Shown one piece after another: positions 1 through 64,000 of a stretch of 64,000 nt of DNA. The first letter of the stretch is position 1. Every line of letters begins with the position of its first letter. A program made the translations under genes and the position numbers. The notes under the pieces are model-generated. The model saw only the letters and a program-made list of their open reading frames with translations. It was not told the DNA's origin and did no database searches. This stretch comes from Octopus vulgaris (taxonomy: Eukaryota): positions 17,546,001-17,610,000 of the forward strand of contig OX597839.1 of the NCBI GenBank assembly GCA_951406725.2. The letters run 5' to 3'.

Positions 1-1018
1 GCATAGGTGAGACCGTGTGGTAAGAAGTTAGCTTCCCAACCACATGGTTTTGGTTTCAGGCCCACTGCATGACACTTGGGCAGCTTTTAGATGAATGAAT
101 CGACCCCAGTACTTTTTTCTTAAGCCTGGTACTTATTATATCAGTCTCTTTTGCCAAACATAAACACACCAACTCTGGTTGTCAAGCAGTGGTGGTGGAC
201 AAACACATGCAAAGAAACCCAAACACACACACATATATATATGGGCTTCTTTCAGTTTCCATTTACCAGATCTACTCACAAGGCTTTGGTCAGCCCAAGG
301 CTATAGTAGAAGACATACCTGCAACTATGTACCATAACAAGCTTGTGGATAACTATGAAGCCATATTTCTGTTTCAGCATATCTATTTCTTAGTTTATTT
401 ATCATTTCCCAACCTTCACCTGTTTCCAAGTAAGGTAATAAGTGTGTTTATGTTTGGCAAAAGAGACTGATATAATAAGTACCAGGCTTAAGAAAAAAGT
501 ACTGGGGTCGATTCATTCAACTAAAAGCTCTTCAAGGAAGTGCCACAGCATGGCCACAGTCTAACAAGTGAAACAAGTAAAATACACAAGTATACATGCA
601 CACTACACACAAACACATTCACTCACAATCAACCAAATGCACAAACACATGCATATATTTTTGTCTAATTCCACAAGATTCTTGGTATTTGTTATAGTAA
701 ATTCCAGTGATTGACAAGATTCTATAACCTTGAATGGACTTAAAATCAAAACTGGAAACTAGTAGTAACTAGCCAATAGCTTATCAAATTCTACAATATG
801 CAGCAGAATTCTATGATAAGGTCACAGATCAGTATCAAATTGGATTAGATCTGGTGAAGTCTTTCTTTTCACCAATGAGAACTTTCTTCTAAAATGACTA
901 GTGAGTTATCATAAGACATATGTGTATGTATCTGCCTGCTTGTCTGTATATAAACATTTGTTTTGACAAGCTAGTTTCAATGGTGAAACTTTGAATTGTT
1001 AACTCAATATTAATATAA

Positions 1019-1076
<58 letters not shown>

Positions 1077-1341
1077 TATCAGCTCAAGGTACTGGCAACT
1101 CAGGCAGTCACCCAGGCTGTCATGTGCTAGAGGGTGCTAAGGAGGGTGTGACAAAGACAAGGAAAAAAGTTCAGCTTGACAGGGCCCCAGCAAACCTTAG
1201 TGCCAACCCTGTATATGTATGTATGTACACATACATATATATATATATAAATATATCGTTTCAGTCATTTGACTGCAGCCATGCTGGAGCACATATATAT
1301 CCACACCTTTGTATACTACACACACATATATATATAGCGAG

Positions 1342-1392
<51 letters not shown>

Positions 1393-1479
1393 TATATATA
1401 TATACACATATATGCATATACATGCACATGCACACACATCTGTGGATGTGTGTGTTGAGAGTGAACTATTATATAATAC

Positions 1480-2050
1480 TTAATAAGCAAAAATTTGTTT
1501 AGATATTTCTCATTCGAACTGGACAGAACTTTCTCACCATTCACCAGAAATAAATTTTGTCTGTTACAAATAATCACGATTGGCAGAGGATGACATAAGA
1601 TTCAGAATATGATCAATTTGTATAAAGGCTAAAGAACTGAGGGGCACAATCCACATGAATAAGTTTGCGTTATTTGATAAGAAGAAGCATTTGGAAGTTA
1701 GTCAGAAATTACTCATATAATGTGGTAAAAACAATATCAGTCAATGGGAAACATTATTTCGAATAATTTCACTAGACAAATCCACTGCCATGTTTTTGTT
1801 CCCAACTTTGACCTTCCATAAATCCTAAATTTTATTTTAGAATTCATGGGAGCAACTGTCTTTGAAGACCTGTATTGTCGTTGAATGCTCGAAATGCATA
1901 GATAGATAGCTGACAACTGATGAAGGGTCCCTTCTCAGTGTTTACTTGTCCTGTTTTCCATTTTTTTTCTCATTGTTTACGTATGTAATTCATTTGTTTA
2001 TGTATTTCATGTTATTTGCACCATTAGTGATTTCCTACATCCGTATATGC
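1480..2050 (+). mobile_element. PLE 3' remnant (GIY-YIG-like segment and pseudo-LTR with decayed hammerhead boxes)
   Basis: CGKNNISQ (compare CGKNYIGQ) near 1722. Decayed motif ctgtct-TTGAAGA...gctc-GAAATGCAT-agatag at 1856-1905, and CTGATGA at 1917. Confidence 0.45.
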
Positions 2051-2063
2051 ATGTGAGTGTATT

Positions 2064-2102
<39 letters not shown>

Positions 2103-2128
2103 GTGTGTGTGTGTATATATATATATAT

Positions 2129-2316
2129 ATCATCATCATCATCATCATCATCATCATTTAACGTCCGTTTTCCGCGCTAGCACGGGTTGGACGGTTTCGA
2201 CCGGGGTCTGGGGAGCTAGGGACTGCCCCAGGCTCCAGTCTGGTCTGGCAGTGTTTCTACAGCTGGATGCCCTTCCTAACGCCAACCACTCCGCGAGTGT
2301 AGTGGGTGCTTTTTAC
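2129..2316 (-). mobile_element. Recurrent retroposon 3' end with (GAT)n tail (RTE-type tail, inferred)
   Basis: (cat)n-ttaacgtccgttttcc-gctagcacgggttggacgg...ctggatgcccttcctaacgccaaccac. Copies at about 23085, 32170 (opposite strand), 35090, 42540, 44580, 52636 and 61440. Confidence 0.75.
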
Positions 2317-2581
2317 ATATATATAATGTATATGACAGGCTTTCTTCAGTTTCCATCACCCAAATCCATTCACAAAGCTTTGGTCAGACTAAGGCTATAT
2401 TAAGGACTTGCCCACGATGCCGTGCAGTGGGACTGAACCTAGAATCATGTGGTTGGGAAACAAGCTTCTTATCACACAGCCATGCTTGCACCTATATGTA
2501 TGTATGTATGTATGTATGTGTATATATGCGTATGCACATGTATATTTATATATATATGTGAATGTTTATATGTATGTGTAC

Positions 2582-2624
<43 letters not shown>

Positions 2625-2740
2625 AATAATCCAAACAAGAAAACACAGAAAAAAAGAGAGAAAAAAGGAGAAAAAACACAGCAACGCAGGACGTGGAACA
2701 ATTAAAGTATTATTGACGCTCAGGAAAAAAGGGAAGGAGG

Positions 2741-2775
2741 GTTTAACACTTCGAGCGGAGCTCTTCGTCGGAAAC
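2741..2775 (-). ncRNA. Decayed copy of the 15215 hammerhead motif
   Basis: Minus strand reads gttt CCGACGA a gagc-tcc-gctc GAAG TG TT aaac. Core positions are mutated but stems I and II are retained. Confidence 0.55.
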
Positions 2776-2867
2776 AAGGAGAAGGAAAGATCCCAAAGAG
2801 GGAAGACAGAGGAGAAAATATTTGAGCTGGTGGTGCTTAAGAGATCACATATATATATATATGTGTG

Positions 2868-2900
<33 letters not shown>

Positions 2901-3847
2901 ATAAAATATATATATATATGTGTGCATATATCATTTCATAAACACAGAATTTAAATTTGAGCCACTACAAGTTTCATGAATATGATCGTATTTAGTTAAA
3001 CAATCTTGTATGTTAATTCTGAAAGATTGTATGATAGTACTTAGCATGCTATACAAGATTGTCTGCCCATTATACTATCAGACGCATGAAACTTATAGCA
3101 GCTCACATTTAAATCTTATGTATATTAAATGATATTTATCTCTTGTTGGATGGAATATTTTTTTTGTTGAACCCCAAAACAGAACAGTACACTATATATA
3201 TATATATGTGGGGAGAGAGAGAGATAAGAGAAATTTATTTCTGACTTAGATAGGAATATATTTTCTGTGCATCTACTCGTATACCTCATGCAGTATTTCA
3301 TAGACCATCGTATACAATAACTAATGAAAACAGAGCAGTTACACAATGAGTGCTGCCAGTCTTGTGGCAGGTATTGAATATTTAATGGCTGGAGAATAAC
3401 TGACTATTCAAGAAAACATTCATTTTTATTTTAACAATTATTTCCGTGTTTATTACTGAAACAAACATAACGGTGAAATATTTACTAACCATCAAATTTA
3501 TTTCATTAACAAGAAGTGCTAACATATATTTCTTGTAACAAAAAGTAAAATCATCATTTAGTTATATCATCGTTTTAATGTACACTTTTCTTTGCTTGCA
3601 TGGGTCTGACAGGTTTTACTGACACAGATTTTCTATGGCCAGATGCCCTTCTTATCGTCAACCCTTGTTTTCAAGCAAGGTAAATATTTCCCCATGGCCA
3701 GGCATGTTTCAGCAGACTATTGGAAGTGAATAACATTCATTTACAGAAATCCCACATTATCAAGACACTTTCCATCCTCATGTGTTCTCCTGTTCCACTT
3801 GATCCATTTTCTCTGTTGATTTGGCAAAAAGAAAAAAAATCCCAAAA

Positions 3848-3885
<38 letters not shown>

Positions 3886-3888
3886 CAA

Positions 3889-4278
3889 TGTACATTTAAA
3901 CACATTAAAAGGTTTCCATCATAGGACTCCCTTACACTAGAAGGAACTGCTAAAGTCCAATCCACTAATTAGGGATAAATTCTCAAAGGGAATGAAAAAT
4001 AAAAGCATTTACCGGCTATTTCCTGGACCATGGTTTCTGACATTTTTAGCAAATAAAATAATTTGCTAGGCGAAGTCTTTGTCAACAGGTACGCCAAGAT
4101 TAAACATATAAAAACATATAAAAGAGTCAGAAACTATGGTCCAGGAAATACATGGTAAATGTTTTTATTTTTCATTCCCTTCAAGAATTTATCCCTAATT
4201 AGTGGTTTGGACTTTAGCTGTTCCTTCTAGCATAAGAGAGTCCTATGATGGAAACCTCTTAATGTGTTTAAATGTACA
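3889..4278. repeat. Inverted repeat with arms of about 152 bp, flanked by (TA)n
   Basis: 3889-4041 pairs with 4126-4278. The mirror ORFs 3741- and 4202+ share WTLAVPSS.RESYDGNLLMCLNVH. Confidence 0.92.
4022..4089 (-). ncRNA. Decayed hammerhead motif
   Basis: Minus strand reads cctg TTGACAA a gac...tagcaaat/atttgcta...gtc a GAAA CCATGG TC cagg. Stems, palindromic stem III and GUC site are kept; the CUGANGA box carries two transitions. Confidence 0.55.
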
Positions 4279-4283
4279 CACAA

Positions 4284-4372
<89 letters not shown>

Positions 4373-4404
4373 CCAAGAAAAACAGCAACAAGAATGGATC
4401 GGTA

Positions 4405-4494
4405 GATTAGTACAATTGTTTCATACTGAAAACATTTAATTTCAAGCTGCAAATATTACAGCAAATATAATGTCAAGTATTCATCAGCTAAATC
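4405..4494 (-). ncRNA. Second, inverted copy of the same hammerhead motif
   Basis: Near-exact reverse complement of 4750-4839 (tcatcag at 4481-4487; gtacaattgtttc at 4410-4422). Confidence 0.78.
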
Positions 4495-4749
4495 ACATAT
4501 AGGTTTTCCATATATTCTTAGAGAGTGTAAATATCCTTATGAAGTTATAGGAGTGAGTTCCATGAATCTGAAGTAAGATTCCAAGCAGACTATATATGTT
4601 TTCCAACAATACAAAGTTTTTAAAATGATTATTAACATCCCAGAGAAGATTAATCTACTCATAAAAATGTGGGTATAAGTTCCAAGAGGCATGAGGAAAG
4701 ATGCTGGTCATACCACGGTTAAGTTTGCATATATGGAAAACCTATATGT

Positions 4750-4839
4750 GATTTAGCTGATGAATACTTGACATTATATTTGCTGTAATATTTGCAGCTT
4801 GAAATTAAATGTTTTTAGTATGAAACAATTGTACTAATC
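4750..4839 (+). ncRNA. Type I hammerhead ribozyme motif with intact core and long stem II
   Basis: Stem I ttag/ctaa (extendable to gat-ttag/ctaatc), CTGATGA at 4757-4763, stem II atact/agtat enclosing an inner gctgtaa/ttgcagc hairpin, GAAA at 4822-4825, palindromic stem III ACAATTGT, and GUA cleavage triplet at 4831-4833. Confidence 0.8.
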
Positions 4840-5002
4840 TACCGATCCATTCTTGTTGCTTTTTTCTTGGTTATAATCACCCCACATGATTTTATGGTTA
4901 ATACCATAAAGAATCCTGGTGCATCTAAGTTAAGTACAATATTCATTTGAATTCATTTGAATCTTAATTGTTTTTGCTGAAATTATATATATATATATAT
5001 AT

Positions 5003-5047
<45 letters not shown>

Positions 5048-6297
5048 GTCTATTGACTAATTTTTCTATATGCTAGGCCACTGGTAGTAAAAATTACTAA
5101 AATCTTTATTACCCTAATATTATTAATTATATATATATATGTATATATTCAATTAAAACTTTTCAAGTTAGTGTCCTAATATGGTTGCAGTCCAATCACT
5201 GAAATAAGCATAAGATATAAAGGTTCTTTCTCATTCTGTAATTGTTGTATACAATAGTCTAAAGTACTTTGAAAGGTGCATGGTTCAGTAGTTAGAGCAT
5301 TGGGTTCACAATCATGTGGCAATGAGTTCAATTCCTCGACCTGGTTGTGTGTTGTGTTCTTGAGCAAGACACTTGATTTCATGTTACTCTAGTTCACTCA
5401 CCTGTAAAAATGAGGTGTGACATCACTAGTGCCAAGCTGTATCAGCCTTTGCCTTACTCTTAGATAATATCAGTAGCATAGAGAGGGGAGGCTGGTATGC
5501 ATGGGCAACTGTTGGTCTTCAGCAAACAACCTTCCCCAGATTTGTGCCTTAGAGGGGGACTTTCTAGGTGCAATCCCATAGTCATTCATGACTGAAGGGC
5601 CACTTTATAGTACAAAAGGTTAAACTTACTACTGAGTTATTCATTGTTACACCACCCAGTCAGTACTCAGTGAACTTAAGTAAATGAGAGATTAAGACAG
5701 ACATTGCTACCCACGTTAAGATCAGTCTCAGTGTATCTGTTGTTGTTTGATAGAGGGTTTTGACGAGGGTGTTCTCTATATAATGACGGACATGGTATTT
5801 TGAGACAGTGAGAGGAGACATTGTTGTTATTTGCCAAATCATATGTGATGTCATGCTCTTGGTAGAGCATGTAAATCATTATATATAAAATGTGTGTGTG
5901 TGTATACATATATACAAATGTTTATGTAAATGTACATATATATAATCAAAGCTGTATGTATTTGTGTGTATATATGCATATCTATCTAGGGCAGGTAAAA
6001 TTCCCATGATATATACATATATGTATATATATGTATATATAAACATATACATGCATATGTATGCTTATTTGTATATGCATCATATTATGTATGTGTATTC
6101 CTTTGTGTATATATACAAACACATACACCTGCCTACATACTTACAGGCATGCATACATGCATATGTGCATACACATGTGCATTCTTATTATGGAAAAATT
6201 ATAACTACCCAATTATTTCAGAGCCACAAGAATTCAACATTCTCTTCTCTCACTCTTTGCTTCTTTGTCTCTTTCTTCCTCTTTCACTCGTCTTCTC

Positions 6298-6335
<38 letters not shown>

Positions 6336-6586
6336 ACAACATGACTCAGTAAAGTTTTGAAATAGTACAAATTTCCCCTAAAAATTTTTTATGATAGATA
6401 ATTTTATTTTAAATTTGTATAATAACATTTACTTAAACATTTATGCCATCGGCAATTCTGCAGTATTCAACTAGCCTCTAGGCACTCTGAATAAAGGGAA
6501 AAGAAAAAAAGTATTTAAGAAAAGTTAAATATAGATTATAAAATTTCTTTTTTTCTTTCATATTTTTTAGTTTATACATACATACA

Positions 6587-6618
<32 letters not shown>

Positions 6619-6635
6619 CATACATATACATACAT

Positions 6636-6671
<36 letters not shown>

Positions 6672-7170
6672 CTAAACTGGGAAAAGATACTGAAATGGTA
6701 CAGTATATAGCTACTATGTGAAATAATTACGAATGCAAGCTTCTTGTAGAAGAAATAAGTAAAGATAAAAATATTTAAAAAAATAAAGAGACCCTTTCAC
6801 TACTTTTGCCAACAATTACAAATAACAATGGTGTTATTAATAATAATTGAAATAATAATAATAATTATAATAATTCTACTACTACACTTGCGAACAACTC
6901 CAAATAACAACGACAGCAACAACAACAACAACAATAATAATTGCAAAATTCATACAATGTTTATTATTTGATGGAGGCTGGAGGAATCAATTATATTTTT
7001 TTTGATAAGTAAGCAAAATTACATATATGTGTATATACATATATACACTTACACACACATACATATATGTACACATATATACATATACACATACATATAT
7101 ATATATATATTGTACACATATATACATAGGCACATACAAATGTAAATATACATATACATACATGTATATG

Positions 7171-7204
<34 letters not shown>

Positions 7205-7682
7205 TATACATATATATGCACACATGCATATATATATATGCACATATTATTGTTGTTGTTATTCTTGATAGGTGATTTCATATACTGCAAAAATGACCCA
7301 TAAATATTTGTTTATATAAAACTGAAGACACCCATATCTATAAATCTAGAACTATACTCATTGAATACTCAAACAGAATGTAATCATATACACCTTGCTT
7401 AATAATAATAATAATAATAATAATAGCTTTATTATTTATGGTTTGAGAAGTAAATTGTATTACTATTATTGTTATTATTATTATTATTATTACTGAGAGG
7501 CCAGCAAACTGGCAGAATCATTAAGCATGCCAGAGAAAATGTTGCTTAGTGCTATTTTGTCTGTCTTTTCATTCTGCGTTCAAATCATGCCAAGGTTGAC
7601 TTTGCCTTTCACTCTTTCAGCCTCAATGATATAGGTGCCAGTTAAGCACAGGGGTCAATGTAATCAACTAGCTTCCTCCTAG

Positions 7683-8035
7683 TGAATTTGTAAAAAAGTG
7701 GGTGACTGTGGCAACAATGGTTAGAGTAAATGACCCTGCTCTAAGCATGCACCTGTAGATTGGTAAGCAACAGTTTTGGAAAGGACTCTGGTTATCAGGG
7801 TAATGTTGGTTTTGTGGGGTCCCTTGGTACCTAGTCGGAGTTTCAGGGGGACTACCTCATTCATGTTATTACATACTTTATATACTATGAATACTTCTAT
7901 GACATTTGACCATTTCCCCCCCATTCTTTCTTCTCATTCTTTTGTAAATCCCCACACAAATTGTTATCTGTTCTTGGATATTCCCCCCTTATCTATGCCT
8001 CTGTGGTTAATAAAAGAAATTTTTCTTATTATTAT
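7683..8035 (+). mobile_element. Probable LINE (Tx1/L1-like) 3' end
   Basis: EFVKKWVTVATMVRVND then a stop, UTR, aataaaag and (att)n tail. Related to 8520-9025. Confidence 0.4.
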
Positions 8036-8231
8036 TCAAGGTAGTGAGCTGGCAGAATTGTTAGTGCACTGGACAAAATGCTTAGTGGTACTTCACCTGT
8101 CGCTGCATTCTGACTTCAAATTTACCTTTCATCCTTTCAGGGTCAATAAAATAAGTACCAGTTGAACACTGGTGTTGATGTAATTGACTCCTTCTTCCCA
8201 CGAAAATTGCTGCCCTGGTGGCAAAATTTTA

Positions 8232-8272
<41 letters not shown>

Positions 8273-8519
8273 CATCATCATCCCTATCACACCTTTACCG
8301 ATGAAAATTAGCTTGTGCATTTTCTTGATATCACGTTACTTTTTGAGACATCAGGTACCTAGAAATCATCTTACAAGTTCCTACTCTGTCCCTTACAAAC
8401 AGGCTTTTTGAATAAGTGTTATATTGACTTCAATTTCTATATTTTTCATTCATCCTTCTAGTTTGCTGATCACTGTAATGATTGATCCTACAGTGACAGA
8501 AATGACTTGAACTGATAGG

Positions 8520-8994
8520 CACAAGGACATATACTTTCCTCTTTTTGGCAGAGGTCTGATTGACTTCTTCAAATTTCAGTTGAAAAAGAAATTGAGGATG
8601 GAGTGGAAGTGCTGTCCTGGAGTAAGTTTATTGAATGGTGGATAAAAGTTATGAAAATGGCAAGAGTGGATGTTACCTCTCTAAGTGTAGACCTATGAGT
8701 CAGAGAAAGGGAATTGGAAGGGTCACTTGCTCTTGGTGTTCAGGGAAATCTCAGACAGTGAGGCTCCTTGATTATCCCTAGAGGTCATCCCGTATCAGGA
8801 AGGCTACATCTCTATCATCCCCCACCTTTTTTTTAAACTTTATATACTATGTATATTTCCCTTCCTTTTCATTGTATACCATGTATACTTACTTTTTTCT
8901 TTTTTGTTAATTACCATTTCATTACATGTGAATCCCTACACTGTGTGTGTCTATCTATTGTGCCCCTCATCTACCAAGGTGGCAAATAAATGAA

Positions 8995-9025
<31 letters not shown>
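8520..9025 (+). mobile_element. Probable LINE (Tx1/L1-like) 3' end
   Basis: FFKFQLKKKLRME...KFIEWWIKVMKMARVD (with a frameshift), then UTR, aataaatg and (att)n tail. Confidence 0.45.
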
Positions 9026-10286
9026 GTTTTCTTCTGCTTTCTATTATTATTATTCAAAGCAAATACTTTTCATTTCTCAAAAATCAAAACTTTAGCAAAG
9101 TATACTGTTTAATTTTGAAGATTAGGCATGTATGTGTATGTCTGTGTTTGTGAGTGTGTGTAATTTTCTAGTTTCACTTATGTCTCACAGGCCTTTAAAA
9201 CAGACATCAAAGTTTCAAGCTAACAATACATTTGACTTGAATCCTTGAAAATCTACTTAAGTAAATCATTAATCTGTAGAGTGGAGACTTGTCTTGATAT
9301 AACACCCTGTTGTAAATGAACTAAGATCAAAATCTACACCAAGTGGAAAATATATACATAACGAAATGTAGAATATGTTTGTATATATGCATATTTTTTA
9401 TTTTACTTGTTTTAGTCATTTTACTTGCTTTAGTCATTGGCCATGCTGGGGCACTGCTTCAAAGGGTTTAGATGAAAAAAATCAACCCCAGTACTTATTT
9501 TTAAGTCTGGTATTTATTCTATTAATCTCTTTTGCCAAACCACTGAGTTACAAGGACATAAATAAACTGACACCAGTTATCAAGCAATAGTGGAGAGAGG
9601 ACAGACACAGCACAAACTCAAACACATACACACATAGAGATGTGTATGTGTGTGTAACAGGCTTCATTCAGTTTCTGTTTACCAAATCAACTCGCAACAT
9701 TTTGGTCAATCCAGGACTATAGTAGAAAGCACTTGCCCAAGGTGCTGTGGGACTGAACTCAAGACCATATGGTTGGAAAACAGTCATCTCAACCACACAG
9801 CCACATTTACAACTATATAAATAAAGTTGGTCTCATTGGGATTTGAATTCAAAATAAAAAGTCAGAATAAATAAGGCAGGATATTTTATTTGATGCTCAA
9901 GCACCTCTGCCAATTTTACCTGTATGTATTTTTCATTTTTCTCTTTTTAATTTAATTTTGACCATCCACCTGCTTGGTAGCAAGGTTCTGAAGGAAAGCA
10001 TCTTGTTTTATTCGAATGCATGCACATACATAGACTTATTCTTTCTTTTATTTTTTTTCTTCTTAATTCAAATAATATCTATTTTATTTTCCTGAAATGT
10101 TGTTCAAGGCCTTAAATTTTATTTCAAAAATTTGACTCACCTGGATAAATACTGTGAAACACTTTTTGGGAAAATACTGTTGTAATCATAGAATATTCCT
10201 AAATGGATAGGCAGGTCAAGGTTGGATTTCATTTGATCAGATATTTGCTTAATCAAGTTGACCTAGGGCTAAACAACAACAACATG

Positions 10287-10700
10287 GGTGAAGACTTTTC
10301 TATGTGATTGCTAAGAGTGATAGAAATAGCACTAAAATATCCATAAAAATTCGTCCTACTGTCTTACAAAAAGGTAAAATCATAGGTGAGGACTCCTATG
10401 TGGTTGCTTAAAGTGGTGGAAATAGCAGTTAAATCTTCATTGAAACACATCTTAATAGCTTGCAAAAGTAAAAACATAGGTGAGGGCTCTTCTGCAAGGT
10501 TGCTCAGAGTGGTAAAAAAAAACAGTCAAATATCCATAAAAACTCGTTTTACTATCTTAAAAATCATAAGTATATGGGTGAGGACACTTCTATCTGGTTT
10601 CTCAAATTACTTGAAATAGTAGTGAAATCTCCATCAGACTCATTCTACTGTCTTGAAAAATTGTAAGCACATATTGAATAATGAAGTCCTAAATACATTC
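10287..10700 (+). repeat. Four diverged tandem units of about 97 bp
   Basis: ggtga(a/g)g...tggttgct...gaaatagcag...ctactgtctt begins at about 10287, 10385, 10479 and 10577. Confidence 0.8.
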
Positions 10701-11507
10701 CACCTGGAAAAACTGACTGGTCGTAATTTCTAGCTACAAAGTCACACTTCTCAAAGTATCTCTCAGTAGGATTGAACCAAGGGCCAAATGGTTAAAAAGA
10801 GAAAACCACTGAAACAGATATCCATGCCTCAACATTTGTTTAATTTTGTAAATTCTGTTTATGTTGTAAATTTTGTTAATTTTGTTATTTTTGATGGTTA
10901 GGTTTGGTAACGAATATGAGGCAGGTGCAGGAATAATAATATATATTCTTGTAACTATTCAAACAGAAATCTTCTTTTTCAAAATACCTCATTAATTTAA
11001 CAAATTAACTGTAAATATGGTTAAAACATGTTTAATGAAATATTTGTCTGTACTTCAATTTTTACCTTAAATGGGCATGATTTCAAATTCTTTGTTTAAT
11101 ACGTACATATGACTTGTATGTGTGTTGTGTATGTGTGCATACACACATGTGTCTATGAATGCACACATATACTAATAATAATAATAATAAACAGCAGAAG
11201 TTAAAGAATGACCCTAGATCTGAGAGTTTTGTACATTAGCACATATCATTCTCTTTCCCCCTCCCTCCTCCCCCTCTCACTCTCTCTTTCTCTGTTATTA
11301 AATAATATATACATATGTATATATATATATATATATATAATTTAATAACAGTTTGATTTGGCTCCATGTTATTAAATAATATATGTAACTCTTGCTGTGT
11401 TGAATGCTACTTTCTTTCATTTACCCACTCTTGTGTGTGTATACATATATATGTAGGTAAGTATTTATACATATATAATTATGTAGACATACTTTATATA
11501 TATTAAG

Positions 11508-12521
11508 CACGGGTATGGCTATGTTTGGTGTATCAAGAAATACTGTCTCAAAAGTAATGACAGCCTTTGAGAAAGGGGGAAAAACCTCATTGTTGAAACA
11601 AAATTCTGGAAGAAAACCAAAACTTTCAGATAGGAACCCTCACACTCTTATGCGAATTGTTAGAAGGATCACAAAAGTACAGCTCCCAAAACTACTGCAG
11701 AAGGTAATGGCCACCTCAAGAACCCAGTTTCTACAAAAAATGTTCACTGGGAGTTGCACAAAGCTGGATTTCATGGGAGGGCAGCAATCAGAAAACCACT
11801 ACTTTCAAAAACAAACTTTGTAAAACATTTAGAGTGGAGTAAAAGACTACAGAATTGTCCCTAGAGCAGTGGAAGAATGTTATTTACTTGAACAAATCAT
11901 CCTTTACTTTATTTCTAACCACCAGCCAAGTATACGTGTGGAGACAGCCAAAAGAAGCATTTGACCCAGACTGCCTTTTTCCAACTGTTAAACATGGAGG
12001 AGGATCTGTGATGATCTGAGGTGCTATATCTTGGAAATCCAGCGGGCCAATGGTTTCCCTTCATGGCAGAATTAATAGTCACAACTATTTAAGCATTTTA
12101 TCTAATCAAATTCATCCTATGGTTGCAAAACTGTTTCCGTAGGTAATCGCAGTCTTTCAGGATGATATTGCACCAATTCACACAGCTAAAGTTGTTACTG
12201 AATGGCATGAGGAGCATTCTAGTGAAGTTGAACATCTTATCTGGCCACCACAGTCCCCAGATCTCAATATTAGTAAACATTTGGGGTGCATTTTAGAAAA
12301 ACAAGTAAGGAGTCGATATCCTCCACCATCATCACTACAAGAACTGGAGACTGTTTTAGCTGAAGAATAGACAAAAATCCTTTCGTACACAATTCAAACT
12401 TTGTATGAGTCCATACATCATAGAATTCAAGCTGTAATTACTCCCAAAGGCAGTCCTACCCCATATTAAAATAAGTTTGTTTGAAATTTTAAGGTATTTC
12501 CATTTTTTTGTCCAAGCCCTG
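11508..12521 (+). mobile_element. 5'-truncated, inactive Tc1-family transposon with right TIR
   Basis: Peptide motifs FGVSRNTVSKVM (HTH), GRKPKL, PTVKHGGGSVMI, FQDDIAPIH and WPPQSPDLNISKHL, with frameshifts and stops. TIR aggtatttccatttttttgtccaagccctg at 12492-12521. Confidence 0.92.
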
Positions 12522-12538
12522 TGTATGTATTTATTTAT

Positions 12539-12603
<65 letters not shown>

Positions 12604-12845
12604 CACACACACATACTGTATTTACCCATGTATGAGTTGCACTATTTTATACATGGTTTTCACTGAAATATCTGGGATGCAGCTTATACATAGGGCAAAG
12701 CTAAAACTATGATGGGGAAAAACTTTTGCACCAAGATTTAACATGAAATTAGAGGTGTCACTTATACATAAATAAATATGGTAGATAATATTTTATACAC
12801 ATGCATGTGCTCACACACATGCATACAATATATATATGTGTCTGT

Positions 12846-12914
<69 letters not shown>

Positions 12915-13726
12915 TGTGAGGCATACTTGCATGTGCTTGAAATTGCACACACACACACACACACACATTCACATACACATATGTTTATTTGTTTTTACTT
13001 TTTCCTTAATTCAAAAAATGTCTAATTTTATTGTGGTGGAAATGTTTAAATTATTGATCATAGTAGCAATGTTTGACGAAACAAGCTGGAGACAGAGTGA
13101 GAGTGCAAGTGTCTGAGTGAGAAAGAGAAAGAGAGAGAAAGAGATTGTAGCACTTTTGTTCAACGAAAGAATTTTCTAAATAAATAAATAAATAATGTGC
13201 TATAGAGTACACCACCAGCTTTCAAAAACATGTCTTTTCTTCTTCTGAACTTTTCCTTTACAAATATTTTCACAAAGTTCCATGTTTATCACTTGGGTCA
13301 GTGCTGTATTTTCTATACAATAAATTATGTCACAAAATGCTTAAAATTGGAGAACAATGAAAGTTAATTGAGGTTCCATTGTTTCCGTAACTTTTCCTTT
13401 GAAGTAAAAATTAAAAAAGAAAAACACACACACATATTCATGCATCTACTTCGATTGATATAAATACACACACACATATACATACACAAAAGATACATAC
13501 ATGTATATGCATATACTTATGTACATACATACCTACTTATATACATACAGGCATACATATGTATACACATACACTTACACATACATACTGTCGTATAGAA
13601 AGCCAAACACAAAACAAAAGAAATAGAAGAAAAAATCATCTATTCTTCATTTAACATAAGTTATATATTATTTATATGTTATTCATTTTTGGGTGTTTTT
13701 AATTATTATTATTATTATTTTTATTA

Positions 13727-13774
<48 letters not shown>

Positions 13775-14096
13775 CACTACTGAATATTGTTTTTGTTTTC
13801 TTATAGTCTTTCATAGCTTTTGTCTCATCCTCATCCTCCTCCTTCTTCTTCTTCATTGCCTAAAATTATTGTTTATAATGTAACAAATGAAAATTTTCTC
13901 TCTCCATATACAAAGTTCTTTCTAATTTTTAAGTATTTATATTTTATGTTATTTATTGGGCTGTTTTGGTTAAGTACGAAGGGACAAAATAAGTAACATG
14001 TGTATACATATGCATATTTATATACTTACATATATATATATATATATATACGAATGTGTATGTGTTTGTGTGCACATCTATGTATACACACACACA

Positions 14097-14136
<40 letters not shown>

Positions 14137-14218
14137 TTATATAAGTGTATATATATATATGTATATTCATTAAAACTATATCATAATACTTTTATTTGCA
14201 CATTATATTTCACCAGTA

Positions 14219-14272
<54 letters not shown>

Positions 14273-14571
14273 TCAATCTTTATACTTTTTGGTATTGTCA
14301 ACAATGGATTGTAATATTTGATTTTGTTAATGTTTTAAGGGGGAAGTTTTATTTAAAGAAAAAAAAACAAGGTGAAACACAACTAAAAGCACACAAAACA
14401 GAATATTATATAAAATTCTATAAAAGACATCAATTAATAAGTCTTTGAGTTCTCAATCAACTTTTGTAATTGTTTGTTTTTTTTCTTTTTGCTAATTTAA
14501 AAAAAATTTCCTTTATGACATGTTGAATGAATACAATACCTTTTAGTTTACAAAATTGCAGGATTTTTTTT

Positions 14572-14620
<49 letters not shown>

Positions 14621-15109
14621 CCTACATCATAGTAAACTTATCCAAACTTGTATAGATTATTAGCATTGTTGTTATTTTATTATTATTTTTTTTTGGCAAA
14701 TGAAGATATAATATATTGATTAAATTTATTTCAAAAGTTTGAAACTTCTCAAATGTATCAAGAAATATATATATATTTATACAAAAATAAAAGTATGTGA
14801 TCTTTAATATCTCGTAGCTGCAGAATCTAAAACTGTCTGATTACAAACATTAAAATATTTTTTCTTCCATACGTGTGTTTCTGCATTAGTGTGTATGTAT
14901 TTATACACATGTATAAATTTGTATGTAAATGTTTTAATTGTATAACTTGTGTCCTTATGTGTGCGTATGTGTACATGTATGTAAGTATGCATACACACAT
15001 CTATGTACGCATGTAGAATATTATTAATTGTATAATTTGTGTCTTTGTGTATAATATGTATGAATGTGATGCATAAATATAATACATATAGGTAATATAT
15101 TCATGTAAT

Positions 15110-15144
<35 letters not shown>

Positions 15145-15348
15145 GTGACCGCGTGTGTACCGTTGGCGATTTTTTTCCTCTGTCTTCCCTTCTCTGGATC
15201 TTTCCTTTTCCTATGTTTCTGATGAAGAGCTCCGCTTGAAACGTTAAACCCTCCTTCTTCCCTTCCTTCCTGAGTGTCCGATAATACTATATTTGTTCCA
15301 CATCATCGCGTTGTTGTGTTTTCCTTTTGTGTTTTCATGTTTGGATTA

Positions 15349-15352
<4 letters not shown>
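15145..15352 (+). mobile_element. Non-autonomous hammerhead-bearing repeat of about 200 bp in (TA)n; inverted copy at about 2625-2825
   Basis: The two copies align over about 190 bp and both are flanked by (TA)n on each side. Confidence 0.75.
15215..15249 (+). ncRNA. Minimal (dimer-type) hammerhead motif
   Basis: gttt CTGATGA a gagc-tcc-gctt GAAA CG TT aaac. Stem III is reduced to the palindrome AACGTT, as in minimal PLE hammerheads. Confidence 0.7.
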
Positions 15353-15385
<33 letters not shown>

Positions 15386-16056
15386 CGTAAAGTGTACTAG
15401 CCATCTGAATGTGGCTAGCCACTGGGGAGTGGGTGTTACTGACGCTTTTAGCCCCAGGAGATCGACGTCTCCAGCTGGCCTTAGACACAATTTCTGTGCT
15501 CTTATGATATTTGCAACGGGAGGTCATCCTCCCTCGAAAACCTAAGTGATACATACAGACTATAGTTTCAAGGTTTTTGCCTCTCGTCAACGCATGGTAA
15601 ACACCGGTTTTCGATGAAGGAGACCTTTGCAAATAACTATTTAATGTTTTTCCCAGCAACCACAGTCACTGATTTAGAAAAACTGTCTGAAAGCATTAAT
15701 AAATCTCTGAACGAGATGTAAACAGTAACCGCTCGACAACGGTTGCATATATTGGACAGAATTTGTTGAGATGGACAGAAGACAGGAAATCAAAGACACT
15801 GCTTGCCTGACGGACATTTATTTACAACTACCTCACAAAGCCAAGGCAAGGAGACAGTAACACACACACACACAATGGGCTTCTTTCAGTTTCCATCTAC
15901 CAAATCTTCTCAAAAGTCTCTGGTCAGCCCGGTTTTTGTCCAAGGTCCTACATAGTGGGATTCAGCTCAAGACCACATGGTTGGGAAACATAGACCCAGA
16001 CATGCCTGTGTCTATGAATGTAATAGCTATATGTACATACGTGTATGAATAAGGCA

Positions 16057-16384
16057 GGGCACCATGTATCGAAACATAGTGCAGAACCCATTGCCTCATC
16101 GCCGTAAGCTTGTTTGATGTCTCTGTAGCAGACTTCCCAAGTTTAATGCAAAATTTCATATTGGCTCTTTATTCCAATTTCCTGTCCATGACAAAAATCA
16201 CTGACTACAGCATACACATCATTAGAAAAATGCAAATTTCACGACTTGTGAAGTAAACATAGAAATATCGCTCAGCATACTGCCTTATGAAGGTCACTGC
16301 TAGCTCTCTCTGTACATGCAACCATATACTACCATCTGTTGGCATGCTACAGGATGAGTCTGAGAACTTTTTGATACCATCTTG
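16057..16384 (-). mobile_element. Mariner 5' fragment (TIR and transposase N-terminus)
   Basis: MKFCIKLGKSATET motif. Terminal TA-caagatggtatcaaaaagttctcagact is a mariner-type TIR. Confidence 0.8.
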
Positions 16385-17611
16385 TATGAAGCACATGTGT
16401 AGACTACTGACAACATATTACCTATAAAGTTTGACATGGGAATGTTACAGAAAATAATAGTATTAGGATCTGTAAATATTGTTAGGGATTCCTAGGCACT
16501 GACATGGCTGTATGGTTAAAAAGCTTGCTATACGACCACATGGTTTCAGGTTCAGTCCCATTGCACTTCATCTTGGGCAAGTGTCTTCTACTATATCTCC
16601 AGGCTGACCAATCACTTTGTGAGTGATTTTGAATGATAGTAACTGTGGAAGCCTATCGTGTGTGTGTGTGTGTGTCTGCATTTGCCCTTCCCCTAACTCT
16701 TGATGACTGGTGTTGGTTTATGTCCCTGTAGCTCAGAAGTTTGGCAAAAGTAACCAATAGAATAAGTACCAGACTGAAGTACTAGGGTCAATTTGTTCAG
16801 CTAAACCCTTCAAGACAGTGCCCTACCATAGCCACAGCCCAATGCCTGGAACAAGTAAAAATGCAAAAACAGGAAAGAAAATAATTTATTAATCTTGAAC
16901 TTTTTATTTTTGCTTTGCTTTGCATGTTTTCCATGATTTACCAAATTTTTGTTTTAAGTAAAGAAACTTGGTATATTTCTCAAGCCATGAATAATAAAGA
17001 TAAAAATAAAATGTGAGAATTTTCCTCAAAAAGTACCTTCCCATTGTAGATAAGTATTTCAAGATATTCATAAAATATTTCTGTAGCTTACTTGTAGTAG
17101 CAAATTATAGAAAAAAGAACCCAAAAAATCAAAAACTGCCAAGACTATGTAAAACTATAAATAAATGGCATCTTGTTTTATCTCAATTTTATACTTGATT
17201 TACCATTACTAACATTGGCATTTCAACCAAAGATGAACACTTTCTTGAAACTGCTTCTGTTAAGATACCATGCAAAAACACACACAAAAAAGGAAGTTTG
17301 CTAGAATTAGCAACCAATTCTCCATCAACTTGCACCTTAATGCTCAAAAAAACCAAATGGGTGAACACATTGGAGAAATGTAGTCTTAGATACAAAATGT
17401 CTGTAAGAGGAAACAAGACCATTAGTAGTGAAATATCTTTGATCATAAATCTGCTTAATCAGGGTTGAGCTGGGACTAAAGAACAACAATGGAAAATGGT
17501 TTGGCTGTAATTTGATTTTTCTTTATCTTAATAATTGCAATATATTTCCCATGAAATACTCTGGACTTCTGTTTCAGTAAATTTTATAAAATAATCATGA
17601 ATTTGGTAGGA

Positions 17612-17935
17612 TTTAGGAAAAATTACTATTGTATTTACTTAAGTAGAATGTGATCACAGGTATAATGGAACCACAATATTTATACTTAAAAATTGCTATT
17701 TTATTCCTTTATGTTGCAAGAAGAACTCCCCTTATTGTTATGTTAGTTAAAGAGCCTCTAATATTTGAACTCGATGTAATTTAGTAAAATAACTATTGTA
17801 TTTATTTAAGTTAGAATGTGATATCAAATACAGTACAACCACACTTTGTACTTAAAAATCAGTAATATATTTTATTCACTTATATTTTTTAAAAGAATAA
17901 CTTGTTTTGCAAGTTAAAGAACCTATAAGATTTGT
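17612..17935 (+). repeat. Diverged tandem duplication of about 165 bp
   Basis: actattgtattta-ttaagt-agaatgtgat...tacttaaaaat...agttaaaga-cct occurs twice. Confidence 0.7.
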
Positions 17936-18865
17936 GAGTAAATGATATGTGTGGTCTTAGCAGATATAGAAGATTTCTGGCTAAGTTCTTTGTAACTTCT
18001 GTGTTGTGTAGTAGGCTGAATTCTCTTCTTGATTGTAATCAATTATCCTTTCAACAATTTTTTCACTGAAGCTACTCCTAACTAGTACATATCACTTAAA
18101 AATATCCATTTCCAAAGATAAATCAGACCCTTTCCTACAGGTTATAACCTCAAGATTCCTAATAATGGTAAATGTTGGCTGGAATTTTTAAGGAGCTAAG
18201 TGGTGTCTTCGTCAAGCTTTCAGTTAGCCAGTGTTAAGTTTCTGCTACTTCGTGTGTGTGTGTAGAGGTGTAGACATGGCTATTTGGTAAGAAGCTTGCT
18301 TCCCAACTACATGATTTCATGTGTAGCTCCACAGTGTGGCACCTTGGGCAATTGTCCTCTACCATATCCCCAGGTGATCAAATCCTTGTGAGGCAGAAAC
18401 TGGTAGGCAGAAACTGAAAGAAGCCTGTGTGTGTGTATGTGTGAGAGAGAGTGAGAAATTATGATAAATATAGGTTTATGTTATTAGTTCCTACATATGT
18501 TTTGTCATTATGGTTGCTTGTGGAACCCTGCATTGGATGTCCAAGTCAATTTTGATGTTTAACCAAAACAGATCATCAAGGAGCATTTTACTGCATGACG
18601 TTATAAAGAGCTAATATAATTATATATCGGTGTGTGTGTGTGTGTGTGTGACTTTTTGTTTGTATTTGTCCCCCACCACTACTTAACAATTGATATAGAT
18701 TTATTTATGTCCCTGTAACTTGGCAGTTCAGCAAAAGAAGCTGATAGAATAGGTGCCAGACTTGGAGAAACAATAAGCACTGGTACTGATTAGAAAACTG
18801 AACAGTTCAAGGCTGTGCCCCAGCGAGGCCACAGTAGAGTGACTCAAACAAGTAAAAGAAAAGAG

Positions 18866-18930
<65 letters not shown>

Positions 18931-21371
18931 ATACATACATACATGCATGCATGCATACATACATACATACATACATACATACATACATACATACATACAT
19001 ACATACATACATACTTGCATGCATCTATACTTTTATATCATCAGTGTTTTACGTCAACTTCTCCATGCTGGCATGGGTTAGAAGCATTTTGTGAGTCAGT
19101 GTTTTTATTATACCTTGATGCTTTGATATGCGTGTGTACTTCTGTGCCTGTATGTGCACACAAACATGCACTCTAATAAAAATAACAAAGTAAAACAGAA
19201 CAAAGAAAATAACATTATACCTGACTTGAAGCATTTATTAAAAAACGATTGAATCAGATTTGAAATTATAAATGAAACTTGATAATTAAATTTTCCATGA
19301 GGGAGGATTTTGTAGGTTAATGAGAAATGTTGGCAGATAGGTAATCAAGAGGAAATAATCTTCATTTACAAACTGGTACTCATTTAAATTTTATGAATAC
19401 TAAATATGTACAAAAGCTAAGTGTATGATACATACTATAATAATAATAGTAATAATAATAATAATAATAATAGTAACTGTTGTAATGTTTTATTAATGCA
19501 CTTGGGGAAATATTAAATTATTATTAAACATTGATTATGCATAATTACCAGATCTTTTAATCAATGTAGCTTAATTAATTCCTTAACGAATTCTGTGTAC
19601 CAAGATATAGCTATTTAGATTTTGAGAAAATGCATGAAATTTTAGTGTGGGAGTTATTGTCATAGTTTAACTGCAAGCAACTGTAGAACAGGGATCATCC
19701 TTTGTTAGAAAAATGTAGGACTACGTTATCTAATGCATCTTCTCTATATTAAAGATTGCAGTGTGTGAGGATTAACTGGTGGAGATTCTTGGAACAGCAA
19801 GGTCAAGGCCTCTACAAAAGATTGTAGTAGAGCACTGATTCTGCTTGGATGGCCACACCCTGTGTCTAGCCCATTGGATCTCAGCAAGGTCCATATAACC
19901 CTTGTGAGTCCATATGGCTCTTTGAAGCTCCATATAAGATTTTGTTGGTAAAATTTATGTGCAATAAATTGGCTATATTTCTACTATACACAAACTATTT
20001 TAACAATTTTGTTTATATAGTTCCTAATAATATTTAATTATATAAATGTGATAGGATTTTTTAAGCATCAAATGGCAATGGGTGGGGGTCTAGCAATTAA
20101 ATAAGAATCAAAAGAGTTCATAGGTAAAAAATGGTTGAGAAACATTGATCTAACAAATCAACGCCACTTCAAAACAGCCATGATTTATTATCCAATGTGT
20201 ACTCTTCTAGGATGATGGTCATGGAGTGATTTGCAGAAGAATCACCTGTTATTTCTTGGAGTTCAAATGATCATGTAGAGGATTCCTTGTTAGCTCATCA
20301 TGATGTAGAGTGAACCAAGGGCAAATGTATTTTAGATAGGACAGCTGTGATAACAATAACCAGATGATAGTTCATTTTAAATACTGAATTTGGGACCCAA
20401 TACTTTTGAAGACAATATACATTTGATAAAATTATCCATGATTATATTAAGTGAATTACATCCTGTATGTGTATGTGTACCTGTGTAGAGAGAGAAAGAG
20501 TGATTGGCTGGGCCAGAATTGACTAGCTTGAATTCATAACAAATATATGCATAGACGGAAAACAAGTGCATATGGAATAACTCTTTGTTCTAACATGCCC
20601 CGCTCCCCGTGTCAGTATACCAATGGGACAATCAACTACCACATATGTGTGTGTATATGTGTGTTTGCATGTATGTATGCATGCATAGATGGATGGATGG
20701 GTGGATGGATAATGTCACATTATTGAAATCTCTAAGCTATGTGATAATGAATGATTAATTCAAAACAATGTGAATAACTACACGTTTGGTTTGATTGACA
20801 GTGTAATCTGAATATTAAAGGGTTAATTATGTGGGAGGAAACAAATAGAATCTGGGGAGACAAAGTAGCAATAGCAGAACAAGGAGAGAGAGGATGATAA
20901 TAAGGGGAAAGAGATGGGCAAGAAGACAGTAAATGTTAATAGATGAGGAATAGAGAAGAAAGGGTCATAAAGATACCTTTCTGGTTTGACAGTTAAAGCT
21001 TTATTGCAAAAAGTTGGGTGGCTTCTGCTTGATCATTTGTATTTGGTGTAACAAATTTTTAATTGTTCATATTTTATTGTCTGAGTTATGTATGCACATT
21101 GTGCTGGATGTTAGATTTTTTATAGGAGCAAAGGTTAGAGATAGGCCATAGACAGGTCACATTTAGTGGTTTCTGTATAAAGCTTTGTTGAATCTAGTCA
21201 AGAGGTTTCTGCTAGTTTCTTATGCTATTTAGTGAAGGAAATATATATGGGTGATTTATGCTATTGTTGCATACAAATATGTACACTTGCAATGTATATA
21301 TAATCATATATGCATACATACATGCACGCATTATATATATATATTTTTTTTTAGAGAGAGAGATGTGTGTA

Positions 21372-21419
<48 letters not shown>

Positions 21420-21476
21420 CACACACATATATACACACACACACACACACATATATATACACACACACACACACAG

Positions 21477-21519
<43 letters not shown>

Positions 21520-21537
21520 CACACACACACACACACA

Positions 21538-21589
<52 letters not shown>

Positions 21590-21965
21590 AAGAGACAAAT
21601 ATGAATACTCACAACTGAATTAAGGAATACACATATACATATGCTTGTATTGATATATATACATATATATACACCGATACAAGCATAATATGTATATGTA
21701 TATTTGCATACACTTACATATACACCTATATAAATTTACATACACTGCCTTACAAGTAAATTAGATACATGTGTCCTTTATGCACATTTCTAACTTCAAT
21801 TACCATATACAAATATAAAGATTCTTATATACGAATGTGGATATTCCAACAGAATAGACAAATATATGTATTTGCACATTTATATATATATATACATATG
21901 CACACAACAAGCATATAAACAAAATGAATTCTGAACATGATGCATAAATAGATACATATATATAT

Positions 21966-22012
<47 letters not shown>

Positions 22013-22289
22013 TATATATATATAAGTATATCAGCATTCATTCATTCTCTTATACAAAAACATGCATATCTATTATGTATGTATGTACACACACAAGCAT
22101 AACACAAATAGACAGACACACATACACATGCATGCGTTTACATATACATGTATGTGTATGATTTTGTATAATACCTAACATAGATGCATAAAATATATAC
22201 TTGTGTACGTGGACATACATATATAAACAGGTGCAGACAGATATACGCAAAAATAGCCTCCAACTTAAAAATATGGACAATGTAGATAT

Positions 22290-23070
22290 CGGAATACCTA
22301 AATGCCCATACATCACTGTGAAAGACCATAAAGTTAACTTCATGAACTACCAATCTTCCAGAATAACAATCCCTTCTAAATATGTTTTCAATATCTTAGT
22401 AAAACAATTAGCACAATAATTTTTTAGTATCTAAGAAGATACTCAGCTTTCTGCAGTAATACATATGCTGCAACTGAATGGTTCAAAAATAAGTACTACT
22501 TTCTTCAGATTGGCATTAAGGAATATTAAGCAACAGTATTAGAACAAATACTTAATGTTGTTCTGAAATTTGCCAAATCAATTACAGCTTTTAAGGCAGT
22601 GGAAATAGAGACAATATTACAAGCTAGAAATTTCTCGTAATAATGCATACTGGATAAAGAAATGCAATAATAAAACATTTGATGTTTCTGCAGACGACAC
22701 TGACATATGACACTCTATATATATATATATAAGAACTACACACCAAGTTTTGCTTTGTTACAGGTGGACTTTATAGTGATGCTGGACTACTCTGCCTCAG
22801 AAACTTTATTTAACCCACAACAAACAAAAAAATTTAAGAATAAATTACACCTCTGCTTTAAATATTTAGGTCCCTGTGCTACACTTGGCACACATCGCAA
22901 AGCTGTAGACTTTCTTGATGTGAACTTACACTTAGAATTTCTATAAACAAACCTCATTAAAAAAAGACATTGAAAAATTCAGTATATGCATATACAACTC
23001 TCAATTCTCAAAAGTATAATTCAACAACTCTCAAAAGATTATTATAAACCTTGTTAAGAATATCTCATTA
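22290..23070 (+). mobile_element. Heavily decayed Penelope-like element RT remnant
   Basis: PYITVKDHKVNFMN..SRITIPSK (compare ITLKDHK.NF...CRLINP.K) and VDFLDVNLHL. Confidence 0.65.
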
Positions 23071-26000
23071 AGATTCTCCTCTTTATCATCATCATCATCA
23101 TCATCATCATCGTTTAACGTCTGTTTTCTATGCTGGCATGGGTTGGACAGTTTGACTGAGGTCTGGAAAGCCAGCAGCTGCACCAAGTTCCAATTTGATC
23201 TGCCAATGTTTCTACAGCTGGATGCCCTTCCTAATGCCAACCACTCCAAGAGTGTAGTCAAGCAAATCAACCCCAGAACTTATTTTTTTTAAGCCTAGTA
23301 CCTATTCTATCAGTCTCTTTTGCTGAACCACTGTCAACCTAATCTACTCACAAGTCTTTGGTCTATAGTAGAAGATTCTGTAGTAGATTCTGGTTCTATA
23401 GTAGAAGATATTTACCTAAGTTACTGGGCAATGGAACTAAACCTGAACCATATTGTTCAGCCCAAAATTTGAAACTGCGTGATTTGTTGTTCAAACTAGA
23501 GCCATATGCTATTGGAGAAGGAACTTGACATTGTTAAGATGCAATCTTGGTCTCAATACATGCATAGTTATGTTTCTGAAATTTACTCTGTAAGTATGAG
23601 TCAACATATCTTATGGCTACATACACACATTATAGGCCTGTGTCTAAATTACATATGTTATAGGCTTGTAATTTACTTTCATTTTTTTTATTTTTATAAA
23701 GATTTACAATAATTTTCAAATTTGTTATCTTAAACCTGACATGAGTCAAAGTTGCAAAGATCTTGGAAAGTTAGATAACAGGTAAAATAAAAATTAAAAT
23801 TAAAATTTCTGAGAAATTACTGTTTATAGAAATAATCTAATGAAAATGTACTAAGTTTGTGTGTGTGTGTGTGTGTGTGTTTGTGTGTATATATATATAT
23901 ATATATTATGTGTATACAAATCTGAGTGTTGTGTGTGTTTGTATTTGTGTGAACATGTCTGCCTCTGTAGACAGATGATGCAAACGTGTTTGTGTGTACA
24001 TGTACATGTCTGTCCATTTATAATATTCAACTTGTTTGGTTTTAATTTGCAGTATATGTCCAATAAAGCTTGTTTACATGATGTTGGTACTTCAAAATGC
24101 ATAAGTCAGCTGTATTTTTACAATCTAAAACACATTTTAATTTTGAATATTTTAATGTTAAAAGAAATGATAATATTTATTAAAAATTTGAAACAGCCAA
24201 GAAATATTCACTTTTATATAATAATATGCATTGTAATAATTTAGTTAAATTCCAATAAAACTATTAAAGTTTCAAATTCAAGAATTAAGCTAGAATAGTA
24301 CTTGTTATCAAAATAAGCCAAAGTAATAATGTTGGAGTTTGTTAAATCACAAATGTCTCCAATATTAGAAATAACCATGTTTGAGTTAATGGTAGTGATT
24401 AGTAAAGATCTTGTTAAATTTCTTCCATTGACTTGAAGCATTTCAAATGTTCACTGGATTATTCTCAAAAAATGTAGTTTCCATATTGCTTTGCATGGTG
24501 ATGAGGAAAATTGCATTCATATTTTGTACAAATTAATAATAAAGAAGTTAGAAACAATCAAAGTTATGGAATTTTAGCCAACTGGAAACTTCAAACATAC
24601 ACAATGAAGGCATAGCAGTAAAATCTTTCTGAAACTACACCAGAGCATCTGAAAGACAAAATTCACAGCATCACTAAATAAATTTATTACATGTAATCAT
24701 TAAAAAAATTATGTGTATTAATAATAAACACATGCTTTATGTGTTTCAGGGCAGACTTTGTAATACTGGTTTGAAAGTTTAGTACAAACCGGCAATTTCT
24801 GGGGAGGGGGTAAGTTGATTACATCGACTGCAGTGCTCAATGCCAAAGCTTGAAAGACAAAGTCAACCTTGGTGGAATTTGAACTCAGAATATAAAGATG
24901 AACAGAATACCACTAAGAATTTTGTCCAACATGCTAACAATTCTGCCAGCTCATTACTTCCAGAATTTGCAATATTAAGTACTATAAATGTGTGTGTGTC
25001 TGTTCATGTTTACACCAGTGTTTGTTATTTATTGGCAGACAGTATATGATATTAAGGTTTAGTTGATTAGAGGAAATAGCACAAATGGAATGAGAAGACT
25101 ATGTGACAGATAGGACAATGTGAGAAGTATTATAGGCAAGCAAAAATTTGGAAAGTGATGGACAAAATTTAAACATAAAAATATAACAATGAAGTTGTGT
25201 ACAGTGGATAGTATGCTGAAAAAGGGAAAATGAAAAGAACCCTCTATCAAATTAGGGTAAGAAGCAAGTAAAGAAAAAGAAACACTTATTTGAAGCACAT
25301 ATATATTTTTCTGCTACATGTTGTACAGCAGGTTTAGTTGGGAGTCATTCTTTGGCCAAGCAAACAAGGAAGGCAATGCTGGGGCTTTGTCAGTGGAAAT
25401 CGTGGCTATTGTAATGTAGTTCTTTTTCTGGATTAATCAAAGAGAGAAGGGCAAAATCCATGATTTTCTTTTTTTACAAGTGTTTGACATCTGGTAGGGG
25501 TGACTGGGTGGTTGACATTGATATATATGTGTACGTTTGATAAAAGTTTCTTAAATTAAAAATTAATCATATTTTTAAAAAAATTGAAGGGAACTTCCTT
25601 CTAAAAGATTCATGCCATTCTGTACTTTTTAATTATTTTTTTTATATAGTCAATTTTTATTCAATTTTCATTTTATGAAAACCTTTCTTCAAAAAGTATC
25701 ACAATATCAAGTATTTTTGGCAAATAAATTCTAATATATATATGTGTATGTGTATGCGTGTACCTGCATGCTTATGTGAACAAAAGAGTCACACTATCTA
25801 TCTATTCATACACCATCATAGTATTATTACTATTTACTGCTACTAATGATATTTGACTATGATTATTATACATATCCTACAAGGTGAACCCAGTTACACA
25901 ACAAAAGTATGCAACTTAATGAAAACCAGAGACACTTTGTAATACAGTACACCAAAACCACACATAACTGCATCAAACAACTAAACAAATAATTAATAAA

Positions 26001-26509
26001 TACATACAAAGAGAAGACATTAATATTTGGTGTTGTGGCAGTGGGGAAGACCCAGATAAGATCTATGTAGTCTATGAAGAATCTAATTATTTATATATTA
26101 TTATTTATATATTAATCTCTCCACACCAAACTAGTAAACTTGTGTGTGTGTGTGCAGGGCCCAATTACAGAATTTTCAGTGGGGCCCTCTACTCTGCGAA
26201 AGCTGAAGATTGATATTTTATACTTCATGTAGTACACCAGCCCCAGCCAAAAAGCATTGAGGTCTTGAGGCTCCACCATTATCCACAGTGATATACTAAA
26301 AATTTATCATAGTGTCCTCTGCTCAAGCATGTACAAGGGGCCCTCTCTTGGTACGGAGGCCCAATTTAAAGAAATCTATGTAATTGGCTTAAAATCATGT
26401 GTGTGTATGTGTGTGTTTATAAACTCTCAAAACAACACTAAATGCTATATACAATTATTAGTAGCATCAAGAATGACAGTAGTAGTCATACCAATCTAGC
26501 ATGTAATAA

Positions 26510-26990
26510 TCCTTCCATCTTCTCCACCCACTATTTCTGGGTGGGTTGTGGGAGCAGAGTCCTCAGGCACCACCTCCATAGGGTCTTGTCTGAAACAACT
26601 ATAATTATACTTCCCTACTGGATGCTCAAGCATGACCAACTGAGACAATGGTAGTTATTCAACTATTTCGTTCTTGGTCTACCCTTAGGTATCCTGCCAG
26701 ATGGCTTGGTTTGAACAGTCCATCTTTCAATTCTTTCTTGCAACATTTTAATCACTTGTTCATTGTACCAGAACTGTAACCTGTCAATATGGAGAAGCAG
26801 TGACTTGAACTGGAGAGTTTCTCTAATACCTGGATTATGCACCCTGTTGAGTAATGTTATTCGAGAGATCCTTTGGCAGAATCCAATTTGAGCTGCTCAT
26901 ATTCATGATTGTATCTTTTTGGCCATTATTCAATATTCATGACCAAAGGTGAGAATAGGCATGAAAACCGAATTGAAGACAACAGAATGT
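26510..26990 (-). mobile_element. RTE-clade LINE 3' fragment
   Basis: Minus translation SVFMPILTFGHE...RISRITLLNRVHN..IRETL...GRIPKGRPRTK, with stops. Confidence 0.75.
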
Positions 26991-27936
26991 CACATGTAAT
27001 AGTAACAACCTCAGATAATATATCCACACTGCCACCTCAAGTAAATAGCCTAATCAGACAATCAAGAATCACATAAAAAGTCAAGAACAGAATACGTGGC
27101 CCTATTTTTTGACAGTGTAATTACATTCCTATAGTGCCAGAGGCAGTTAAGTAGCAGCTCAGCCAGGACAGAAACCCTGATCTCCAAGTTAGGCACTTAA
27201 CAAAAACAAAAAAATATGCTTTTTCCATTCCAACTTTGGGAGTGGCCACCACTTTCTTCTATCAAGTATCCCAAATGACAATAGGGAAATCTAGCATTTC
27301 AAAATACTCAGAGCCAAATGAAATCACTAGTATACACTTAAAATCCCAAAATAACTTCAACAGTCATCAACATCTGAGAATCTTTTATCTTTTATGTGCT
27401 TCAGTCATTGAACTGCAGCCATGCTGGGGCACTGCTTTGATGGGTTTAGTCAAACAAATCAACCCCAGTACTTACTGTTTGAAGTCTGGAACTTATTTTA
27501 TTGGTCTCTTTTGCTAAACTGCTAAGTTGTAGGGACAAAAACAGACCAACACCATTTGTCAATGAATGGTAGAGACAAACACAAGTAGAAGAACACATAC
27601 ACACACATATATACACACATATTCATGACAAACTTCTTTCAGTTTCCATCTACCAAATCTACTCACAAGACTTTTATCAAATTGGAGCTAAAATAAAGAA
27701 CACTTGTCCAAGGTGGCATGCAATGGAATTGAACCTGGAACCATATGGTGGGGAAGGCAAACTTCTTACCACGCTGTCACACCTGGGCCTACTTAAACCA
27801 ATACTGGTAAATTCCATGAATCTATAAGCTGTGCAAAATTATAGCAGTTCTGAAGCCCAACTAAAACCAAGGAGAAATAACTTTATATAAATTCCTACAC
27901 ATACCCTTGGAACATATAGATGATCTATCTATATAC

Positions 27937-27967
<31 letters not shown>

Positions 27968-30900
27968 CACACACATATATAATTGTCATCATCATTTAAA
28001 TTGGCCTATTGCATCTCCCATTTAATTGTAGCGATTTGAAATTTGTTGGTTGCATGCAAATCAAATGCTTCAGTATCATGATCTTGATAGCATCCCCCTC
28101 ACCATCTGCATTACCACCATCATCATCATCTTCCATATCATCATAATCATAGTGATTGTTTTCATCATTTTTCATAGGTATTGTCTTCATCAGCAGCAGC
28201 AGCAGTCTACCACCTTCCACATCATCATACCTTCCATCATCATCATCACTGGTATCATTTCATCAGTACCTTTGTCACCATCATCATCATCTACTATTTA
28301 TGTAGATATAATACAGTGACATTTCTATGTAAATAAATGTTGATACTGTAGGTTTATCTGAAAGCTGAACTTATACATATATATATATAATATGTGCACA
28401 CACACATATATGTGTTGTAATGAGAATGTTATAATTGGATAATTAGTCAAAAGAAAAAATGTGTATATATATATCTGTTTGATAGATATACAATCATTCA
28501 ATGGGGGACACACACATCCATAATTACACTAGTCATTTTACACGGAGTTATTTATATACTTGCACATATAAATATGTGTTTGTGTGTGAGTGTGCATGCG
28601 TATGAGTGTAAAGCTATATCTTGAATATAAAGTTATAAATATTTATATATACGTAAAGATTATGTACATATATATACATAATTATGTATGTACAGGCATA
28701 TGTAGGTATGTTTACATATGTGGTTGTGTGTGTATGTCATCATTATCATTGTCATCATCATTATTTTCATCATCGTTATCCTCATCACCATCGTCATCAT
28801 TAACAACATTGAGTTAAAGACTTGGACTACAATCCTGCTCTACCCTTACCAGCTTTCATAATCTGTGTATGTATGCGTATGCATATGATTTATGTGTGTG
28901 AGCATTAGTAGGTATGTGTGTGTATGTCAGTGTGTGTATATGCATGTGCATTATATTGTGTATATGTGTGTATGCACATTATATATATATATGTGTATGT
29001 GTGTGTGTCTCTCTCTATATATATACATAAACACTCCAAACATGTATACATAGTTGTTCATACATATATATATATGTGTATGACTTTTTATATGTTCATA
29101 TATGTTTGAATTTATCTATGTATATGTGAGTATGTGTGTTTAACACACAAGTACGCTTGTCTATCTCCATATATATATAATGCAAACACACACACACACA
29201 TATATGTGTGTGTGTGTGTATACACACACACACACCTAATATATATGAAATGAGGGAAAGGGGTGTATGTGAGCATGTGTCTTCCGAACATAAAAAGCAC
29301 ACACACACACAGACATACATATATGCACACCCTCCCACACGCAAACACAAACACATAGATTTATACAGAGAACATCTAACTCTTCCAATCGTTTCTGTTT
29401 AATTTAATAGATGTGTCTATTTTACAGTCTGCTGGTTTGGCTACATATTCAAATTTATTTTTATAATTTAAATGGTTGGCTTCAACTCTAGATTTTATCT
29501 TCATATTTATTCCTTCCAACTCCAAGTCGAACTCTCCACGGCTATTGTATTGATCTTTGTGTTGCATTCATCTATATTTAGCTACCATAGAAATCTATCT
29601 ATCTACATAAACAGTCAAGCCAATGATGAGCAAGGAGGTAGTCTTTTTCTCTATGTGCTGGTTCAACCTACTAGAAATAGTAGCCAAATCTCTCCTCCTC
29701 CACTTCTTACTTGATTCATGCCTCTCTATCACAGTTCTGAATCTTTTTGACTTCTTAGCATACAAGTGATCAAATAAATAATTATGTGTGTACTTTAAAT
29801 GGAAAGTATTTTTAAAAGCCAAAAACTGTTTTAAAGTTAAAATTCAGGAGAAAAATAAGAACCAGGCATGTGAGGTTAAGAAGCGTCCTTTGCAGCCATA
29901 TGGCTTTGGGTTCAATCCCACTGCATGGCAACTTGGGCAGGTGTGTTGTAACATAACACTGGGCAGACCAGTGCTTTGTGAGTGAATTTGGTTTACGGAA
30001 ACTGCAGAAGTCCACTTTGTGTGTGTGCATGCGTGTGTCTTTGTTTTTGTCCTTTACTATCACTTGACCACTGGTGTAGGTTTGTTTACATCTCTGTGAC
30101 TTAATGGTTCCTCAAAAGGAACCAAAGGAATGAGTACCAAGCTTAGAAGTAAGTACTGGAGTCAGTTCATTTGGCCAAATTCTTCAAAGTGATGCCCCAG
30201 CATGGTCACAGTCCCATGACTGAAACAAGTAAAAGATAAATGATGTTAAAAAAATAAAAATAATTGTTTGCTCTGCATTATAATGCACACTTGTGTATTA
30301 TAAATCTATGAATAACAGTATAACAGATTCATTTCAGCCAACCATACCAAATGGTTTAGCAGTGAGTATTAGATAATATTATATAACAGCATGGTTATGT
30401 AATACCACATGCTCTTCAGAGATGGCATATATGGAAAAGATATGGTGCTCATCACTTGTGCCTAATATCTGCTTTTCTTGGAAGTTGCTGTACATATTCA
30501 TCAAAGACATAATTAGTTACCATATTCTTCTCCATACCTACTATCTCTGAAGAGCAAATGGTATTACTTAACCATACCATTGTCAAATATCTGGTTATTT
30601 AATGCTCGGTGTGAAACTAATTTTTAAGATTAGCTGATATGGATTTAAAATGCTGTATAGTTTGATTGACTTACCCCTTTATGGCCAAATATACGAGTGT
30701 CTATTTTTTCTGACTATATATAATATGACTATACATAATATATATAATGACTATATATATATTTTGTATATATGAATATATGATAACAAATATTAGTACC
30801 AACCTTTATGACTTTATATCATTTTATTATTATATTTTTTATTGTTTTTATAATTTTTTAGTAGTAATAATATTAATAAATTTTACTCTACAAACTACTA

Positions 30901-32494
30901 TAAATGGCTACTATCCACATGGATCTCTAAGCCCCTGACATGTTCTTTGAGCAAAAAAACCCAATTTTCTTGGATTCACTTGATTTAATAATATATTTGT
31001 GTGTGTGTGTGTAGATAGCCAACCTTCAACCATGAAGATAAGGATTCATTCAATCACTTGCACATCAAAGCACACGTACACACCACACATATATGTATAT
31101 ATATATATATATACATATATATGCATACATATATACATAGGTCTGTATGTATACTTACACATACACACATAAGTCTCTATGTATATATATATATATATAT
31201 ATAAATATATATACATGCACACACATACATAGATGTATTTATATATTTATAAACCTCTATCTCTCCCTCACATATACAAATAACTGGTTTCTTAGAACTT
31301 AGGATTCAACACACTCATTTCCAAGCTAAAATAACATTTAATCACATAATATTGAAATCTTCAGGACACTTCCATTCAGCAGTGTAGTCCATTTTATAAA
31401 AAAAGCACCCCTACCCCCCCCCACCCACACAAAAAAAAAAAAGCATCTAAAAATCTTATAATATTTGAAGCAATTTGAAAAACAACACAAAAGACAAAAA
31501 CAAACACAAGACCCTTGATGTGAGAGCATTCAGTGAATATCAAATCATCTTAACACACGATATATGGTTTCTGTATAGTGTATAAAATGATTTGACATTT
31601 GATGTTCAATGAATCCCAGCCTAACAAGGAACTTTTCTTCATATTTTTTTCAAATATTTTACGATTTTTGATAACATAGCATTCATTGAAACACGTCCTG
31701 AAAAGTTGAATATTTTGTCAATAAATAGTATTTCATCTCACTGGTGAGTGTGTTGATTTACTTGAAACCTTGTAAGGTCGGAGTAAAAACCTGTTATTTT
31801 TCTATATAGAATCTATGGTTCTTTGCTTTTTTTTCTATGAATCTTCATACATTTCTGTTATATTCCCTTGTTGTGTTTCTGTGTACATATAGATTATAAG
31901 TGTGCATAAATACACATGCACAGGGATACACGTACATATATAAATAGATATATATTGATATATGCATACACACACTTACACATATACTTTTACAAGAAGT
32001 GGGATGTCAGCAAATTGAAAGTTTCTGCCTGTTCAAAATAGTTTTCAGTAATTCTTCAGTTTAATGTTAAATTGTTTTTAGAATCTGCAGAGCCCCACTG
32101 CCTTCTCCAATATCTCAACCCTCATCTTTTGGCATAAAGCTACTTTTGCTCAACCTCTGGTTTTGTATTTCTGTTAACTGCATGGTGATCTCATGCCAGT
32201 ACCATGAAAAAGGACTCTTGTACATGCTGTAAAGTGATTTGCATTAGGAAGGGCATCCATTCTAAAGCAAACATTGTAGGATGATGCTGTACTTCAACGC
32301 ATCAGATCCTCTTAAACTGTCCAATCCATGCCAGCATGGAAGATGGGCATTAAATGGATGATGATAATGAAGATATATATATATATATCATACATATGTA
32401 TTGGTAAAAACGGTAAGATAACAAAAGAAAGAAAGAGACCTCAATATTATGTTGAGGAAATTTATCTGTAAAATAATATGTGACAATTATTCAA

Positions 32495-32560
32495 TAGCCT
32501 AAAACTCTGAGTTTCAGATGCCGAGGTGGAAATCCACAACACCATCTCTTCGGTTATCTG
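32495..32560 (-). ncRNA. Decayed hammerhead motif in a TA-flanked repeat (about 32400-32595)
   Basis: Minus strand reads taa CCGAAGA gatg...catc t GAAA CTCAGAG TT tta, with one core substitution. Confidence 0.45.
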
Positions 32561-33449
32561 GCTGTTAACGGTCTTTTTTCATAGTGTTTTTCAGATATAT
32601 ATCCTACATATGTACATATTTTTATATTTTACTTCTTTCAGTCATTACACTGTAGCCATGCTGAGGCACCACCTTAAGGAATTTTGGTCAAATGGATCAA
32701 CCCCTTCATAAGACTGGTACTTATTCTATCAGTTTCTTTTGCGAAACCGCTGTTATGGGGACATAAACACACCAACATCAGTTGTTAAGTGATGGTGGGG
32801 GAACAAACACAGATACAAGTATACACATACACAATATCTATCTATATATATATGACAGGCTTCTTTCAGTTTCCATTTGCCAAATCCACTCAATGCTTTG
32901 ATCGAACCAAGACTATATTAGGCATTTGCCCAAGATGCCACACAGTAGGACTGAACCTGGAACCATGAGGTTGGGAAGCAAATTTCTTCCCACACTGACA
33001 CACCTGCACTTACACATACATATTTACCAATATTTTTGCCTGTTGCCTATAATGAGGATAATTTTTTTCACAAAAGTGGTTGGTGGAAAAAGATACATAT
33101 ATTGGAGCAATAATCTTGACTGAAACAACAAAGTTTGGAAGAAATTTGGAAGTCCTGTAATTTCACTTGAAATATCAGTATGGCATGTTTGTGCTGAAAT
33201 GACAGTTTTGAAGATGAATATTTTATTAGGTTTGTCAAAAGTGATTACAATAAATTATTTAATCAAAATTTCACACCAAATAGCTTTTTCTACTTATCCT
33301 TATTAAGAGAACTGAATAGACATGCTGCTTTTGTGTGATTCTTCAATATTTTCAAAAAGTAATACATGCATATGTGTGTGTATGTATATACACACACACA
33401 CACATTTATAATACATATACATATATATATACATATATATATATGCATA

Positions 33450-33485
<36 letters not shown>

Positions 33486-33550
33486 CATACATACATATAT
33501 ATATATACATACATATATATGCATATATATATATACATACATATATATAC

Positions 33551-33609
<59 letters not shown>

Positions 33610-34369
33610 CACACATATATATATATGTATACACATACATATATATACATTTACACACACACACACACACACACAAACATATATAATCATATGAAGGCAC
33701 ATGGCATTGTGGTTAAGGTGTTTCACTCAGGATTGGAATATTACGGTTTCAATTCCTGGACATGGCATTTGTGTTGTGTTCTTGAGCAAAACACTTTATT
33801 TCACATCCATCTGTAATCACTTCAGCAGCTGACATGTGGCACACTGTGCAAAAATACAGACAGTGTCAATTTGATGGATGGCAAGAGCTAATGTACAGCA
33901 CAAATATTTGACCACTGTAAACAATTCATTTGTGCAGGTTGTTCAGCAAAATATTGCAGAATGCTCATCTATCATTTGCAGCAGAGTCCACTGCTATATA
34001 TGTGTGTATATGTGGCATAAAATCAGGAGGTATGAGAGATAGATACACGTTTGTCTAACCATAGACTTCCATTTGGATTACAGCTGTAGCCATGCTCATA
34101 GGTGGAGTCTCTTGTGATAATCACACGATTCTCTGAATCCATATCTTCTACTCTTTTACTTTACACATATATATATTAAAATTTATACGCTACCATTTCA
34201 GCAGATTTTACCACTTGATTTCACACACAAGTTAGGTACTTATGTGATGACCTAAGATGGCGCTCATCAGAGAGGCTTGCATAATAAATTTTAACAAATT
34301 ATCCCACTGTATTGACAAATTTATGAGAGCATTGTTTTCCTGACTTATGAATCCCTAAATGACTATACA

Positions 34370-34890
<521 letters not shown>

Positions 34891-35803
34891 GAGAGAAAGA
34901 GAAAATTGAATTCACAAGATTCTCTATGAATCACTATGACCGTTTTGACCCATCATGCTTTGGTCTCTCATGGGTGCCATTCTGTACAAATAGTTGTGTT
35001 ACATCATTCTGTGCAGATGTTCCTCGTCATGTGACTTGTCAAAAGGCACCTCATATTTTAATCTCCATTTTGCTTATTTTGATTAGAATCATCTTCATCA
35101 TCATCATCATTTCGTGTCTGCTTTCCATGCTGGCATGGGTTAGACAGTTTGACTGAAACTGGTAAGCTGGAGAGCTGCACCAAGTTCCAATCTGGTTTCT
35201 ATGTTTGGATGCCTTTCCTAACGCCAACCACTCTCAGAGTGTGATGGGTGCATTTTACATGTCATCAGCACAAGTGCCAGTTACGTGACACTGGCATTGG
35301 CCACAACTATGATTTCACTTGGCTTGACGAGACTTCTCAAGCATGGTATATCACCAAAGGTCTCAGTCAATTATCACCTTTGTGAGGCCCAATGTTTGAA
35401 GGATGCCTTTTATATTCTACCAGCACAGGGGCCTCATGGGTCAAATAGAATTTATTGAGACAGATTATCTATGGAAGTATGCTCTTCATATCAACAACCC
35501 TCTCTTGTTTCCAAATAAGGTAATATTTCTTCATGATCAAATATAGTAAAAATAGACACTGCCAGCATAATTGTGACATTTGTTTACAAATATCATGCAA
35601 CATCAAGACAAAGAGACAGCATTACATACATATATATATTTATAGATATACTTATATATCTTTTTCAGACTCTATTTGCCAAATCCTCTCTCGAGGATTT
35701 GTTTGGCCCAGGACTATAGAAAGCACTTGCCCAATTTTCACATGCTGGAACTGAATCCGGAATCAAGTGACTGGGAAACAAACTCCTTATCATACAGTCA
35801 TAT

Positions 35804-36013
35804 ACTCTTTACTCTTTTACTTGTTTCAGTCATTTGACTGCGGCCATGCTGGAGCACCACATTTAGTCGAGCAAATCGGCCCCGGGACTTATTCTTTGTA
35901 AGCCCAGTACTTATTCTATCTGTCTGTTTTGCCGAACCGCTAAGTGACGGGAGACATAAACACACCAGCATCGGTTGTCAAGCAATGCTTGGGGGACAAA
36001 CACAGACACACAA

Positions 36014-36044
<31 letters not shown>

Positions 36045-36214
36045 CATATATACGACAGGCTTCTTTCAGTTTCCGTCTACCAAATCCACTCACAAGGCAT
36101 TGGTCAGCCTGGGGCTATAGCAGAAGACACTTGCCCAAGATGCCACACAGTGGGACTGAACCCGGAACCATGTGGTTGGTTAGCAAGCTACTTACCACAC
36201 AGCCACTCCTTCGC
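35804..36214 (-). mobile_element. Full-length tRNA-derived SINE, family A, with internal microsatellite
   Basis: Head with A/B-box-like TGGCTGTGTGG and GGTTCAGTCCC, body ttgggcaagtgtcttct, tail (aaaagagt)n. Other copies at about 1-320, 2330-2490, 9400-9800, 15880-16010, 16495-16860, 18265-18860, 27385-27790, 29865-30240, 32620-33010, 56960-57120 and 61000-61390. Confidence 0.85.
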
Positions 36215-36759
36215 CTATGAGCACTTATATATACAATCATCCACGTATTTTGTGTCCCCTTTTCAGTACTTGCAAAGTGGACACTGTGCTTCACATACTG
36301 TCATACGGCTTAATTATTACATTTAGGGTACAAGTGTTTTCGAAATACCTATTTACTACTATAAAATTCAACATTGACATTCATTGAAAAAGCTGCTCTG
36401 TTGACATCAAATCTTTTTACTGTCACATTATGTAATATGGCCTTCCTATTCTTTAGCTGAGTGGATGTGATTTTTCAGAAGATTTGTTTGCTTTGCTATT
36501 TTCAGCAGGTAAAGCAACCACCTATGAGTCTCTCTCATTGGTGCATTTCTACACTTGTAGGAATGTAATGTGTTTGCCAAGAGACAAAAAGAAATCAATG
36601 ATATTTATTCAATATGTATGTCTGTGTGTGTACACACACACACACACGAATGCACACACATAATGAATATATGTGTGTGCGTATGTATGCAAGCACTCAT
36701 ACATTACATACAGAAACACATATGTGTCTCTGCATGGTAGAATTTAATAAGTATATCTC

Positions 36760-36817
<58 letters not shown>

Positions 36818-36833
36818 CATGTATGTATATATA

Positions 36834-36874
<41 letters not shown>

Positions 36875-37767
36875 TCCTATTAACACACACATATACATGC
36901 ATGCCTTATATATGCATATATATATATCATCATCATCAAAATATATATATATATATATTTAGATGTGTGTGTGTATTTTAATTTGTAACATCTATTGGTT
37001 CTATTCCGCCATAATTATTCCGTTAAGTCTGCCTTTCATTGTTAGACTACAATACAACTAATTCTTTCAACCTAGGCTCCACTCTGCCATTCCTAACTCG
37101 CCATCATTGAACCTTGTCTGTGCGTCCTCTTGAACTGTACTGAACCAAATTCAAGAGAAATGGTTTAAATTTTTTTCTATTTTTTTGTCTGATTTTCATT
37201 TTGTTTTCTATATGTTTATTTCTTTTATTTCTTTTTGTTTTTTAGACATTTTGTCTCTCCTTTGAAAATGTTGCTTTTACCAAATATAAGCTGTTCATTT
37301 TTTTTTTTAATTTGTCGGGGTTTCTTTTCTGTTTTTGACTTTTTTGTTTTATTTTTTTTATTTTTGAGGGGTGGGGCAAATACAATATGATGAGAAGCAG
37401 CATTGAGAGAAAAAAAAACATATTAGTGCTTTATTTAATTCAACTAAGTAAACATAAAAGGCTGAAATGTGGTAAATTCTAAAAGGAAAAACAACAACAA
37501 AAATAGCATGAAATGATAATACAAAAGAAAAGAAAAAAAGAAGAAAAAAGGAGAAAAATCTACACAAGCAAAGATAAGCAAACCAGTGTGTAGGTAGTTA
37601 GATAGGTATATATGAAGTGTGTGTATGTATGTAAAATTCTTCATTTGTGTATCAAGGGCTTATACATACATATATATATCTCTGTATACACACACACACT
37701 CCCACTCAGAGATATATACTATATATACTTATATACATATATACACAGATGTACCCACTCACAAATG

Positions 37768-37799
<32 letters not shown>

Positions 37800-37858
37800 T
37801 ACACAGATGCACACACTCACAAATGTATATATATATACACAGATGCACCCACTCACAA

Positions 37859-37899
<41 letters not shown>

Positions 37900-37909
37900 C
37901 ACGCATATA

Positions 37910-37956
<47 letters not shown>

Positions 37957-38457
37957 TTACAACCACATGCTTTCTCTCACTTCATCTCTTTATTTTTCTC
38001 ATTGTGTTTTTTTCTGTTTCTTAAAAAAATTCTTTTCATTTTATCTATATTTTTTTATAGTAATATATTTCAAATATTTTTCCTAAACTAGATTGATAAT
38101 ATTTTTAAAATTATTTTTTGTGCTGAAACTACACTTTTTTGTGCCTCTTATTTCATTTTTTCCTTTGTTTTTGGCCTTTCTTTTTATGATATAATTATCA
38201 TTTCTTTTTCAGTTTATTTCATAATTGCGTTTTGTATTTGATGGTTTTACACCCAATATATTGTATATATTGTATATTGCTGGTGCCATATTCTATCTTT
38301 TGTTAACTGAGCTGGGTATATACGTGTTCATAAATACATATATATATATATATGTATGTTTATGTATGTATGTATGTATGTATGTATATATGTGTGTTTA
38401 TATATGTGTGTATACATCTATATGTATGATATATATGTATGTATTTATGTATATAAG

Positions 38458-38519
<62 letters not shown>

Positions 38520-38640
38520 CATATATATATATATATATACACATACATATATATATACGTATATATATATATATATACATACACATATATATATATATAC
38601 ATACACATATATATATATATACACATACATATATATATAT

Positions 38641-38686
<46 letters not shown>

Positions 38687-38699
38687 ACATACATACAGA

Positions 38700-39430
38700 T
38701 ATATTTCTACAGTTTGAGTAACTTTCAATGCCAAAGTTTGGTAGAAGGATTTCCAGGATTTTCCAGATGTATATCACTGCATATCCCTCTCGCCTTCATT
38801 CCAGGGAGAAGAGTTTTAATTCTTTCAATCTTTCCCAGTAGTTGATATGTTGCATCAAGACAATTTTCTTAGTGTAGCTTCGTTGGATTGCTTCAAGTTC
38901 CACCGTGGATTTTATATTGTACTGTGACCATTGTTGGGAGCAGGTGAGAACGTGTGTTCTCCAAATCATCATCAATGTCTCCTTTTCTCTTGCTTTGGAA
39001 GTTTGGAGGATCCATCCATCCAGCCGTCTGCATTTTATTACCAAATTGGTAATATGCACTTGGAAAGATGCATCATTGCTCATGTTAATACCCAGGTAAC
39101 ACACTGATTTTGATTCAGGGATTTCAGTTCCTTCTGGGCCAATGTATCCTGTCTTCATGTCATATAGTTTTATGTACAAGTAGCATAGGGCCTGGAATTT
39201 TCCTGCATTAAACTGCATGTTGTTGTCCTCAGTCCACCTATATATTGCATCCAACTGTCGTTGCAGATGTGCAATATTTCCAGGATTTTGTATTGTCTGA
39301 GAGACTTTTGTGTCGTCTGCATAGCTAGCAAGGGTGGCTATCTGAGCAGCTGAGGGTATGTCTGAGAGGGCCACTATGAATATCAGTGGCCCCCAGACAA
39401 TGCCCTGTGGAACACCATCTGCTATTTGTG
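38700..39430 (-). mobile_element. Non-LTR retrotransposon RT fragment (CR1/L2 group)
   Basis: [60 protein letters not shown]. Confidence 0.9.
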
Positions 39431-39630
39431 TTTCCTTGGAGGTGGCTAATGGTTTTAGTATATATATTTTTTAGTTTTGCAGTCAAAAGGAGTTTTTTTT
39501 TTTGGAGCATAAGAAAAAAGTGGTATTTAACTAACCTGGATCTAGTTTTGCTGAATTCAGCTTCACAAAGTTTTATGTAATTTGTTCATATTTTTCCACC
39601 ACCCCCCACTACACACACATATATAGAGAG

Positions 39631-40018
39631 AGGCAATTAAGCTGATAAACAAATTAGACACATCAAATATATTAAATCAAACACAAAATATGTATATATG
39701 TATACAGGCAAAACGAGAGAAAGCAAACGGCTGAAACTTTCAGGTGTGAATTTTTATGTATAAATATATGAATATTTATATTAATAGGTCCAACTTACAC
39801 AGAGTACAAATGACAGAGAAAATTTCTGTCATTCTCTGTGTAAATTGGACCTATTACTATTAATATAATTATCTATATATTTATACGTAAAAATTCATCA
39901 TTTGAAAGTTTCCACCTTTTGCTTTCTCTTGTCTTGCATGTATACATATATACATATTTTGTATTTGAGGCATTTAATATATTTGATGTGTCTAATTTGT
40001 TTGTCTGCATAACTGCCA
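39631..40018. repeat. Palindrome of about 390 bp with almost no loop
   Basis: Centre aatgacaga-gaaaatt-tctgtcatt. Arms include taataggtccaa/ttggacctatta and acaaattagacacatcaaatatattaaat/atttaatatatttgatgtgtctaatttgt. Confidence 0.9.
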
Positions 40019-40240
40019 CTATACCCACTCAACTTGATCTTTCTTATAACCTTTCTTCACCTTGTGGAATTATTGCCTATAAAGACATCAGAGTCTCTTT
40101 TGACCACTACTAATGGTTTTCTAAACAGAGAATCTCTGGATCTCATCTGTGAGCTACATGATGATGATAAACCACTATATGGATCCTTTGTATGCTAAAA
40201 ATAGATGTCAAACCTTCTTTATATATATATATATATATAT

Positions 40241-40525
40241 GAGATGCATTCCAGGAGTTTTCAGACTTTTTCAGAAGAAACATTTATTAATTTCAAAGAA
40301 GTACAAAACTCAAATCTCCTTCATTGTAGAATCTTCTGACTTCGATGCACTTGTAGCACTCCATCTAGTTTGTGAAGGTGTTATGGAACTATGGAAGTCC
40401 TCCAAAAGTGAAAGCGTCTTAGAGCCTTGTCACAACCACCTTCATTTTCAGAATATCTTCAAAGCAACTGCTCCTGAGGTTCTCCTTCAGCTTAGGGGAT
40501 AACCAAATGTCAGAAGGAGCAATTT
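40241..40525 (-). mobile_element. Mariner 3' fragment (transposase C-terminus and TIR)
   Basis: Minus translation APSDIWLSPKLKENLRSSCFEDI...YKCIEV...YNEGD matches the mariner C-terminus. It ends at a (TA)n tract. Confidence 0.8.
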
Positions 40526-40559
40526 GGCAGTCTTTGCTGTATGATTGGTGTGGTTGTGC

Positions 40560-41230
40560 AGAATTTACTACTATGTGGAATGCTTTTGCACTTCAGTGGT
40601 TATATATATTTGGAAAGTGAAGTATCATTTTCTTTTGTATTTGAGTTACAAAATGTGTGTGTTGGTGTCAACCTTATTTGAACTCATTAGCAGTTAAACA
40701 TATAAGGCTGACATTGATGTTGGTGGTAACTGTTGCACAATACTTTGTAATACTAATGTGGAAATTTCTGTTTAGAGAATAGGATGAAGGGATGTCTCAA
40801 TTGCAGTCTGTTGGGGTGGGTGTATGGTTTAGGTTTTCATATTTAGATAATTATAAATGGATCCAATAAGCTTATTTTTAAATCACAAGTTGTAGAATAT
40901 AATATTTTCACATGGTGCTTCTTTATCAACTTGTTTGGTTAAGGTGGAAGGGTTTTTGAAGTATTTTGAAGAATAAGCTAGTTTTAGGTATAAAGATTTT
41001 TCGTTGACAAGTGGATTAACCCAGATAAGCTTTCCCAGTTTATTCCTTTTCATATTTTTTTTATTTTATATATATCTGTGTGCATATATTTATATTCATA
41101 AATATACATGTGTATTCTCATGTATTTGATCTGATGAGCTAGTTTTATCTATTATGCATCTATAAGTAAATATTCAATTGTACGGTATAATGCAATGCTA
41201 AAAACACATTAATTTAAAATGTACATGTAT
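40560..41230 (-). mobile_element. Decayed PLE remnant (RT thumb and GIY-YIG), with a degenerate CTGATGA hammerhead half near 41134
   Basis: Minus strand KLIWVNP (compare IIWFNPP) and YCATVTT...TANEFK (GIY-YIG-like). Confidence 0.5.
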
Positions 41231-41454
41231 AATTTGGAATGTTGAAATTAATAATACTACATGGAGAAGATTACAAAACAGTTGTAACCATATGGAAATC
41301 ATATGTAAATAATAAATCTGTATTCACTTCTCATACCTGCTGATTTTATGATAATATACATCTAAAAAATATATGCTGTCAATAAGGTGAAAGTAATGAG
41401 TATAACAACAAATTTGGGGTGCAGGATTTATTCTTAGCTCCTTCTTGTTTATCA

Positions 41455-41745
41455 TAAAAGAAGTATTCAAAACTGGTTGCCCATAGGAGCTCCTCTATGC
41501 TTATGACCTTGTTCTTATAGCTGCATCTATTGTAGAATAGAAGAGATTTCAGGTGTAGAAGTGATAAATGGAATCAAAGGTCCTTAGAGTTAATTTAGCA
41601 CAGACCAAAGCATTAGAAAGCAGAAAAGCAGACAAATTACTAATTCCTTCAGTGAAATGGTCCTGCTCAATATGTACAAAACATATAGCTACAAATTCCA
41701 TACAGTGTACTCAGTGCAAGCTATGGACACATAAGAGATGCAGGG
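41455..41745 (+). mobile_element. RTE-like LINE RT fragment with Cys-rich segment, abutting the Tc1 fragment
   Basis: GCP*ELLYAYDLVL (decayed YADD), SKVLRVNLAQTK, KWSCSIC...NSIQCTQCKLWTHKRC. Confidence 0.8.
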
Positions 41746-42150
41746 GATTCGTGTATGAGTCCAATATTCCCTATCTGTTTTGGTTTCCTTCCAGAGTTTG
41801 GTTTCGACAAGAAAGTTTTTTTCCCTCTTTCTCAAAGACTGTCATTACTTTTGAGAAAGTACTTCTTGATGCACCAAACATTTCAGCTGTTTTCATTATG
41901 CTAGTGCCTGCCATACAAGCACCAACAATTTGACCTCTTTGAAAGTCCAATAGATCTGTCATTTTAATGAATTTTAATTACCTTTTTCTGATGTATCTGA
42001 AAAGAAACGGCTATTTTAGCAAAACATATTAAGCAACACTAATAATAAATCAAAAAATATAAAAATAAACAAGCTTTTAATGGTGTTATAGATATTTCAA
42101 AATGATGATGCTATGATGTTAGGTGTTTCCATTAATTTGTCCAACCCCTG
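41745..42150 (-). mobile_element. 5' fragment of the same Tc1 family with left TIR
   Basis: ORF MTDLLDFQRGQIVGACMAGTSIMKTAEMFGASRSTFSKVMTVFEKEGK overlaps the 11515 peptide. TIR at 42121-42150 is followed by TA and resembles 12492-12521. Confidence 0.9.
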
Positions 42151-42211
42151 TATATGTGGGTGGATGTATCTTTGTATATATCAATAAATGTATATGCATA
42201 TGTGTATAAGT

Positions 42212-42520
42212 GGAGGCGCAATGGCCCAGTGGTTAGGGCAGCGGACGCACGGTTGGAGGATCGTGGTTTCGATTCCTAGAAAGGGCGTTGTGTGTGTTTA
42301 TTGAGCAAAAACACCAACAGCTCCACGAGGCTCTGGCAGGGAGTGGTGGTGATCCCTGCTGTACTCTTTCACCACAACTTTCTCTCACTCTTTCTTCTGT
42401 TGGCCTGCTCGCTTAGCCAGTGGGGTGGCTTCATTTGAAGGCTAAAACAATGCGAAGTGCATTGTGACCAGCGATGTGTAGCAACATCTGATAGCCTGGT
42501 CGGTCATGGTGAGCATGGTG
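42212..42520 (+). mobile_element. tRNA-derived SINE, third family
   Basis: ggaggcgcaaTGGCCCAGTGGttagggc...GGTTTCGATTCC. Related heads at about 5275 and 33696. Confidence 0.75.
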
Positions 42521-42931
42521 ATATGTGTATAAATGAACATCACCATCATCATAATCATTTAATGTTAGCTTTCCATGCTGGCATGGGTTGGAACAGCTTG
42601 ACAGGAACCAGAAAGGCCAGGGCCCACACCAGGTTCCAGAGTCTGTTTTTCTATGGCTGGATTCCCTTCCTACAGACACTACTGGGTGCCTTGGATGCTT
42701 TTTACATAGCACCGTCACCAGTGCCTTTTACTTGGCACTAGTACCAGTTTGTGTGTCTGCGCAGTATGATTTTCAATTAGCAATCTTTGTATCATAATTA
42801 AAGCAAATACATCATGGAAAGCCAAATTAAATTCAGTATTCATCCATAGATAATATCTGTAATGGATGTACTGTGTTAATACCACAAAAATATATCATTA
42901 AAGACAAAAATCTTCCAGCAGTCATGGCAAG

Positions 42932-42978
42932 CATGTTAGATGTGCATTTCTGCTCTTTTGAGCTTCATCAGTAACATG
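42932..42978 (-). ncRNA. Minimal type I hammerhead motif with intact core
   Basis: Minus strand reads catgtta CTGATGA a gctc-aaaa-gagc a GAAA tgcaca TC taacatg. This gives a 7-bp stem I, 4-bp stem II and AUC site. Confidence 0.78.
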
Positions 42979-43109
42979 TACCTGCTGGCAACAACATGTT
43001 ATGACAAAATACATTGCCATTGACATAGAGAAACACTGATCTTATGATTAACCAGCTGAATAAAAATACATTTAATGCAACAAAAGCCATCTTAGATTAA
43101 ATCAGCAGT

Positions 43110-43157
43110 CTATGTATTAGTTTCCTGACATGAAATTTTTGTGTCTCATCAGACAGG
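43110..43157 (-). ncRNA. Partly decayed hammerhead motif close to the 42932 motif
   Basis: Minus strand reads ctgt CTGATGA gaca...tgtc ag GAAA ctaatac atag. Stems I and III are imperfect. Confidence 0.45.
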
Positions 43158-43345
43158 TGTATTTCAATAGAATATGGCAACCAAATGAACTACATTACTT
43201 TCACATAAAGAAAATGCTAGTAGTCACCCTTGTTAGGCTGCAGTCATTCAGATGAAATTAATATCAAGTACTATTTCTTTCTTTCACTACTTTTATTATT
43301 ATATATAACTATGTACAAATCTGTATGAGTTAGACCATATCCCCA

Positions 43346-43391
<46 letters not shown>

Positions 43392-44190
43392 CACAAGACA
43401 CACGCACACAAGCATTATTTGCTCTTCTCCACATTTTGTCTCCTTTGACTTATTTACTTTCCTATCTCCCTTTTTGCCCCAAATTGCTGCCATCATATCT
43501 GTTTTCTGTCTATCTATCTATCTATCTGTCTGTCTTATAACACACTCACTCTCTCCCTTTCCTTCCTTTTCTTACTCCCCACCTCTCATACACACACTCA
43601 TGTTTGTAAATATTTCTATTGGAATTATAAAATTAAGTTTACTCTCCTCTGCTTTTTCACTTTCTCTTGCTCTCCCCTATTCTCTCCCTTTTCCTCAGTT
43701 TACTTCTCTATTACTCTCTTCCTCCCCCTCTCTATCTATGTACCTTTCTTGCTTTGTTACCCAACCTTTCACAAAAAAACCCACCAAAAAAATATTCTTA
43801 CTTTTGTTTTCTCAGAAGAGAATAAAATAAAACAAAATTCTCCCTCCATTTCATTTTCGTCTCAACACCAAGCCACTATTTTTAAAAGTAAGCTAAATAA
43901 TTCTACAACTCCCAACAAACGCATAAAATAAAACAATAAAACGTTACAAAATAATAAAAAAATTTATTAAATTTGATGAAAGTATCATATACATTGCATT
44001 TGATAAATTTAGTTTCTTTTTTTTATTACTTGGCTGAATGAGAAGAAACTATAAAATTATTTTTTTGGTAGGGGAGGAAAAATTTTATAAACACGCATGA
44101 AAAATAAAAAGAAATTTAATAGTAGTTACGTGATTATTTTATGAAAAGCTTATTTTTCCTAAAGGCTAAAATGATATATATACTATATAG

Positions 44191-44248
<58 letters not shown>

Positions 44249-44545
44249 ATTTGTGTTTTACATTTATATTATATATGCATGTGTGTGTAAATATATATGT
44301 ATGTACCATTATATGTACATGTTGGTGTGTGTGTGTGTGTGTATATATACATACACACACACATATATACAGTTCCAGAAATGGTGTTAATGGTTGGACT
44401 GTTCTAATTTCAAGAAGCTGCTGTCACAAATAATACAGTTTCATTCTTTTTTGTTCTTTAATATAAAAATAAATCATTATTTCATTCATCCAGTTTAAAA
44501 ATCATTCCAGTAAAGAAGATGATAATAATAATAGTTTTAATTTGT

Positions 44546-44584
<39 letters not shown>

Positions 44585-44903
44585 CATCATCATCGTTTAG
44601 CATCTGCCTTCCATGCTGGCATGACTTGGACGATTTGACAGAAACTGGCCAGACAGAAGACTGCACCACACTTCTGTGTCTGTTTTGGCATGGGTTTTTT
44701 TCTGCTGGATGCTCTTCCAAGTGCCAACCACTTTTCAGTGTGGACTGGATGCTTTTTACATAGCACCAGCACTGGCAAGTTCACTAAGTAACTTAGAAGA
44801 CAAAGATTCTCTGAGAGGACAGAGGGCATTGGAGGGGGTTATTTTGTGTCAGTTGATGAAAGATTATAGTGTATGTGTGTATGTATGTATGCATGCACAC
44901 ACA

Positions 44904-44938
<35 letters not shown>

Positions 44939-45046
44939 CTGGGTATGTGGTAGTAAACCGGAAAAGGAGTACTCAATATCTTGATAGAATATAGTAATCT
45001 GTTTGAATTAGTTAGTTGTTACTCTGGGATTCCCTTGGAGCACTAG

Positions 45047-45727
45047 TTACCTCCGCCAAGGAAGGAGGTTATGTTTTCATCGGTGTTGGTTTGTCCGTCT
45101 GTCCATCTGTGTGCAAAATAACTCAAAAAGTTGTGTATGGTATTTAATGAAACTTGCAGGAAAAGTTGGTAATGACACAAGGAACAGATGATGAAATTTT
45201 GGCAGTGATCCATGAATTTTTATGAATTCTTGACGGATTTTTCATTTGTTATATTTACTTTACATGAAGTATTACAATGTTACATTCTTTGATTATCTCC
45301 CTTGAAAATATGTTCATCGTTTCCACATAACTTCTGGTGGCATTTCTGTTTCCAAAGTTTATTTACGTTTCTCTGTTAGTAATTTTACTCGTGTATCTAT
45401 CTTAAAATGAGCTGCTTAGTGGAGGTCTGCGGACGATGACATGACAAGCCTTGACTATTGGGATCGACTCAAAAATCTCAGGCTTTGCTCCCTCCACCAC
45501 TGCTATGAAACTAGCTTGCTGTTGTCATTGATGTATTATAACTGCTTCAGATGATTCCTGTTTTTAAAGGTTTTTTCTTTTTAAAGGTTATTTTTCTTAA
45601 CCCTGCCAAGGAAGTTATGCTTTTGCCAGTGTTGGTTTGGGAAATTGGGTGATTTTCAGCATGCGTTTATGTGGGTGGAAATGAGCTGCTTGGTGGAGCT
45701 CTGCACTCACAGAGTGCTTTTCTGGTT
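45047..45727 (+). mobile_element. Helentron-associated non-autonomous element (HINE/DINE-1-like), two partial units
   Basis: 5' ttACCTCCGCCAAG-gaaggaggttatgtttt, gtcc/gtct tetramer run, subterminal inverted cttagtggaggt (about 45415) and cttggtggagct (about 45689), 3' hairpin gcactc-aca-gagtgc then T-run. A second head starts near 45597. Confidence 0.7.
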
Positions 45728-46847
45728 TAGTAAGCAGTTTCTTCACTGATTCAATCAGTCATTGAAAATGTTTAATATACTAGTAATTTGAGATACAACA
45801 TAGGAACAAGCAACTGTTCAAAGTGATATATATACATATGTGTGTGTGTATGTGTGTATGTGTATGCTATACACATAAAGTAGTGAGTTAGCAGAATCAT
45901 AAGTACATGAGAGAAAATGATTAGCTGCATTTCTTCTGGCTCTTTACGTTCTGAGTTCCATTCCTGTCAAAGTCATCTTTGCCTTTTATGACTTTCGGTT
46001 CTGTAAAAAAATAAAATAATAAAAGACAAGTACTGTGGACAATGTAATCAATTTGTCCCCCTTCTCTCAAAACTTGATGGCCTTGAACTCTGTGAAGGAC
46101 CAACATCCGATTCAGTGGAATATTGTAATCTTGGTCATATATGTGTTGTAGATACCAGGTAACTAGCTTTATGATACCAAGATTCAAGAGAAAAACATAA
46201 ATATATATGAGCAGTAAAAAAATATAGTCTCAGAGAATTGTGCAGCTATCACAGAAAGCTCATCTTAGTAATCAATTACAAAGCAGTACAATATCAAGTA
46301 TCCATGCGACTAAAAAGCCAAGTGATAAAGTTATTCAGCGAGGAGTATATAAAATATAAGGTCAGGAGTTTGAGAGAAGAATATAAGTTTATCGAACAAC
46401 GTGACTTCCATAGGCTTACAGATGTTTCACAACCTTCTTCATGTTGTATTAATTTCAGTTTGGAAGAAATTATGCATACATGTTTGCATTAGTATGTATG
46501 CTCTGTATTGTACAATACAATAGTATATACACAAATTAGTGCAAATTGAGAAGGCTAGCTCATCAGATCATAGGAATATCTTGATTATATCAACAGTTCA
46601 ACTCTGTAACCATGATTTTCAGGTGATGTTGTGATCTAGCCTTCTCTACTTGCCTTAATTTGAGTGTATTCACTTGTATTGTATAATGCAGAGCATACAT
46701 ATTTATGCAAACCTGTGCACATAATTTCTTGCTTACTGAAATTCATACTACATAAAGAAGGTTGTAAAACAGTCATAATCCTATAGAAGTTACATGGTTA
46801 AATAAATAGATATTTTCATCTCTGAAAACTCCTGACTTTGTTTTAAC

Positions 46848-46881
<34 letters not shown>

Positions 46882-46893
46882 CATGCATGTATG

Positions 46894-46975
<82 letters not shown>

Positions 46976-47128
46976 TGCGTGCGTACACACACACATATAT
47001 ACATATGTGTGTATATATATATATATGTGTGTGTGTGTATGTATATATATATGCATATATATATATGTGCATATATATATATGTATATATATATGTGTGT
47101 ATATATATATATGCATATATATATATGC

Positions 47129-47162
<34 letters not shown>

Positions 47163-47169
47163 ATATATA

Positions 47170-47231
<62 letters not shown>

Positions 47232-47376
47232 TATACATATATATATAGATATATATGTATGTATATATATATACATATGTATATAGATATAAACATATGT
47301 TATATATATATATATGTATATATATATATGTATATGTATATATATATATTTATATATATATGTGTGTATACATGTG

Positions 47377-47421
<45 letters not shown>

Positions 47422-47819
47422 AACAATAAATATCATTTTTATGTATGCATGAACATACAAATACCAATGCAAATGGATATGTTCTACACTCATACATATC
47501 TATTTGCGAACATGAAAACAATTTTTTGTCAAAGTATATATTTTCAAAATTATGAGTAGGCTCTATATAAATTTTTTCTGTTTTTCTCTCTTAAGGATTT
47601 TTCTGTTTTTCTCACTATTCTTTCATATCTGGTTTGGAAGAATTAAATTTGTAACCCTTTTCATCATTTCAAAACATGTTTATTGTCTGATAAAATGCTA
47701 TTCAGTGGCAGTTATTTTGTTGTTTGATTATGTAATGAAATCACTGGAGAAATATTGTGTGTATGTCCCATTCATTATTACCAGGTTTTAAATGTTTTAA
47801 CTGTTAAGATGGCACAATT

Positions 47820-48336
47820 ATTAAATTGTCAGAAAGAATACACTCTATCAGGCATTTGCCATATTCTGAATGCCTTACTTCCCTGGGCATGGACATATTG
47901 AAACTCTGATGTCTGGCAGCTGACTTGGCAGACACCCATAAAATTATTAACCATCTTACAAACAATAACTCTGAGCACCTTTTCAAACTCCACCTGTCTA
48001 ACACCCGTGGACATATTTACAAAGTCAGAAAACAGCACAGCTCCCATGACTTTAGGAAGCATTTTTTCACGCTGAGAGTTGCTGAAGCATGGAACAGACT
48101 GCCGGCATCAGTTGTTAGTTGTTGGAGCACTGCATCCTTCAAAACTTCCATGCTTTCTGAGATTCGCTGACACTATGCCTCATTTTCTCCCCTCCATACA
48201 CACACAAGCATGTATCTGACTCGTACATTGTTCGCTTTCCAGACATTTGTACATTACTGCATATACTTTATACGCACTTTCTGACAAGTCGTGGTGCATC
48301 TGAGCACTGTATACAATAATTTCATTCTTATTATTT
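47820..48336 (+). mobile_element. 3' end of a CR1-group LINE with 3'UTR and (ATT)-type tail
   Basis: NTRGHIYKVRKQ...RKHFFTLRVAEAWNRLP, then a stop, UTR and caataatttcattcttattatt tail. Confidence 0.88.
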
Positions 48337-49975
48337 ATAATATTTTGCTCTGTTTATTTACTTTGATTTTCATCCTTTTGGAGTTGACAAAATAATGTAC
48401 TGCTCAAGTATTTTTTTTTTGAGTCTTAGTACTCAGAAAGCTGGTTACTCAATTTGCCTGGCCTGTACATGACAAAGATCATGACATTCCCCTCAACAGA
48501 ACACCAGTCCATTGTAGGGTTGAAGGCCAACAATTTTACTGGGATGGGACAAGTTGATTACATCAACCCCAGTCCTTCACAAGGGAAGAAAGGCAAAGTT
48601 GACCTCAGAAGGATTTGAACTTGAAATGTAAGGAACTGGAAGAAATACTGCTAAGCATTTTGACCAATATGCTAATTGTTTCACCAAGTTGTCTCCTTAC
48701 CACTTAATAAATTGAATCTATGATACTGGTGTCCCCCTAACTTCTTTAAGGAAGAAACTTTTGATAAAAATCCTTGCTTGCAAACAAACCTGGGTACTAG
48801 TACCTCTGGAACTATTTTTGTGATACATCTTGGGAGGGTCATTATACTAAGAATAAACACACATGCTGGTTTTATATCAGTTTCCTATTTCTCAGTTGAT
48901 TAACCATTTAACTCAATTAACTAATCTGTTATTTGGTTAATCATTTTGGTCAGCCACTCAATCAGTTAGTTTAGTCACAGTCCTTTTATTGCCATTTGTG
49001 GCCTTATCAATGACATACCCTCTAGTGATAGCAGTGAAATGACTTTGGCCACACTAGTTGGTTGATTGATTGAACAAACGATTAACCAAACAATCATTTA
49101 ATTAATTGGTAAAAAGGTTAACCAGTTGACAAATAAAGAAGGTGAAGTAGAGCGAGTGCATGTCCTTTATTGGTTAGATGAGCCTCCCGATGTACAACAA
49201 AATATTTCAACACATGAGTTCACATCAAGAACTTTGCAAACAAAATACAAAAACAAAATCTTCAGTTTTTGGGTGTGCCATGTAAATTCAATTATTAGCA
49301 GCCTATATGTCACATCTGTTATCTTTGCCTTTGTAAGTGAACAAAGGAATACTGATGATGCCACAAAATATTTGGGTTATTATATTTGATGTGTGCTTAT
49401 TGCTAGTGTAATATTCTATATGTTGAACTTTGTATTGAATTTCCCCAGAGTGGGTTTATTTTCTGGTGATATTCTGTGGTAGTGTTTATCCATGTTCCAA
49501 TAAAGCTTCACTTCTAGAGAGTAAGTTATAATGTGTGTGTGTGTGTGTGTGTGTGTTTGATACCCACTTTTCCATAATTGCACAGGTCAGATGGAATTTG
49601 TGGAAGTAGATTTTTTTACAGTCAGATGTCTTACCTGGCACCAGCCCTCACCTGCTTCCAAGCAATGTAATATTTCCCCCATGGCCAGGCACGTCTTCAT
49701 GTAAGATTACAAACAAATAGAACCACTTCTGAAATGGTAACACTTGTTTACAACTGTCACATGATGTCAGATCAATGAAACACACACACACATACATGAG
49801 CAAGCATTATCATACACACACACGTACACACATGCATACATATTTACATACATACACACATATATATAAATATAGACAAATACATATATACCTACATATA
49901 TATATATATATATGTATATGTGTATATTACGTTTATATATTTGTTGTGCAAGATTTTTATATATATATACAACAA

Positions 49976-50023
<48 letters not shown>

Positions 50024-50096
50024 GAAACTTACATCCATATATATGTGTGTGTGTGTGTGTGTACATGTGGGTGTAGAGAGGGAGAGGGATTGAGAT

Positions 50097-50137
<41 letters not shown>

Positions 50138-51046
50138 CATGCATATACGTACACATGCATACTTATTTACTACATTTATATATATATAAAATACTCATGT
50201 GTATGTGTACATGTGTTGCCAAGATATATACATTGGTAAAGGATATAATCATTGTCTTGATATCAATGACACTCTCTTAACATTCTCACTGTCAGAAGTG
50301 CAGTGAACCGGTGATAGGCTCATTGGAAACCTGTAACAAAGGATGCTCTTCCTTGCAGTTTACAATCTGAACTAAAATAAATAAATAAATAAAGCATGTT
50401 AAATAGCTCACTCATACAAGAATGTCTGACAGAAATGTCAAAATTTGACAGAAAGTTTGTTTTAGTTCTTTAGTGAGGTTCTACACACCAGTATGTTTCT
50501 GATCCTTTCTAAAGTACTATTTCGAGTTCCAGTAACCTATCACTGCACATCTCATTTTCCTGTTGTTGTTGTTGTTCTTGTGTAACACCAGGAATTTCTA
50601 TGCAACCTGTTGCTCAACCTGCTACAATTAGTTGCTCAGTTGACCCTCAGATTTCGACCTGCTATCTTGTTTTTCGTTCTTCTTTTCTCTTTTTTTTTAA
50701 GTGTTGGTGTTGCAAAACAAAGCACCCAATACATATTGTAAAATGGTTGGAATTAGGAAGGGCATTGTGAAATATGGATGGAATAAGCCTTCATTTCCTC
50801 ATTTTGATTTTCGTTGTTCATTTACTTTTGTAAATTATATATTGTTATATTGTTTTATTCTTTTACTTGTTTCAGTCATTTGACTGTGGCCATGCTGGAG
50901 CACCACCTTTATATAAAATTTTAATTTTACTTCATGTACTTTTTTTACGTGTTATTTCATATAATTTATCTGTTATATGTTTATTAGTGGGGAATGGTTA
51001 AAAAAAAAGTTGCAATAAGGTAATATAAAGGTATCTAATGTCTTGA

Positions 51047-51178
<132 letters not shown>

Positions 51179-51235
51179 TAAACTTCAATTTACATTTTTG
51201 AAAATTATGTATTTTATTTGCTGATATTTTTACTT

Positions 51236-52012
51236 GGTTAAAGGTGTTAGGTGGCAGAATTGTTTTTGAGTTGGATAAGATGCTTAGCAGAACATTTTGT
51301 GGTTCTTTATGTTTTGAGTTCAAATTCTGCTGAGGTTGAATTTTCCTTCATCCTTTCAAGGTCAATAAAATAAGTACCAGTTGAGGACTAGGGTCCATGT
51401 AACTGGACTATAAAATCTCAGGTCCTGTTCCTGAAATAGAAATATAATTAATGGGTTAAAGGCAGTGAGCTAGTAGAATCATTACCATGCCAGAAACGAT
51501 GCTTTGCTACATTTCTTTGAGCTCTTTACATTTTGGGTTCTAATACTGCTAAGGTTGACTTTCATCCTTTCAGGATTGATCGAATATGCACCAGTTAAGC
51601 ACTGAGGTCGATGTAATCAACTGACATCTTCTATATAAAATTTCAAGCCTTCTGCCTAATATAGAATACTATCAACAGGTCAAAGTTAGCTAGTTGGTAG
51701 AATCATAACTATGCCAGACAAGATGATTAGCAATGTTTCTTCTAGTTCTTGATATTCTGAGTTCATATGCCACCAAGGTCAACATTTCCTTTTCATCCTT
51801 TCAGGGTCAATAAAATAAGTGCCAACTGAGCTCTAGGGTCAAGGTATTTTCTGGCCTTGTGCCAAAGTTAGAAAGAATATTATTAACAGGTTAAAGTGAT
51901 TGTGGTGTCAGAATTGGTGGAGCAATGAAATAAATAACTTGCTGTAGGTAGTTATGTCTCTTTATGTTTGAAGTCTGAATCCTGCTGAGGTCAAATTCAT
52001 CTTCCATCTTTC
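51236..52012 (+). repeat. Head-to-tail array of about 4 family-B SINE units (period about 210-220 bp)
   Basis: Units start ggt(t/c)aaag at about 51237, 51455, 51678 and 51889. Each carries ttcatcctttc and usually aataaaataagtaccag. The last unit is truncated. Confidence 0.85.
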
Positions 52013-52151
52013 AGATATGAGACATTTTGGCACAGCTGGTTTGGCAGCCCCTATCTGGCATCACTGATTCAACACTGACCTTATTTGACAAAATATATTT
52101 TAATGTTTGTCTTGTTCTCTCCATCTCTATTTTTTTCTCTCATTTATATGG

Positions 52152-52345
52152 TGAGCATATTTCTCTGTGTGTAGGAGGAGAGGTAAACTAATTATGTCAG
52201 TCATATTCAGTTAAGAAATTGTAATCTCTCTCTCTCTCTCTCCCTCTGTTTATGTGTATGAGCACATTTCTCTTTTTATGTATGAGAAGTGGGAAGCTGT
52301 TTATGTCAGACATATTCAATTAAGAAATTGTAATGCCTCTCTCAC
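52152..52345 (+). repeat. Direct duplication of about 107 bp
   Basis: tgagca-atttctct...ttatgtcag-catattca-ttaagaaattgtaat occurs twice. Confidence 0.75.
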
Positions 52346-52886
52346 TCCATATCTCTCTCTCTCTCTCTCATATGTATACTTTTCTATATCTGTAACATGA
52401 TTATCACTGTCATAGAAGCAGTATCATTCATTTCCAATGTTCTAAAGGAACTTGTCTGGGCATAGGAAATATCACCTTGCTTGGAAACAGGTGAGGGCTG
52501 ATAACAGGAGGGGCATCTAGCCATAGAAAATTTACCTCAATAAACTTCATCTGACCTACGCTAATATGGATAAGTGGTGACGATGATGATATAATATATT
52601 CAATAATTCATAGTATTAAGTGTGTGTGTGTGTGTGATCATCATTTAATGTCTGGCATGGGTTGGACAGTTTGACAGGAGCTACAAGCCAGAGGAGTTTG
52701 GCAAAATCTATTGTCTGCTTTAACAAGTTTCTATGGCTGGATGTACTACCTAACACCAACCACTTTGCAGAGTGTGTTGGGTGTTTTTGACATGACATCA
52801 GCACTTTGAAGGTCATGAAGTAACATGCAAGACAAAAGCCCCTCAACTGTGAATAGTGGGGTAGTACTGAGAGTTTATATATGTGT

Positions 52887-52947
<61 letters not shown>

Positions 52948-53502
52948 CTAAGATTAGATTATGCAATGTCCTTTCTTGTTCTTTCCTTTAAGACAGTAGA
53001 ATGTGAGTTTTGAGGAAGATTTGGCTGATTGCCATTTCTAGCAGTGTAGAAACTATGTAGAAGCACCATCATTAGGCTAATGAGGGGTTAGCAGAAACAG
53101 AGTGAGGACTTAAATATAAAAAAATATAAAAAATGTTTAATCATGTATTTTACTTTCACTTTTCAACTGTTGTCTGAAATTTTATCACTCATCCTAGAAT
53201 TGATTTATTTTCTGTCTCACTTCTATTTTCGAGAGACTTTCTTGCTTCCTGTGTGGCTCAGCTCAATTAGAGCTGAATTTATATATGCTAACCCACTTTT
53301 TTTTTTTAATATTTCTACTATTGAAAAAAATAACAAGAGCAAATAAAAAAATACTATCATCAGCATGTGTATACTCTTCTTCTCTCTATGTTATCTAAAT
53401 GTTATTCATTTGCCCAAAATAACTTGTGCTTCTTCCCTTAAAGCCATTTTGTACGTATCTCCTATCACACTATCACACATTGGTTTATACATTTATACTG
53501 TT

Positions 53503-53585
<83 letters not shown>

Positions 53586-53635
53586 TGTGATACATGTATT
53601 TCCACACATATATAAGCATATACATCTATAAACAC

Positions 53636-53677
<42 letters not shown>

Positions 53678-54214
53678 GACACAAACTCACATTTATCTCA
53701 AAAAATTTCTATATAAAGTTCTATCTGTATGTAGTATATTGTGAAAAAAAAAACTATAAAATAAATATAAGTTTTTCTTATATTTTTTTTTTACTAATAC
53801 ACATTCTGAAAATTAAAATTAAGGGAAAATGTTATTTTTTTTTGAGACCCTTGAAGCTAAATTCCAATTCCAAACCAAAATGTTATTTGGTACTGTGCAG
53901 TCAAATTATGTCTACAAACAGTTTCAAAAATATAGATTCCATTGAGAGTAGAATAACGTTTATTTACATGGAGTTACTTCACTTTTGAAACAAATTCATA
54001 ATAATTTCAAATTAATTATCAAATTTTATGTCAAGATCTTTGGAAAGTTTCTTTCTCTTCTACATATTTATCCACTGGCACTCCTTCAGTTATGAAGATG
54101 AGGGTTCCAGTTGATCCAATCAATGGAACAGCCTGCTCATAAAATTAATGTGCAAGTTGCTGAGCACTCTACAGATATGCCTGCCCTTAATGCGGTTTTC
54201 AGGGAGATTCAGCA

Positions 54215-54488
54215 TCACCGAGTGGTATTAAGGCCACAACCCAGCAGACGGGGCTCTGGTGAAAATCCTCGGAGTGTCTGCTTCAGCAACCGGTGGCTCC
54301 TCGGTCATTCTGTCCCTGCGTCTGCGGACAATCTGCGGCAAACAGGATGTCTCCACAAGCGGGATTGTTGGGGACCACTTGTGAAATCCACATATTCCCA
54401 CGAAACTTCTTCCATGAGTAGAAGAAGCCAACTCAACCCGCCCAGGGTGAATGTCGCCACAAGTACAAGTAAGTAAGATAAGTTAGTA
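54215..54488 (+). mobile_element. GC-rich retroposon 3' end with (AAGT)n tail next to SINE fragments
   Basis: Abrupt rise in GC and CpG content, ending aagtacaagtaagtaagataagt. Confidence 0.45.
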
Positions 54489-55107
54489 GATAAGCATGAA
54501 GGTGCATGGCTTAGTGGTAAAAGCATTTGGCTTATGATTGTAAGTCATGAGGTCAATTCAAAGTTCCTGACGGCATAGCTCTGACACTACCCGTTGCCAG
54601 CGTCCCCACCACGGTGAGGAGGGGATGGACTTTGGGGACAACTAACTTATCAACTAACCATCACTCCCTGGAAACATTCACACATGATCCAATGAAGGAG
54701 TATCTATTTGGTCTGTAGATCTGATAGAATAGCAATATCTTCTTGCATCTGATTAGGATAATTAGTTCCCTTTCCATATAGCCCCCTTTTTTTTCTTTGT
54801 TTTCAGAGTGTCCAACTTCCCAAGCAGGTTACCTTCTCATCAGTTAAAAATACATGTCTCTTCTTGATGTTGTCAAGGAGTTTTAGTCTCACAATGGTGG
54901 CCTGAAAACATATATAAATAATGTCCCTGTGGCACTGGAGTATTTTTTTAAAAAAGAAGTTTGAAAGATTGTCTGACATAGCAAGATGTATTACAAATGA
55001 ATACCTATAAAAATAGAAGATCTGAGTGTTCAGAAAATAAAAATAAAAATATACACATGCATGTCTGCATTTGTTTGTGTACAAGATATGTACACATATG
55101 TATGTGT

Positions 55108-55148
<41 letters not shown>

Positions 55149-57544
55149 CTATTTAAAAATATATAGACATAGGAAAAAAATAAAAATAGCAAGTTGAAAG
55201 GAAAATTCAATGACAAAAAGCTAATGAAGTGGGAGGGGGGTGCAAGAAAAGATAAAACAGAGACAGCAGTCAAAAGAGAATTTATCTCTTGTTGTCGAAG
55301 TCTTTGGGTTATCCCAGAAAGTCATCTTCTTATATAACTTTAATATATTGAAGATGGATGTAAATCAAAGTAACTATACATACATACATACACAAACACA
55401 GTTGTGTGTGTATGTATATAATTTTAGTGACCACATTATACCCATTTCAATTATATTTGATCTTGTCTCATCTGACAAGATCAAATATGATCAAAATAGT
55501 GATAATGTGATCTCTCACACTCTTCCTCACTCCTCGCCCTCCTTCCCTCTCCTCCCCTCCCCTCCCTTCTCTCTTTCGAATAGAAAATATAAAACTCTGC
55601 TTTCATTTTATGTATTGAGTACTAAGTTTGAAAACTATTTCATTTGAATCCTATCAACAAGGAAAACATTATGCATACCTAACATTATGCATATTATGTA
55701 TGTATATTTGCGTGCATGTGTATGTATACATATATGTATGTGTATATAGTAGCATGTTGTGTGATCTTACACAGTAAAACATGAACAAAGTAAAAAAAGA
55801 GATATTGATACTTTAGATGGAGCTAATATTAATGTGTAATATTATATATATAGTTTCCAGCTTTCAACCATTCTGCTGCTCACAGTTTCATATCCTCATC
55901 CCAAGACATTCTTCAGACTTGTTGGTTGATAGAACAGCTACTGTCAGTAGACGCATGCATAATTACATGCAAACAGCCTTTGACATCTGTTACAGACTGT
56001 CTGAGCTGTAACATTACAACTTATTAAGCAAATTTTTAGTTCAGTTCAAATATTTGTGATATATTTGACCTGTGAAAAGGTCATTTTCTCTGCAGTTTGC
56101 TCTGAAGAAAATTCTCCCTTTAGGCAACAGGTGTTAAAAAGAACCAACAATTTGAACTGATATAAAAATTTGTTTTTAATTTACAACACTGCTTCGTGTG
56201 ACTACTACATAATTTGATTGAGCCTGTTGATGTTGTATACAGTCAGTAAATAATTTCTACTCATTTTCTTTAAGAAAGCTTTGACTTCCAAAATCTTGCA
56301 TTTATCAGTCCACAGAAGGTACACACAAATGACTGTTGGTGCTTTAACACCTGTTACCTAAAACAAGGACTTTCTCCACAGCAAATTGTAGTGAAAATGG
56401 TCATTTTTACAGGTCAGATATGTCCCAAACATGTTTGATCTGATCTAAAAGTTTAATTTACAACAATACTTCATGTTTCTATTACATTATTACAACTTAT
56501 ATGTTTGTAAAGTAAATCCATAAGCTCGGCTGTGTGGGTAGGGGTTTGATCCATGACCACATGATATAGAGTTCCAGCTTACTGCATGGCATCTTGGTGG
56601 AGGTGTTGCAAGTGTCTTTAACCGTAGCTTAGGCTGACAATACCTTGTAAATGAAATTCATAAATGGAAATTGTATGGAAGCTTATTATTTGTGTGTGTA
56701 TACATGAGTGTTTACATTCCAGGTGTCTTTGCATGATACTGTCTGAATAAAATGCTGTCATCATTTTTACATCCCCTGTAAATATATGTTCTGTGGCTCT
56801 GCACTTTCACCTTGTGTTTACCAGTGAAATAAAATAACCCATTACTTAAAGACAGTTGGGTGGTTGGAGGGAGTTGGCAACAGGAAAAACATCTGAATGT
56901 AAAATGGTATCTTTGTCCAACATATACTATCTTAGGAAAATGGACACAAACTGAACAAACAGGTGTGTGACAGTGTGGTTAAGAAACTAGCTTCCTGACA
57001 ATATGGCCTTAGATCCAGTTCCATTGTGCAGTATCTTGAGCAAGTGTCTTCTATTATAGCCCTGGACAAAACAAAACCTTGTGAATAAATTTAGTAGATG
57101 AAAATTCAAATAAGTCCATTGTGTGTGTGTGTGTACCCTTGTCTTGATATAATGGGATAGTTGTATGATTGTTCGCTTCCAGAAAAACATTATAAACTAT
57201 GGTAAAATATTACTTTGCTTGGAAACCACTAAAGATTAGTGACAGGAAAGGATTCTAGCTATAAAAAACCTGCCTCAACAAATTCTATCTGATCCATGCA
57301 AACATAGGAAAGTAGACACTAAATGAGATGATGATGTGGATGTATGTATCTATTATATCATAAAAAAGTGTATCATAAGAAAAGAATATGTTTTTCACTT
57401 TAAAGTTTGTATTGAGTTCTCTCTCAGATAATGACTGCTTCAATCAATGTAATATGGCTCCATAATGAACAAAACAGACAACAAAGTATGAAAATGACTC
57501 GGCTACAATCTAATGAAGTAGCTTATAAAAATTAATTTTAAAGG

Positions 57545-59760
57545 ATTAAATGGTACATATGTTCAGCTGCTTCTACCTTAAGGGGTTTCTTCAAGCATCA
57601 AAAATAAATACTGAATAAAGAATCATTCATATATATACATATATATCGTTGATTCTTTGTCAATATATAACAAAGAAAAAGTAGTCCAGATCATGGAAGT
57701 GAGAAGAGGAGTATTATTTTAAAAAGGTGTCAAGAATTACCCTGATAATAAGAGAAGAACAACAGAAGGGAAGAGAAAACAAAGGAAAGAAAAGAGAAGG
57801 TTTATTCATTAAATTTTGGTAATTAATCATCATTGGATGTGTTCTTCTAAGAAAAATGGTATGTTCAGTATGTAGCAGTTTGAGCATTTATATATTTGTG
57901 TCCTTATTTCCATTGATTAAACATTGAATTTTTTTTTTATCAATATAGTCAATTATATTGTGGAGTTTAAATAGGTTGAAAATCACGTTAAAAATAAAAT
58001 TAAAGGTGTTATAAAGGAAATATGGTAAGGTTAATGTAAGGAAAGATCTTGAGGATGAATATATGTTTCTTTATTACCCACAAGGGGCTAAACATAGAGG
58101 GGACAAACAAGGACAGACAAACGAATTAAGTTGATTACATCGACCCCAGTGCGTAACTGGTACTTAATTTATCGACCCTGAAAGGATGAAAGGCAAAGTT
58201 GACCATGGCGGAATTTGAACTCAGAACGTAACAGCAGACAAAATACAGCTACACCTTTCGATCGGCGTGCTAATGGTTCTGCCAGCTCGCTGCCTTCTTG
58301 AGGATGAATATAATTAAGAATAAAAATAACTGGAATAAGGTTGACTCATTTTTGATTTTGAATTTGGTTTGCAAGAATCTTCATGTGAACTTGTGCGTTG
58401 AAACATATTTTGTTATATCTTGGGAGGGTCATTATACCAACAATAAATGCACACACTGGTTATATTTCACTTCTTCAATTTCTTTTATTTGTTACTTCAT
58501 TACCCATTTAACCAATTATGATTGTTTGGTTAATTGTTTAATCAATCAATCATTCTTCAAGGTTTGTCAAAGCTACTTTGTTGCTATTTGTAACCTCATT
58601 AATGACACATCATCTCTTCTCCAGGTGTGTAGGAATGTTGTGCTTTGTGATGATGTCTGAATTTTTTACTTTGTATCTGTTACTACATTTATATACTAAC
58701 TTTCACTTTTGCAAACCTTCACACTGACTTCTGGAGGGGGTCAGGTTTCACTAGATTTAAAATACCTGAGCTGTGCCATATACCATGATGAGGCCTCTTA
58801 GTAGTCTCCCATCTGGAGCTGAAAGCTGAAAGAAAGGAGAAAAACTGAACATAAGAGTACAGTTACATACGTTACAATATATGAGTATTTAAATCTATGA
58901 GAAATCAATACAAAGTTTGTGAAAGGTAAAAAAAGGTAAGAAAAGATGCAAGGTAAGAAAAGGAAACACCCTCGGCTCACAAACACCTTCCTATAGGCCT
59001 GGAGTATCATGGTCATGTCATAGAAGTTGCAAATGACAACAAAACGACTTTGACAAGTTTGAATGAATTAATTTGTTAAATATTTTATCAAATGACAAAT
59101 AGAAATAAAGAAGTGAAATAGAACCAGTGCATGTGTTTATTATTAGCATAATGACCCTCCCAAGTTAAAACAAACTATGTTTCAAAATACAATTTCACAT
59201 CTAAAATCTTGCAAACCAAATAGAAAAATGAAATTAGTCAACCCTTTTTCTCAGTTATTTTTCACCTTCATTCATTATATTAAATTAGAATTTCCTTTAT
59301 GACACTTTCAATATTAATTTTAATATCATATTTAACCTATTTAAACTCCACAGTGTATTTCATTATGTTTGTAAAAAAAAATCTATCGATGTTTGATCAA
59401 TAAAAATAAGGACACAATTCTATAACTGTTCAGACTGCTACAGACTGAACATACTAACCATTTCTTACAACAACACATCCCACAATGATTAATTACCAAG
59501 TTTCAATGAATCAACCTTTTCTTTTCTTTCCTTTGTTTTCTCTTCTCTTCTGTTCATCTGTTATTACCCACATAATTCTTGACTCCATTTTAAAATACTC
59601 CTCCTCCTCCTCCTCCCATTTCCACAATGTAGACTACTTGTCCTTTGTTATGTATTAACAAAGAATTGTACATATATAAAAATAAAAAGCAACAATATTT
59701 TTTGACATTTGAAAAAATCCCTTAAGGTAAAAACAAGTGGACACATATAACATTTAACAA
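57545..59760. repeat. Long diverged inverted repeat (about 57545-58530 against about 59060-59760)
   Basis: Collinear reverse-complement blocks: accttaaggg/cccttaaggt, gaagagaaaacaaaggaaagaaaaga, ttggtaattaatcat, tgtgtccttattt, ttgggagggtcattat. Confidence 0.88.
58064..58295 (-). mobile_element. Young tRNA-derived SINE, family B, with 17-bp target-site duplication
   Basis: Head GGCAGCGAGCTGGCAGAA...GAGTTCAAATTCC. TSD tcttgaggatgaatata at 58047-58063 and 58296-58312. Other copies at about 7495-7680, 8038-8230, 24770-24955, 45880-46090 and 48520-48700. Confidence 0.9.
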
Positions 59761-60049
59761 AACTACACACACACATACACACCTACAGACATTAAATGAT
59801 GATGGATGATATACCTACATACACACAGTATGTAGGTATATCACACAAATGATATACCTGTTAGATGATATACTTGTTAGAGCAACAAGTGGAATGCCTT
59901 GTTATGTCTGTTCTGGCATGTTGTGTCTTCTAATGGTACTACTGTCTGCAATGAATTTGATGCCAAGCAGTATCAACTCTTAACTTTCTAGTAGACAATA
60001 CCATTGGTGTTGAGAGAGGAAACTTACAAATGGGGTCAATTGATAGTTA

Positions 60050-60415
60050 TTTATAAAGGTCCCTACTCAAGCCCTTTTCCAAGTGTAGATCCATTCTCAC
60101 AAAGACTTAGAAAGCTCTCATATGTAAATGCTGGGTAGCCATGTATTTTATCTTTTGCAAGGTACCTGGGCTTTTCCTTCTGTTGTATTTCAGCCTCTCA
60201 ACACCTGACATAAAACCACTACACTCACTTAAATAGCTGAAGAGGCTTTTTAGTTTTACCTGTTTGTTTCTTGTCTTGTAAGATACTTGGTGACCTAGCT
60301 TGCACAAAAATGTACCCAATGCACAGTGTGAAGTGGTTGGCATTCTAAAGTCTGGTATGTGTTTGACTATAATCCACTGAGGAGGGCTGATAAGACTGAA
60401 ATATGTCTAGAATTC
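60050..60415. mobile_element. Possible PLE GIY-YIG remnant (-) next to a decayed hammerhead motif (+, 60371-60414)
   Basis: Minus strand KQTGKTKKPLQL and EWIYT. Plus strand CTGAGGA...GAAA tat GTC. Confidence 0.35.
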
Positions 60416-61401
60416 TCACTGTGCCTACCAAAGATCAGGCCAGGTCTCCTCATCTCACTACATCTATACATTTAATTTTCAATCAGTTTGAATTTCAAAG
60501 TTCTCTCCTTTGCCTTCCCTGACAATAATTTGTTAATAGAATCTGTTGGAAGCCAACAACATTGCTGCTTTTCCCAAAATGCATGATATAAAAGAGATAT
60601 ATATATTTTTTAAATCAATAAATCTATCCAGGAAATTGTCTAGTAAGGATTATGTTAGTATTGATAAACCATTGTATTTCTCTTCAGTATAACCAAACTA
60701 CTTCATAATAACAACTACATGGTTACAGTCTCCTATCACATACTTCACATCTTGTTTACTACTGTTAGAATTATTTGCAATCTAATATATGTTTAGAGTA
60801 AATTACATGGAGATAAGATGTGGCTAATACAAGCTGAGTGAGCAGCTGTTGTTTTTGAAAGAGTTAAGTGGCTGTGATTATCCAGGAAATGTCATGTCTT
60901 ATAAAAAGAAATTAAATAACAAAATGTTGGCATTGATAACATATTCAGTGCTGCTTTTTAGTGAGGTTTGTTTAACATGTATTCATTTATTCTTTCACTG
61001 GTCTTATTTATTGGACTGGGGCCAGGCTGGAGCAGAGTATCACCTCAAAGGCTTTAGTCAGTTGTAATGTTTCTAGAAACTATTTCAGTCTTGTAGATAT
61101 TTTATTGATCTCTGTTTACCAAACTACTGAAACACAGTTTAAATACAGACACCCATATAAACATCCATGCATACTTACACACATGCACGCATGCACACAC
61201 GCACACACACATCCACACACGTATGCACAATGAGCTTCTGCTGAATTTCAGTCTACCAATTTCTCACAACACACTGATCCACCAAAGGCTATATTATAAA
61301 ACACCAACCCATGGTTCCTCACATTGGGAACAAACCTCAAAATAAATTGCCTTGAAATGGACTTTTTAACTCAGACCTGTACCTATATAAGTCTGTGCAT
61401 G

Positions 61402-61442
<41 letters not shown>

Positions 61443-64000
61443 TCATACTCACTTTTACATCTGCTTTCCATGCTGGCCTGATTTCGGTATTTTTACTGGG
61501 CCCAACAGTTTAAAGGCCCATGTCTTGCTCCAGTGTTTCAATTTTGGCTTGATTTTTAGGGTTGGATGCCCTTTTCAATACTAACCACTTTGCAGAATGC
61601 ACTGGATGCTTTATTCATGACACTTGCAAATAATTAAAACAACACAATTTAAAGGAAATAAGGCATGAAAGATTCTCTGGCTAGGTTGATTTGGGTACTC
61701 CACAACTCTGTTCACTCACTTCTTAAATTGTGTTTGACTGCAACAAAATGTGACGGTGAACTGTTTTTTAGATATTTGATTTTGAAAGACACCAACATCT
61801 TGAAACTGTACTATTACAATTTTGATATGTCTTATTTTTAATTTTACTAACAATCTATCTTTTGTAGATTGTTGATATTCTGAACCTAACTATTTTTATG
61901 TCATTCTAACTTTTTTTGTAGAATTTCTGGCTCTACAGATCCATAACTTTGTCTATTAACTGTTTGTTCGATTTTTCAAGATTGGTGGACCTTAATTCAT
62001 CTTCAGTCCTTGCATTTCCTTCATTATTTTTCTAAGGAAGGACTTCATTGTTACTTAGAAGAAGATATTTCTCTTCACCTGATTTTATTGTTTTATACTA
62101 AATCTTTTTTTCTGTGCCTTTTTCCTTTATGTTGTTGCATCTATAATTATTTCTTCCTGGTTATATGATGAAGGTATGATTTTGCAGATTGGTATAGTCA
62201 GGGGTTTAGGTATTTACTTATCTACTTGTGATAATGAGCCCAGAGATATTTCATTTGCTATCCCCAGAACTGGTCTTCTGGAAACTTAGATTTATTATTC
62301 TTTTTGTTATTACCTTTGAGTTTCATTATTTTTCTTTTCTTTGTTTTTGATTAATCTACCCAGTTCTTTAGGAAATTCAGCTCTATTGTGTGTTTTGCTC
62401 CAACAAATATAACAACTGAGTTTTCTACTCTTTACCAACAATCTCATACACTTTGTCTTGGTTTTTTCTACTAAACACACTTCTAGTATGGTTCTGTATC
62501 TTTTGGGCTTCATTAGAACTTGCAAGTCCATTTTGATCCTCCTTGTCAACAGGTGACCTTTTGTGAAGCTTGTTTTGACCACTCTACTATACTGTGACAC
62601 AAAAGTCACTTCTAGCCATGGGTCCACATTGTGTCCAGTATCTCCTTTTGTGACTCTTGTGTTTCTTAAACCCATGTACTAGGACATAGATGTATAGTCA
62701 GAGGTATGTCAGACAATTTCAAACTATGTTTGAGTTGCACTTCCAGTTTTAAAGGCACAGCAAATAGTGCCATTGCTTTTTCCTTTTGCAATTGAGACAG
62801 CTTGTTGTTAAACAAATCAATATGAGGGGAAATTAATGACTGTCATTGGTATTGTGGGCAACCCCACCTTAGGCAATTAGTTCCTTCTACAAGCACTCCA
62901 AAGAAAATTTCATTCGGATACTTGAAATCTAATGTGTTTTGAAGGGAGAATCAAAGCGACATCTTCACACTACTAAAGTTAGTGATGATGATGGTGATAA
63001 CAATGATGATGATGATGATGTAAAACAATCCATGTTATCCAGAGAGAAAATTACTATGTATGATTCAATTAAGATAGTAGACGAAAAAAAAAGGTGAGTT
63101 GTTTTAGTTTAGTTTACAAAATAGTTTTTGTTGGATTAAGTTTTTGCTGTTTCTGTTTTTCTCCTAACTTTCATTCTGTCTATTTAAGTACAAGGTATAA
63201 AAAAAATCCTTACATGTTTGGTTCTTAAAAGGATTGCTGCCTTTAACATGTGTATAGTTACATATCCCCTCCTACTTCAACATGCCATTTATATCATCAT
63301 CATCATCATCATATTATATTACAGACTATACAGTGAGATTCTGTAATTATTTGTACATAGCTCTTCTTAACATTGCTGTTGGATTCCAAAAATGCTTAAT
63401 AATAATAACAGCAGTAGTAGTAGTAGTAGTAATTAGAATAACAACGAATGTAGAATGTTTTGATGAAACCAGTGTGAATGTTTAATGCATATTTTACTTT
63501 TGAAATGCATCCCTTTTCCACCCGGGTGCCATTTATTTGTTTTGTATTTGGATGAGGGTTATTTTTGTTGTTTACTTTTGTTATTTTTTTTTTGCACACT
63601 TTTAAGAATACTTCTAATTTCTTTTATTCATTTTCTACTTTATTATATCTGCATTAGTTAGCTTAGCTATTAACCTGAGTAGCTTGTAATAATTAATTTT
63701 TTTTCTCTTTTAAATCTTAAAGTAAAAAAAAATATTGGAAGATGACAGAAAAAACAAGCAAAGGTTGACTTTTCTTGTTATTATTTCATACATTTTTTAT
63801 TAATTTCTTTCTTTTGCTTTTTGCATTTTAAACATTGTTTTTTGTCGTCCCTTATATTTTATCCATTTTTATTAAATAAATGATTAAAGGAAAGTAAAAA
63901 AAATTATGTTAAACTTTTATTAGCAATTAACCAATATATATAGCATGTAACACAGGTGATGGTGACAGGTAAAACAAATTCATTAGCAGTACTTAATTGA

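Follow-up and report, generated by a model that had tools for sequence, protein, structure and literature searches.

Inverted insertion of a Penelope-like element within a (TA)n microsatellite

The feature described here lies within the window, the whole 64,000-nt stretch of Octopus vulgaris DNA that was analyzed, and is a non-coding, head-to-head fusion of two copies of a Penelope-like element (PLE), each 5'-truncated and retaining only the 3' end (Table 1). The insertion occupies positions 4371-4983 and is thus larger than first reported, with (TA)n arrays on both sides: the original prediction correctly placed both arms but ended the feature at 4872, while the adjoining 4873-4983 also belongs to the element as its tail. 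The claimed near-identity of the arms holds, as an alignment of 4371-4515 (minus strand) with 4729-4872 (plus strand) contains a single substitution and a single indel in 145 columns, and a second alignment covers 137 nt at 99%. The fold-back is likewise young, the two arms differing by 1.4%, a value that is not unusual among pairs, and its identification as an inverted pair of PLE pseudo-LTRs (pLTRs) is correct. Two types of element end are represented, a short end (S) and a tailed end (L). The S copy, read from 4733 to 4371, is 95.9% identical to a natural copy (L031), and its 3' end is followed by 3 extra bases and then by (TA)n. Relative to one another, the arms are unequal in 5' reach (-360 for the S arm vs. 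-143 for the L arm), the longer arm being the one that lacks the tail, and the spacer is present once because only the S copy extends that far. The locus itself is ordinary, representing one of many copies.

Table 1. Features of the insertion and its flanks, in window coordinates
Feature	Position	Strand	Remarks
(TA)n target microsatellite, left flank	4283..4367		
Short-ended (S) 5'-truncated copy	4371..4733	-	363 nt of element 3' end (3' UTR + pLTR arm)
Hammerhead motif, type I, S copy	4405..4494	-	predicted cut after 4411
Spacer (element 3' UTR)	4516..4728	-	213 nt, continuous with left arm
Head-to-head junction	4729..4733		5-nt overlap common to both copies
Tailed (L) 5'-truncated copy	4729..4983	+	144-nt arm + 110-nt tail, ~254 nt; 3' end adjoins (TA)n
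Hammerhead motif, type I, L copy	4750..4839	+	predicted cut after 4833
Tail	4873..4983	+	homologous to start of 5' UTR ahead of ORF in full-length sister copies
(TA)n target microsatellite, right flank	4984..5047		

Several additional repeats were observed in the window. Directly to the left of the insertion, at 3886-4282, lies an older fold-back with arms of ~202 nt (including flanking TA) that are 89% identical; it sits between (TA)n arrays, is MITE-like, and belongs to a separate high-copy family (3164 first-look candidates) for which neither a hammerhead core nor a linked ORF was found. Further features include broken Tc1/mariner transposase pieces (11479-12367, plus strand), a (TA)n array of 520 nt that includes 44 consecutive T residues (34364-34883), a LINE reverse transcriptase (RT) fragment (38799-39470, minus strand), and a PHD-like cysteine motif resembling the segment that follows the RT in L248, together with an HTH fragment (41568-41977). 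A segment of 91 nt at 42441-42531 matches, at 86%, the beginning of the reference used for family D (taken from L127) and may represent a flanking repeat rather than the element.

Identity of the parent element

Genome searches with the spacer and with the arm each returned more than 1000 first-look candidates, 40 of which were scored in each case, and these figures are not copy numbers. At nearly all loci scored the spacer runs directly into an arm; arm and spacer therefore together constitute the 3' end of the element, read on the minus strand of the window. Where copies extend beyond the spacer, they encode an RT, an Asn-rich linker, CxCX5C, a GIY-YIG-like domain, and the arrangement CxxC..E..N..CxH. 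On the basis of its motif set, the parent element is assigned to the Hydra clade of PLEs, described by Craig et al. (2021; PMC8557442) by the motifs RWK and DKT, a CxCX5C linker, and a GIY-YIG domain with CxxC and CxH.

Within the window's own subfamily (L014, L024), the CxCX5C linker precedes a C-terminal GIY-YIG domain, the Pfam match of which (E 4.6e-4, 20.9 bits) falls slightly below the cut-off of 22.6, and CxxC and CxH flank a conserved E and N in L014, L117, L124, and L127. Since genome searches revealed no full-length copy of this subfamily, the N-terminal motifs were taken from a sister family that is ~74% identical to it in the ORF and whose full-length copies contain RWK, DKT, and YRDD, with arm and tail located immediately before the ATG. 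Specifically, RWK is found near the N-terminus of the family B copy L117, families C and D having RWR and RWA, and the change from DKG to DKT is seen as PADKTG in L117, L124, and L127. Integration is into (TA)n: the first 70 clusters sampled have 110 S or L ends, of which 105 adjoin it. The insertions display the architecture of PLEs: a pLTR upstream of the ORF, 5' truncation, an inverted copy, and a tail at one end. An additional connection, found with BLASTP (E 2e-30), is to a natural copy similar by eye to Hydra-1_Obim. The full sister protein matched no Pfam family and no PDB sequence. The unit of ~4.7 kb, with an ORF of 957-1072 aa containing Asn-rich inserts, exceeds the <3 kb toward which Hydra elements tend, this being a tendency rather than a strict property of the clade.

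A protein search identified many long open frames of up to 1091 aa, and many copies, L117, L118, L120, L124, and L127 among them, have long ORFs of 836-1072 aa counted from the first ATG. Copies within family B are 97-99% identical to one another. As judged from their sequences, the long-ORF copies represent recently active Hydra-clade families. Their Asn-rich inserts are located between the RT and the endonuclease, as has been reported for rotifer Penelopes. Two long family B copies lie head to head in L122 (G000:C2:37616000-37625999), with arm and tail before each, and another Hydra family, Hydra-1_Obim-like by eye, also occurs in inverted form (L140:675-2503, L141:7494-8423). A 7.8-kb tandem array on C13, considered as a possible master locus, was rejected as a segmental repeat holding only a 154-nt piece of the element: at G000:C13:65.41-65.46 Mb (L137-L139) at least 5 units, 98-99% identical, are repeated in tandem, and each comprises the 154-nt arm-tail piece and a LINE RT fragment.

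A hammerhead motif with an extended stem II

In agreement with the original prediction, each arm contains a whole type I hammerhead motif, one per strand, composed of CTGATGA, stem II, GAAA, a palindrome, and a GUA site. On the plus strand, stem I is formed between 4750-4756 and 4834-4839 and CTGATGA occupies 4757-4763; stem II consists of ATACT (4764-4768) paired with AGTAT (4817-4821; 5 bp) and closes a 48-nt structured extension; GAAA (4822-4825), the 8-nt palindrome ACAATTGT (4825-4832), and N17 (A4833) complete the motif. The mirror motif begins at 4487 on the minus strand, and there the cut is predicted after N17 at 4411. The exact core pattern occurs 123 times genome-wide and its reversed control not once, and its presence is therefore not due to chance. 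The proposed comparison with Rfam hammerhead models returned no match with either the gathering score or E<=10 as the threshold, a failure for which the long stem II is probably responsible.

Both arms carry the CUGANGA, GAAA, and NUH core with stems I and II that is characteristic of the PLE dimer type, as well as its short palindromic stem III. The G10.1-C11.1 pair, which is highly conserved but not invariant in that type, is A-U in the window arms, G-U in family B, and G-C in L124 and family D. Across the four families (A-D) the core is invariant except at N7, compensatory changes are found in stem I (AU to GC, UA to CG) and likewise in stem II, and stem III is self-complementary throughout, existing as a perfect 8-mer palindrome in three different versions and as one GU-compatible variant; in the degenerate copy L018, stem II is broken. 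The compensatory changes in four families provide good evidence of selection for a dimer-type hammerhead in the active lineages. The motif is likely the normal dimer-type ribozyme of the element, and it is in full-length tandem transcripts, rather than at the window locus, that it likely matters.

Several data bear on the motif in truncated copies. Folding predicts that a lone arm only rarely adopts a hammerhead-compatible structure (P 0.004-0.011). The 19 letters of the core and stem III are exact in 41 of 56 arms, where within-pair divergence leads one to expect ~45 by hand arithmetic; the hammerheads of truncated copies thus show no indication of selection. At the predicted cut site, ~6 of 186 5' ends fall within a 3-nt span as compared to ~4 expected from local density, in a hand count confounded by a GTAC palindrome.

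Further hammerhead-like cores, embedded in unrelated sequence, were observed in the fetched loci (L127:7302, L127:750, L128:462, and L140:9085 on the minus strand; L123:717 on the plus strand), which suggests that the genome contains more ribozyme-bearing families. For the family at hand, the data add a hammerhead variant with a stem II domain of 51-60 nt that is missed by Rfam and for which intact full-length sister ORFs exist in the same genome.

One short and one tailed end in each resolved pair

The family has two fixed 3' ends, S at the end of the arm and L 110 nt further, and both lie at TA-rich words of the tandem RNA, where pairing with a (TA)n primer would be possible. Exact junctions of the two kinds are about equally common genome-wide (79 S and 85 L). 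Among these 164 matches, 20 pairs lie within 5 kb of one another, and all 20 are head-to-head combinations of S and L. A sample of 172 clusters, which includes 100 of 103 further junction sites and is enriched for young, query-like copies, contains 98 S+L pairs and no S+S or L+L pair. The remaining clusters comprise 48 single arms for which no partner was found, 11 complex arrangements, 9 single arms with a short stub of the opposite end type, and 5 pairs and 1 single arm with an unassigned end. Two-armed insertions with one end of each kind consequently number 107, as against 0 with two ends of one kind. Family B copies in which both ends are clear (L117, L118, L120) also combine S with L, and L119 ends at a third site.

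The internal ends of the copies vary. In 93 simple pairs, the S copy extends further 5' than the L copy in 43, the reverse holds in 25, and the two are of equal reach in the remaining 25; several of these symmetric junctions are at palindromes, such as the stem III 8-mer and GATC. By raw count, 56 junctions overlap by 1-10 nt, and 10 longer overlaps of 15-44 nt probably reflect over-extension by BLAST. A whole hammerhead is present in both arms of 28 simple pairs and in one arm of 15, so that fold-backs with two hammerheads are common in the genome. Within the 28 double-hammerhead pairs, arms differ by 2.3%, whereas arms of different pairs differ by 7.9%; of 325 diagnostic sites, 317 are in agreement within pairs where ~180 are expected, the columns being linked rather than independent. 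The two arms of a pair stem from one sequence variant, and in 16 of the 28 the partner is the nearest or tied-nearest arm. Gene conversion could account for part of this concordance.

Inverted pLTRs, pairs of hammerheads on opposite strands, tails at one end, (TA)n targeting, and pLTR hammerheads are already in print. Neither a counted rule of one S and one L end, nor the window's family, nor the variant with the long stem II was found in the openly accessible literature searched.

Probable origin in two coupled reverse transcription events

Taken as a whole, 4371-4983 is a 5'-truncated, head-to-head insertion of a Hydra-clade PLE into (TA)n that probably arose via two coupled RT events, a mechanism that we infer from end products only. 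The GIY-YIG endonuclease would nick both strands of the (TA)n target, and the two target ends would serve as primers on the RNA at different TA-rich sites, one at S and the other at L. From there, the two cDNAs would copy the same upstream region of one uncleaved RNA, stop early, and be joined by microhomology or at a palindrome. Both window arms extend through the predicted cut site, and two hammerheads would be present because each cDNA passed the motif, which ends ~35 nt upstream of S. The occurrence of 98 S+L pairs with no S+S or L+L pair favors two coupled priming events on one RNA.

The alternative that survives best, although it is rather unlikely, holds that both cDNAs start at L and that the endonuclease trims the tail from one arm while resolving the intermediate. 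It predicts the very pattern observed, namely one tail per insertion with either arm the longer, and is consistent both with the suggestion in PMC8557442 that tails arise from endonuclease-mediated resolution and with earlier work, cited in PMC11167929, according to which the tail is needed for endonuclease recognition. Arguing against trimming are the direct mapping of RT starts to both ends of the tail in PMC11167929 and the location of S and L alike at TA-rich words able to pair with a (TA)n primer.

A second alternative, in which a single cDNA or an antisense RNA folds back at a palindrome or microhomology and primes its own extension into the inverted arm, was proposed for rotifer Penelopes (PMC3846280), fits the 25 of 93 symmetric junctions and their palindromes, and can account for full-length copies in which a tail lies inside the 5' pLTR. 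Self-priming, however, cannot yield a short arm that extends beyond the tailed one on the 5' side, and the short arm is the longer in 43 of 93 pairs, that of the window included. As S reaches further in 43 pairs and L in 25, fold-back copying of a single cDNA is ruled out as the sole route; it is an improbable origin for this insertion and could be a minority route in the family. Finally, an origin as a retrozyme, or as a MITE-like DNA transposon whose terminal inverted repeats bear hammerheads, is scarcely credible in spite of the inverted arms in TA context and two other loci of similar overall layout, given that junctions and arm lengths vary between copies, the outer ends are unequal rather than forming symmetric terminal inverted repeats of fixed length, copies extend into an RT-endonuclease ORF, and the window locus holds no array of the tandem head-to-tail monomers, each with a hammerhead, that constitute a non-LTR retrozyme (bioRxiv 10.64898/2026.07.22.740005), copies here being inverted or dispersed.

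Coupled priming by the PLE would differ from the twin priming of LINE-1 in that both PLE cDNAs copy the same RNA segment. A broader, tentative proposal, for which the odds are close to even but fall somewhat short of it, is that PLEs integrate by obligatory twin priming: one ribonucleoprotein (RNP), probably a protein dimer on one RNA, would assign one cut strand to the S start and the other to the L start, such that every two-armed insertion receives one end of each kind, and the conserved long stem II may help to form a protein-binding site that positions both starts. If true, obligatory twin priming would explain inverted pLTRs and one-sided tails as a single step. The family offers a large, clean sample with which to study how PLEs finish integration, and the strict rule is testable in an existing in vitro system.

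Antisense masking and the host context

The antisense arm is transcribed first from either direction, as the original prediction pointed out. The further suggestion that this arm could mask the ribozyme is physically likely if the locus is transcribed, with the full fold-back predicted at approximately -280 kcal/mol on either strand as compared to approximately -13 kcal/mol for the ribozyme fold, but masking finds no support as the reason for which the insert is tolerated. Masking upon read-through would likely be a by-product.

A selected role, in which the antisense arm silences the ribozyme within a host intron and dsRNA is produced, is a very improbable reason for retention of the fold-back. 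The antisense-first order on either strand, the stability of the predicted duplex, and the exactness of both cores are compatible with such a function; the architecture and the intact cores nonetheless follow from the mechanism of insertion and the young age of the copy. Moreover, the rate at which cores are lost is close to background (exact in 41 of 56 arms), unpaired arms are common (in 48 of 172 clusters a search for a partner arm found none), in 65 of 93 simple pairs at least one arm is missing a complete hammerhead, and the hammerhead fold of a lone arm is predicted to be rare even without an antisense partner.

With regard to the host, the 150 longest of the window's 288 candidate frames yielded no host exon above the Pfam cut-off; the scan returned only mobile-element domains, the PHD-like match, and weak sub-threshold matches. 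Contigs from 4 presumed RNA runs cover pieces of the family, none spanning 4371-4983, and this coverage is not locus-specific. Insertions of this kind nevertheless scatter near-perfect fold-backs that would form dsRNA wherever they are transcribed.

Comparison with known systems

The nearest relatives are the Hydra-clade PLEs (PMC8557442), with which the window's family shares (TA)n targeting, a type I hammerhead near the 3' end, and 5'-truncated inverted copies. In the clade data presented there, units are generally <3 kb (~4.7 kb here), listed loop 2 lengths are 3-10 nt (51-60 nt between the core boxes here), and tails are 30-40 nt in length (110-120 nt here). Hydra-1_Obim, the octopus member listed in the supplement of the same study, has a short-loop hammerhead and, judged by eye, differs from the window's family.

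With respect to the ribozyme, the minimal or dimer-type hammerheads of PLEs described by Cervera and de la Peña (2014; PMC4209133) share the type I core and the 2-bp palindromic stem III, while the window subfamily is distinguished by its long, extended stem II and by A10.1-U11.1 in place of G-C. As reported in that study, dimer-type hammerheads have low or no activity as monomers, and pairs on opposite strands, 100-700 bp apart, occur in Schistosoma. The Penelope of Adineta vaga (Arkhipova et al., 2013; PMC3846280) likewise has inverted pLTRs, either of which may bear the only tail, an inverted junction marked by palindromes or overlaps, and Asn-rich inserts in the ORF; it differs in that few copies were described and that these were explained by self-priming on an antisense template.

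The closest mechanistic parallel is Poseidon PAc of Anolis, the protein of which cuts and extends both strands in vitro (Frangieh et al., 2024; PMC11167929). In that system, RT starts at two internal sites flanking the tail, the protein is modeled as a dimer, and hammerhead cleavage is dispensable and protein-assisted. Poseidon PAc and the window's family have in common two internal 3' ends situated around a tail that forms part of the beginning of the following unit, an AT-rich target, and a hammerhead that is uncleaved in most templates of PAc and whose predicted cut site is traversed by both arms in the window. PAc differs in belonging to another clade and in its short tail, and the main text of PMC11167929 presents no per-insertion pairing of start sites of the kind counted in the octopus family.
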